Shown: positions 1 to 64,000 of the stretch, piece after piece | Layout of the letters: every line of letters begins with the position of its first letter | Numbering within the stretch: position 1 is the stretch's first letter | Assembly (NCBI GenBank): GCA_030295235.1 | Contig: AP026136.1 | Coordinates: forward strand, 124,001-188,000 | Origin: Fistulifera solaris | Lineage: Eukaryota | Length of the DNA: 64,000 nt | Direction: 5' to 3' | Made by a program: the position numbers and the translations under genes | Notes under the pieces: model-generated | Seen by the model: only the letters and a program-made list of their open reading frames with translations | Told to the model about the DNA's origin: nothing | Database searches by the model: none

Positions 1-506
1 TTGAGCACGGCTTGGACCAACGATCGATTTTTTAACTGAATAAACCAGCCAGTTGGTCGGGCCAACATCGACAGATTCAAGTGCGCCTTTTGAATACACG
101 AGGAGTCATTGTTGAAATGTAGCGATGGAACGGGGTCGATCGAATCCCATGAGGCATCCAAGTCAACAATGCCCCGTTTGTTTTCTCGTTCGAGTGCTAA
201 CTGAACTCCTTCCAACATGGCTTCTAAAGAAGAAGTCGGTGGTATTCCATCGATTTGAATCCAGTTGCTTTGTGCGACGCGTTCTCCAGCTGCCTGCATA
301 TGATCACCCACAATACTTCCTGTCGGTAACCGTTGTTTCTTATTCGTGTTCTTCTTTCTGTGAGATATTGCAGAAGATGGCGTAGGAACGGTCTCGGAGA
401 ATAACAGTCCGGACGACGAAGTGAAAGCAGATAAACAGAGGTGAAGTGGTCTCTTCCATTGCTGTAAACGACTAATAGATCGTCCTGTCTTGAGTAAAAT
501 TGTCAT
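1..506 (-). CDS. Hypothetical protein, 5' part only (runs off the window edge); possible organellar presequence
   Basis: Stop-free frame from ATG at 506 to position 1, absent from the ORF track: MTILLKTGRSISRLQQWKRPL...NWIQIDGIPPTSSLEAML...LSMLARPTGWFIQLKNRSLVQAVL. The N-terminus is rich in R/S/L. Confidence 0.6.
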   Translation of the reverse strand, partial: MTILLKTGRSISRLQQWKRPLHLCLSAFTSSSGLLFSETVPTPSSAISHRKKNTNKKQRLPTGSIVGDHMQAAGERVAQSNWIQIDGIPPTSSLEAMLEGVQLALERENKRGIVDLDASWDSIDPVPSLHFNNDSSCIQKAHLNLSMLARPTGWFIQLKNRSLVQAVL

Positions 507-980
507 TTTCTCTTTTTTGTTGCAATCAGGTAGATAGAAAGACACTATGAGGTTCTTATTGATTTGAAAGAAGATAGAAACTGTTCTTCTGCTTGTAGTC
601 GAAGGAAGACCTCCCGATTTTTTGGATGTGGGAGAAAAACGATGCGCTGCGAGATAAACGATCGTCCTTCGTCCGAGAACTTCAGAAGGCTTAACTAAAA
701 AACAAGGTTGGAAACAAAGGAGATCAAAGACCTAAGTATTTACAATCATTATACTTCTCAAAGTGGACGGAAATGTTAACACCCAGCGCCCAGCGCATCG
801 CGCTGCACCGCAGTTTTCTTTTTGTTGCTATCGAAAACGTCTCGATATTTTCAAGCATTCATATTATTGTTGTCGTGGTGCGAATTGGCCTCTTTTTGCT
901 TGGAGAGGTCTTACCATGAAACACTCCTCTGAACCTATAGATTCAATTTGTTTAGAAAAGGACTTGACTGATTAGGGACG

Positions 981-3958
981 ATGGAGAACAATTTGACTCA
1001 CAACAATCGCAGTGCGTTCTCGCGTGTTGCCGCACCAACCGGTCCATCCTCAACCAACACGAATGCAAAACCACCCTCTCAGGTCACTTTTGAAGGAGAT
1101 CTTTCGGAACAGACAATGGAATCTCGTACGACGTCCTTCCCTTCATCGCCCAGTCGAGGACTCGCGTCTTCGGAAGAAGACAGCGTTGCCGAAATGGACT
1201 ATATGAGCGAAAGTTCGAATGTATCCATCAAAGAAACGGACGTGTCCACGGACGAATACAGTCACAAAAATATCGTACCGCCGAATCGACCCGACGATGG
1301 AGCGTTGCCTGCCGAAGACTCGTTGTTTCGTGTCCCTTCCGCGCGTCAAGTGAAATGGACACCTACCCATGTCGTCAGCAATACCAGCTTGGAAGACGAT
1401 CATCGTCCCCTCTGTCTACCGCGCTTTCGGGATACTCAGACGTGTATTTGGACGGCCTCGCATGCGGCGAATGCCCCCACGGAAGATCGGAGCGCGTATT
1501 TGGTCAACTTGTTGTTGCAACCGCTCCCACCCAATTTTGATTCCGAGACGCAATTACTGCCGTTGGAGCCGGATTATAAGACATTGATTCGACTTAATTT
1601 GTGGTGTGTTGTCGATGGTCATGGGGGTGGCTGTGTGGCGACGTACGCGTCCGAAGTTCTGTTGCCACACATTGCGGCTTCGGTCTCGCGGGCTTTGGGA
1701 TGCGCGATTATTGACCGGGGTGTGTGCGTCGTGAATGGAGAGTTGCGCGATGCGAATGCTCTGGATTTGGATGGGCTCATCACGACATCGGATCGGAGTG
1801 TCTTTAATCCCAATTCAATTCATTATCGGTCTCCTTTTGAACGATCCGATTCGGAGTTGAACGGCGAGGCGGAGCAGAATCTGTCGGAAGTAGACGGTTC
1901 CGTGGAAGCGAGAACGACGGCCTCTATGGCAGACTCCACCGGAAAAGAATCGCAAGATAGTATGACGGCTCCCGCTTCGGTCGATACACCTACAAGGGTG
2001 GCGGGTTCGCACCGTGAAGATGCATCGGCGTCGTCGGTTAAGACATCGGTCAAAACAGCGGCATCTCCTTTAAACAAAGACAATGCAGTTGGCACGCACT
2101 CGCCTCAGGAGGTGGCATCTATTACACGTGCAATCACTGAGTCTTTCTTAGCAGTAGATGAAGGTTGGATCAACTCAATTGATCCGGTGGCCACTCATCA
2201 AAACTCTTGTCAAAGCAATGGGCGGTGGAATTCTGGAGCCTGTGCGCTGGTAGTTTTCACTGTGCAACGACTCGATTGGACCAGTGTATCGGAACCAGAT
2301 CGAGAAAAGGAGATGCGAGGGCCCGATCAGAATGGCCTCAATACTTCTCAGAACAGGGACGCGGCCCGCCGGAGAATGTTGGATTACGCTGCCCGAGCTA
2401 AAAGTGCAAGCTCTATGAGTACGGTTTCGTCTACATCTTCGATAACCACAGAAGAAGCTGTCAATGCATCTGGATTAGAATCGGAGATTACCGAGACCGA
2501 AGGAGAAGACGAGCAGTCCCAAGCCGATGAAACACGGCGGCGCAATCCGCCACGTAAATTTGATCACAGAAAATCATCCAAGAAAGAGTCGATCATTAGC
2601 GCCCCTGGTGGCTGTTCTTGTCATTGTTACAGAGCACATGATGCAATGCTTTACACTGCTCATGTTGGAGACTGTCGCGCTGTTATGCTGGGATCCGCAC
2701 CGCCTCGTACTATCAAAGTGAGGGCCTCCAGACATCCAGATACCACGGATGATGAATCAAGCCATCACAGTAGTGATGAAACGGAATGTTTGAGCAGTAG
2801 TGATCATGACGCTGATAGCAGTGAAGAAGAAGATGTCCAGCCACCACCTGAGGGCAATTCTGCCTCGGCAACAACATCATCGGCCTACAGCCAAATACCC
2901 CGTCGAGTGGCACGACAGAAATCGTCACGCCGACGCAATATTGATGATTCCGCCGGACCATTCATTGCTTTACCGCCACTTGAGAAGCCAGAAGGGCGAG
3001 TTGCTGTGGAAATTAATATTGAATCAGAACTGCTGCAAAAGAGCGACTCACTCGTGCTGCAAAAGAGCCCTCGGATTCTTCAACAGATTCGCAAGATAGC
3101 GAGGAGTCGTTGAATTTGATTCACCTCCCACCTGTCACTCGTCCTATTGATTTAACAACTGACCATTCAGCTTACAACCCTGCTGAGGTAACGGCAGTAC
3201 TTCGTAGGTGCAACAATGCACCAAGAGCTATCTCCGCTGGTGTCGGTGGTGGTATAAAGAGAGTTGCGGGTTCCCTGGCTGTGACCAGAGCATTAGGCGA
3301 TGCATATTTGAAGACTCCATTGCTCTCATTCTTGCCTTACAAGAGTCATGCTCCTTACATAACTGCTCGCCCGGAAGTAAATTGCCGCCCTTTACTAAAA
3401 AGATGGTGATAAGGTGCTGATTCTCGCCACTGACGGCGTGTGGGGTAAGTTTTGAGATTTACATTCCGTTGTGTATTCCTGTCGTTTGTGTTTTTTCTCA
3501 CGTTGTTGGTAGAGCGGGCAAGTGGAGAGGATTGTTTACGGTGGGTTCGGAACTTTTTTGAGGAACGCGTTGCAGAAGCTGAGCGGAGGAATAATCGTAG
3601 GTCGACTCAGGTAGAACGGGTGCTTACGAACGAAGAAAAAGAAACAGCAGCTAAGAATGCCCAAGATGGAGCCGAAAAGGATCTTTTTGAGAAAAATGAG
3701 GTGTTTCCGAGTCTGAGAAAGCGTGGACCTGCGCGAAGCCCTAGTCCGTCGGCGAAACGGCGAAAACGAGGACGACCATTTCGAGTAAGCTACAACGTAG
3801 CGGATGTAATCGCCCGACGCGTTTTAAACAAAGTGCGTCGGGCACGAAATATTTCTAGTCTTCAGGCTCTCATGGCACTACCTCAGGGGCGTGCTCGTCG
3901 ATCAAAGCACGATGACATAACGGCGAGTGTCATTGATCTTTCTGCTTTTGTCTCGTGA
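981..3958 (+). CDS. PP2C/PPM-family protein phosphatase with long low-complexity insertions
   Basis: PPM motifs appear in order: VDGHGG, GACALV, AHVGDCRAV, LTTDH, LAVTRALGD, LILATDGVW, SKHDDITA. Intron 3445-3512 (GTAAGT...TAG). Two single-base indels (about 3028, and the A-run at 3397-3401) join the ORFs. Confidence 0.9.
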
Positions 3959-4044
3959 GTCAGGAGCTACAGCTCGCCTTGAAGCATTTTTTCTTCTCGA
4001 GGCGCTTTAAATTTCAACGCACTTCTTCATTGTAAAAATCATAA

Positions 4045-5949
4045 TTAATTTTGATTATTAGATGTTCCCACCCAAAAACATGTACCAACCTGGGAAAGAT
4101 CCATCATGTTCCTCCACGTTGCCTCGTCTTCTTCTGTCCATGGTATTGTTGTCTTCGGATTCTTTCGTGCTTTGCGTACATTTGATAAGTCACTAGCTTT
4201 CCTGTACCCTCCTTGGATCATAAAAGTAAGAACAGTAGCAGACGACATATTCGCCACAAGCTCAACGGTAATATCTTTTAATCTGGTCCAATCGTTTGGA
4301 TCGTGAAGGTCAAAGCTAGCCCATACCAACCGAGCTCTCCGACTTGGTCCAGCAATCCATGAACACACAGCTTTGTGATTTGATTCTTTTATACTTTCGC
4401 AGCCCAATGCATGTATAGAATTCCGTTGAGAAGTTATGTGCTGTTGGATCCATTCGGACGGTCCGATGCAAACAGTAGTATGTCCGCTCGAAGCAACAGT
4501 ATGAACTCGGTTGATTGGAGTAGCATCCCACATTTGAAAGGAAGGACCAACAATAGCACGTCGTGAGGCCAACTTCAATGCAGTTGCAGCGTCCTCCAGG
4601 CTACAATGAGAGCTCGACTTTTGTATTTGCAACCGGAGAAGGCGCGCAGCTAGAGCTCGCAACGAATATTTGAAGCGCCCACTAGATGGAAGAAATAGAA
4701 TAGCTGTGTCCACGACAGTCCTGTGGACAAAACGCATGGCGCGGAGGTCATTTTCAAGCGAATGGCCTATTAGAATGTCATCGCACTGAATTGTAGCGAC
4801 CAGGGCAGCCTGGACTTGTTCGAGAGTTACGGTAGCATTGTCGATGATATCCTTTGTCATACCTGAGTACATGGTCAAGTAATCTATGACCCGATTGACA
4901 GGCTTGACAATTTCATCAAACACGAGCTTGTATACAATATCTCGCTCTGCAGAATATTCTTCCACTTCGATCAAGGTAATTCGAGCAAGTTCTAGTCCTA
5001 CTTTTGTGCGCACCATTTCGCAGTCGACAGCAAAAACACGATTATGTTTCTCGCCCCACGTTTTGGAAGCTACGTATTGTGTATTGAGCTGCATTTCATT
5101 CTCTTCTACAGGAAAAGAAAATGTCTGAATGAATTTCTTTGCACACTCAAAATCGATATCGGACGGTTTCTTGTCCACAAACTTCGACATGTCGACAGAC
5201 CGTGCCATATCAGAATAGGATGTGAGCGAATCTGACTTTTGGGTTGGGTAGTTCTCTCTTGCCAGCTCGGACGGCTTCAATTTCCAAAGGTACAAGGCGC
5301 TATAGAGGTCCCCTTTGTCTTTCACAGTCTGTCGTTGGGCTGCCTTATCTTTCGATGGCTTAGGCCGCGCTCGGTACATAACAGCACGTGTCATACATGC
5401 CGGCTGCTGATCATCCTGAAACCATCGTACTTTTGTAGAAAAGACGTGCCGTTTGTGTCGAGTCGATAATTCTACAAGATGATCTCGGAAAGATACTTCC
5501 AACGATGATAACTGTTGCAGCGACTCATAACCGCAGTGCAATTCAATAACACATACATGCTCACAAGCATGCGGATTTGTGAGGGTTGCCCAGGAAGGAA
5601 TATTGGGAATCTCGTCGCTCTCACCAAATTTTCGTTTCTTGCCTAAACGCGATTGTGATGACGAAGGATGCATTAGCCGATGAAGAATATCACGGTGATC
5701 GGCACTTTCTACACATCCCTTAGCTTTTCCATGCCTCCAGTGCACACAAGTTCCCACCAGTGACTGATTTGAACCAAAAGCTTTGTGCAGCTCTTGCAAT
5801 TCTAACCATTCCGAATGGGTGGATATTCCGTAAACTTCGGATTTGAGCGTTTCGGGGATATTTGTCGCACGCTTCCATAGCTTCTTGTATCGCTTTTTAT
5901 TTGGTTGCTTATTGATGTATTCGGTATTATCTTCAACAGTACTTGCCAT
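4045..5949 (-). CDS. DEDDh 3'-5' RNA exonuclease, REXO1/Rex1/SDN-like
   Basis: 634-aa ORF with Exo motifs AVDCEMVRT, YSGMT, IGHSLENDLRAM, VVDTA and HCSLEDA. Confidence 0.9.
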   Translation of the reverse strand: MASTVEDNTEYINKQPNKKRYKKLWKRATNIPETLKSEVYGISTHSEWLELQELHKAFGSNQSLVGTCVHWRHGKAKGCVESADHRDILHRLMHPSSSQSRLGKKRKFGESDEIPNIPSWATLTNPHACEHVCVIELHCGYESLQQLSSLEVSFRDHLVELSTRHKRHVFSTKVRWFQDDQQPACMTRAVMYRARPKPSKDKAAQRQTVKDKGDLYSALYLWKLKPSELARENYPTQKSDSLTSYSDMARSVDMSKFVDKKPSDIDFECAKKFIQTFSFPVEENEMQLNTQYVASKTWGEKHNRVFAVDCEMVRTKVGLELARITLIEVEEYSAERDIVYKLVFDEIVKPVNRVIDYLTMYSGMTKDIIDNATVTLEQVQAALVATIQCDDILIGHSLENDLRAMRFVHRTVVDTAILFLPSSGRFKYSLRALAARLLRLQIQKSSSHCSLEDAATALKLASRRAIVGPSFQMWDATPINRVHTVASSGHTTVCIGPSEWIQQHITSQRNSIHALGCESIKESNHKAVCSWIAGPSRRARLVWASFDLHDPNDWTRLKDITVELVANMSSATVLTFMIQGGYRKASDLSNVRKARKNPKTTIPWTEEDEATWRNMMDLSQVGTCFWVGTSNNQN

Positions 5950-6881
5950 GTTCTTCCTTCTTTCTTATTTTTATTATTTCCTGTTAGAACTCTTTGGTAA
6001 CCTTTTGTAAAAACGGATCGAAATGAACGGTGAAGTAAACGACAAAATCATGCCTCATGACTCATGACTAAAATACAGCCATGGTTAATTAAGTAGTTGC
6101 GACAACACTTCGGGCTTATGGTAAATATGCGAGTCAACGATGTGCAAACATTTTAGACATCTTTGATCGATACGGGCTAAATGCTAATAACGATTTTATC
6201 GTTATAAAAAACAATTGTCGAGAAGATTAATTGGAGTTTAGGTATGTTAGGAAGGCACTGACGGAGAAAGGTAGACTTCGCTTCGAAAAAGGGAGACAGA
6301 GTCGATGAAGATTGGCTACGTAATCGAGTAAAGGGTGAACTTTAGATGTAGTTTGGAGTACATGGTATTTCGATTGAGGCACAACTATTTTGAATCTAAT
6401 GAAGCCAACGGAAAAGATTGAACGAGAATCTGTTTGGGACTTTATTTGTGGTCGTCGACTGGACATTTAATCGTTTACCCTTCCCCTTGGTTAATTAGGC
6501 AGTTCAAGGGCTCCAGAGAAAACCGTATGAATATGAGTGCTGAACTTCGCACGGTAGTTGATGACAATCACTGATGTCATGACTGAAACCAAGTCATGAA
6601 GAACTTGGCCACATTTTCGAGGATAGTCAAGAATGGACTGTTGCTGCGGACTTGATGAATGATGACGTGGACACAATCGTGTCACCGCCATGAAAGCCGA
6701 ACATTCTTGTTCAAGCGAATAGAAACTATGGTTAGGTTGAAAAAATTCAAATCTTATTAGCTAAACCATAGAAGGCAACCCGGACGAACCGAAAAAATCT
6801 GACGAATATGAATTGTCTAATGAAGCTATACAGGTATATGTAATAGTGAATGAACGCCTAGAGGAAGTCAGAAATTCTTCA

Positions 6882-7688
6882 TTATGCCGCTGCCGCTACC
6901 AAAGGTGCTTGTAAGAGCATGGTGTTCAGTAAAAACGCGTGTCTTTCTTTTTGAACCTTCTCATCTGTAGAATGTGGTAGTCTTAAAATATACGTGGATA
7001 ATAAATCGAGACAAAGTCTTGATAGGCCATAATTTCCGAGGGAATGATGGATGCATCCAGCATTATTGAGGGCTTGTATCATCACCTCGCTCGATCGCGC
7101 ATCCTCTGGAATCATTTGTGAAAGATTAAAGGCAGTTTCGAATAAACAGAGTGCTTGAATCAAAGAAGATCGAGTCTTCGCTAAAACGTAGGTCAACCCC
7201 ATGTTATAGAGAATGGCGCAAGCTTCAAATGTACACGATGAGGGTTGTAGCAAAGAAACTGGCTTGAGGAGAACGGGTTGTGTCGCGATGAATCCATCAC
7301 ACTCTATTTCGTAGACTGGCGATAGTTTTTCCGGTAAATGGGAAAGGATTTCTTGCGCTTCCCATACGGCTGCGACTCCAATCAGAACGGATGTGGAGGG
7401 CATCCATGACACACGATTCGCAGGAAAGATAGCATTTGATGTAAGGTAACTTGACGAAACATGAGTTGATATTGTTTGAAATGATTGTGAAACAGGATAC
7501 AATATCTGTGCGGCGAGCTTGAGGGCTACAGACGCTTCGCGCAGTTGCCCTGAAAGCATGAGGGCAATGGCCATATTGTTGCAATCGATCGATGCATTCA
7601 TGACAGGACATCGATCGATGAAACAACTGGGCGGTTGCTTTAAAGCATTCGCTAAAGCTAATTTCGCCAAGTAAGCTATTTCGGACAT
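6882..7688 (-). CDS. TPR-like helical hypothetical protein of a type common in diatoms
   Basis: 268-aa ORF with TPR-like helices (CNNMAIALM, ILYNMGLTY, ALNNAGCIHHSLG) and a C-terminal AAAA. The true start may be the Met at 7601. Confidence 0.65.
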   Translation of the reverse strand: MSEIAYLAKLALANALKQPPSCFIDRCPVMNASIDCNNMAIALMLSGQLREASVALKLAAQILYPVSQSFQTISTHVSSSYLTSNAIFPANRVSWMPSTSVLIGVAAVWEAQEILSHLPEKLSPVYEIECDGFIATQPVLLKPVSLLQPSSCTFEACAILYNMGLTYVLAKTRSSLIQALCLFETAFNLSQMIPEDARSSEVMIQALNNAGCIHHSLGNYGLSRLCLDLLSTYILRLPHSTDEKVQKERHAFLLNTMLLQAPLVAAAA

Positions 7689-8527
7689 GTTGGGTTGGTT
7701 TGTGCTAATGATGCGGGAGAGAGTTTCCTGTGTTTGCCTCGGTCAAAGTACCCATCCGCCTGTCCATGATGTCGAGAGAACAAAACAATAAAGAAAGGAA
7801 TGCTCCGATTTTTGTGCACTTTTAGCGTGATGCTCGTTTTGACGCTTAAAGTTTACCAGTGGGACTATAGAGAGCCACGCTATTACCAAAAATACCATCT
7901 CCTGCAGCAGTACGGAACAGACACCCAGACACCATCTCGGCATTCCGAAGGTACCGTTGTACGCACTCATCAATTAAGAAGAAAACATAAAAGAATCGTT
8001 GCTCCTTGCATGGAAGCTAAATAAAAACTGAGTAGGGTGTCGTTGCTTGTTGCTACCAGGTACTGGTACTGCAATCGGGCAATCGGGCTGATGCTTGATC
8101 TCCTGCTCACAAAGTGGGATAAGGAGTGTAATGAATAAAAGTAGTTTGGGCCTTTGAGCTGGATTGACGTTCCAAACGTGAACCGAAGTTCAAGGTTCAA
8201 ACGGAAAAATTGGACCATATTATTTCATCTGTGTTTGTGTTTTATTCATTCAGTCAAATGGCAGAAGAAAGTACTAGAGGGATGTCCATTGGTTTGGTTT
8301 GGGTCCCTAGCCCCTTACTCCAAAACTCATGTGAGAAAGGAAGATTGAATAAGAGAAGGTTTCAGAGATGACGGGTTACCAAATTACTTTGAAGAGGTTG
8401 AAAAAAGCAAGTGGTTGATTTGAAACGACTCCTCATAATTAACTTTCTTGGTAAGTTAAGACATCAAAAAAAGTAACTAATTTAAACAGATAATTTATTT
8501 CCCTGTGATCGATCTCTGCCTTTCGAC

Positions 8528-11500
8528 TTAAATCAAACCAAATTCATCGTCTGACTTGACGTCGAAATCAAAATGCTTCACAGCTTTCGTACCAATGGAG
8601 CGTTTGGCCATCGTCCTAGATGGACTGCCTAGAGGACTTAGTGCACCCACCGTACTTCCGGGCGATGTTGTGAACTGGATACCATGAATGGAGGAGCCGG
8701 AAGATAGGCTATTCTCGATAGTTTCTCCCAAATAATAATTCTTCTGCTTCGACTCTGTGCTCTTTTTCGTGCAGATACCGTACATTGAGGCGTATTTTTC
8801 AGCAGCAGTGCGGGGGGCGGTCTGTTGGCTAGTCGGTCTTTGAGCGAAATAGGATGGACCTGACACTTCACTGTCGTCCGCGCTGTATGTAAAGTTCAAC
8901 GAGTCCGAAGAGACGATAGATGCGCTTTTCTTGACACGATGCAATGCTTGGCCTTTGGGCGAGGTAGGTGCAGCAAGGAATATGCCAGCCTTGATTCTTG
9001 TCGGCTCAGATATCGCACCTTCAACTGTGTCAAGGATGAGCTTTTCTTGCTTACCGCGACGTTTTTTCATAAACCTGCGCTGAACACGAGCGATTTCCAT
9101 GTCGACTTCCCTTTTTACCATGAGGAAAAAACGTTCGATAACGAGAGCGGCATGTTTTTCTTTCCTACAATCAAGCACAACACGCCACCAAAATTGAATA
9201 CGATTTGCAGCCCATGTCTCTCGAATTCCACTCGACTGACCATAGGTGAATATCCGGTCAACTTGCAAGCTGCGAGTCTTTTCCTGTGCTAGATATTTGC
9301 GGACGTGAGACTGTATGATAACAATCGACCCAAGTCGAAATCGAGCTTGGCGGCGGACCATGAAACCTCGGAACAAAGACTGAAATTTCACGATACGGTA
9401 TTGCATAAAGACATAATCGGTGAACATTGAGAATCCTCTCCACGCAGCTTGAATTTTGGCGGCAGCTGTTTGTCGTCTCTGATAGTCAACTCGCTTTCGA
9501 TTCAGTAACTTCTTTGCCAAGAACATCCTCGTCGTTGACTTAATCAGTTTTTAAAGGAAAAAGGGTGAGAAGTCGTTTATTACCTTTAGCGTGTCAAATG
9601 GATTCAAGTCTTACCTGAATAAGAATAGCATTCATCAGCGAAAGCAGCAACTTGTATTGCGCCGAGTATTTTCGAATTTGAGACTGAATAACCATCGCCG
9701 CTTTGTCGCGGCGCATTTGTTCAACTTTCCGAATAGCAAGCCACCTTCGGGCGGTGCGTTGGACATTTACTACATCCACTAACGAAAAAATGTAGTCAGT
9801 GTAGCATTGAAAGCCTCTCCAAGCAGCTTGGATACATCTGGCGGCCTCTGTGCGCCTGAAATTCATAATGGTCCTGTATTCACGCTGCGCTTTCCAACTT
9901 CGGAAGGCAGACTGTAGAATGAGAACGTCCACAATGAAGAACTGATATTGCCTTTGGCAGGACATGCAGCGCCACCATTGCTGCACCTTAGTCGCGGCTA
10001 ATTCCCTGCATTTCTCCTCGAACCGGTGCATTCTCGTTCGGACAAGGAATCCACGAGCTGCAGATTGGGCAACGATAATCCGGAAAACCGTATCGAACGT
10101 TGAGACACAGGCGAGATAGCCGCGGATTACCTTTTGAATCTCAATTGCGGCCATGTGGTTCACCTCTAGCTTTTTTCGAACCTGCGCGCCTCGAAATACC
10201 CTTTGTATGGTTCGTGCAGAACTTTGGTAGGCGAGCAAAGCAGCCTCTGCTTTCCATCGACGCATGTAGCATTGTATCTCAAGAATTCCCCACATTCGGT
10301 CGATTGCTTCGCGCTGGGCGAGAAATCGTCGAGCAGCATTTTGAATCGGCACAGCCGACTTGGATAGAACCCGAATTCCTGCACGATGGATTGGATCGAT
10401 AGTTTCCACTGGTTTGTTCTTGGATTCAACTGCCAAACCCTTAGTCTTCGGTTCCACTCTGCGGAATTTCCCGGACGCGATTCCTTCTTCTCGGCGTCTT
10501 CGGAGAATACTTGCGCCTATTGAAAAGGGGGTTAATTTACGTGGCCCACTACAACCACCCTTTGACACTGCATTCGCACTTTTTTGCTTTAGAATTCGCG
10601 TCCGATTCTTGAATTTTTTATTACGAGCAATGAATGTAGTGTGCGAGACGGAGTTCACCGGAGGTGCCTTTGGTGTCCCAGTTTTCATGAATCGTGGAAT
10701 GTTGTTCCCGACTTTTGCAATATGAGTACGCAATCCATCATCATGACTTTCACGATCCTGGTCACAAGAGCGCCTTTGAGAAGCAGTGCTATCCTCCTTA
10801 ATCTGATTTGAGTTTGTTTGTGTACTGAAACGTGCAGCTTTCATAATGCTAAAGTGTTTGCTCTTGCTCTCTTTTATAACGTGCGTGGAGTCGGTTCGCT
10901 TTTGATCGGAGACGCCATATTCCCTTGCAAGGATCACATCGCTGTCAATTGGATCAGTGCCTGTCCATAGATTAGTTGATACTGTACGCAAAATTCCGGG
11001 AGGAGACCCGTTTACGGTATGGTGGTGGGGTGACAATAAAGGCACATTTTCGTCCTTGGAACTCGGCAATTGAATAACGACGCTGCGACAAGAGACACTT
11101 TGTCGTGGAGGCGGTGGAGGAGGAGGAAGACGATTGTTTTGAGCACGACGAAAGCTAGCAAGTTTCTCGTTCTCCGGCTCAACATCAATCAGCTCCACGC
11201 TATTCAGAGGTGGGTCTGGTGCAAACGACTTTAATGAGGCTTGCATTCTCAAATAATTGAGAGGCGAACCCCTCGACGACTCCTGTATTTCACTCACAGA
11301 AAGCAATTTCTCTCTTGACGAAGCAATGTCGAAATCAAAGGATGGTCGCTTAGTATTGTCCGTTGGAGACGGATCCCTAAGCAAATGACGTGGAGAAGGA
11401 TCACGGAATGAATGAGAAGTGCGTAGATGACTTTCCTTGGTTCCGAACCTCGTAATCTCGGCGTGTCATCTGTCGGGTCGATCGAAGTGCGGCGGGTATT

Positions 11501-12913
11501 TGCTGTTGTAGACGAATCATCTTTTTCAGGTGGATCACTCGTAGAGCCCGCGTACGATGCAACTGTGTCAATGTCCAACTTCTCATGCGCTTGTAAATAT
11601 AGTCCTGTGGGCTCGTGGACTCTCTGACTTCGAATACTTTCGCGTGAATCCGGATCTAACGATCGCCTTCCTAAAGAATTAAATGTTGGGGCAGAAAGTG
11701 TGCTTACTTCGTCGTGCCCATGATAGCGGATAGTCCTTCCACGGTGCAAATTGTCGCCATTTCTTTTTGGCGAGAGACCATTGCCGCCCTTACTTGTAAG
11801 AGTATCAACCCTGGTGTTTTCGTTTCCCTCCCCGACGTCCTCGCTGTTCGATTGATTCACCGGTGCTGTCGTCTCGCTCCTGGTCTCGGTTTGCAATGTA
11901 CTTTCGTCAGACGAACTCAGAACAACAATAGTCTTCTTCTTCTTCCTCCCTGTCAGAAAAAGCTTGCTGAAGAATCCCTTACTAGATGCAGTTTCATCGT
12001 GGTTCGCTTTGTCATCGACATCCTTTTTCATTATCTCCAAAGGAGCGGTCATGCTGCGCTCGAACGTCGTTTTTTTCGGGACACTTTTTGCGACGGCAGT
12101 CTTTTTTCGGTCGAAGCGCCAATCGCCGCAACCGTTTCGGTGTCTTTGGACGCTTTTCTTTTCCGTCGATTGGACTCGTTCCGGTGTTCTAGTCTTCAAG
12201 CGCCTCGTTGGTGGCGTCACGGATCCGTCCTTCTCGTAAGAAGAAGGATTTCCAATCATTTTCGTCGAGTCACTATTTTCTGATTCTGTTGGCGATCTCC
12301 TCGAGGTTGCCGATCCGGAAGCGATTGTTACGGTAGTAGCGGTGACAGAAGACGGCGCCGATTTAATTGAAAGATCATGTTTCTTTCTCACGGCCACGGA
12401 TGGGTCATTCTCTGGCACCGCGTCGAGTACCAGCGTATCTGTGTAATGAATGGCGCGTGTCGTACGCAATCGCTCCGACAGAATGCCTTGTCGCGGTGAA
12501 GCAATGGTAGAAACGGTCAAGTCGTCACTTCGAGTCGCTACCACAGAAGGCAGTGAGGTTTGATGCTTAAGTTGATCCCAGGAATCGTAGCTTTCTAACG
12601 GGTGACGATGGATATTCGGCGGTGTTGTCTTGGCCATTCTCGACACTGGTTGAGAAAGAGTTGATTGAATTTTGTTTGTCGTTTTCAGCACATTAGTCGG
12701 CTGTGGTGGCGGTGGCGGCGGCGGTGGCGGCGGCGGTACAGCAAGAAGAGCTGATAAAATTCGACCATCGTGTTTGTTACTCGATCTCTTCAAAGACGCT
12801 GCTACTTTTCCTTTCATCTTTCTGAGATCACGACGCTCTCTCCTAGGCGACCGCGATGCCGGTGCTTTGCCGTGTGCGAGAATTACAGGTTGCCCCATCG
12901 TTGGAGCGACCAT
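8528..12913 (-). CDS. Large IQ calmodulin-binding repeat protein (ASPM-like IQ array, disordered N-terminus)
   Basis: More than 15 IQ-like motifs (IQNAARRF, IQRVFRG, IQKVIRGY, IQAAWRGF twice, FQSLFRGF and others). Intron 9539-9614. One indel near 11435 joins the two N-terminal ORFs (EPR-ESHLRTSHSFRDPSP). Confidence 0.85.
12703..12737 (-). repeat. (CCG/CCA)n tract encoding poly-proline
   Basis: tgtggtggcggtggcggcggcggtggcggcggcgg on the + strand encodes PPPPPPPPPPP in the IQ protein. Confidence 0.9.
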
Positions 12914-13395
12914 TCTCTGTTGTGTTTTACGTACGAGGGTATTGAATTGCTCGATATAGTCCTGTTCGTGGTGTTGGCTTTATAACTACAAGAGATGGAA
13001 AGTGCAATGAAAAAAATTCAAATTGGGCGATCGCGGTTCTGAGCGATAGAGGTGCGCACACAGCGCTGTTCCCTGTGTAAGTAATCTAAAGTATTTAGAG
13101 GATTTTGCGCGCGGGCCATTACTTTTTTAGCTAAGTTGCAATCATTGAAAATAATTTCAGTAGAGGATAGGATACATACGAATTATACTATTGTTAGGGC
13201 CTCTAAGTCCAGAACCTGATACTCTTTGCGAAGTCGCCCGTCATACATTTTGATACGGTGACTTGGATGCCGAAGATCCAAAATCCAAAGATCTCCCGCC
13301 CCCGGCCCCCCAAGGCTGCATTATTTTATTGATTGTAGTTCACTCTAGAGTGTTGACCTTCTTGGATCGAGTATACAAACATCAATGCTATCAAT

Positions 13396-15155
13396 ATGCT
13401 ATCAATAAAGAGATGGAAAGTGACATTGTTGATTCTGTTATGGTTCCGTACGTTCAGTCCCTCAGCATCCTTACCCAACATCATCATTCTTTTGGCCGAC
13501 AATTTGGGCTATAATGACATTTCTTTGTTCGGTGCTCCATCGACCGACACTCCTAATGTCGATCGAATCGGTCACCATGGTGTACAATTCAAAAACTTGA
13601 ACTCAGCGGCTAATTTATGTTCCGCAAGTCGTGCCGCTTTGTTAACAGGAAAGTATCCTGTCCGAACCGGAATCTATCCGGGCGTGTTTCAGGCCGACTC
13701 GGTGTACGGGTTACTGCCTACGGAAACCACATTGGCCGAATATTTACGAAATCTCGGTTACGCGACGTCCATTGTAGGAAAATGGCATTTGGGTCACAAC
13801 ACCGATTTTCTTCCCATCAATCAAGGCTTTGATGAATGGCTGGGAATTCCGTATCATGCCTCTGGTGGGTCGGTGGAAGATCATGTGTGTCAATACGATC
13901 GCAACAAAACCATGTGGCTACCCTTGTACGAGAACCACAGGATTGTACAGCAGCCGGACAATATGCATCATTTAGCAGAGAAGTATACGGATCGTGCCAT
14001 TGATTTTATGCAACGGCACCAACAGGAACCTTTCTTTTTGTATTTTCCGTTTTCACACGTCCATCAATTGTGTGCTCCGCGTGATTATCCGGAACAATCG
14101 ACCTGCCAATGGAGTGCTCGCGACAACAGTACTTTTTCAATGCCGTGGAAGAGATGGATTGGATGGTGGGAAAGGTCCTCGATACGATCGACCCACTAGG
14201 ACTTACCAACAATACACTGGTATTATTTACCAGCGACAATGGACCGTGGGTAGCAGAACAAGAATGCTCAGGCTCAAAAGGCCCTTTTTTGGGGCAATGG
14301 TAAGTTATCAAACAATCCGCATATTGTGAGTCGTCAGTTTATTCTCTTGAGAAGGGACTTGACCTTTCCTAATCATTCGTAATCAATGTTCCTTTGCATT
14401 AATTTTTCAGGCTCATGGACCACACGACCGAAAATTGCACCGCGTGTCCCCATGATTACATTCCCGATCCAAATGTATTTCGTCAATGTTTGTTACCGAA
14501 TACCACCCATCGATTACAAGGAGTGCATTGTGGTGCCGATACTGGACTTGGTTCCTTATGGGAAGCCAATTTGCGTATGCCCACGGTGCTGCAATGGCCC
14601 GGTCGGATTCCGCCCCAGCAAGAAAGCAGCGAATTGCTTTCTTCACTCGATGTTGTTCCTACCATCCTGTCTATTGTGGGACAAGACATACAGTATTTAT
14701 CCTTCGACGGGATGGACATGAGTGACACTTGGTTGCATCCATCATCTAGTCGTACATTCGATCGTGTTTTATTCTTTTGGCGAGATGGGTTTCAATCCGG
14801 TCCACTGCCCGCTCCGTATGGCCGCATGGATGTAGCGGCAGTCAAAGTCGGACGTTTCAAGGCCTGGATATGGACCAAAAGCGCGCATTACAATGACGAC
14901 GTCGAAGTCTATCACGATCCGCCTTTGTTGTTCGATGTTGAAGACGATCCATCCGAAGCAATACCCTTGGATCCACAGGAACATGGCAAGTTGCTTCGTT
15001 CCGTCCCCATTTGGATCGAACAACACAAGGCCAGTGTGGATTGGACTTTTCCGTTGACTCTGGCCAAAGACCCAAGATTGGTGCCTTGTGTAGACCGAAC
15101 CACAGGGTGTCGAACTGAGGTTAGTGATTATTTTTATCAACAAGTTACACTGTAA
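13396..15155 (+). CDS. Arylsulfatase (S1 family, ARSA/ARSG-like) with signal peptide
   Basis: Motifs [64 protein letters not shown] and [10 protein letters not shown]. Intron 14300-14410. One T is missing in the run near 14133. Confidence 0.92.
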
Positions 15156-15802
15156 CGATTACTTTTGCGAATAATCCAAAAAGTATCCTGAGTCGATGAT
15201 AGCATGGTTGATTGTTCGTTAAGTCCACACGCATCAAAGCGAATCTAAGCTGGTCTGTTCGTACAAATTCCTTGCAAGTTGATGCAGCTTGCAAAGAAGG
15301 CATTGACAGTTGGCATTCTCACCCAGAAAGAAGCTTTGGATAAGAACTTGACTACGATTGACGAGAGGAGAAGGGAAGAAAAAGTGAGTGACTAATGTGC
15401 AGGACAAAAAGTGCGTTGCACGCACGTTTTTCTTACGTTCCGAAATGCGAGTTCGCTCATACACTCAACGACACAGTCCTGACCGCACGAGAATTGTGTT
15501 ACGTCATTCTGCAACAAATGACTCAAGGGACTATGCGTTTCCGTAGGTGTGGTACACAAATGTGTTCATTCGTACGCGCTTGTTGGGAACACGTGTACAC
15601 GAAAGACGATAAGCTTGGCTCTCGTAGAACGACGACAAGCCGAGATGCCGATGTTGAGCACGAGTTGAACAACTCATCGTCGCCATCGAACGCTTTTTTG
15701 ATTATTTTCACAAACAAACACTTGCTTGGCTTTTCCTCGTCGGCATCCGTTGCTTCATATACTACATTACGCTCTCTTACCTGTAAATAAAAGCACCATA
15801 CA

Positions 15803-16663
15803 ATGAAATCGTCTTCCTGGTTCATAATAATTGCCTTCTTTGTTCCAATTTCTACAGCCTTTCAATTGTCGATGCTGTCCTCTCGAACATCGTCTTCCAA
15901 TACAAGCAAACATCAGATTTTTCATCAATCAATGCAAATCATGACATCACCGCGGACGGCTTTTTCTTCCAAATCCGGTGGTGTCTCTTCGACCTTGATA
16001 TCGCAATTGGCGGTCTTGGCCCTTAAACTCCGTTTGAAAGCACAAACGGATGTGACTTGCGATGTAACGAGTCGGAGTGCTGATTTGTTACTGCGCGGCC
16101 GTGTCGGACCTGTCACCGTGAAGGGCAAAGGATGGCAAAGTGGTTTGGGACTCACCTGTCGGGCCATTGAAGCCACCGTCGATAGTTGTGAGCTCGACGT
16201 TCCACGTCTCTTGTCGGATCAGAAATTGCGGTTGTTGCAACCCGCGGTAGGCAAAGCCATGGTGGCTTTGAATGCGCATGATTTCAGTAATTTCATTACC
16301 CATCCGTTGATGAAGACTCTAGGGGATTTGCAATTCGTTCGTGAAGGAACTTCGATTGATGCCACATCGGGAACTGTCACATTTCACGTGCTAAAAGCCT
16401 CGCAAACATTCCGGTGTGTATTGCAACGGGCGGACAATGAACAACGTCGGGCCCGAATTGAAGTCCAAGGTGATGACATTGACACGGCGCTCGAAATTTC
16501 TCAGAGTCTCTCGGATTTTTTCAATGATCTAGTATTCGAACTGGATGGAACATTCTTATCCTTCCGTGACATGATGGTCACAGGGAAGGGAGGAGCACCG
16601 AGTGTCATGCTGGCCCTTTCGATAAAAGTACACAAATTCCCTTCGGCAGGGTTGCAATTTTAA
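15803..16663 (+). CDS. Plastid-targeted protein, possibly DUF2993/LmeA-like
   Basis: Signal peptide ending STA-FQL followed by a Ser-rich transit peptide. LLRGRVGPVTVKGKGW and ALNAHDFSNFITHPL resemble DUF2993 proteins. Confidence 0.6.
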   Translation: MKSSSWFIIIAFFVPISTAFQLSMLSSRTSSSNTSKHQIFHQSMQIMTSPRTAFSSKSGGVSSTLISQLAVLALKLRLKAQTDVTCDVTSRSADLLLRGRVGPVTVKGKGWQSGLGLTCRAIEATVDSCELDVPRLLSDQKLRLLQPAVGKAMVALNAHDFSNFITHPLMKTLGDLQFVREGTSIDATSGTVTFHVLKASQTFRCVLQRADNEQRRARIEVQGDDIDTALEISQSLSDFFNDLVFELDGTFLSFRDMMVTGKGGAPSVMLALSIKVHKFPSAGLQF

Positions 16664-16681
16664 GAATCCAGTAATTATAGA

Positions 16682-17655
16682 TTACTTCTTTTTATTACTG
16701 CTACTACCCAATTTTCGTCCTTTATTCTTTTTCTCGATTTCAATGCCTTGCTCACACTCTCTTTACCGGCATCCTTGTCTGCTGGATCCAGTCGCTTGGA
16801 AAGAAACTCCGGTGCCACCAACCAATCTTGTCCTTGCTCAAGTTTCGGCCAAATATTTTTGTGAAAATGATAAAAGTGACCCGTCAAGATGCCCATAATA
16901 TGCGGCATGGCCGCCATAGGACTTTGTGCTTGCAAGACATCGGAGGCCATGAGTCCGTACGGCAAGGACCAGTACGGGACCGTAAATACCAACCATTTGA
17001 CCTTTTGGTGGGGCATGGAGCGACTGAGGACATGAAGCATACTGGTAATCATGCTGTTGGCGAAAAAAGGTTGGCCGACGAGAGCACTAAAGAAGGAGAG
17101 CAACACGAGTTGTGATAGAAGAAAAACGGAATGTTGCGCTGTGCCGTAGGCTCGTTCCAACGAGGACCCGTATTGAAACAGATAGTAACCACTCATCAAC
17201 CAGCTAATAGAAGGTGGTCCCAAGAACGAAGCGGCAGTGATGGGACGCCAGAGTTGCAGGCCGTATAAGACACGCATGGGGTCGAGTGCAAGCAGCCCTT
17301 GTGTAAGCTCTTCCCCAAGCACGAGACCAAGCAAGGTTGCTACACCAACCAGCGTAATATAGGTTCGTGTCAAGGGTAATATTTTCTTGTACTTTTGGAG
17401 CGTATCGGCGATCGCTGATTTCTCTTCTGGGGCATCTTTCTTGGTGACTTTCCGTTTGCCAGTTGCAGTCTTTTGTGCGACTTTTCGTTTGGAAGCGCCC
17501 CCTCTCAGTTCTATTAATCGATTATTTGAGTATACGAGTGGATTGCCGCTCGATAAAGTGTTCGCGGTAGTTCTAGGAAGCACCCGACTCGATGCTGGAC
17601 CCCAAGACAAGCCTATCACTATAATGGATAATATTGATGCGAAAGATGATTTCAT
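16682..17655 (-). CDS. DER1: Derlin (Der1 family) with bipartite leader, probable symbiont-derived SELMA derlin
   Basis: Motifs PLTRTY, LQLWRPITAASFLG, YGSSLE and GILTGHFYHF. Signal peptide plus an extension containing LRGG. Adding one A in the run at 16728-16732 gives the C-terminus KKNKGRKLGSSSNKKK with stop at 16682. Confidence 0.85.
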
Positions 17656-18590
17656 TTTTTCGTGATCTGAGAAGTCTCGCAGTCAAACACTCAGGTAACA
17701 CGTAGACAATGATATCGAATGTATGTTGATTTCAATGCTTTGAGTTTGCCTGCACGTGAAATGGTTGAAACATGTTGGTTTGATCGGCAATCATCGCCTC
17801 ATCTCTTATCTTTCCGTAGTGTATTTTTTTGCGGTGTGGGGCAACACACGCTCCTTGACGTACGACGGTATTTACACGTGTCGATTTTAACCAGTCACGA
17901 CTCTTACTCGTGAATGGCTACAAGAGAAGAATTTGCCACAAAAAACGGAGCGACAGTTATAACAGCACAAATAGAAAGTAAAGATTAAAGCGACCGTCTC
18001 ATAAGAATTATAATATTATCAGAGCTATTGTTGCTAAGTCGATTTTTATTTGATGTAGATTAATTTAATGTTCACTATAAGAACAAGAGTGTAGGCTCTC
18101 TTTTCGTTGACGATGGCAACTCTACGACTGGAATTCAGTCGTGAGTCATGATCGGACAGTTGGAACGGCAAGTAATATTAGATCTGAAATGACAGTAAGC
18201 TAACACTATTTGAAGTGCCCCATCTTGGTTATTTGTGACAAAAAGCTTTCTTATCTTCCATTGAATAGTGAAACGACATCGCCACGACTGGATCTCCGTC
18301 ACGATCACAATGTGACAACAATTGAAACGACAGCAAGTAATAGGCAATTGGTTCCACTCAAGGCTGTACTAATGTGACTTTTCGTAAACCCATTGCCGTC
18401 GTTTTATTGGGACCGAGCATTCTCCTAAAATTGATTCGTCTGTTTGGAGCCAGCCGACCCATCTTAATATTCAATGAGGAAAAAGAACCTAAATACACGC
18501 ACGCTTTCTTCAAGGAGATTTAGTTACTACAAATCAAATTATAATATTCCCAGTTTCAGATCAATGAATTAAAACTTTAAGTTCAAAAAT

Positions 18591-19280
18591 CTAAGGCGAA
18601 GGAAGGATGAGGTCAAGGTTTCCAAGCTTCTCGTGAATCATGAGTCCCAAGATACCCATTTGAGCGGCACGTCCGTTGTTCAATTCAATGGCACGCTTCT
18701 TAAGCTTGGTCTCGGCGTCAAACGTATCCCAGCCAAAGTCAATAGCACCATTGCGGAAGTCACCGATGAACTCACCCGGGACAATGGGGCGCATGATCAA
18801 TTCCAAAAAAGAAAACAAAGGCAACAATCTGGGCAAGACCTCCCTTAGGGACAGCCTCCAAAGCACCGAATCCGTACGGAATGTCGGCGAATTTGGTTCC
18901 GGCGTAGTCAATGTTTCCAGGAAGACGGATTCCGGCGTAAGTGACCAAGTAACCGGCAACGGCCAGCATGCAGATACGGCCGTGTTTGATTTCGACCTCA
19001 CGAAGGCGATCGAATCGTGCCTGGGAGGCGTTGTTCAACATGCCGAGGGGATCATAGAAACCAGTCTGAATGGAGATAATTATGGACAGAAGAAGTATGT
19101 GAGATACTCACGAATCGAGATGCTTCGAACGCAACAATGAAAGGAGATCGCACTTACGGGAGTTTGTACACCCAATTCGTTCTCGTAGGCATTGAGGGCC
19201 GTAGAACGAGCGGCTTGCTGGCTGACAGGAGCGAAGGCAGCGGCGCTGGCAATGAGGGAGGCGGCAATAGCGATCTTCAT
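18591..19280 (-). CDS. LHCF: Fucoxanthin-chlorophyll a/c binding protein (Lhcf)
   Basis: Leader MKIAIAASLIASAAAFAP; motifs GFYDPLG, RLREVEIKHGRICMLA, GDFRNG and ELNNGRAAQMG. Intron 19066-19157. One extra base in the run at 18805-18810. Confidence 0.96.
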
Positions 19281-19678
19281 GGTAGATTCTTGCTGTTGAG
19301 AAAATGTGTCAATTGCGAAGAAGATACGGTATTCCGTGCCGGTGTTGTCGTGTATTTCGACTGCGTGAAGTTGAAACAAGAAGATACCTCGTCCCATTCC
19401 CATGTCACGTGTCCCGCTCAGACAAACAAGGGAGTGTCTTTGACTGATGGACAGACAATCCGATAGAATATTTGGTACTTGGTACGGGACTATAAACTAG
19501 TTCAGTCACTCCTTCATCACAAGAAAAAAGGGCGCTCGCCTTTCAACAGAACTCTTGACGCAACAAGGCAGAAAGACTAATTTATAGTTTAGGAGTAATG
19601 GAACAATTACTTAATATAAATTTTCAAACTTCCCATCCGTCTGAGTGCTCAAAGGCGTGCTGGAAGAAACATCGAAAC

Positions 19679-20855
19679 TTATCTCAGCGAAACGGCGTTC
19701 TTCAAACGATCCGATAAGGTAAGACCTGCTGCACTGCCTGCATTGGTTGCTTCATCACCTAAACTATAGTTTTCATTGTCGTCTTCAAAGAATTCCTGCC
19801 AAAGTCGGCGTTCGTCATTATTTAGAGTAGTAGAAGCCTTTGACTCTCCCTCGGCCCGTGAGTCAAAATTGCTTCCATTTGACGAATTATCTTCAAAACT
19901 ACCGCCATCCTCTTCTTCGTGTTGGGGTTGCGTACAAGCGGCCGTGGTTTCTTTCACCAAGCCAGTCAAACTCGTTCCAGCGCGTTTCAACATTGTGATC
20001 AATTCTTTCGAACCAGTCGTCGATGTACTTTCAAAGCTCGTTTCGGTATCTTGCGGCTCGTTGGAGAAAGAAAACATTTTCCAAAAGGGCAGCTCGGTCT
20101 TTTGGGTATCTATTTTGGTGATATCTTCGTAGTCATCATCTGGGAACTTCTTTTTCTGTTTCGATGGCATGTGGCACGCTAGAACGGCCTTCCAAGCCTT
20201 GTCTTTCGAGTCTACAACCGATTTCCGAAAAGACGGGTCCATTATCTTTCCATGAAACCTTTCGTCTTACTAGAAGGTGTTTCTTCATCGGCACTTTCAG
20301 CTCGAGACTTTTCGTCGGTAGTAGTGTTTAATATCGAATTTTCTTGGACAGAAGGTACCGGTGCAAAATTGCCCACCGCGTCTTTTACTTGATGGGGATA
20401 TGTTTGTTCCGAGGAATTTCTATCCGGTGTATCTTCCTCGACTTCTTCGTCGGCAACCGAATCAACGTCCACTGGCCCAGTTTGGCGGTTAGTCTCAACA
20501 GAATCGAATCTACTTGTCTCGTTTGTATTACTTTGAGGGGGAGAGAACGAGAGGAGCGGAAGCCTGATGAGCGCGAGCGCGTCGTTTCCAAACAGGTTCC
20601 TTGCCGGATGCACCGTTTCTAGTCGATGCATTCGCAGTTAATGACGAAAACTTGTCTGATTTTTTTGTGATCCAATGTTTCGAGCTGCTCATTAGGCGTC
20701 CTGGTATTCTCTACCGGTGAACTCGCACTAGATATCGTCGGTGAATCATCCTCGCTTAGTTTTCTTTGAAAGGATGATTCATCATCGTAGCTGTCAAGAC
20801 TCTGATGTTGAGGGGGAGGAGGCACCCCATTGACGACGCGTTGGAAGAATTTCAT
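19679..20855 (-). CDS. Hypothetical acidic, Ser-rich disordered protein
   Basis: Three consecutive ORFs become one frame if single-base indels are corrected in the runs at 20660-20666, 20537-20541 and 20247-20249. No recognisable domain. Confidence 0.55.
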
Positions 20856-21383
20856 AACAATGGATTGTTTGTGTGAATTTTGTCTTTTGGCTCTGATTAT
20901 TGCTTCTATTGCATAACTTGCTGTTCAGATAAAAAGACAAATGGCTACCCAATCGAGCGATACAACAACCGATTGCCTTTCTCAGAACAGAGGGCCACAA
21001 TAAGTCTCGAACGAGTCTCGTAGCGAAAATCTCGTCGGAATCTTGTAGGCAGAAAAAAGGCGGACGAAAAAATGGCGCGAACCAATGAAAAGAGCAACCG
21101 GTACTCAAGTACAACATACAGTCGAAAGCATATTACTAGAGAGAGAGGAGTCGACTGTCAAGGAACATCTCAGGGAACCGTCTTTTAACCAAGCACATCA
21201 ATCGGATCACGTTTTTCTGATATGTCAAGATCCTGTATTTGTACATAAGCCTTGCTCAACGGCCCACTCGCTCGCGCCACGACCCAGACACTCGTCTTTC
21301 CTTTCCTTTTTGGTTAGAAAAGAAAAGACGCCGAAGAAGAACGACCGAACAGAAACTCCATTGACAAGGAATCCATTATCGTA

Positions 21384-21845
21384 ATGAATTCAAAAGGCTC
21401 GACTTTGAGAGGCAGCTGGTTGCCGCGTTTCGGATGGGGCAAGCGAAAAGTGCGCAACGGTGACGACGATGTCAACCACATTCCAACGCAAGTGGCTTTG
21501 GGAAAAGTGAGTCGTTCAGTCATAGATGACGACCTGACATTGGAAAGTGGTGACGTATTCACGCATGTCAAGTCGTCTGAATCAGACGAGAAGCCTTTTG
21601 ACCTAAATGCGACTCCTTGTCGGCTACGAGAGATCGATGATGTTGCAGAATCAGCACCTGATCTCAATGAAAGAGAATCCCCGACAAGTTCAAGCCCAGG
21701 ATGTTTAAAGACGGAACAAAGAAACAAAGCTACAAGTCGAAAAGCACAAGAAACTTCGGAGAAGAAGGTTCAGAAATCGACGGTCCCGATTGTCGCTGCC
21801 GCTGACGCCACCACCATAGCATTGAGTGTATGGGCGTGCTGGTAA
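21384..21845 (+). CDS. Hypothetical protein (153 aa)
   Basis: ATG-initiated ORF with coding-like composition, divergent from the previous gene. No motif recognised. Confidence 0.45.
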   Translation: MNSKGSTLRGSWLPRFGWGKRKVRNGDDDVNHIPTQVALGKVSRSVIDDDLTLESGDVFTHVKSSESDEKPFDLNATPCRLREIDDVAESAPDLNERESPTSSSPGCLKTEQRNKATSRKAQETSEKKVQKSTVPIVAAADATTIALSVWACW

Positions 21846-22480
21846 AGTGCTTCACTTGGATGATTTGGAGGAGGCCATGGTCAGTTCTACTGCAAACGGG
21901 ATGTCTAGCCAATCGGCTAGAATAAGTTTTGTACTTGCTTGTGGATAAATTCGAAACAAATTTTATGTTCATTATCTACTTTGACTATGCATTGTTGCAG
22001 AAGACGTCTTTTGTGAGAATTTGGCTCTGAGTTTGCAAGTTGCCGCTTCATTGAGACAACCAGACAACCGCACACAATCGCGACAGCCACGAATCATCAT
22101 CAAAAAGTGGAGACTCAGACTGCTTTCTGATCTACGTTTGGTCTGTTAGTTGGTAAGCTCCCTTTCCCTATATTATAATAAAGAACCTTCGGCAGCATTG
22201 GCAATGCTCACCTCCATCTTCATGTCCAAATTCATTGTGATCGTTTGTCTTCCATATTTACTATAGCCCAAAGAGAATGCGACCTTTCCCACGACTGCAT
22301 TTAAGTCACGGAAGTTCAAACCTAAAAGGCAGAACATGAGTCTAAAAGGTTTCACTCAGTCGCTCCTAATCTCAAGCACCTTAAATTTGAAAATATTCAA
22401 GCAGCATTCGCAATGCACGCCTCCGTTGCTATTACTCCGTAACGTTCAATAATATTTATCCTTTAGAGAGAGATGCTTGG

Positions 22481-23398
22481 TTACCTTGCGCCGGTGCTTG
22501 GGTTGCTAAAAGCTCGACGGTAATCCACTATCTGTTGCGCGAGATCAGCTTTTTCAAGCCGAACGGCTTTTATTTTTTTGGTCCACTTTCGTTGTTGACC
22601 TTCGAATAGAGTGCGTACAGAATCTGGATTTTGACACAGTTCAAGATACTTTCTCTTCGATATCCGCACTAGTTGGTTCACGTCATTGCCATCTCGCTGA
22701 CAAAAATTGAAGACACAGCTTTTCATGCTGGCGCATGGGCCGCAATAAACTTGTTGGAGATTGGTCGAAACTTGGAAAGTTCCCTGGCAATTCTTTGACA
22801 CTAGTTTCCATTCGGCTTTCTTATCTTGAATGAATTGAAGTTCATTTGCACCCTTGTTTTTGATGCAGTCCGGAAGATCAAAGGACGTCGGAAGTGCTTT
22901 GCCCAGTTGCATCTGTTGCAATGGACCGGCAAGAAAACTTTGTTTGAAAAGGCTATCAATCTTATCACCTCGGAATCCTTTGAATGTTAGAATAGCCGGA
23001 GCCTTCGGTTTATTTGGTGCAATAATAGGTACTGAATTTTCAGAAGAGAGGTATGCGTTGATAATCTCGACGTGCTCAATGATCGATTCAAAAGGAAGGT
23101 TGATTGTTGGTATTGACCAATCCACAGAACGGTCGGTTTTGAACAAGACGTTTTCTGAATCCGATTTGACATAATACTACTTGTTCGAGTATATTCGAGA
23201 CGTGATCAACTTGGAGCTTTTGTACTGCAAAGCGTCTATAATGTGTCTGCGGGTCAACTTGGACGAAACATTGAATTGATCGACAAAAATCATTTGGATT
23301 TCATCCGGTGAAAGGTAATCCTTCGTCGGGAATTGCAAGAAGATTTGAACTATGGCTGCGCGGAAAACACCAGTCCCTTCTTTCCGATAAGACTCCAT
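22481..23398 (-). pseudogene. Interrupted ORF of about 305 codons with a Cys cluster; possible transposon-derived relic
   Basis: ORFs 23177-23398 and 22481-23146 are in the same frame, separated by one TAG (AAC AAG TAG TAT TAT GTC). Contains SKNCQG...YCGPC...C followed by a coiled-coil-like stretch. Confidence 0.45.
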
Positions 23399-23720
23399 GC
23401 TAAATGATGATTACGCAACAAGATTTTGTTATTATTACCACTTATTTCCAAGACTTTTTTATTTCAGTGTCACCAGGCCGTCGAATAATTGTCATCGTTC
23501 ATCATCAATCACGAGCAAGAAAGATCACGTGAACCCCATTCACGGGTTGTGTCGTACCAACACCAATCAACGGATAAAAATGAGCATGGCTGGCGCGCGC
23601 TGACAAGACTTGTTGCCAATCCATTTTCTGGTCTTGCAAGAACAATCTTCTTGCAATTTTTTGGTGCATTCCGAAAGAACAGATCTTTCGACAAAACAGG
23701 AGTTTTCGCATAGAAACAAA

Positions 23721-24351
23721 ATGAGAAGTGGCGAAATCCGACGACGTATACGTGAGCGTCATGCTCATCGGATTCATCCGAAACAGCCGCTCAAGGTCGA
23801 ACAATACACACCATCGCATCACGGATTAGCTAAGGACAAGACCAATTTGATTAAGAAGAATAGAACGAAAAGATCGGATAGTCCTTTAGAACGAACGATC
23901 AGTTTGACAGTGGATACTAGTGCGAGCACCGATGAGGTTACTTTGAATCGTTCTCAGGCGCTCCAAGAAGAAGAAAAGCCGCAGGAGATACCATTCCTTC
24001 CGGACGCCCAGCCGCTTCGGCAATCCGGACATTTTAGACATGTCACAAGATTCGCTTCCAGCGGGAGCTCTTTGGGGTAAATCCTTCTTGCATACATCCG
24101 TCGCAGAGTCTCCATCCCTGCGATTTCAGCATATTCCACGGATCCCAGCTGACCGCAACAATCTTTCAATTGATTTGAGCAAAAGTGTCCCGATAGCGCC
24201 AGCGAACGAGTTTCGAATACCTTTGGGAAGTTTGCCAAACGAATCATTTGAATTCTCGGCGATTGATACTGACGTTTCTCGTACTACGAATCGAACGTTC
24301 GACTTCGATGACGACATGCCCGACGATGAAAGACATGCCTCTAGTCTTTAA
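23721..24351 (+). CDS. Hypothetical protein
   Basis: MRSGEIRRRIRERH... joins ORF 24040-24351 if one G is removed from the run at 24074-24077 (SLG-KSFLH). Confidence 0.5.
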
Positions 24352-24613
24352 GAAAAGTCGGTCGTGGCGATGACTAACACGGTGCACTTTACAGACCGAA
24401 GAATAAACGTGACCAACTATCATTTGAAATCGACGCCGTGTATCTTTCTGGTGTGCCTCGGAAAGTGTGAATTCATGATGATTCGACGAATCAAGGAATG
24501 CTGTCACCGTTGATTAAAAACAATCTTGGCCGTGTTTTGTTATTAAAATGCAGTTGAGCTTTTTGCGACATTGTGAAACATCATATTCTTGTTCGTTATC
24601 AGTGTCCCTTTCC

Positions 24614-27600
24614 CTAGTGAAATGTATTTGTCTTTGAGTTCATGTAGGTAGAGGTGAAAAGTAGGAGATTGTCGGCGTGTGATAACTTTGTTACTCCTCT
24701 ACTCCCATTCCATGTCGCGACACCTGCGCCATTCAGCACCATATACTTGTTATCCGTACGGGAGTAAAGGTCTTCGTTGATTTGTTCGAACCCCGCAGGT
24801 GCAACGTGTCGACGCTCTCGTTCATAAAGGGCGGGAAGACTAGGACGATGGGTCTTGTCTTTGCTCGTAACAGAAATACCTAGTTTCGCAGCTTTGTCGA
24901 CAAAGGAGGGACCTCTCTCGTTATCAATCAATTTCCTTCTGTCGGAGAATCGGTCTGTAGAAATAGTATCCGGAACTTTGGACAATAAGAAGATTTGGTC
25001 AGCGATCGATAGGTCAGACGCTCCATCGAAATCAGATGCATAAAGCTTCAAAGAATCCTCAGTTGTAAGATCACTTCGTCGGCATTCTTTTCTTGAATAG
25101 TCCAAAATTTCGTTGTATTGTTTTTCTGCTGCAGTTAAATGCTCCAATCCGCGATTGATGGTATCGCGTACGCCTGTAGCATATACACCACGGCGGCGAA
25201 GCTCGGTTTCGACGACCCGTGGTCCACCGCTACTACCATTGCACTATCATGTGCGTTAAATTGTTCCTGTATAGTCGTTGCAACCTCAATAGCCGAATGC
25301 ATCTTTGAAAGTCCTTCGTAGTTGCCAGAACAAATAATCTCCCCCAAATGTGAATCCTCATCCAGCTACACAACATGCAGAATAAGATCAGACGTCAATA
25401 GAGTAAAGCGCAGAAAGAAAAGCATTCGACGCACCTTGTGCATACCATACACATCATCTGAGCTCAAGCTGAAGTCATGAAGGCAACGCTCGAATTCTCG
25501 AACCTTGTCTTCGTCAAAATAGGCAGGTTTGCAGGCATCAACGTCGGATGATAGATAGTGCTGATACTGCTTTTTGCGTTGAATCAATAAATCCGTATCT
25601 TCTTGCAGAGGACTCCCTACGAATGTAGAGTCTACAATGACTCTAGTTTGCTTCGCATGATAGTTTGAGAAGCGTTTTAGCGTTGAATCAAAGCAAGGTC
25701 CGTAGCCGTGAACATTGAGGAATTCCGTAACGGATTGTCTGGCTTTGATATCCTTTGAAGATGAATTAGGAGAATTGTTTAGTTCGGGTGTTCGCGAAAC
25801 AGCGCGCAGAAGTTCTCCGCCTTCTTCTTCCTCGTTTCCGCCCTCACCGTGCTGCAAGGAATGTGAGCGCCGCACCGGAGTCGACCAAGCCTTGGAAAAG
25901 TATCGATCGTACTGGCTAAATGTCTCAGGCTGATACAGCCGATCGAACCGGGGTCTAACTTCTGTGTGAAAATCTTGGTGCGTTGAGCGCATCCACATCC
26001 TTTGCTGGATGTTACTTTGAAGAGCGTGTTTCCACCATAAAGACAAAGCTTCGTTCTGAGACTCTAAACGCTTTCGTACTAACTGCACAGTTTTCGCCTC
26101 GCCGTCTTCTTTTTCTTCGGGCAAGAATTGAAGTCCTGTCGACGCATCGATCTTGTCTCGTCCTGTAGATGCTAGTGGGCTGGTAATGCCGTCGCTACAT
26201 TCATCTCTCCACGCCACACCATAAGTGCGTTGATAAGTTCCCATTGAAGACCAACTACCGAATCCCACTTTAGAGTCGTGATTATGAAGATAATAATCTG
26301 TTTCCATCTCCCAAAGAGGTACCGCGTGACGGTAAGGAAGGTAGTATCCGAGAAATAAATTCCTGCAAGAGCAATTAGAGCGATTTTCAAAACAAGAATT
26401 CGAGCACTCCAGTGAAATGACTCACATCGCATCTTGCTTTAATCGATCTGTAAAGGCATTGCTGTAGTATCTTCTGATCGATGTTAAGAGCTCTTTATGC
26501 TTTGATCATAAAATGTCGGCAGTCAGAAAAGGAAAATCGAGATCAACGCTAGAAGGAGGATATTCGGTGCCTACCTTTCCCATCGGGCCACTAATGCTTA
26601 ATTCAGGACGATCTGCAGTCACTTTCTTATGAGCCTCTGAGCCTCCGTATTGCAATGCTATATTGTCGCCGATTTCAACATACATATCAATAAGGACGCG
26701 AACGATGTTAGATGAAGGACTTAGCTTAGCTCGGGACCGGATACCCATTACAACCAACTGTTGACTTATGGCCTCAACCCCCGCGCTGAATTGCGCGACA
26801 TTTGTCCGATCTAGACAGCTGCGTAACAAGACGAATCATTAAGTAATGCATGCGGTATGCGTTAGGCTCAATAGACAGATACTCACTCGATGCAATTGGT
26901 CCGTAAGACACCGGTTTGTTCCATGGGAAAAACCACGATTCCAAACTGTTCTGCAAGACTTGTTGAATACTTGCTATCTTCCTTCGTGAAAGGCCTCAAA
27001 ACTCCATCTTTTGTAATTTTCCATTTCGGAGCTGAGCAGAAGAATCCTGTCTGGTTGACTGCCCATGTAGATACCTCATTCAATGAAGAACTCACGTCCA
27101 AGTGCCGATGTTTACTAATATGACTATAGTCGCACGCACAATATTGAATCTTATGACGGTCATCAATAGTTGCATTGATGTAGTCGACAGCCCGTCTATA
27201 CTCATCCCCTACTCGAACCTCCCGCTGCCGCTTCTCGCTTTGCTTCACCAAGTCCAAAACAATGACAGGACTGGAATATCGAACAAGGAGATCTTCAAAG
27301 TGCAGCCGCGTGGAAGTATACGTAGGATCGACTCGGTTGACTTCAATCGGTGGCTTTGGCATAGTGACGCTACTTTCTTGGGACCAGAAAGTCGGAATCG
27401 ACCCGCGCACCTGAATGTACGACGAAAACGTACCAGACGGCATTCTCGAATCATCGTGAATAATCTGTTCATGTTCGACATCATTTGCAACCTTTCCATG
27501 TTCACTCACACCACGTTTTAAGTATCGAGTTCCCGCAAAATGCCGAGATCTCCTAGCCAATAACGTTATATCCAGAATTCGACCATAATCATTGACCCTT

Positions 27601-28701
27601 CGTTGTACGAATGCCCCATGAATCATCGGATTCACCCAGTAAAAGCTAGTCATAACATCCAAACACGCCTCAAATTCACGAGTGAGAAAGAAGTTCCACA
27701 TAAACATTTCTTTGGATGGAGGTGGCGGAAGTGGTTTTGTCGTTGTCAACAAGAAATTTTCCTGCAGACTGCGGGTCAAGTCGTACGTGTACGAGAAGAA
27801 AAAATGTTTCGAAAAGTCCATGACTTGGTAAAGCCCCTGATACCGTAATTCTGCAATCTCTCGATTGGTGAGTCCCAAACCGACACTCCGCTTTCCTCGA
27901 TTCCACATGGACAAGAGAACCGATGACGGATCCGCATTATCATCTTCACGGTGAAATGCACTTTTCTCCGCCGGCTTGAGAGGGATAGTTTCTGTGTTCT
28001 ACGAATTCAGGGTTAAGAAAGTTGGATAATGGGAAAATAATACACACACACCCACTGCTCTTCGGGATCTTACCTTGATGGTGTAGATATTGTTGCCGCC
28101 AATGGAACCGACTTTGGCGCGTCGGGTGATTAGTGTCAAATAGTAACAGTCGAGAAAGCGCACAAAGCCCACAATCCCGTACGCCTTGACCACAGGTTTC
28201 AAGCCCCCAGTGTTCGCAGCATCTTCACCGGGACGGCGATCACCATGGCTCATCATCCGATTGCCATCATCAACCATATCCAACATGTCACGTATTTCTT
28301 CCTGAGAATACGTTTGAGAATCTTCGGACAAAAAAATCCGAGAGAGGTCGGAGCGTTGGCTTTGGCAAATGACTGTTATCCGCGGAAGCGGTTTCCGTAT
28401 CTCCATTGGGATCAAGTGGCGGATGTACCGTGGGTTGCGTTTGTGGGCGATCAATGAGAGTGCGATCCATTTTCAGTACGCGAAAGATACTATTTGCTTT
28501 GTTTCCTCCTATGAGATAGTAGCACTGATTCGTACTGAATAGTTCAAAGCGTTCCAGTTTCTCAAAGTAGGGGTCTAGAGAGGGCTCTTTGATTATTTCG
28601 GGTAGTTCTGACGGAGCACGGTTGCCGGTCTCCTGCGAGTGTTGCAATCGTGACGACGATTCATTTTCAGGAACAAGCGAGTATTCCGGAGTAGCATCCA
28701 T
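24614..28701 (-). CDS. FIG4: SAC-domain polyphosphoinositide phosphatase FIG4/SAC3
   Basis: Motifs AYGIVGFVRFL, ARRSRHFAGTRYLKRG, VANDVEHEQ, QVRGSIP, catalytic RTNCIDCLDRTN (spanning an intron), LQYGGS and RYYSNAFTD. Introns 27999-28073, 26819-26886, 26500-26574, 26363-26425 and 25366-25434. Indels at about 28330 and about 25149. Confidence 0.93.
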
Positions 28702-29322
28702 AGCTATTCTTTCCTCTTTATACTCTTCAAGAAAGCAGTATTTGTAAGAGCATTTCTAATAAATCTGTCCTCTTAACAGCTTTCAAATTACCCACAAGAA
28801 TCTTTGCGCTCCTCCGCATTTTTTTACTCCGTAATGAGCCTTTGCATTATTTTCTTTGGCACAGTATACTTGCGCAACAAGGTTGAGGTTTATTGGTGCA
28901 CGCGAGCCTTTCGCCCTCTCTTTGAACGGTCTTCCCGCGCCGGACGACACTCACTGAACCAGTAAACACACACGAATCAAACCGTCTTTGATCCGCGTCA
29001 TGTACACAATTTTGCAGACTGCGTTGTGGAGGGAAAACTCCGCAGAATGTTTCCAATCGTGCCACATCGTAACCCAGTGACCATTCCCATTTTTCTCTCA
29101 ACTAAGTTGAAGCACCTTTGGCACAACCGAAACCAATCTAGATCTTTTTAACAATGACTTGCAACGATCCGTATTCATTGTAGACAGGTACTACAGCAGG
29201 GAACAGCAAATTGTCCTTTGACGCTTTAACATTTTGCTAGCTCACGACATTCAATACCTAGATTGACTTTATTAACAAATAATATTCAAGCCCTCCACAA
29301 CGCTCCGATTTCAAATCAGACG

Positions 29323-30269
29323 TTAGAAAGGGTGCTGCTGTGTCGAATGAATGATTTCATCAAATTCCGTGTCGAGAAGATCCCCCTGAAACAAATCAAA
29401 GTCATGAAAGTTGGGGTCCAAAGGATCCATAGGTCGGCTACCAATCGACAAACGCCGCGTTGTATGCCGTCCAAAATGAGCTTGTGAAAAGTGGTAAGGA
29501 ACCAAAGGAGGGCTCAACGGAGGCGGGGCGGGGTAGCGAGGGGCGTGCGTCGGGAACGTGTAGGAGCCGCCGGGAAACGCCGCAGACTGATGATGCCAAG
29601 GATCAACCCGAACAGGACTGTGAAGTATAGTATCATGATAAGAAGGATATGCGAAGAAAGTGTTGGACCCCTGCGGAGAAAGTACAGAAAGACGCCTTCG
29701 CTTATGCCGATCGGGAGACTCGTGGCTTCGGGGTGTCGACGATGACCAAGAGGGAGTCACTGACTGGAGAACCGGCGTCGCTTCGTTCAATATTCCCGCT
29801 CGACGAGGCACCGAGAATGACTCGACTTCCAACGGTACGGATGCCATCCCTACCTTCTCGTTGGTTGATTCTGGTCCGTCGGAGGATCCTTCGAGCTGAG
29901 CCACCGCGTCACGAAGGACTTGGCTTGCCTTCTCTCGGGCAGTGTCTTCTCCAGCTTCTTCCCACTTTCCTGTGGCCTGATCTTTTTTTAAGAATCTGAT
30001 ACCCAAAAGTTGTGAGTTGTTAGAAAGAAATGTATCTACGATGTAACCCCAATATCGACGCACCTCGCCGGAGGATCGAGATCGCGCATTTGCTTGACAA
30101 GATTCCTCGACAAATTCGATTTCCCCTTTTTTGACGATGTATTATACTTCCTCGCCTGAACTCTCGCTAAAACCCGAAGCTTTTCATTCCCACTATGCTG
30201 ATTATTCTTGCCCCCGCGGCCTAAAAGGATGTCGTTTTCGCTGGGCTGGATGTCCTCTTTGCTTGACAT
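29323..30269 (-). CDS. DUF6824-domain protein (diatom-expanded family)
   Basis: NDILLGRGGKNNQHSGN...PPAR|FLKKD...WEE...AREKASQVLRD. Intron 29996-30063. Confidence 0.88.
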
Positions 30270-32021
30270 GACCTTGCAAAGGTACGGCTTCCTTTCCGGC
30301 ACCAACCGTTCCGATAGATCCGTGTTTCTCCCAAAAAGTGTTTGACACCCGACGTTGAATGAAAACCGTAATGATGGGCATGCATCTGCCAGATGGAGGC
30401 AAAAAAGAGCGTGTGTGAGAGTGATGAAGAGGATGTTCTGTGTCGCGGCGGTGTGTTTTGCTCGTTTTGGTGTGACCGATGGGGAGAGCGCTGCAGAAAA
30501 TGCCTCCAACTGGAGAACGAGTTCTGCGCATGCCGTCATCGCAAGGGAAAGCCAGACTGTCCAGCACAAATTTACTTAGTAACACCGGTCGACCGGCGCG
30601 GTACAGAAAGGTGCGGTTTGGTTCGTGGAGCTGCTCCAACGTGTGAATCAAGGACGAAAAAGTCATCTTTCGCAACATTCATTGCTTTTCATTATTATTT
30701 ATTCTCCTCTCAATTCTCAACGCCAGCTTTATTGAATAGAAGAAAAAACAGCTCAAACACATCCAGAAAGAGTCCGTTACAACGTATGCGACAGAGACGG
30801 TACCCTATCGATCCTTTACCCATTTAAAATGGAACGAATAAAAGCTGCAGCTGCACCTACCTTTCTTTCTATCGTGTTCGATCGTTTGTCAATTCACGCT
30901 ATCTTTCCTTTTTCAATTGAGAGAATATGATATATTTATCATTCATCAAAGGCTTTTTTTTGATGTGACGATTGAGTTCTGATGTTTACGGAGGGAAGGA
31001 AGGAAACTGTGAGTCGATCCGGAGCGCCGAAATAATCCTTGCGAGCGATTGTGTGAATCAATGGTGGACACGTAGATCTAAAGATCGTGTCTTGTAACCG
31101 TTTCGGAGACGGGGAAATGATGGGATAGCGGAAGGATGAACCAGGTCACGAAAGACGCGAAACGCGTTCTCAGGAGATTTAAAAGACCGTCCTTTTGCAA
31201 AAGCCACTGGCACTCGTTGAGGATGACCGTTGGCGCGACTGATTGAAGTTCGGTTCGATCCGTGTTCACCGCTGTCAGACAACTTGATGGAGTGCAACAA
31301 AAAGCTGGGTCCTAAGTTAGAGATGTACAGGTTCGCTACTTTAGATATCGATCAAGGTGACCTATTCCGAAGGCATATTTGGGCCTCATGAAATGCATTT
31401 GAATAGTTGTCGACGGTCAAATTATGAGCCTTATATACGTCAATGATAGCATATGGGAGGGGCTCAAGTCGTGGATTTTGAATCGAGGCGTCTTTCTCGT
31501 TATTTAAAAGTATACACAGCTCGTAGCAACTATAGCCTCGATCAAAGTCAATGATTCACTCTACTAGAGGTAGGATTCAAATAAGGAAACTTGTTGTCCG
31601 TTGCTACTACGACTCATCAGAACACCCGTGAAGATCTAGTATGCGAAGATTCGGAATTCTAAGTAAATAAAGCGCGTCATCAAATCGCTATTCCGTCATT
31701 CAAGGTCACGTTTCGCTATCCTTGGCTTTCGCGGGTAGAAAGTAGAAAGAGAAAAGTATTCACTAGCTCAAGGCTATTGAAGATGTCACTTGTGCCGTTG
31801 CAAGTACTGAAGCGAGAATATTGAAGCAAAAATGCTGTATTTCAGTCACGAGACTTTTCGTCACCGATGGCTGCCCGATCTTTATTTTTTGTTTTGTATC
31901 GCAAAACACGACATAGTATTGTGTCTTTAAATTCGTTTCCAAAGAATGTCTCCCAAATCTATCCGTTGCGCAAGATCTAAAAGTTGCGACACATCTTTCA
32001 TGGTTCGCAAGTCCACCTTGT

Positions 32022-32888
32022 TTACGAACAATTGAGGTTGTCGTCACCTTTGTTCTCTGCTCTAACGCCGGTCTCGTCTTTGCGAAAGAAAATAGGGGCG
32101 GCGGCTCTAAAATAGACACTCCCACTCGTAACCGTAATAATCATGCATGCATACAACATGAGCATGGCGGGAGAGTACAAGCTGGCGAATGCACCATTCT
32201 TTGTTTTGTCAACTAGCAAAAGCATCGTCAATGCTACCATAGTCAATGCCGTCTTGACTTTTCCTTGAAAACCTACTTGGACAGCATCTCGTTGACCACG
32301 CTGCGCCATCCACTCGCGCAATGCGGACACGGCGATTTCTCGCGCCAGAATAATTGCGGATGGCAACCCCACTATCGCTCCGTACCGTCCTGACAATAAA
32401 ATCAGTGCCGTGGAGACCATGAGTTTGTCCGCCACTGGATCCAGAAAGGCACCAAAATCACTGGTAATATCCCACCGCCGCGCGAGATAACCATCCCACC
32501 AATCCGTGATGGAGGCCATGGCAAAAAGGAAGGTTGTAGCAGTGTGTTGTTGCGGTAGATAAAACAAGAAGGCCAGTCCTGGAATAGCCAAGCACCGCAT
32601 GTACGTCAACCAATTAGGCAATCGTTCCCACGGAAATTGAGGAAACTGACGACGAATAGGACCGGGTGGTGGAGCACGACTTCCTAACTTGGATGGATGA
32701 TTGGCTAGATACAAGGGAAAGGAAATTGTCTTTGGTGTAAAATGTTTTGAGAGAGTCGGCGCCGAGCTCGGAAATATTTTAGAAGTTCCATGAGAAGTGA
32801 GTTGATTTCCTATCGCAAAGGCGTGACACGTAGGACTGAGAAACGCCATCGTCAACCAGATGTGAAAGGAGACTTGGAGGACCTTCAT
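32022..32888 (-). CDS. pgsA: CDP-diacylglycerol-glycerol-3-phosphate 3-phosphatidyltransferase (PGP synthase), plastid-targeted
   Basis: LPNWLTYMR, the CDP-alcohol phosphotransferase motif TDWWDGYLARR...GAFLDPVADK, REIAVSALREW and GKVKT. Bipartite leader CHA-FAI. Confidence 0.92.
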   Translation of the reverse strand: MKVLQVSFHIWLTMAFLSPTCHAFAIGNQLTSHGTSKIFPSSAPTLSKHFTPKTISFPLYLANHPSKLGSRAPPPGPIRRQFPQFPWERLPNWLTYMRCLAIPGLAFLFYLPQQHTATTFLFAMASITDWWDGYLARRWDITSDFGAFLDPVADKLMVSTALILLSGRYGAIVGLPSAIILAREIAVSALREWMAQRGQRDAVQVGFQGKVKTALTMVALTMLLLVDKTKNGAFASLYSPAMLMLYACMIITVTSGSVYFRAAAPIFFRKDETGVRAENKGDDNLNCS

Positions 32889-33297
32889 TCGAGAAATTGT
32901 ATTCTCACTAAATTGTTGTACTTGCTAGGTGAATCGTATTAAGAATCATCCGTGTCGTTTTTCGATTGTGTTTAGATTGCAGAGGGTTTTATGATCTTTC
33001 CGTTTGACGGCAAAATTTGATGCCACTCAATTGCGAGCCAATACTACTCTTTTTCGCTATAGTGCAGTGCTATAAGTGTAACCTTATCCTCAAAGGTCAA
33101 AAGGATCTAACGTCCGTCTGTCTGTCCATACGCTTGCCTCCTCTATGATCTTCCGCGTTGGTTCTCCGCCATTGCGAACCATCGGCGGCGGTCGACGATC
33201 GAATTGATCATGATTCATGATTTTCGGAATTGAAACTGGCATCCCCTTTCGTTGACTACAACAATCATAACTTCATTTTCATCGTTTCTATCACAAC

Positions 33298-33570
33298 ATG
33301 CATTTGATGTACTACATGGACGGCAGCGGAAAGCGCGTTTACACGCTGAAGGTACGAAGCCATACAGAACATTATCTCGAAAAATAGCAAACGAAAGTTT
33401 TTTCACTGGTTTGTTTTGCATCATTATAGAAAGAGAACCCTCAAAGCAAAGTGACGGAAAGTGCTCATCCGGCACGATTTTCACCGGATGATAAATTCAG
33501 CTCACAACGTGTGGCATGTAAAAAGCGATTCGGACTGTATCTTCCCGATCAACCACAAAAACCCTTATAA
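33298..33570 (+). CDS. NOP10: H/ACA snoRNP subunit Nop10
   Basis: Absent from the ORF track. Spliced product is [64 protein letters not shown]. Intron 33352-33429. Confidence 0.95.
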
Positions 33571-33844
33571 ACGGAATTCGAAGATTGAATCAAATAATAT
33601 TGCATCTTTATATGCAAAAAAGTACAAGGAAATGTAACAGTCATCATACACATTATTATTAAGCAATCCCAGCGCACGTATTTTTCATTACAACGACCGA
33701 CAGGACCGAATTCATTTTTGTTGCCATCCATCCATATCGCTACTGTAGTTGTATACTGCAGGCTGGCAGTTTATAATAATACTTCGTGGACATTTTCATC
33801 CTTCTCTGGGTGCCCCACGAGAAAGGACGTGTGCGGTAGCACTT

Positions 33845-34191
33845 TTATTCTCGCTTGCGCTTTTTCGCTGCTGGCTCTCCTCCTTTGCGGGCCGCCACGG
33901 CGGCTTCCATTTTCGTTTCTGCACGGCAACTTTTTGAAAGACTGGCGCCGATTTGAGCAAATTGGGCAAGACAATGAATCGAATAGAGTTTCCGCGCAAA
34001 TACATGCTCGACAATTTCGAGATTTGACCCGTTTTGGACGTACGCAGCACTTCCGATAGGCTAACATTCATTGTGTCTTCCGCTCCCAACAGTAAGCCGC
34101 GGTAAATCTCACCATTCTTCATTTCTACGGTTATTTTCATGCCTTCGGCTTCAAACAGTAATTTGACGGGGACGCCGACGTTGCTGCTCAT
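33845..34191 (-). CDS. SNRPD3: Small nuclear ribonucleoprotein Sm D3
   Basis: GVPVKLLFEAEG...GEIYRG...AEDTMN...YLRGNSIRFIVLPNLLKSAPVF. Adding one A near 33910 gives the tail KRKMEAAVAARKGGEPAAKKRKRE with stop at 33845; the uncorrected stop is at 33796. Confidence 0.92.
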
Positions 34192-35013
34192 GATGCCGAT
34201 TAAGGTGTTTGGTGTGGATCGAATATTCCGAAAACAGATGCGATCACCTGTGTATTCGTATCGAGTAAATACGTTAAGTGATGAATGAATGAATGAGTCG
34301 GGTAATGAATTAAAGGGAAATTAAAAAGAATGCTCAAAATACAGCTTTCCTGTGCACGACACACTATCTCAAAGAATCAATGAACATAAACCGCCGCGTT
34401 TTTATGCTGCTGCGTGCGTGCGGCGTGCAGTAGCAAAATTGAGAAAGCGCAAGTATCATAACGATGTGTACACTTGGTATGTGACTTAACTTGATAGCAG
34501 TCCCGTTAGTTGTCTCGTGCACCATTATAATGTTACCGCAAGCAGTTACAAAGCAACTTCGACCTAGCATTACAACTTTTCTATCTCAAAACAAGCACTT
34601 TGCTCCAGGGTTCACTGCCGAAGCTGGAGGAAATTGCAGATATTTCTTCTGTATTACTGTAGCACTTTTCACTGATTGATTCCAGTCCACCGTTTCTTTG
34701 CATTTGAACGCACAATTTACAATGATCTTTTCGCACTGTAGCGATGTCAATACTTGTTTCTTGTGAGACAAATAGTTTTTGAGGCTTCTTCATAGTCACA
34801 ACATATTCAGTTTGCCGCATGCTAATGTTTAGAGAGCGACGAGCGACAATGATAAGCTTATCTTAGCAAAAGATTAGTGAAACCAACCGCTGGATCTTTG
34901 TTGTTGCGTATATTCTCAATAATAGACACGAACTCGCCGTTGGTGACATTTGGTGATCCTAACGAAACACAACATATCAACTACAACTCTTTTACAGAAT
35001 CTTTTTCTTCTTT

Positions 35014-35569
35014 TTATTGATAATATGTGGTGTTTGATGTTGTTGCAAAATGCGACTCTTCCTCTTGCCAATCGGGTTTCAGAGAATTGAGGAGTGTCGT
35101 ACCCAAAGGTTCCAACACCTGTTTCAAGAGAGGAATCGCCGTCGAACGAACGGCGCCCAGATTGCTCAATTCGCCACACAGTATCGTGATAACCTTTTGG
35201 GAAAACCCAAGTAAGAATACATCATGCATAAACAAGTCGTTAGCGAAGGGGACGAATTTTCAAACCGAATAAGACGCAGAAACCTACCAGTGGGCCTTGA
35301 TACAAATGAATCAATGTCCCATGATCATAGATCGCCGTCGCTTGCTGTACTTTTCCTAGACCCAGTACAGGAAATTGTTTCGAAGCCGGTGCCCATACCG
35401 ATTCAATCGATGCCAGAATTTCTTCATTTAAGGGAGTGTTCAGAATACGACCCAATGGGACACCTTCCGTCGTCGACAAGAGAATGGCACGAATGTCGGC
35501 CCCGCAAGGGTGACAGCGACGGACGATTTCTTGCAAACTGCTTTGTAAGGAAGTTGGCAGCAGTGACAT
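35014..35569 (-). CDS. LAMTOR3: Ragulator subunit LAMTOR3 (MP1)-like roadblock protein
   Basis: AILLSTTEGVPL, LGLGKVQQATAIYD, PL|VITILC...NLG and LEPL match the LAMTOR3 pattern. Intron 35194-35287. Confidence 0.75.
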
Positions 35570-36143
35570 TCTGCTTCCTGTAGTATTGTTGTGTCTTCCG
35601 TCTATGGTAATCACCGAAAAGTGAGCAAAAGGGTCTTTTTTTAGCAGAAACACACTCCATTACCGTTTTTTTCTCATCCTCCTCGTTCGCCGTTTCGCTT
35701 TGCACCTCCGGGTGCTTCTTTTGCGGTCATGATTGAAATCCAGTCGTGGTGAAATTAACCTACTGTTACGTTTATGGCGCCACTAGTAAAGTATGGAGTG
35801 CACCTTATGAAAGTATTTTGACATCAAATACTGAAAATGCTCATTCAAAGAAATAAACTAGCTAGAGGTCTAGTGATTTTGTGTCCTTTTTCATTATTAC
35901 GGATCGTCAACAACGTTTGTTGCGTTTCAATACGAAAAAGGGGGCGTGTTAGTACGGCTACGACATGAGCTTGTGTTACTGAAAAGAGGCAGGCACCGAT
36001 TTTTTTGATTATTATTTTTGTCTTACACTTTGCCGAAGACTTTTTATCTGTTTGACAGTCTTTACCGGGTAGCATTTTTCCTTCTTGTCTCTTTTGAATC
36101 AATCAATTACACTTTATCCACATCATTACAATCATCTTTTCGA

Positions 36144-37632
36144 ATGGAAGGCCCCGACGAGCCGGAGGCAGCGATTCCTGGTGAAATAGAACCGGTCCAT
36201 GCCGAAGAAGACGCCGTTGCACCTGTCGAAACGACGACGAAGGATGACTCTCTTCTCACCGTCGATCAAGCCCGTGATCGTCTCGAAAGTAAATTACAGC
36301 ACTCATCCATCAGTATTGAAGACAACAAAGACGCCTTATTGTTCGATTCCATCCAACTCATTCTGAAAGATCATGATCATTTAAAAGAAAAAGTGGGCAA
36401 ACTAAAATCGCTACTGGGTCGATCGGCGAAAGCCCAACGGGAAACTAAAGTCGAAATGGATGCGACACAGAAACGATTGGATCAAGCCCTTGCAGAAGTG
36501 CAGAAATTGCAACAAAAGATGGAGAAATTATCCAATCGACCGTCTCATATGGTACGCCTTCATGTTTGTTTGCGCTCGGTTGTGACAAAAATGTGCAGCT
36601 CATCGGCTTATGGTCTATTATGATTGAATATAGGAATTACTGGCCGATTTTGAAGCCAACTTTGATCGGGCCTTACTGTCGGTGGGGTTACAACAATCGC
36701 CATCATCCGCTTCTACAGAAAATCCTGTGGAACCGAAAGAAGCTGTGGTTGATTCTTTATTAATGAAGGAAATGGCCGAAGCGAAACATCGGATTGAGAA
36801 ATTGGAAAAATTGAATGCTACATTGGCGGCACGATCGGCACAATTGGAAGTCGTATTGTCGGAACAAGTACGGCAATGTCAGGATTGGCACCAGAAAGTC
36901 ACTCATTTAGAACTCGAAAAACGCATGGCCGTTTTAGAAGCCGATACTGCCACGAAAGAATTGCAACGGAAAGTAGTGGAACTACAAGACATGCAAATGG
37001 AATTGGATTTGGTCACGAAAGCATCGGTGCGAGCGAATGCCATGGCGGCCGTAGGGGAAGAAATTCGGAAAAAAGAAAAGGCGGAACGACAGCAAATACA
37101 GCAATTGGAGGCCAAAGTACAGGCCTTGCAGGAATGGGCTTTGGCGTCGTCGGCAGCAAAATCGTTGGCACAAGAACAGGTCCGGGTATTGGAACAACAA
37201 GTGCGGGCGTTGCAGAGGAGCACCAATGGACATTCCTCCAAAGAAGAAGAACGACAACTGTTTAAAGATCACGGCTCTTTCGTTATTGGAGCAGGGGAAA
37301 TGGCGGTGCGGGTCTTTACGTTAACGTCCGAGCAGATCAAATTGGTCCGCTTGTCGGATCGCGTGGTATTACGGTGGCACTTCGATTTGACGTCGCCCGA
37401 AGCGACTTTACCCTTTCATTTGATCCGTGGCGCTTGCGAAACACCCGCCTCGCGACAGGGCGACGATTACATTATACACAATCGCATGGTCCAAGGAGGA
37501 GCCGAAGGCGAGGCCGACAATGCATTTACACATCAGAGAGCGTGCACCATTGTTTGGGACAATTCATCCTCCTGGATCCGACCCAAAACGGTCAAGTACA
37601 CAGTCGAAGCTATTGTCGTAGAAGATGACTAA
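36144..37632 (+). CDS. Coiled-coil protein with C-terminal GOLD domain
   Basis: Long heptad-rich region, then VLRWHFD...IVWDNSSSWIRPKTVKYTV (GOLD-type C-terminus). Intron 36552-36633. Confidence 0.8.
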
Positions 37633-37756
37633 AGTTTAATGCAAATCATTTTTTCTTCGTCTTGTAACGCGTGTAGTCTCTATTAATAGTATTTTAACGT
37701 TGCGATGTTGGAAATGGCTGTTCTGGTTCGTTCTTGAAGTAGGTCGTCCTATACGT

Positions 37757-38692
37757 TTATTGCATAGCTTCTCCACGAGCCTTACTGGATCGGTCCTTCA
37801 CCCACGAAGTACCACCTACGGAACTGATGCAAGGAGCTTTACCAATGTAGGGAAAGTCGGGTACGGAAATGGCGTCCAAACAGAATTGCGCGACATCCGC
37901 TCGAGCAATGGAGCCGGCTTCTCCTTCAATAACATTAATGACACCCGTGGGAGGATCGACGGTCAATCCTCCCGGACGAACGATACAATACTCCAGACCA
38001 CTCGCCTTGACCACTTTCTCTTGTTCATTCTTGTCCTTGAAAATCTTGGACATGACCGTTTTCATGAGAATCTTGAACATGAACGGCGCTTGATTTTCCG
38101 AGTCACCCGCACCAATGGACGTGACGACCGCGAGACGCTTGACTCCATTTTCTTTCATGGCCGCAATGACATTTTTGGTGCCGTCCGTCAACATGGTATC
38201 TCCCACATCAGACGTCTTTCCTCCGAGTGCGACCACCACGCCGTCAATCTTTTGCGCGGCAAATACCTTGTCGACGTCGGCCTTGTTCGTGACATCACCA
38301 CCAATGACTGTCAAGTTGGGATTCGAGATGGATTGATCCGCTTTGGCACCGCCGGATCCTTTGGGGATTTTGAGTTTCGAGGGATTGCTGTGAAAAGAAA
38401 AGGGGGGAACGAAAAAGAGAGTGAGAGACAAAACGCAAAAACGTCAGAAAGCTAGCCACTGCAGCTCATACAGCTACACCAGGACGTACCGCGTCAAACC
38501 GACTACAGTGTCTCCGTTTTCAAGAGCCTGGTACACACATTCGGCCGCCGTCAATCCGGAAGCTCCAAACACGGCAATATTGGCCATATCGAGCTGCGTG
38601 TTACTTCGGGTGGGGCGAAATGCCGTAGGAAACGCCGTCGAAGAAGACGCGAAAAGGGCAAATAGTAGACTTGCAGATTGAATCAATTTCAT
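37757..38692 (-). CDS. Plastid-targeted NAD(P)H-binding atypical SDR (flavin reductase/BLVRB-like)
   Basis: Leader STA-FPT; motifs NIAVFGASGLT, TSIGAGDS, YCIVRPGGL and IARADVA. Intron 38388-38489. Confidence 0.88.
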
Positions 38693-39364
38693 AATGAAAG
38701 GTTATTGTTGTTTTCAAATGGAGACGAACAAGAGCGTTTTGGATTAAACAAAATGTAAAATGATGAGGCAAATGAGGTTTTCAAGTTGTAAAAATTTCTT
38801 GCCGAAGACCTGCCACGAAAGATTTCTGCAAACCAAATCTCCAATCTTTATCTTTCGTGACGTCAGATTTCGGGTACAGGGCAGACGGTGGCAGTGACAA
38901 AAAACTTGGAGAGAATTTTCAAAACGTCAGTTCCTGTTCTGATGTTTTGCCTACTGATAAAATTTATACTAGATTTGAAATTGGCATTGCCTCTCTAAGT
39001 AGGTGATTCAAATGTCACACTTTTCTGGATTATACTTATACCCTGGTCTACGATGAATCTTGGTGGAGGAGATCGCACAGCAACTGCACTTCCCAAAGCG
39101 AGAACCGCGGTATTTCGAGACGGCAAAGCATTTTGCAAAACACCCTGTCAATAGTCTGACCCAGACCGTTATTGCAACGCTTCTCTCCTCTTCACCATTG
39201 CCCTTCTTACGAATAAAAGAGTAATTGAGTGGGCTCGCGCTTGTTGGGAAATAAGGTGTGGACAGACTCGAGCGCTCACTCAAGATCTTTTTGCTGCTGT
39301 GACCGGCGGAAATCTCCCATTCGTCTCGTTCGTTCCGTTTGAGAAATAAAAAAATTACTCCTTC

Positions 39365-40660
39365 ATGAATGTATCACCTCGAACACTCGCGAAAGGTACC
39401 TGGGAACCGGAAAGTGGAATAGTCACAATGAATGGTTTGAAGGAAAGCCTGCCCGAAGTGTCCTGTGACTGTAAATGGCATGTAGGACAGCTCGTAGAAG
39501 TGGCGCCTCGAACATGGCCAGGGTACGTCTTTTTCTTTCCATTGTACGACTCTTTAACTACAAGTACATCATACTCATGCTCCTATTTACAGTCAAAATC
39601 GTCCGGGAGGTCATGGACGTATTACCCACGTGCACGTGGACAAGAACGGTATTTTCAAATTGGATATCAAGTACATCATTGGGGTAGGAACAGATTTGCG
39701 ACTCGATGAGCATTACGTCACGCCGTATCAAGAGCCAACTTCCCGTATTCGTAGCCGACGTCAAGTCTCTCCAGAAACTGTCGTCCAAGAGGACAACAAG
39801 GAGAACAAAAAGGGTGGAAAGCGTTCTCGTAAAGACCCGTCGCAGCAGCGAAAAAAGAACACCGATTCAGAGCAGTCCAAGCGAACATTGAATTTCCCAG
39901 CTTTGCGTCCCAAGAAGAAAGCCATGAAGAAATCAGGGACTAAGCGACAGACGGCAGATCCGACAGAGGCCTTGTCCGAGGACGTCGAAGATGGGCCGCA
40001 TCAATTATCGAACGGAATTCCGCGCGAGATCGCTTGCGAAGAGGGCAAAAATACATTCTTGTCGCCATTGAACGACTTCTCCAAGTTGAATAACAGTCAA
40101 AAGAAGAATCATCAGACTGTCTCTCCAGAAGACGTTTTCGATGGTGATTCGTTGAGTTCCGTGGGCGAGAAATACGACGATGACATGCAAGATGTAGAGC
40201 AGGCCGAGGCCGTCAATGTGGCGTCCAAGAGTCCTATTTCCCGCACCAAACCATTGATGCGTGGAGATCTGAACACAGAAAACGTCAATGTGGAACCGAA
40301 GCGCGCTTCACAACCGATGATCAACTTGGAACGCATCCAACAGGCCCAGATTGATGTCGCCAGGAAGTTTGTTGACGAAGTGGTTCATCATAAGGTAGCA
40401 AACGACCATTCAACACGCGATGAAGCGTGTTCGGAAGAAGTTGCTAGAGAGCAGCTTTTGATTCCTGCCTAATTTTTGTCTTCGATATGAATGATCAGTA
40501 CGTCAGTGAAGAAGACGTGCTTCGATTGGTAAACGAACGTCGGGTCGTGGAACAAAGCGATGCTGCTCCTTTTAAGCAGGAAGAAGTGGAGGCATACCTT
40601 GAGTCTCTTGTTTCTAAAAATCGCATCATGAAGGCCGACGGAATGGTCTTCTTTCTCTAA
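39365..40660 (+). CDS. Hypothetical protein with a Tudor/SH3-like N-terminus and an MCM-type winged-helix-like C-terminus
   Basis: WHVGQLVEVAPRTWPG|QNRPGGHGRIT...DIKYI across intron 39523-39592. Adding one T near 40457 extends the frame to ...FKQEEVEAYLESLVSKNRIMKADGMVFFL with stop at 40660. Confidence 0.6.
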
Positions 40661-40915
40661 AACAATTATTTTGTTTCGCCAGGAGATTTATTCTTCTCTT
40701 GGAACTGTAAGATACGAAATGCTTATGTATTATGGACATGATTGGCTTAAAAATCACCACTATCGTTGTAGTTTCTGCTGTGTCTCTGCTTCGTCTAGAG
40801 CACTAATTTTGCATCAAGGAATCGTCAGAAAAAACCGTAGAGCTATGACATGAGCTTAGCGGCATAGCAGTAGCTCACTTTCTTTTTATCTTGGTTTCAA
40901 CTTTACTAGTTCTAG

Positions 40916-41415
40916 CTAGTCATCTTCCTCCACTCGTTCAATGAATTGCGAAGGATCAAAACCAGGGATGGGAGGAGTCCACACAGGAAGCTGTCGCCAC
41001 GGTGGCGGCATGGTCGTGTTCATAGAAAGTGCCGCATCCCGCAGAGGACTGTTCCGTGGTAACATACGAATAGCGTGTTGCTTCAAATGAATTTTGCACG
41101 TCAAATCGTGATCAATTTCGTTGTGTTGGCGAAAGCGTCCGATGACATGATTTCGTCCAATTTGGTAGCGCCGTTCTTTTTCTTCTTCCGAAACTGCTGG
41201 TTCTAGTTTCATCGGGGCATCTAGCGCCGCCATAACCAGTTTCATATTTTTACTCGCCATACTATCTTGTTCGGCGCCTCCGGTTCCTTTTTTTCTTTTT
41301 CTTGTTGGCTTTTTTGTTGTTTGCGTTTGGGGGCTTCCGGATCGACGGCCAAACAGCGTATTGGTTGTCGCACTAGTGGCGATCGTCCACGACCGAGACG
41401 CAAGGCAGTGAACAT
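40916..41415 (-). CDS. Mitochondrial ribosomal protein mL40-like (MRP-L28 family)
   Basis: Arg-rich presequence MFTALRLGRGRSPLVRQPIRCL; core EEKERR...HAIRMLP...LRDAAL...LPVWTPPIPGF. A frameshift lies in the T-runs at 41288-41315. Confidence 0.7.
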
Positions 41416-42309
41416 ACTGGTAGTAATGTGTGTAGGTGTATGGAAGATTAACAGTTATATTGGGAAAGGGCGAGAAAGAGAGAAATAATGCTTTCGTTAT
41501 TGAGTGATAACGTAAAGATCGAGCGAGGCGAGTTTTTCATGGAGGTGGTTGTGACGGGTGACAGACAGACACAATGCGACCTTAGTCTTTCTAAGAATCG
41601 TAGACCGCTACGTCAACCTGTATCAGCAATCCAAACTTTAAAATGCTTCTTGACTGATATGCAGTCGTGATTAGAAGGTCGCCTTCACTTTGGGCCTATA
41701 CAGTAAATGCTACGTACCGGTACGGTACCAGGTACGGACGATAAGGTTGAGCGAAGCAAGCGCCAAACAATGGAAAAGATGAACGAGGCGCATACGGGCG
41801 TACGGCGTGCAATTTGCTAATGCTGCTGAACGTAATTTTCAGCCCAATGAAACCAATGTAGCTTACCAAGCTAACAGACCGAGCTGATCTTTGATTAAGT
41901 CCGGCTCAAAATGTTCACTTTTTGGGATGCAGTCGTACTTGGTCCGTGGGTCGTTACCACCATTTAACGCCTTACCATTTTCACTTTCAAGGCGTTTCCA
42001 GCAAACAGCTTTGCCCGGTTTCTTCGAATTTCCGATCTTGTGAGGCTAGAGCAAAGCAGACACTATTGCATTATGACAAATTACGTTTTACGCTATGCAA
42101 CTTAAACAACTGGGGCAGTTATCAGTGTCTCAAATTGGTAAGAGTTTTACGGGCACTTGATTCCTAATGAGAATTTTCTTTGATAGTGGGCTCTGTCATT
42201 CGATTTTGCATTCTACTGTACACCCATAACGAAAACGGACGATCCATTCTTGTCTTCCAGGCGAACGACTGTTTCTCGTCCATGGCAACACCGCTAGTTA
42301 CCTGCAGAG

Positions 42310-43388
42310 TCATTGTTTTGGTCTTTTTCTGATCCATGACGATTCGATCATGCTCCGAGGAACGCTTTCCAGTGTCACTATTTTTTCGTGCAGCCTTGGC
42401 CTCTTTCGGCAACTGATGAGCGCAAGGGCAACATTCGCTACGTCGGCTTCCAATATTGATTTACAGTGAAGCTTGCGGTTCACTGTAGCAGCGGAATCTT
42501 CGTCCTCTTTGTCTGGTGGCGCCACGGACACAACTCTCTCATTCCATTCTCGTGATAGGCTTGTGTCGACATTTGATACCCGTTCTATCCGCGCGCTGGC
42601 GGCAAGATGCTCAACCTTAGGTGTCTCGCTCACTGTTGGCAGAGATGACACTTCTGACCGCACAAGTCCTCTAACTTCTTTTGAGGAGGTCATTCTTTTG
42701 ATTTGTCTTTTCTTGCAACCCACACAAATCCAATCTTATCGAGTAGCTGTTGCTTGTCTTGGCCAAGCTTTCCGGACATTTTGCAAGATCTTTGATTATG
42801 TATCCAAGTCCTCAATTCCTTGTCTTCAGAATCAGAGACCTTGAAGTTCCCCTTTCGCTCTTTGAAAGACACACATCGCTTGTACATATCCATCCACCGT
42901 TTATTGGTCCTTGTTCTCCAAACAAATCCAAGCTCATTCAAAAGCTGCTCTCGATCCGGCCGTAACGTGCCGGCACGTTGACAATCATGTTGTGTTCGAA
43001 TCCACGTGTGCAGTTCCTTATTCTCTGTAACGGGTACCTGAGCATGACCGTTTCTTTGTTTGAAGTCAAGCAACTGATGGTATCGATCCATCCACGGGAC
43101 TGTAGTTTTGCTTGTATCTGGTTTTCTCCAGATAAACCCCAAATCATTCAGAAGCTGTTCGCGGTCCTGTCGCATCTTGCCGGCTCGTTGAATCGATCGT
43201 TGATTGAGAACCCATACGGCCAGCGAGTTGTCTTCATACGATTTCGGGACTCGGCAATGCCCATTCGCTTGATGAAACGTCTGGAGTTTTTGATAGACCT
43301 CCATCCACGTCTTATCCATGGCTTCCATTCGAAGGTCCGGGGCTAGTCTCTCAGACGACGCTGCACGCGATTGATCACCAGCGCACAT
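42310..43388 (-). CDS. Helicase-associated (HA) domain repeat protein, three repeats
   Basis: Three copies of the pattern WM..Y..L..F....GH..VP...L..W...QR...L...GF.W. Adding one A in the run at 42696-42699 joins the downstream ORF. Confidence 0.88.
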
Positions 43389-44021
43389 ATTCTTCGTTTG
43401 TTGGTAAGAAACGACACCGCACAATGTGTTTTGTTTTTTTAATTGATAGCTTTCCTTTCAAGAAAATGAATGATGTTGTGTAGATCGAAAAGAGTTTTTA
43501 TCAGAATGAATAAAATGGAAAATGCTTTTTGCGAAACTCATGCGTCACCTTGCACCTTGCATCGTGTTTTTGAACTTCAAAAAGAGACCCACGTCAGTAC
43601 ACACGTCAGCTTTGGCTGGATACACTGTTTTGCTTTATACCTACTGACGTGTCATGACTGAGGTTCAGTCGTGACAATGTTCTTTGACGCTTCTGGTACT
43701 GGTACTGTACCTGGTAGTGAAATCTTCACAGCGTGGTGTCGTCTTTCTCGAAACCCTTTCGAAACTCCATGCGATCATCTTCCTTGTCAGCAACTCCACA
43801 TTATTTATCTATGAAAGATGACGTTTTTAACGTTTAACTGCTTTTCTAAATGCAAGGTTCGAAAGACTAGAACATAGCTTTCTTTCTACCTAGGGAGTCA
43901 TTTTGTGACAATCTCCTTAAATAGAGGTTTGACCTACATTCGAGGTGTTGGACAACCAGCTAGGGCTCTAAATGTGATTATTACTTGTATACAAGCATGA
44001 TTTATTTTTATTCTTTCCCGT

Positions 44022-44901
44022 TTACGAAAGCTGATCAATCAATGAACTTCGAATATCCGTGACAATACTCGACGGTTGACCCGATTGTTGTCCTGCCGCG
44101 GCTTGCAATCTAAAAATACTTTCAATGACCGAAACTTCGGTTCCGGTTGTATCCAAACCACAAAATGCTTTCCAATCATTTACCACCATTCCGCCTCCCA
44201 GTACATCGGAACCACGATTCACCGTCCCCGCAACCAACGGCACTTGCAACAACGACGAGAGTTCTTCCATGTCTTCCACGGTCGTTCGTGCATGCACCAT
44301 ACCGCCCTGATTGGTGAATTTGCTGTAACTGCCCACCAGTGCCTGTCCACCGACGGTTTGTCGAAAGACTTCGACGCCCAACACATCCGCAATGACATCT
44401 TCCGTCTCACGGTCCGTATCGGGATGCACGAGGGCGACGTGATCGTTCGTCGCAATAATATTCCCCAACGCCGACAACCGTTCTTCAATACGCTGTACGA
44501 CTACCGCGTCCGGCAGCGAATTGCGCAAATGTTGCAATTCCATGTCGGTCGTCGTGTTGGGAACGAGCAATCCGCGGCGATTGCCGGCGGTCGTACGACC
44601 AACAAAGCGATTGCCGCCAATGGTGGCGTGAATGACGGGAATGTGGGAGGCCAATTCGGCTTCGAAAATGGAATAAAAGTTTTCCGAAAAGCCGATTCCT
44701 GTCAAAGAGGGATTAAGTTGTTTGTGTTGAGAGAAAAAAAAGTGAGACTGTGAATCGAAAATTCGAATCGATAGACAGGAGCATCAAAACCGTGTCTTTT
44801 AGTAACCTTCTTGTTCACGTACCGGTCAAACAGTAAGAATTCGTCAAGGCCGCAAATACACCAATCTCATTGGAGTTCTCAAAAGCACATCGTGTCACCA
44901 T
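44022..44901 (-). CDS. EIF6: Eukaryotic translation initiation factor 6
   Basis: [36 protein letters not shown]...ERLSALGN...AGTVNRGS. Intron 44699-44822. Confidence 0.97.
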
Positions 44902-45551
44902 GATGAATCAGTCGATAAATAAAGAAAAAGAATATATAAGAAGGAACCTGGTGACGATTTGCAAAATTGTTGCCTTTGTTGTAGGTTATTTCCGATTTGA
45001 GGAGAGAGATTTTCCACAAATAAAGCTTTCAAGTGAATTGCTTGCTCAATGAATCAGCTTGTTTTCTGTGCGTGTTTGAACGAAACGCATCCACCCGCTG
45101 GTCTTTTGTCGTGCAGCTGTTGTTGTTCTTTGCGGTTAGTTATTGCGGGTTGCGGGGCAACTCTTTCTTTGCTTTCGTTGGGGATCTTCGGTGATTATTA
45201 TTTATTGATTTGGATGGAAGCGGCGCCGCAAGATTGGATTACGGTCGCCGCAAGGACAAGCCACGGATAACTCACGTCTCACGTCGCGCACTCGTGTCTG
45301 AATGTCTGCGTTTGCCAGAAAACGTCACAAAACCGCGCCACATACAAAGTAACGAGTGCGACACCGCTGCGTAATAAAGCAACTGAGTCACCATGATGAC
45401 AAATAAATAATCAGATATGATACGAAGACGAACTTCCGGTGCGTAGTTTACAGTTTACAGCAGTTGTCATTACTTTTTCTTTCCTCTCTTGAAATAAAAG
45501 TAAAGTACGCAGACGCCTAACATAGCCATCAAAGTCGATACAGTACACAGG

Positions 45552-48500
45552 ATGAGAATATACGTGTTATCTTCAACGACGTGGCTCTGCCTCGTCTCTT
45601 GGCTACTTCCTTCGGTCGCCTTTCATGTCGCTCCTTCGAACAACATTGCCATTCGAAGAATTAGTAGAAGCCCGAAATCAGTCGTTACGACAAGTACAGC
45701 TGTGTCGATGGGCATGTTTGAAGATTTCGTGTCGGGTCAAGACAAGAATGCTCGTCAGCAAGAAAATGCGGCGTATTTGCAGCAATTGCAAACACGCGTC
45801 GAACGGATCAATGCCTTGGAATCTTCTGTGGAAGAATTAGGAGATGACGAATTGATTGCCAAGACGCAAGAATTCAAACAACGCTTATCGCAGGGGGGAA
45901 GATATCAACGGAAAAATATTGGAAGAAGCCTTTGCAGTTGTCCGAGAAGCGTCATGGTGAGTTGGGTCGTTTACGATGCGCGATGGTTCCTTTTCCCTTT
46001 CTCATTCATGTGTTTCTTAGGCGCGTCTTGGAACTACGTCATTACGATGTGCAACTGTTGGGTGGTTTGATCTTGCACGATGGTCGTTTGGCGGAAATGG
46101 CCACGGGTGAAGGAAAAACCTTGGTTTCTACGTTACCCGCTTACGTCAATGCCTTGACGGGGCAATCCTCCTTTGTGATTACCGTCAATGACTATTTGGC
46201 GCGACGTGATATGGAAAAAATGGGACAAATTCATCGTTTTTTGGGATTGACGGTCGGGTTGGTCCAAGCCAACATGAACGAACAACAGCGGAAACAGGCG
46301 TACGCGTGTGATGTTGTGTACGTCACCAACAGTGAATTGGGATTTGATTATTTGCGCGATCATTTGGCGCTGTCGCCGGAACAGACGGTCCTACCGGGAG
46401 GTGCCGGCGAATTTAGTGGTTTTTGTGTTGTGGATGAAGCAGATTCGGTCTTGATTGATGAAGCACGGACACCGTTAATTGTCAGCAAACAAGTGGCGGC
46501 GCCGGCGAACAAGTATGCGGCCGCGAATGCTATTGCGGGAGCTTTGAAGGCTGGTCTGCATTATACAGTGGATCTCAAAAACAAGAATTGTGTCCTCACC
46601 GAAGTAGGTTTCAAAGAGTCCGAAGCGGCGCTGGGTGTAGATTCACTTTTTACCATTCAAGCCGATGGGTCAGCTTGGGCTCCTTATATCACTAATGCGG
46701 TCAAAGCGAAGGAGTTATTTAACAAAGACGTCGAATACACTATTTTAAAGGATGGCAATGGAAAGGATATTGGCGTTGGCATTATTGACTCTTTACTGGT
46801 CGCGTTTTGGATGGACGTCGTTGGTCGGATGGGTTACATCAGAGCATCGAAGCTAAAGAAGGTATCGAAGTCAGCCAACAAAGTAAAGTCATTGCAAAAG
46901 TCACCTATCAAGCGTTGTTCCGACAATTTTCGCGTTTGTCTGGCATGACGGGCACCGCCATGTCGGACGCGAAGGAATTCGAGCAAACGTACGGTTTGAA
47001 AGTAGTCCCCGTTCCTACCGCTTTGCCAATCGCACGTCGCGACTATCCGGATGTTAGTTTCAAAACCCGTGCGGCTGCCAATCGAGCATTGGTAAAGGAA
47101 GTTGTGAACGTTGGTGGTGGTCAACCTGGTGGACGCCCCTGTTTGATTGGAACGACATCCGTGGCTCAGAGTGAAGAACTGATTAAAGCTTTGGCAGAGG
47201 AAGGAATCGCAGCTGAGTTGCTGAACGCCTCACCCCAGAATGCTCCACGTGAATCCGAAATTATTGCTCAAGCGGGACGTGCGGGAGTCGTCACGGTGGC
47301 CACGAACATGGCAGGTCGAGGTACAGACATCTTGTTGGGTGGTTGTCCCACAACCATGGCTCGTATTAAGACGAGATCGGTGCTTCTAGAAGAAGGTGTA
47401 GTTGTCTCGAAAGATGAATTGGCGCTTGTACCACCATCTCCGGACGAGGATTACTACCCTGCAGATGTAGATGAAGATTCTATCACAACGCTTAAAGACG
47501 CCGCCAAGGCAATGAAGAGAGCATTCGCCGACGGAGTCAGTGCAATTGAATTGGATGACATTTTGACCGTGGCGTTTGACACGACAGAAGCTGATGACGA
47601 ACCTGAGTATGTGACACTACTCAGAGAAGCAGCCGATTCCATTAAAGAAACGTTCAAAGAAGTGCTGGCAGAAGAAAAAGCAGCTGTCAAAGCAAAAGGT
47701 GGTCTTTACGTTATGGGTACGAATCGTCACGAAAGTTCTCGTATCGATCTTCAGCTTCGAGGACGTGCTGGGCGTCAAGGAGACCCTGGATCATCTCGTT
47801 TCTTTTATCCTTCGAAGATGACATGTTTGTCATCTTCGGTGGAGACAAATTGAAAAACATGTTGAATATGTTTCGTGTGAGTGAAGATATGCCCGTAGAA
47901 GCCGAACAAGTAACTGAAGCTTTGAATAAAGTCCAGAACGCCGTTGAGGAAAAGTATCGAGAGATCCGAGCTGAGATTTTTAACTTTGATGATGTCCTCA
48001 ATAGTCAACGTTCCGTCATCTACAAGCGCCGCAGAGACATTTTATTTTCCTCGTCAGACGAATCACTTCGAATAATTAAGGATTACAACATGCAGACAGT
48101 ATCAGATATCGTCAAGGGGCAAACGGACAAGGATGGAACTGTCAACGTCCCCAAGCTGTTGCAAAAGGTGTATCAATTTTTCCCTCTGGTGCAACCGTTT
48201 GTTTCAGAAGCTGATCTCGTTGGCAAAGACAAGAGCACAATTGAGACATTTGTGAAGGTGGCTGTTGAAGAAGTGTTTAACTCTAAACTGGAAACACAAC
48301 CAAATCTTGTTCGATCCGCCAATTATGCTACGCTTGTAACCATGGACAATGCATGGAGCGATCATTTACAAGCAATGGAAAACTTGAAGGAAAGTGTGAT
48401 TCTTCTCAAATATCAAAACCGTGACCCTGTTTCCGAGTACAAAAACCAATCATTCAACCTCTTCAAGAATTTGGAAGATACAATGCGTCGGAATGCAGTT

Positions 48501-48557
48501 TTCTCGCTGTGGCAAAGTCTTGCTGCTAGCGGACAACCGGCTACTCAAACAGCTTAA
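45552..48557 (+). CDS. secA: Nucleus-encoded plastid preprotein translocase SecA
   Basis: Leader SVA-FHV; motifs [52 protein letters not shown] and [13 protein letters not shown]. Intron 45957-46020. Indels at 45893-45898, 46792-46794 and 47803-47806. Confidence 0.96.
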
Positions 48558-48691
48558 TATTCACCTTGCAGCGACCATCGTTGCCTGCGGTGTATCATAA
48601 ATTCTGCTTAATATTCTCCATCAAATAAGCTTCAATAAGTCTGCTTGTCGTTGATCTGCGATCATTATCATCCGTACTTGCCAATGCTCCG

Positions 48692-51564
48692 TCAACTTGG
48701 TTGGTCATTTCTATCGTCGTCGGCGGCGGCGGCGGCGGCTGTGTTCCCTTCTCTGTCGCGGGGCTTCGCTTCCAAAGTAGATTCAATGAAGTGGTCATCG
48801 TAACGCAACTCAGCAGAAGCAAAAGAGTTTTCATAGACACGTATTTCAATTGATGTTTCGTCTGCCGAGATAAGTCGCTTGAAGGAGCTTTGAATAAGTG
48901 GGTCATTGGTGGAAACGCAATCAATCGCGTCTTTCCGGTGTAAAGCTCCTTGGGTAGAATCGTCGATACGAAGCAAGGATGACTGCCTTCGTCGTCGGAG
49001 TCCCTCAGTTTTCTCCGAGTTGTTGTGGAGGTAGATGTAAGGTGTAGATCCCAGACCACCATCTACTATTTCAAATCCCATAGACTCTGGTACTTCCCTC
49101 TCGTCTAAAGGAATCGCCTTTTTTCTTAAGGCTTTCACGACATCTGAGCTTTCATTCTCCTTTATTTCGCGAACACAGTATTGCGCCGCCATTCTTAGTT
49201 TTTCCAACTCTAACCACGCTTTTTTAAACATTCCTTGCTGAACCTCTGTTCGCGGTAGAATTTTCCCGAAAAATTGCTGTCCGGGTATAGATTGATTATT
49301 GCATGGAATTTCAGGCAATATCGTAGTAACCTCGGCGTGGGAGCACGGAAGGGGTCTATCGTGGTGCCGACTAATGTTGAACGAAGGTACTTGAGTAATA
49401 TAGGTCCCGAAGGCCAAACATTTGGCATCTTTCAGCTTCAGGGCATCTTGGCGACGATGTCGGGCTGACTTCGACTCGTTGCGCAGCTTCTCAATGGCTT
49501 TAGAGATCCTATCATCGTGAGACAGGCTGCCAAAGCACGAGTCGACCAACATCATGTGCGGACCGAGTAAACTGTAGACAATTGTCCGCGTGCCCTAAGT
49601 CAAAATAATTTCCCAAGGCAAAAGTAGGCTCACAATCCCGGCAACCAAACATCCCGCAGTTATCCAAAAGGAAATGACCCCCTCTTCCCATGTGACAAGT
49701 ATTTTGACGACGCGCATGTAGCGACAGTACTTTGCTATGATACCTTGATATCGGAACAGTCGCTCTAACAGGTCTAAAGGTATGCTGATGTTGGCCTGTT
49801 TGGTGTGAATAGTCTCGTCGCCAATCGCATTCAGCTGCTGTTGTAGCTCTGCCAGAGTCGCAATATGTTTCTGGTCACGCTCGAGGCGGTCTTTCCACGC
49901 CTTTTCATGAGCATCTATCCTCTCCACTTGATGGAAGGGTTCGATACGCTCAAACTGAATCGAAGTCTCGCCTCCCAGCAATATTTGTAAATAGTTTCGA
50001 AACGATGGGCATCCAAACCACGGCGACGGGTGTTGTCGCCTTTGTATCAGTGTAATTAACATGATCCACCCAACACCCAAGAAGCAAAATGCCGGAAATA
50101 AAGAAGGTCGCTCCAATAATTTGCAGCAGGATAAGAAGAAGACGAGAGAGTGCAATGGAAGGACCATGTCAAATACTTGTACCTGTCCTCGCCAAAAGAT
50201 CAGCGATTGGATACTGTCAACGATGCAGTATCCCAACGTGTTCTTGTATTCCAGGATTTCGTTAATGTAAGATCGCATAATCGTGATATCGAACCCTTGT
50301 TCCGTGTGATCCCCAAATTCTCCGTGACAGGTGTAGTGTAGAACTTTGAAGCTCTTCTCTTTTCCACATTGACATGAAATTTCGGACGTGATCGGATTCC
50401 TGCCAGCAACGCTTCTCGCTCATTGAAATACTCCAAACGAATTCGTACCGTAATTTGACCAGCCGATATACGATCGGTGACATGCAAATTGGGATACAGT
50501 TTATAGGTGAGGGTGTAATCTGTGTGACGTTGTAGATTGCTGAGATTGACGACCACCCGTCCCAATGGATCATGAGCACCGAGACAATCAAAGTCAAACG
50601 CCCCCAGATACAACAAACTGGATGGATGCATAATTTTGATGCAAAATGCTCTCTGGGTCCATGGCATCCAGTGAGGACTGAGTTCATCGTCAATGACCGG
50701 TGTTTGCACCATGGCGTCTTCAAACACAGCGCAAACAAAACAGTCGGTAAAATTTCCGATACTCCCACCGATATCTACGTTCGGAAGATCGGAACATTTC
50801 AGTATTTCTAGATAGAGATGTCCAATGGAACCCGATCCGGCGGTAACCCATTGCTGGGAAGGAGCAAATATGGTTTCCTTGATAGCTTCTTTGGACATGT
50901 ACGTCGTCTCTTCGACTCGTTGAGGATCGGAGTGCGGTTTGACGTAAATACTGAAATCATCCTGGACTATAGTCTGCAGAATGCTAGATACGGAACGTCC
51001 CAAGTTCCTCCATTGGCTGGCTTCGGTGACCAATGTGGCGGTAGGTACGGCTTCTCTCCAAGGATTTTCGTTTCGATATAGTTTCGTCAAAAATTCAATA
51101 TCACAGTCGGTAGCCAATCGAAATCGCATCGTTAAAATCACATTCTCTGTAACCCTGATATCCATATGCTCCTCTTGCGAGACTAAAATGGTATCCCCGT
51201 TCACTAGCGTATGTCCTACCGAACCCGTATCCCACGTGGTAAGATTCAATGGATCTTTCTGTTTGTACCGAACCGTGACTTCCAAAGGATCCAAAGCCAA
51301 TTCGCGCGGCGTCGCATCCCACCAAAAGAGTGACTTTTTCGACAATGACCATATTCCTCCCTCTTCGGCCGAACCTGTCTGATGTCGAAAGGTTCGTCCA
51401 AACGCGATTTGGCAAAAATACTGGTGATTTGGGTCAACGCCCGAAATTCCCACGACTTCTCCTAAAAGACGAATGGGCTCATCTTTTGCCAGCAATTCTA
51501 TTTGCCGTTCAACGTCGTGAGCTTTCCGTGTTTCGTCACATGACAGGGTAGTAGAAGCCTCCAT
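48692..51564 (-). CDS. C2-domain membrane protein (MCTP-like architecture), interrupted by one indel and one in-frame TAG
   Basis: C2 motifs LYLEILKCSDLP, VQTPVIDDELSPHW and FDFD...HDPLGRV, followed by hydrophobic segments. Indel near 50360; in-frame TAG at 49595-49597. Confidence 0.75.
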
Positions 51565-52249
51565 CTTTCCTACATTTTGTTACAATATGTTGACGATGTT
51601 TGTTGGTGGTTCTTTCGCCGATGGCGGACGCAGAAATGGAGCTTTGGTGCGAGTGTCACAGCCGGACCGTTGAAAGTCCAATGGCATTATTGGATTTCCG
51701 TTGGATCGATTGTTGACAAAATTACTTCCGCAGATCTAAAAACGGCACATTAATTGAAATTTTGTGTTCAGAAGAACTCTGTCTATTTACTCGTAAGGCT
51801 TGGCCAGCGTGCTTAGTGTTTTTGCTATACAAAACGTCAAGGCTACGAAACGATAGCGATATCGTATCAGGTATCGGTGTCACCTTTAAAGTGGACGAAC
51901 AAGACGTCGCACGTAGAACACGGTCGAACGTCGAAACCTAAGTTTTTGTGATTGGAACGATTGACCTCGCCCGAGCACGATGCTGGCACCAAGATCGCAA
52001 GTACCGGTACCTTTTATCCTATACAAAGCTCGCCATTACTGCCTCGTCGATTCCGAACCTCTCACGTCGTTTCCCTCGATCGTAGACTAACTGGAACAAA
52101 CAGTACAAGGAGGGAATCCTGCACAGCCGAAATAAATCTGCATCAAATATTGGGGTCGAAGCAGCGGATTATAATTCAATGAAAAGTCTTTGTCAACTAC
52201 ATCGTTATCTTTGCTTCTCTTGTTTTTTATCCTCTATAATACTACAGGA

Positions 52250-54213
52250 ATGACTTGTCAAGGATTCATTGTTCTTTGGGCCGCAGCAGCGATCTCAATG
52301 GCCTCCGCCAGTCTCGCTGTACCCAGCTTTCCTTTGGCTACGCTCCACGAGGATATCTCCTCCATTACGCAAGCGCTCCGTGAGAACGGTTTACTGGCAA
52401 TTGAAATGCCTTCGGAGTATGCTGCCACAAGGAACTACGCTTTAAGTGGCGTTTGTTCGTGCTGGAATTCTCTTTCGGAAGCTCGTAGTGTCCTCGGTGG
52501 TAATAGTATGAGCGGTCTCTTGCAACAAGGGGCGAGAACTACGGTAGCCACCGCCACAGTGGGCTCGACTCCGCTGCCATTGCCGACCGAAATCTCTCAA
52601 ATTTGTGGAGCAGATATGGCGGACGCACTGGATGTTTTGCGCGATCAAGTAGCTACAGCTTCTCAAGCGTTCATCTCCGCTTGGGATCAATCGATTCCCT
52701 TGTCTCGCACTCCGCTGCTCCGTACCAAACACGGAGTCGAGTATCATCGTATCCACGATATTGTCAAGGCCTCTACCAACTTGGAACACTTTCATTTGTA
52801 CTCCAAAACTATTGGTGACGAAGACGATCATGATTTGAACGTGCACACGGATGCGGGTCTCTTTTTGAGTTTCGTCCCCGCCTTGGATTGCACGAACGGT
52901 GGAGATTCGTCTTTTTGGGTGGAAGACCGTCACGGCACGCTGCAACCCGTCGAGTTTGCCGACAATGCGGTGATCATCATGATGGGTGCCGGCGCCGAAC
53001 ACTGGTTGCAGTCGCCTTCCCAAGTCCGCGCCACACGACATGCCGTTCGCATGCCCTTGGGGACGGTGCGCGCTTGGTACGGGATGAGTACGTAATACGA
53101 AATGGAGTGATTTCCAAAAGGCTTGTACAAATCATTGTCTTATATCATTGCCCTTCTTTTCATTCTTCTGCAGTGCACTTGGTTCCCACGACGGCCATTG
53201 TTCAAGAATTCCCTGAACCACGTACGTTGGCGGATTTGCAACAAGCTTTAGTCCACAAACGCTCCGATACGACATTGCAAATGCGTTATCAAGATGACGT
53301 GATATCGCTGGGTTGTGGCAATGTTCCCGTCCAAGAATCCATGGTCAGCAACGACGAACCGACGTCTCCGCGTCGCCGTTTGGCCATGGTCGACAATGCC
53401 AGTGTCTGTAACAACGTCACGAATTTCTACTGCTGGATGTCATGTTTGGACATTCCAGAAGTGGATCAAGCCCAACAGCACCTAGAAAAAGGGCATGGTC
53501 TCTATTGCGTCGACCCATCGGTAATGCATTCCACCAACAACGATGTGGCGCAAGCGGTAGAACCTTGTATAGGTGAAGATGGTCTATTTGGTAGTGCCAT
53601 GAATGAAGCCTGTGTCGGTAGTTGGCAACCCAAGGTAGATTATTTGGCTGCAGTCCCTATCAGTGTCGACGAAAACCCATTGTCACAAGAAGAAGCACCA
53701 TACTGTTACGGAGGGTCAGTCATGTTTCACGACGGATTCCAATGGAAGAGTACGACGTGTGCTATCTTGTTGTTTCCTCAATGGGTTCTCAGTACGCAAG
53801 GCCAATTCATTGCCGGCTGTTTCGGAACGGTGCTGCTAGGTGTGTTGGTAGAATTCATCTTGTTTCAACGCCGCAAAGTAATGAAACGCATTGATCAATC
53901 GTCGCGTGCCATGCGCTTGACCATATCAGCGATCATTTATGGCTTCCAACTGACCATCGGTTACATGGTTATGTTGGTGGTGATGATCTATTCGGCCCCT
54001 TTGTTTATGGCCGTGATTGGAGGGCTGGCGCTGGGTCATGTTCTGTTTAACGCGAAAGACGCTGTCTTTGCCACGTCTGCGCGAACGACTGCTACAAAAG
54101 CACAAGATACTCTCAGTGAAGATGGCACCGATAAGGCATCGCAATCGCGCTGTTGTAGTGAAGACACCGACCATGCGGAGGGTATTACACCATGCTGTCA
54201 ACACACCTTGTAA
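52250..54213 (+). CDS. Fusion of signal peptide, 2OG-Fe(II) dioxygenase-like domain, Cys-rich domain and Ctr copper transporter
   Basis: Intron 53088-53173 joins the two ORFs in frame (RAWYGM|MHLVP). HTD...H...R motifs, then three hydrophobic segments with MLVVM (MxxxM) and GLALG (GxxxG), and a CC/His-rich tail. Confidence 0.85.
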
Positions 54214-54326
54214 AGCGAAACGGGATAAAACGGTTAAAAGTAAAAACATGTATAAAACGAACTTTCAATAATCTGATGTAAAGGAAAAGTCTATTTACGA
54301 GTACCTTCCCACGGATAGGCAACATG

Positions 54327-54616
54327 TGCAATGCTCGGCTCGATTGTTTAATGTCGAAATGGCGTGCGAATCGTTCTGTCCCCATTTTACTATAGGACCA
54401 ATGTGTGGTTCGTTGTTCGAATCATGAATGTTTTAAGTCAATATGATACCAAATTACCGTTCATTTCCCAAACTTGATAGAAAAAAATTATTGTTTTTGC
54501 TAATCAATAATCTTCGACAGCGATTGCAATGCTCGCCTCGACTCTTTATGGCGAAATGGCTTGCGGATCAAATTGCCACTATTCTACTATAGGCCCAACG
54601 TGTTGGTCCTTTTTCG
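54327..54616. repeat. Two diverged direct repeats of about 90 bp, 198 bp apart
   Basis: Copies start at 54327 and 54525 and share tgcaatgctc, ctcga, cgaaatggc and tactatagg. Confidence 0.85.
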
Positions 54617-55223
54617 CCGCGACTGGCTTGTAAATCAGTCACGAGGTATTGTCGTGATGCGCGTTCGGCAATAAGCTCCTCTTGCGGCGAGTACCGTACC
54701 GGTATCTTTCTTCATCAAATAATAAATGCCGAGCCCATAGTATCGAATTACTAGTCCTGAATCGGTTGTAGGTGCATTTGCGTTGCACCCATCTATAATT
54801 TAGGACAAAAAATCTCCATTTTTCTGCGGATTCGTGATCGGATGGTTACTCGCTTCTTTTGATATCAAAGTTACAGCCTTTTGCGGTTTATTCTCTAGGT
54901 GTCCGTCATAATAGACGCCAAAAAATGACGAGACTGTGGTAAGGGGAAACGTTGTCATTGCAGCCTTGGAGTGACCGGGCAGGCTGACAGACTGCCCTTA
55001 GTTGCACTTAGTACTCCGGTACTTCGCACACAGGAGAGCGTCGTGACTCACTTTTTCGCTCTACGTTCACCTTCATTATCGACTCCATTGTTACCGGAGT
55101 AATTGTTTCATGATACTGAGTAATAGCTAAATGTATACAAGTACCTTCCATTAAAGAGCGAACCGATCTGTTGTACTCTTGGTAGCCCGTGATCAATCTG
55201 CTTTCGACGAAAGCGAGAAACAA

Positions 55224-57080
55224 ATGAAAAAGGACACCTGGAGGATCGTCACCTTTCTCGTGCTGATTGGGAGCAATATTTCAAATGGTTTCCTCTCTCC
55301 TTTCCGATCGAATAAAAATTTGGCACTTCGATCGCAGCAACAAGAATTGCAAGATATTGTTCAGCAGGTTGCGGTTCTAGAGGAATCCTTAAAGGAGGAT
55401 GACACAGCGAATCTGATGGAAATGGAAGAGCAAATCTCGTTACTCGAACAACAAATGCAATTATTAGAACAAATACCGATTTATTTAACAATTAACGAGT
55501 TCCAAGAAGCCTGTTGGACGATTCTTAACTTACCCGTTGAAGTGCGGGTAGCTCTGTGGTATGCCGTGGAGGAAAATAGCGACGATCTTTGGGAAACTGC
55601 CACTAATGTTCAGCAAATACCAACGCTCATCACTGGTTTGTACGAACAACAAAATCAAGCAGGATTTGTCAACCGATTACGGGAAGGTCTCACTTTCGCA
55701 CGGAAAGGCAATACGACAAAGAAAACTTTTAAGCCTACTACAACACCTACTACAATGAAGAAGACACGGCCGCCATTTTCTTTATTCAAGAACAACAGCG
55801 ATACCGAGAACAAGATCGAATTAACACCGGAGGAACAACGTACGGAAAGTATGATTCAACAACTCTTACCACGGGTCACGCGACAAACCGACGTTACATC
55901 ACAGGATTTGGCGGTCGTCATGGAAATTTTGCGTCGCAAAGAAATATTCCTTCCTACATCGACTCCGCCTCGTCGAATACCGGGAGGGTATTGTATTTCG
56001 GGAACATGGAAACCGAATCAAAGCGTCACACAACAATTGGAACGATTGGAGGAACAATTTCCGAAATCCTTCGATGCCCAGCTGTGTTGGTTGCCTGATT
56101 CGTTTTCGGACACGGACGATGATGAACCATTCGGTGTCACGAAAGATCCTGTTCTGTTGTTGACCAAACGTGATTTCACGCCCTCCACCAGGCCTTTGGT
56201 CAACGGACTCACATCCTTGTCGGCGTTTTGTACTTGCATTGTCTTTATTGTCGGCATATACGGTGGCAATGAATTGGTCACGACACGTCTGACACAACCC
56301 GATTTTAGTGGCATTGATTGGTTCAATGGCAAAATTTTGGATTTGTTGGGTCCACTTGCGCTGGTTTCCGGAATGCACTTGTTGTCACAAGCCATGGTGG
56401 CACAATTGGAACAAGTGAAATTGTCGTTTCCGGTAGTCTTGCCATTTTGGCCTTTGCCGTGGATGGGTACCCTCCGTCGTTGTACGAATTCTCCTTCCTC
56501 ACGAACGGCCTTGGCGAATGTCGCCTTGGCCGGTCCCGTTGCCGGATTGATGACATCGGCGGCATTGTTGTGGTTTGGTCTCCAATTGACCGCCTTGGCA
56601 CCTTCCGAACTCTCCGACTACTTTCCAACGTTACCCGTCCGTGTCTTGCAATTAAGTACAGCCGGGGGTTCCTTGATTGATTCTGTATTGGGTGGTGCTG
56701 CGGGATTTTATACAACACAAGAGTCATCCACGGCCATTCCATTGCATCCTTTGGCGGTAGCGGGTTACGTATCCTTGTTGATCCAAGCGGTGGATTTGTT
56801 GCCATTGGGGGCCACCAACGGTGGTCGATTGTCACTGGCGCTGTTGGGCCGACAAGGGCATTCGGTGATTGGTGGTCTCACGTGGCTGATCCTATTGCTG
56901 GCCTCTCTTTCCGATGCCCAAACGGATGTCTTGGTAGGCACTTGGATCGTCAATAATGTGGTCCAGAATGATCCCGAAGTTCCTTGTCGGAACGAAGTTG
57001 ATCCAGTGGGAATCCCACAAGCGGCTGCCGCATTGTTCTTATGGTTCGTCACGGCATTGATCTTGACGCCATTGCTCTAA
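55224..57080 (+). CDS. EGY/S2P (peptidase M50)-like plastid membrane protein lacking the catalytic motifs
   Basis: Leader SNG-FLS; motifs ALAGPVAG, LHPLAVAG, LLPLGATNGGR and PCRNEV. The HExxH position reads HLLSQ. Confidence 0.8.
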   Translation: MKKDTWRIVTFLVLIGSNISNGFLSPFRSNKNLALRSQQQELQDIVQQVAVLEESLKEDDTANLMEMEEQISLLEQQMQLLEQIPIYLTINEFQEACWTILNLPVEVRVALWYAVEENSDDLWETATNVQQIPTLITGLYEQQNQAGFVNRLREGLTFARKGNTTKKTFKPTTTPTTMKKTRPPFSLFKNNSDTENKIELTPEEQRTESMIQQLLPRVTRQTDVTSQDLAVVMEILRRKEIFLPTSTPPRRIPGGYCISGTWKPNQSVTQQLERLEEQFPKSFDAQLCWLPDSFSDTDDDEPFGVTKDPVLLLTKRDFTPSTRPLVNGLTSLSAFCTCIVFIVGIYGGNELVTTRLTQPDFSGIDWFNGKILDLLGPLALVSGMHLLSQAMVAQLEQVKLSFPVVLPFWPLPWMGTLRRCTNSPSSRTALANVALAGPVAGLMTSAALLWFGLQLTALAPSELSDYFPTLPVRVLQLSTAGGSLIDSVLGGAAGFYTTQESSTAIPLHPLAVAGYVSLLIQAVDLLPLGATNGGRLSLALLGRQGHSVIGGLTWLILLLASLSDAQTDVLVGTWIVNNVVQNDPEVPCRNEVDPVGIPQAAAALFLWFVTALILTPLL

Positions 57081-57531
57081 AAAAGAGAGATAGATGTAAA
57101 GTCATACAAAGGTAATCAGCTAGCTAGATTAATACCGCATGATGTCTTTCATTTTTGTAAACTATCAACCTCATTATTCTTTGAAATGCAACATTTTTAT
57201 TTGTGTCGGAAGGATTTCGGATCTACGACTACGGCTACGTAGTACTGGTACCGTGGTAGTTGTAATGATTTGTTTGATTTGTATGGTCGCGTCGCACCGC
57301 AATACCATGCGTTCGTCATTCGACCGTCTTTGGTGTCCGACGTCAGCCAAAAATGGCAGTCTTGAACGAACGTCAGTGTGATTCACGGATCGGCGGCTTC
57401 TTGAACAGATAGATACGGCTGCAACATGATGATGCGCGCCACATACCTTCTACTTCTACTGTTGCTGTGGATCGATCGATCGATTGATACGAAGTACAAG
57501 TAGATAATAACAACAACATCTCTTTCTCACC

Positions 57532-58460
57532 ATGGCTCCTTTGAAATCGCTTGTTGCTCTCTTATTCAGTTTGAGTGCTGCTTCGGCATTCACTCCGTCG
57601 AAAAATGTCATGCCCAAGGCGACGAGGTAAGGCCGAAGCACAGAGAGAATGAGGTTGTAGGCGCATCGTATCCAAAGCAAGAAATAAAAATGTATCCACG
57701 GTGTTGTATTGCAACAAGATCCTTGATTCCTTCACAAGTTTTCTAGAGTGAAACAACGACGACAGCCTTGTTTCTGTGGACAAAGTAGGGTCTTCGCATT
57801 TGCCCGAAAAGTACTTGATAGTAATTGGTTTCATTTGCTTGCAGTCTTCTTCTCGTGTCTCGTGTCTCTCTCACCAACACACTCCTTTTTTTACTTACAG
57901 CATGCAAGGCGCCAACCTCGGTGCCCCGGAAATTTTCGAAGACGCCACGGCCGATTGGGCCAAACAATTCCCCGCCTTTGCCAAGTACGGCTGGGGACCT
58001 TCGGTGCAAGCCGAAAAGTGGAACGGCCGACACGCCATGTTTGGATGGTTTTTCATTTGTGCCACCGCGTACTGCAAGGGCCACGGATTGATTCCGGATG
58101 CCGAATCCTTGGTCAGCTTCAAGGATTGGGGCACGTTGGCCACCATTTCGGGCAAAAATACCATCACCAATGAACGTGCCATTATCTTGGCCGCCAATGC
58201 CCACTTTTTCGGAGTCTCCTTGATGGCTACCTTTTGCCCTCCCTCGCAGGGGAGATACCTTGTTCACTGAACCCACCGTCAACCAGCCCACGGGATACGG
58301 ATACATGCCCAAGTTCAATATGGGCTTGACCCAAGAAGCCGAAATCCTCAATGGACGTTTGGCCATGCTCGGTTTGATGGCCTTGGTCGTGGCCACGGCA
58401 GTCGAACAGAAAGATATGCTAGACATTGTCAACGAATGGGTGGGTGGTGCTTACTATTAA
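57532..58460 (+). CDS. RedCAP: RedCAP, red-lineage chlorophyll a/b-binding-like protein
   Basis: Leader ASA-FTP; motifs WGPSVQAEKWNGRHAMFGW, ITNERAII and AEILNGRLAMLG. Intron 57627-57900. One extra G at 58249-58252. Confidence 0.92.
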
Positions 58461-58866
58461 GAATGATTCATTCTAATTCCCCTTTTTTTAAAAAGTAGTC
58501 TCTAGTGATTCGTTTGCCACATACGAAGTAGTAGTCTTTAGGTAGCGAGACAGACTAGAACTAAAGTCCCAAACGTTTTAGCATTGGAGCGTGATTTCTT
58601 GTTGGAGATAAACAGGTATTGCTATGAGCTCCAATCTCGTTCGTTTGATATCGTAGCTCAACTGAAACGGAACCGGGGAAAGTTCCTGAAAAGTAAAACG
58701 ATACTTTAGATTGCTACAATCAAATTATTGTTACCTTAAAGAGATTTATTATGATCTCGTTCGTGGCTAGAGTTCGGGGCTAGCCTGTTAGCTGGATTCT
58801 TTTTTTATTTCAATAGTATTACTTTTAGCTTTTTTTTGTCTCATTTCCTTTGCTCTTTCTCACTCT

Positions 58867-60472
58867 TTACGCCTGATCCTTACCATCCTCATCACTCGCC
58901 GTCGTGTTTTTATCATACCCATATTCTCGTCCTTTTGTTTTCTTGAGTTCTTCTTCATCGATTCCTTGATAGGCTTTTCCCGCATTGTACCCATGAAAGA
59001 CTTTGGCGGTAATTTCGACCATGGCATCTTCCGGTACCATTTCCGGCGGAATTTCGACCCGATTAACAATTTGAATGCCCGTCGAAACAATCGCATTGTA
59101 TTTCATGTCACTCATACTGATGAAATTATGAATTTTGGTGACGCCCAAGAAATGCAAAGGATCCGGCATGAGCGCTTGGAAGCGTGTATCTTGCACTCCG
59201 GCCACTTGTTCCGTACAACGAAAGTACCGGTCGGCACTGTCGCCCCCTTCTTGTCGTTTGCGTGTGTTGTACACCAAATACTTGGTGACTTCTCCCAACG
59301 ATCGTCCTTCTTTGCGATAATAAATGACAATCCCACAACCACCCCGTTGCGCCGTTTTGATGCATTCTTCAATGGCGTGTGTCAAATAGGGCCGACAGGT
59401 ACAAATATCACTCCCAAAGACATCGGAACCGTTGCATTCATCGTGGACCCGACACGTCAATTCAATGTCTTCATCGGGGATGGTCGCCGGATCGCCCCAA
59501 ATGTAAATCGTTAAACCACCGATGGGTGGTAAAAAGATTTTAATATCGGGACGCGTAATGAGTTCGGGGTACATGCCATTGGTCATGCGGAAAATGGAAT
59601 GTCGCAAATGTGTTTCGGTGGTTTGGAAGCGACGGGCAATTTCGGGTAAATACCAGACGGGTTCAATGGCGGCTTTCGCGACGACCGACTGTCCCGAGGG
59701 CAACAAGATCTTACCGTCGGGAATCAATCGTCCCGACGCGACACCTTCGCGACATTCGGGCAAATCAATGTGTGCTTTCGTGACGGCAATCGTCGGACGA
59801 ATATCCCACCCTTTCTCCAACCAATCTCCGTAGCATTGCGTCACAATATGCCCAAAGGGATCAATGGAACCTATTTTCTTGGGATCACTCCACGCCGGAT
59901 GAGGACCAATGGGAAAGACGGGACTTGTGAGTGACAAATCGGGGACGTAATTGGGATCGAGTTTGTTGGCCGCGACCGCCAAGCCGGTATAAATACAATA
60001 AGATCCTTGATGCGCCCCAATCGCGTTGCGTTGCGACGAATGTGTGACGGTACAAATGACGGGACCGCGGACACGAGGATCGGGATGTCCCCAACTGATG
60101 GGAACCGGATCAACACCAAACGCATCGGGATGCGACGTCAATTGAATGTGATCGGAATCGTGAAAGTCGGGAATGGGAATACCGTCTTGTTCTGTAGTAC
60201 GAATGAGGATGAGTTCAGTAAGAGAGAGAATGAATGAATGCAAGAAATGAATGAATGAATGAATGCAAGAATGAGAGCGCAAGACAAGAGGGAGATATCC
60301 AACATCTCTCTCTCTCTCTCTGTGTGTGTGTAAACGCACCATGATGCTCGGTACGAGCTTTTTTGCTCACACGGGGCGTCAATCCTCCCATATTCTCTTC
60401 CGTGTTATTGTTGAGATTGTCGGTTTCCCGTGTCGTCGTCGTCGTCGTCGTCGTTGCTATTTCGGGTTTCAT
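58867..60472 (-). CDS. URC1: URC1/Urg1-type GTP cyclohydrolase II homologue with N-terminal extension domain
   Basis: Motifs RGPVICT, RNAIGAHQGSY, DIRPTIAVTKAH, FLPPIGG, RVHDECNGSDVFGSDICTC and RKEGRSLGEVTKYLVYN. Intron 60192-60339. Confidence 0.88.
60229..60330. repeat. Intronic microsatellites (GAAT)n and (TC)n(TG)n
   Basis: aatgaatgaatg, atgaatgaatgaatgaatg and tctctctctctctctctgtgtgtgtg inside the URC1 intron. Confidence 0.9.
60433..60453. repeat. (GTC)n microsatellite encoding poly-Thr
   Basis: tcgtcgtcgtcgtcgtcgtcg in URC1 exon 1. Confidence 0.9.
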
Positions 60473-60528
60473 TGTTTCTTGGTAAATGTTGAAACTACGG
60501 AAAATGATTATTCGATCTTTGATTATGA

Positions 60529-60559
60529 CAACCAGCAACCAGCAACCAGCAACCAGCAA
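60529..60559. repeat. Heptamer tandem repeat (CAACCAG)4 upstream of URC1
   Basis: caaccagcaaccagcaaccagcaaccagcaa. Confidence 0.9.
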
Positions 60560-60977
60560 GGAAGCAAAAGACGAGAATGAAAAAGTGATGTCACTGGATA
60601 ATAAAGAGTTGAAATGCGAGAATCTTTCTTCATTCCGAAGGAAAGGAACCGAACAACAAACAACCTGTTCCGCTTATTATTCTTTGTGTTGGGTTGTCTA
60701 CAGTTTCGATCGCAGTCATTCAAGTACCGGTACCGCTCGATGACCGCTTGGCCTGGATGACGTACTTGCCAAGACTTGCCTCCGACCTCTCGGACTGGTA
60801 CCGGTACCAAGTAGGGAGTACAAAGTAGAAAAGCAACCGTGTCGACCGATTTTCATCGCGACATGACGACTTCGTTGCTCCGTCATATATATGAGTAAAG
60901 AAAAACACCAAACACAAAAAATAATAAGGTCCATTTGGCATGCGCTCCACATCGTTCCCTCTTTATTGATTGACAAA

Positions 60978-61001
60978 GACGACGACGACGACGACGACGA
61001 C
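60978..61001. repeat. (GAC)8 intergenic microsatellite
   Basis: gacgacgacgacgacgacgacgac. Confidence 0.9.
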
Positions 61002-61361
61002 TCATTCCATTGCAACATGTTTTATAATGTAGCTCAGGCGGCGATCATCGTTCCGAATTTTTGATGTAGTCCAATATGTTTAAGGTTACTTTTTGCCAAG
61101 ACTGCATGTTTGGTCATGACAAAACTACAGCGATGGGAAGGAACGAACGCCAACTAATGAAAATTCAATCCTTTGATCTTCGAATAAAAGAATTCGTGCA
61201 CTTTCTGTTGTATGGGACATAAGAAGCATTTTCATGTCTTGAGTAATCTATAGTTGGTGGAATGGCTTGCGGTAGCGGTATTTCCAATAGCTACGAAACG
61301 AAAGAAAAAACCCTCCATGAGTCTCGACTACGGATCAAACAAAAAGAAAAGATTTCCACTA

Positions 61362-61418
61362 CTACTTGTTAGTGCTGCCGTTGCTGCTAGTATCTGGCGA
61401 TGAGGACTCGACCGATGG

Positions 61419-61454
<36 letters not shown>

Positions 61455-64000
61455 TGGTTGCTTCTCACCCATGGAAAGACTCAACAAAATACGGTCCATG
61501 TCAGCATCTCGACCTTCTTCCACAAATTGCACTAACTTGTGTTCATCAATCCATTGGATCAATTCTTGCACGGTAAATATGCCATCTGAGTTCTCGTCCA
61601 TATTCTTGGCCAACTGCCGGGCTTCTTCCAAAGAAATCTTGCGTTTCAAAACTTGTTGGAGGACTTCGGCCAGTTCGTCTTGTGATAAAATTCCGTCCTT
61701 GTCCTTGTCTAAATAATGAAGTTTGTCGCCGATTTTCACTTCCGTTTCCGACAACTGCACTTCAATCTTGTCAACCATGGACTCGATGCGCTTTTTCAAA
61801 CGACGAATAACCACATCGTCTTCCGATTCCTCTGTCTCAGATGTTGTTGGCTCTTCCGTTGGACCCGTCGTCGTGACAGTGGTCGACTCGGCACTTTCCT
61901 TTGCGGCACGGTCTTCGCTTTCGCGGATGGATGATTCTACTAACTGGTCCGCTTCGTCGGACGACATGGGACCCCGTGGTGTGGCTTCTGGTACCGGTGC
62001 GGGTACTTTTTCTTCAGCAAGTTTGCCCGATTCTTTCTCCGGTGTTGTTTCGGGTTCGGGTTTCTCCTTTTGCATAGCGGCTTTAATTTTCTCTAACTGA
62101 GCACGCTCCATACTCACGGGATCTTCGGAAAGTAACTGGGAAATGGCATCCATTTCGGCAGAAGTCAGTGAATGCTCCGCTTTGGTCTCGGATATTTCCT
62201 CCGTACTTTCATTTGGAGAAGGCACTGCTTTCATTGACTCTGGCGCAGCAACGACCACTGGTTCTGCCTTGGTAGGCGTCGCTGTTGCAGACACAGGTTC
62301 TTCTATGGCAGCCTTCTCTGCCTCGGCTTCCGTCGCTGCTCCCGCCTCGGTTTTAACTTTTTGTTTCTTGGCTGCCTCGCGGGCCGCTTCTTCTTCACGA
62401 ATCAACTCATTCTGCTTCGACAAAACTTCTAATTTAATCTTTCGTACGTCGGGATTCGACATTTTTTCTTCGGATGTCGCCACATTCAAAATAACTTCGT
62501 TCAGTACTTCCTTGTCCAGACCCGAAATGGTATCCGCCAATCCCGCTAAAGATTCACGGGGTTTCTCTTCATCTGGTTTACGCTCAAAAGCTTCTTCTTG
62601 CAGGAAGAAGGTGCGACTCATGATGAGCAAGGAAATAGGGACATTCTTTTCAACACTCAACTCCAACCATTGAATCAACATGCGTTTGAACGCGTCCTTA
62701 CTCAAACCCGTCGAACGCATTCCTCGTTCCCGACAAGCTTCTCGTAATTCCATTTTAGTTAATGAATCAATGCCTTCCCACAAAATGCGTTGGTCGTCCT
62801 CTTTCAAAATACGAATTCGGTGTCTCAGTTGAAAACGCAAAAACGAGTCGGAACCGTAGGGAGGGATGCCCATGTATTTGCACATATTAATCAGTTGCAT
62901 CCGTGGCATATTGTCCAACGTCAGGTCGTCTTGAAAGTAAGTTGCATACTTGATAATCAACTCAGGCGGGATCGTTCGCCCGCTTCGAGCGCTTTCCAAG
63001 AATTCCAGCATGGATCGTGCGGAGTCTTCCTGTTCGTGCATTCCTACCTCGTCACCAGCTTCTTGTAGTTCTTTCGTTTTCTTTTTCGCTTTGCGTCGTT
63101 GTTCTTTGGCCAACTCCTCTAGTGTTCTTTTGAGTTTGGCGGAAAGCATGAATGAGAAACATCAATGATGATTTTAAAAAGGATGACTGGCAAACACAAA
63201 TGAAAACTTACTCATGGAAGAAACTTGCCATCGCAATGCGTGACTGTAATTCTCGTTTCATGTTTTCCTCATTCTTGAGCGAATCTTGAAAGGTACTAGG
63301 GAGCATGTTCGGGAAGAGACGCAGCACAAAGGGCAAGGCGAATTCACCCAACGGAATGATAATGAACATGCTGAATGGAACCATTCGAAACAAATCCGAT
63401 ACGGTTCGTAGCAATTGCTTCCGTTCACGACGCGTCAAGGAAGAACCTTGCAATGTCTTGACTACCAAACTGCGAGATGTTTGGATGTCAGCCCACAGCA
63501 ACTATACAATCCAAATTAAGCCATGAAGTAATGGTGAGGTTGTACAGTCATCATTCAGCAAAAAACCCAAATTTCACGTACCTTGAAACCAACCCAATAG
63601 TGATGTATTTCGTCCTTGACGGCCTGTTTCATGTCGGCATATTTCTTACGCGTCTCCGTCGGATGGGTCAAATAATAGTACAGATTCCCCGGCAACTGAA
63701 AAAGAACCGCAACAACGTCGTAAACGCCGAAATGATCCCATCGACACCTTTCCGTACAATACTCCGGGGACTGGCCTTTTGAGTGATTCCAATGGATTCA
63801 TCTCCGACTCGATTCCAGACGGTGGAGTCGGGATACGTGTCGGGTCGAGTTTGTGTTTGACCACCGGACGAGGTGCCGTCCGCGCGGCTACTGAAAGCGA
63901 AGGTGGGACCGATGACGACGATGAAGAGTCGGGAGTAGGAGTCGGAGATGTTGAAAATTGCGCCAATTGTTGCAACCAAGGGGATTGATTCGGAATGTTG
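61362..64000 (-). CDS. LETM1: LETM1 mitochondrial inner-membrane K+/Ca2+-H+ exchanger with EF-hands; 5' end lies outside the window
   Basis: Motifs HYWVGFK|LLWAD, LTRRERKQLLRT, DLFRMVPF, FPNMLPSTF, DDLTLDN and ELREACRERGM; EF-hands DKDKDGILSQDE and DENSDGIFTVQE; poly-Q tail from a (CAA)n tract at about 61418-61452. Introns 63502-63581 and 63127-63211. Indels near 63700 and 63778. Confidence 0.95.

Follow-up and report, generated by a model that had tools for sequence, protein, structure and literature searches.

One gene in the window (the whole 64,000-nucleotide stretch of Fistulifera solaris DNA that was analysed) encodes a Ctr copper transporter that carries at its N-terminus a domain with the predicted fold of 2OG-Fe(II) oxygenases, joined to the pore through a Cys-rich module. 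Judged by homologous sequences, this architecture is common to many marine protists. We hold the gene structure and the identities of the domains as described here with high confidence.

The gene begins with the ATG at position 52250, and its two exons (Table 1) specify 625 amino acids plus a stop in a spliced coding sequence of 1878 nt. The sequence-only reading had proposed that a GT-AG intron joins two open reading frames in frame; this intron was read directly, and every motif position given by that reading was recovered by translation. The GC content of the intron is 36% and that of the exons 51%, and an unspliced reading runs into a stop three codons beyond the junction of exon 1 and intron. 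When the closest full-length homologue (P0003) was aligned, the exon 1 product paired with its residues 7-298 and the exon 2 product (from 53176) with its residues 300-641. The single residue left between the two alignments corresponds to the split codon, and the splice is thus independently confirmed. The consensus of 54 homologues also passes the exon junction with no break. The two open reading frames are one gene of two exons.

It is extremely improbable that the two frames are instead separate genes and the fusion an artefact of the assumed intron. No spliced joint was found in the contigs of four sequencing runs from the organism, none of which is on record as RNA, and the second frame contains an in-frame ATG at 53281. 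Runs X2-X4 gave contigs over 52203-52869 and 53215-54271 and none over 52870-53214; run X1, which covers the whole locus including the intron, is DNA-like. Against separate genes stand the P0003 alignment, which spans the junction with exactly one residue between the exon matches, the 35 codons located 5' of the ATG at 53281, which are open and conserved, and the intron itself, with its canonical ends and a composition unlike that of the exons. Furthermore, both parts occur together in 50 of the 54 long homologues, some of which are complete transcripts. The candidate poly(A) addition site of Table 1 derives from a single contig, and the RNA nature of run X4 is a guess.

Table 1. Features of the gene, in window coordinates. 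Cys, Met and Gly positions from C78 to C341 are numbered in the exon-2 product (which starts at 53176), and counts out of 56 include this protein.
Feature	Position	Strand	Basis
Exon 1	52250..53087	+	279 codons and base 1 of the split Met codon; open frame from ATG
Probable signal peptide, residues 1-20	52250..52309	+	hydrophobic segment at residues 5-25; homologue N-termini alike
2OG-Fe(II) oxygenase-like domain, main part, residues 22-279	52313..53087	+	AF2 model, Foldseek, VIA-align
LEHFHxY strand, residues 178-184	52781..52801	+	invariant HxH (H180, H182) and Y184; model strand 176-186
HxD (HTD) of putative metal triad, H199 and D201	52844..52852	+	just before model strand 205-213
Distal His of putative triad, H264	53039..53041	+	in model strand 263-266
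R274-A-W276, place of RxS co-substrate motif	53069..53077	+	ten residues after H264; model strand 273-278
GT-AG intron, 86 nt	53088..53173	+	GT 53088-53089 and AG 53172-53173, read directly
Exon 2, stop included	53174..54213	+	open frame; matches residues 300-641 of closest full-length homologue
C-terminal strand and helix of oxygenase-like domain	53176..53265	+	conserved in homologues; strand 8-10 and helix 18-30 of exon-2 product, pLDDT 64-77
Poorly conserved linker, predicted disordered	53272..53382	+	pLDDT <50, exon-2 product residues 33-69
Cys-rich module, ~99 residues, with conserved N-x-T sequon	53383..53679	+	pLDDT 81-97
C-x5-M-x-H/M-x-G-F motif just outside TM1	53704..53739	+	C177, M183 kept 56/56
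TM1 helix	53797..53889	+	model helix 208-238 of exon-2 product; hydropathy peak
TM2 helix with MxxxM (MLVVM 53971-53985)	53905..53988	+	model helix 244-271; M266, M270 kept 56/56
TM3 helix and cytosolic extension with GxxxG (GLALG 54022-54036)	53995..54105	+	model helix 274-310; G283 kept 55/56, G287 56/56
Cytosolic tail with CC and terminal T-P-C-C (CC..H..CC.H)	54106..54210	+	P339 kept 54/56; C340, C341 55/56
Possible poly(A) addition site	54271	+	58 nt past stop; one X4 contig ends with 23 A absent from genome

On the evidence of its homologues, the fusion is real and old. The Ctr family PF04145 was detected in the 50 long homologues mentioned above and in 7 of the 25 distant members scanned, two of which, both from Gymnodinium, also carry a C-terminal HMA copper-chaperone-type domain. 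A Ctr HMM built here matched 74 of the 288 relatives collected. Named sources of the fusion include diatoms, Gymnodinium (dinoflagellates) and Telonema, and several of the sequences are derived from transcriptomes; the concern that the fusion might be confined to this assembly is not borne out. Other family members have the same cassette without Ctr, among them a Hondaea protein and seven others in which a different C-terminal domain and a hydrophobic tail are present. A search for DOMON (PF03351) among Ctr-less paralogues gave one match in nine proteins at E 0.014, which falls below the cut-off, and nothing in the profile search against the PDB; DOMON is thus no more than a lead.

By sequence and by model, the C-terminal part is a true Ctr/SLC31 transporter with a complete channel unit. 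It scores 66.3 bits with PF04145, whose cut-off is 25.3 (E 5.8e-18; residues 242-291 of the exon-2 product), and the Ctr1 structure 6m97 was recovered both by sequence (E 3.3e-11) and by fold (VIA-align with 6m97_A: Z 12.4, rmsd 2.4 Å over 96 residues, 36% identity, the next chain reaching 8.2). These matches and the conservation of both helix motifs bear out the Ctr assignment made in the sequence-only reading, which had also correctly placed the Cys-rich module, the three hydrophobic helices and the CC..H..CC.H tail. The protein shares with Ctr1/SLC31 members (6m97; yeast and human Ctr1) three transmembrane helices, MxxxM, GxxxG, a Met motif preceding TM1 and a Cys/His tail. The position 185 of this Met motif is Met in 55 of the 56 sequences and His in this protein only. 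The family signature pairs MxxxM in TM2 with GxxxG in TM3, and known Ctr1 proteins are described with a short Met/His-rich N-terminus (PMC9502191), whereas the protein studied here has ~460 extracytoplasmic residues that are predicted to form two folded domains.

The module that precedes the channel is rich in conserved cysteines, with C78, C86, C90, C111 and C146 kept in all 56 sequences and C131 in 54 of them. No known fold was assigned to it by ESM, and when the exon-2 model was compared by Foldseek and VIA-align, the Ctr helices were the only part to find a match.

Structural comparison supports the assignment of the modelled N-terminal domain (~290 aa) to the IPNS/DAOCS/plant DOXC type of 2OG-Fe(II) oxygenase fold. 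The AF2 model of the exon 1 domain is confident (pLDDT 88.1, pTM 0.86). Foldseek, the check suggested together with AlphaFold in the sequence-only reading, returned the double-stranded beta-helix fold with a best E of 6.7e-12. Its PDB matches at E<=0.001 numbered 429, and PDN2'H, DAOCS, DAO1 and EFE headed the list. VIA-align placed 629 chains at Z>=8, with 9hdl as the best match (Z 21.2, rmsd 2.9 Å, 241 residues aligned). The 50 VIA-align entries listed are all 2OG/IPNS-type oxygenases; they are IPNS/DAOCS/DOXC-like and include no clavaminate synthase, so that the narrower class proposed earlier, clavaminate-synthase-like, is not the one recovered. A double-stranded beta-helix core and an N-terminal alpha/beta half of the DIOX_N type were found in the model and by both comparisons. 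ESM features likewise place the domain next to clusters carrying PF03171 and PF14226.

Sequence profiles are far less sensitive to this domain. Of the two Pfam matches that had been anticipated, the C-terminal PF04145 was obtained, but the N-terminal 280-310 residues matched no 2OG-FeII or other family at E<=1; among 55 family members a single one reaches PF03171, with an E of 0.059. When profiles were run against the PDB sequences, marginal matches to DAOCS were obtained over the first ~35 residues (E 0.2-0.6 in one search, 0.02-0.05 in another). Consequently, the oxygenase assignment rests on predicted structure. The missing Pfam match reflects what the profile is able to detect and is no structural criterion. 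Two other matches, one of an scFv to the exon 1 product (PDB sequence search, E 0.85) and one of CDC23 to the RAWYG stretch (profile search), were discarded as chance.

The residues expected at the active site were examined by counting conservation in 55 close relatives (A1), in 22 members of distant lineages (A2) and in a further alignment of 61 sequences (A3). H199 and D201 are kept in all members of the three sets. The distal H264 is kept in 55/55 close relatives and in 21 of the 22 distant ones, the remaining one having a gap. R274 and W276 are likewise present in 55/55 close and 21/22 distant members. The strand that carries HxH and Y184 is equally constrained: H180, H182 and Y184 are kept throughout A1 (55/55) and A3 (61/61), and in 22/22, 21/22 and 22/22 members of A2, respectively. 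C71 and C119 of the N-terminal domain are also kept in 21-22 of the 22 distant members. The HTD, His and Arg motifs fall on the strands where they would be expected, in a model of high confidence that resembles 2OG oxygenases at Z 21. They are more than chance occurrences, and the oxygenase-like character attributed to the N-terminus in the sequence-only reading finds support in both fold and conserved HxD...H...R. In known enzymes the RxS motif sits on the last barrel strand and holds the carboxylate of the co-substrate. Here the Arg of this motif is invariant, but an invariant Trp takes the position of the Ser. We take R274 and Y184 to be the positions that hold this carboxylate in known enzymes; Y184 lies 15 residues before HxD, presumably the same spacing as in anthocyanidin synthase. 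An Arg and a Tyr conserved at these positions would be unneeded for metal binding alone.

When compared with IPNS/DAOCS/DOXC enzymes (9hdl, DAO1 6kwa, GA2ox3 6ku3, DAOCS 1dcs, IPNS 1ips, ACC oxidase 5gja), the modelled domain has the whole fold in common (Z 18-21 over 216-245 residues), together with the HxD...H triad and an Arg ten residues past the distal His. However, identity to these enzymes is only 11-19% and the domain has no Pfam match. It further differs in having Trp for the Ser of RxS, an extra invariant HxH on the first barrel strand and conserved Cys pairs, and in being predicted to be secreted and tethered to a membrane. To our knowledge, oxygenases of the IPNS/DAOCS type are soluble cytosolic enzymes.

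Ctr proteins have an established N-out topology. Given this topology, the signal peptide and the many conserved cysteines, the oxygenase-like and Cys-rich parts would lie on the outer or lumenal side of the pore, in the extracellular space or the lumen of an organelle and directly above the channel. The signal peptide, already noticed in the sequence-only reading, is graded here as probable. Diatom plastid presequences have an aromatic residue or Leu after the cleavage site. Plastid targeting was rejected by this rule, as Ser follows the probable cleavage site.

Parts of this architecture have been described before. Strenkert et al. (bioRxiv 10.1101/2023.10.19.563170, given as Metallomics 2024 in a reference list) describe a 'protist cluster' of CTRs with an unannotated N-terminal domain, for which the available portion of the text offers no fold or enzyme assignment. 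These CTRs resemble the protein studied here in having a domain N-terminal to Ctr; stand-alone secreted forms exist too, a C-terminal HMA occurs in the cluster, and a role in copper acquisition was proposed. Their N-terminal domain is probably the same as the oxygenase-like domain, as far as the accessible text allows comparison. The nearest ESM cluster of our domain is from oomycetes, an observation that fits this identity. When the diverse alignment (A2) was used to look for further homologues, eight proteins scored, and none had a green-algal or oomycete name that would link the family to Chlamydomonas Cre05.g236039 or to Albugo; look-ups of sequence clusters added few names. The statement in the sequence-only reading that no functional description was known therefore stands as far as fold and enzyme assignment are concerned, but not for the existence of the domain, which the 2023 preprint had noted. 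No fusion of a 2OG oxygenase or other oxygenase with Ctr was found in the literature searched; other papers, one of them on diatom CTRs, may describe the ectodomain.

Other copper importers offer instructive comparisons. Fungal Bim1 is an LPMO-like copper-binding protein that works with Ctr1. In it, as may be the case for the domain studied here, a metal site of enzyme type has been put to use in copper import. However, its fold is unrelated, and the fungal fusion places it at the C-terminus rather than the N-terminus: according to the preprint, BIM1 domains are fused at the C-terminus of fungal CTRs, and the enzyme-like copper-binding BIM1 is used in copper acquisition (10.1101/2023.10.19.563170). 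In the same source, the CTRA-CTR proteins of Chlamydomonas (CTR1/CTR2) similarly consist of a Ctr channel and an extracellular extension, large and rich in Cys, that presumably gathers copper. They have no oxygenase-like part, and the authors consider the protist N-terminal domain unrelated to CTRA.

The reading that we favour is that the ectodomain acts outside the cytoplasm as a metallo-redox module and readies copper for passage through the pore, a proposal that we consider about evenly balanced between right and wrong. That it serves copper acquisition in some way is somewhat probable. The link to copper nutrition comes from the stand-alone Chlamydomonas counterpart, Cre05.g236039, reported as a target of CRR1, which acts in copper deficiency (10.1101/2023.10.19.563170), and it depends on the probable identity of the two domains. 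That the ectodomain does more than bind, and has genuine catalytic or redox turnover in this role, is a tentative suggestion that we place slightly below an even chance; conservation of R274 and Y184 together with HxD...H supports it. In such a mechanism, a redox metal would be bound at H199, D201 and H264, in a pocket that the invariant H180 and H182 would also line, and a carboxylate co-substrate (2-oxoglutarate or an ascorbate-like compound) would be held at R274 and Y184. The chemistry of the domain would produce transportable copper by reduction of Cu(II) or by oxidative release from organic ligands, and Cu(I) would then travel by way of the Cys-rich module and the C-x5-M-x-M/H motif to the trimeric pore, enter its MxxxM filter and go on to the C-terminal Cys pairs.

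In its strongest form, the metallo-redox proposal describes an active surface oxygenase or reductase that is coupled to the Cu(I) channel and destroys or reduces strong organic copper ligands at the mouth of the pore, maybe with copper instead of iron in a 2-His-1-carboxylate site extended by HxH. We regard this form as fairly unlikely. Oxic seawater, and the space outside cells in general, contains little Fe(II) or 2-oxoglutarate, an argument against turnover of the classical 2OG kind on the cell surface. The same scarcity favours a non-catalytic copper receptor, in which triad and HxH would bind copper as Cu(II) or Cu(I) before passing it to the Cys-rich module and pore, with no co-substrate and no turnover. 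Five invariant His and Asp residues on strands that would face one pocket in the model would suit such a receptor, as would the constant presence of the Cys-rich module beside the domain, joined in many members by Ctr and in those of dinoflagellates by HMA, and the precedent set by the enzyme-like BIM1 fused to fungal CTRs (10.1101/2023.10.19.563170). However, capture alone would leave unexplained why R274 and Y184, at the presumed co-substrate positions, vary as little as the metal ligands do (55/55 and 21-22/22), and a receptor of this kind is in our judgement rather improbable. The intact catalytic and co-substrate residues are equally what would be expected of a classical Fe(II)/2OG hydroxylase that acts, within the secretory pathway or a vacuole lumen, on a substrate unrelated to copper speciation, or of a sensor of O2, Fe or 2OG, with Ctr providing only anchoring, co-regulation or gating. 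Lumenal 2OG oxygenases exist, as prolyl and lysyl hydroxylases exemplify, and the Ctr-less members with the same cassette (the Hondaea protein and the seven with another C-terminal domain) could be read in this way. Nonetheless, the recurrent partners of the domain handle copper (Ctr in 74 of the 288 relatives, HMA in two), the Cys-rich module and the Met motif sit between the domain and the pore, and the fold class matched is the small-molecule IPNS/DAOCS/DOXC type, with no prolyl or lysyl hydroxylase named among the 50 entries listed; we consider a hydroxylase or sensor of this kind unlikely.

How phytoplankton reach copper that is almost wholly bound by strong organic ligands is an open question, and in the available part of one account their copper uptake is described only in terms of surface reductases and Ctr channels (PMC9502191). 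The architecture described here may show how marine protists acquire ligand-bound copper. It represents a widespread Ctr family with a fully conserved oxygenase-type site that would face the medium, and it indicates which residues to probe (H199, D201, H264, R274, Y184, H180 and H182). Should the reading as a surface oxygenase or reductase be true, it would introduce enzyme-coupled metal uptake in diatoms, dinoflagellates and other protists. The family would also represent a new branch, extracytoplasmic and tethered to a membrane, of the IPNS/DAOCS-type oxygenases. A domain that has so far been unannotated in the copper field, according to the preprint (10.1101/2023.10.19.563170), probably gains a fold.

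The genes neighbouring this locus are unrelated to copper and encode a C2-domain protein, an M50 peptidase, GTP cyclohydrolase II, LETM1 and SecA.

The two-exon gene at 52250..54213 encodes a Ctr channel whose ectodomain is of an enzyme type. The translation of exon 2 (P0002, 345 aa) matched the Pfam Ctr family (PF04145) with an E value of 5.8e-18 and 66.3 bits (cut-off 25.3), as the sequence-only reading had anticipated for the C-terminus, and its sequence also matched chain 6m97 of the Ctr1 crystal structure (E 3.3e-11). AlphaFold2, given 55 homologues, predicted three long helices in P0002 (residues 208-238, 244-271 and 274-310), and the model's top fold match among 48,161 representative chains was again Ctr1 (6m97_A; Z 12.4, rmsd 2.4 A, 96 residues, 36% identity), with the runner-up chain at 8.2. 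In an alignment of 56 sequences, both Met of the MxxxM motif were kept in all 56, the two Gly of GxxxG in 55 and 56, and the terminal Cys pair in 55. Just outside TM1, a C-x5-M-x-M motif kept its Cys and first Met in 56/56; the second M-x-M position (P0002 residue 185, 53728-53730) is His in the window protein only and Met in the other 55.

The gene structure was established by listing ORFs and reading the sequence over the region 51900-54600 of the window (see table), and all motifs named in the sequence-only reading were found where it had placed them, including the single GT-AG intron. Removal of its 86 nt (36% GC versus 51% in the flanking coding sequence) yields a coding sequence of 1878 nt and 625 codons, while the unspliced frame stops three codons beyond the junction. 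The translations of exon 1 (P0001, 279 aa) and exon 2 were analyzed separately. When aligned to P0003 (641 aa), the closest full-length homologue, exon 1 ends at its residue 298 and exon 2 begins at residue 300, the one residue in between corresponding to the split Met codon of the window gene, and the consensus of 54 long homologues crosses the junction without a break.

The possibility that the two ORFs are separate genes is virtually eliminated. Contigs of three of the four sequencing runs that contain the stretch cover 52203-52869 and 53215-54271 only, the fourth also covers the intron and intergenic DNA, and no contig bridging the exon junction was seen in these four runs, none of which is recorded as RNA. 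An internal ATG is present at 53281, and the 35 codons upstream of it are conserved. A search with exon 1 alone found 54 homologues in the 490-2000 aa range, 50 of which carry a precomputed PF04145 assignment; several of the homologues are assembled transcripts marked complete (MMETSP and also Trinity entries). Fusion into one gene is established by homology, not by cDNA. Position 54271, which lies 58 nt past the stop codon and directly follows a genomic AATAA, looks like a poly(A) site: a contig of one run (X4) ends there with 23 A that are non-templated.

Features of the gene, its neighbours in the window, and active-site residues of the exon 1 model
Feature	Location	DNA strand	Basis or content
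SecA parts, two adjoining ORFs	45983-47853	+	DEAD-like and cross-linking domains, then P-loop domain
C2-domain protein	50203-51564	-	neighbouring ORF
Exon 1 ORF	start 52250, unspliced stop 53095	+	ORF listing
Intron, 86 nt	GT at 53088, AG at 53172-53173	+	read directly
Exon 2 frame	open 53176 to stop codon 54211-54213	+	ORF listing
M50-type peptidase	55224-57077	+	neighbouring ORF
GTP cyclohydrolase II with its N-terminal domain	58870-60342	-	neighbouring ORF
LETM1-like protein with EF-hands	61365-63149	-	neighbouring ORF
Y184, 15 residues before H199	model strand 176-186		P0001 model
H199-x-D201	just before model strand 205-213		P0001 model
H264	model strand 263-266		P0001 model
R274, ten residues after H264	model strand 273-278		P0001 model

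Sequence profiles barely register the N-terminal half. A Pfam search with P0001 returned no family at E<=1 and a PDB sequence search no meaningful match; PF03171 was touched by one of 55 family members (E 0.059), and family profiles matched PDB sequences only over ~35 residues at the N-terminus of deacetoxycephalosporin C synthase (DAOCS; E 0.02-0.6). The P0001 model, built with 54 homologues, reached a mean pLDDT of 88.1 and a pTM of 0.86. Foldseek returned 429 matches in the PDB at E<=0.001, the leading ones being pyrimidine nucleoside 2'-hydroxylase (6.7e-12), DAOCS, auxin dioxygenase DAO1 and ethylene-forming enzyme. VIA-align superposed the model on 9hdl with a Z of 21.2 (rmsd 2.9 A, 241 residues aligned) and on DAO1, GA2ox3, TropC, thymine-7-hydroxylase, anthocyanidin synthase, IPNS, DAOCS and ACC oxidase with Z of 18-20.6. 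The closest ESM-feature clusters consist of unnamed proteins from oomycetes and haptophytes, about 280-320 aa long, and the next carry PF03171 and PF14226. Because all 50 entries listed by VIA-align belong to the IPNS/DAOCS/plant-type class and the ESM features agree, the modelled fold clearly falls in this class of 2OG-Fe(II) oxygenases. Of the clavaminate-synthase-like/2OG-FeII match expected for this half, the 2OG-FeII part was borne out at the level of predicted fold; no Pfam family emerged, and clavaminate synthase was not among the 50 entries listed. As modelled, the ectodomain represents a divergent branch of the 2OG-oxygenase fold, extracytoplasmic and overlooked by current profiles.

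In the model, H199/D201, H264, R274 and Y184 are placed where this fold expects them, with spacings that we take to be those of the metal triad, co-substrate Arg and co-substrate Tyr of anthocyanidin synthase; H180 and H182 share a strand with Y184. These seven residues are each kept in 55/55 close relatives and in 59-61 of 61 mostly exon-1-only sequences, the misses being gaps. All 22 distant members retain HxD, Y184 and H180, and each of H182, H264, R274 and W276 is retained in 21. The co-substrate motif RxS has a Ser at a position that is an invariant Trp in this family. Judged from sequence, the metal and co-substrate residues are strictly conserved and the active site appears intact. C71 (22/22) and C119 (21/22) are also conserved in distant members, which would fit a disulfide bond within an extracytoplasmic domain.

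A short strand and helix, both conserved, complete the oxygenase-like domain upstream of a linker with pLDDT below 50 in the P0002 model. The linker leads into a Cys-rich module, roughly 100 residues long (pLDDT 81-97), that harbors a conserved N-x-T sequon and six Cys kept in 54-56 of 56 sequences; searched as part of larger queries with ESM, Foldseek and VIA-align, the module returned no known fold. Since Ctr proteins have their N-terminus outside, and given the probable signal peptide, the sequon and the arrangement of Cys, we infer that the oxygenase-like domain sits above the pore, on the side of the medium or of an organelle lumen.

Searched against 1.84 billion proteins, exon 1 recovered 470 cluster representatives at E<=0.001. 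Beyond this assembly, the family is represented in other diatoms (Seminavis, Cylindrotheca, Epithemia, Nitzschia, Ditylum), the dinoflagellates Gymnodinium smaydae and G. catenatum, and Telonema subtile, and the fusion recurs in diatoms, dinoflagellates and Telonema. Both Gymnodinium proteins end in an HMA domain; in these transcripts (P0137, P0154), a single chain would have its oxygenase-like domain outside, a channel, and a chaperone-type copper site in the cytosol. Local HMMs built from the family detected the N-domain in 287 of 288 stored relatives, the Cys-rich module also in 93 and the Ctr part in 74, the fusion counts being lower bounds because many remaining relatives are short gene calls on short contigs. 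The labyrinthulid Hondaea has the cassette of oxygenase-like domain and Cys-rich module without the Ctr part. In seven other Ctr-less members (P0151, P0155, P0176, P0188, P0268, P0269, P0271), one of them from Nitzschia, the cassette precedes a further conserved domain, about 200 aa long, and a hydrophobic tail at the C-terminus. A sub-threshold DOMON match (PF03351, E 0.014) in P0188, one of nine proteins scanned, would if real point to cell-surface redox chemistry.

The sequence-only observation is confirmed, and fold, conserved residues and PF04145 together support the central proposal of the sequence-only reading, a 2OG oxygenase-like domain fused to Ctr. We favor the view that this domain is a working metallo-redox module. 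The triad, with the HxH pair beside it, would hold a metal, and R274/Y184 would hold a carboxylate co-substrate; the domain would bring copper into a transportable state, either by reducing it or by releasing it oxidatively from ligands, and Cu(I) would then pass from the Cys-rich module through the pre-TM1 motif to the MxxxM filter. The main rival, a purely metal-binding receptor, leaves the invariant Arg and Tyr unexplained. The second rival, in which Ctr would only tether an ordinary hydroxylase or sensor of the lumen, is a poor fit to the recurring copper-handling partners. The metallo-redox module remains our preferred reading.

Published work has already glimpsed this architecture, in the form of an unannotated domain. 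The accessible text of a review of marine microalgal copper acquisition (PMC9502191) describes diatom CTRs in classical terms only, with Met/His-rich N-termini. In the accessible portion of Strenkert et al. (bioRxiv 10.1101/2023.10.19.563170), 'protist cluster' CTRs, such as that of Albugo candida, carry an unannotated N-terminal domain unrelated to the CTRA domain, some of the cluster have C-terminal HMA domains, and a stand-alone Chlamydomonas form, Cre05.g236039, is a CRR1 target; as described there, this domain is probably the family described here. In the searchable literature on Ctr/copper transporters of diatoms, Phaeodactylum and Chlamydomonas, we found no paper assigning an oxygenase fold to a Ctr ectodomain, and it appears to contain no report of the fold or of the intact active site.

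No copper-related gene was found among four neighbouring ORFs (C2, M50, GTP cyclohydrolase II and LETM1-like). The two SecA ORFs probably belong to a single gene that either was read in two frames or contains a short intron. Downstream of the gene, a 72-nt intergenic direct repeat (54348-54419 and 54545-54616) shows 75% identity between copies 197 nt apart, and its conserved core occurs only twice in the window, against 0.04 occurrences expected by chance.
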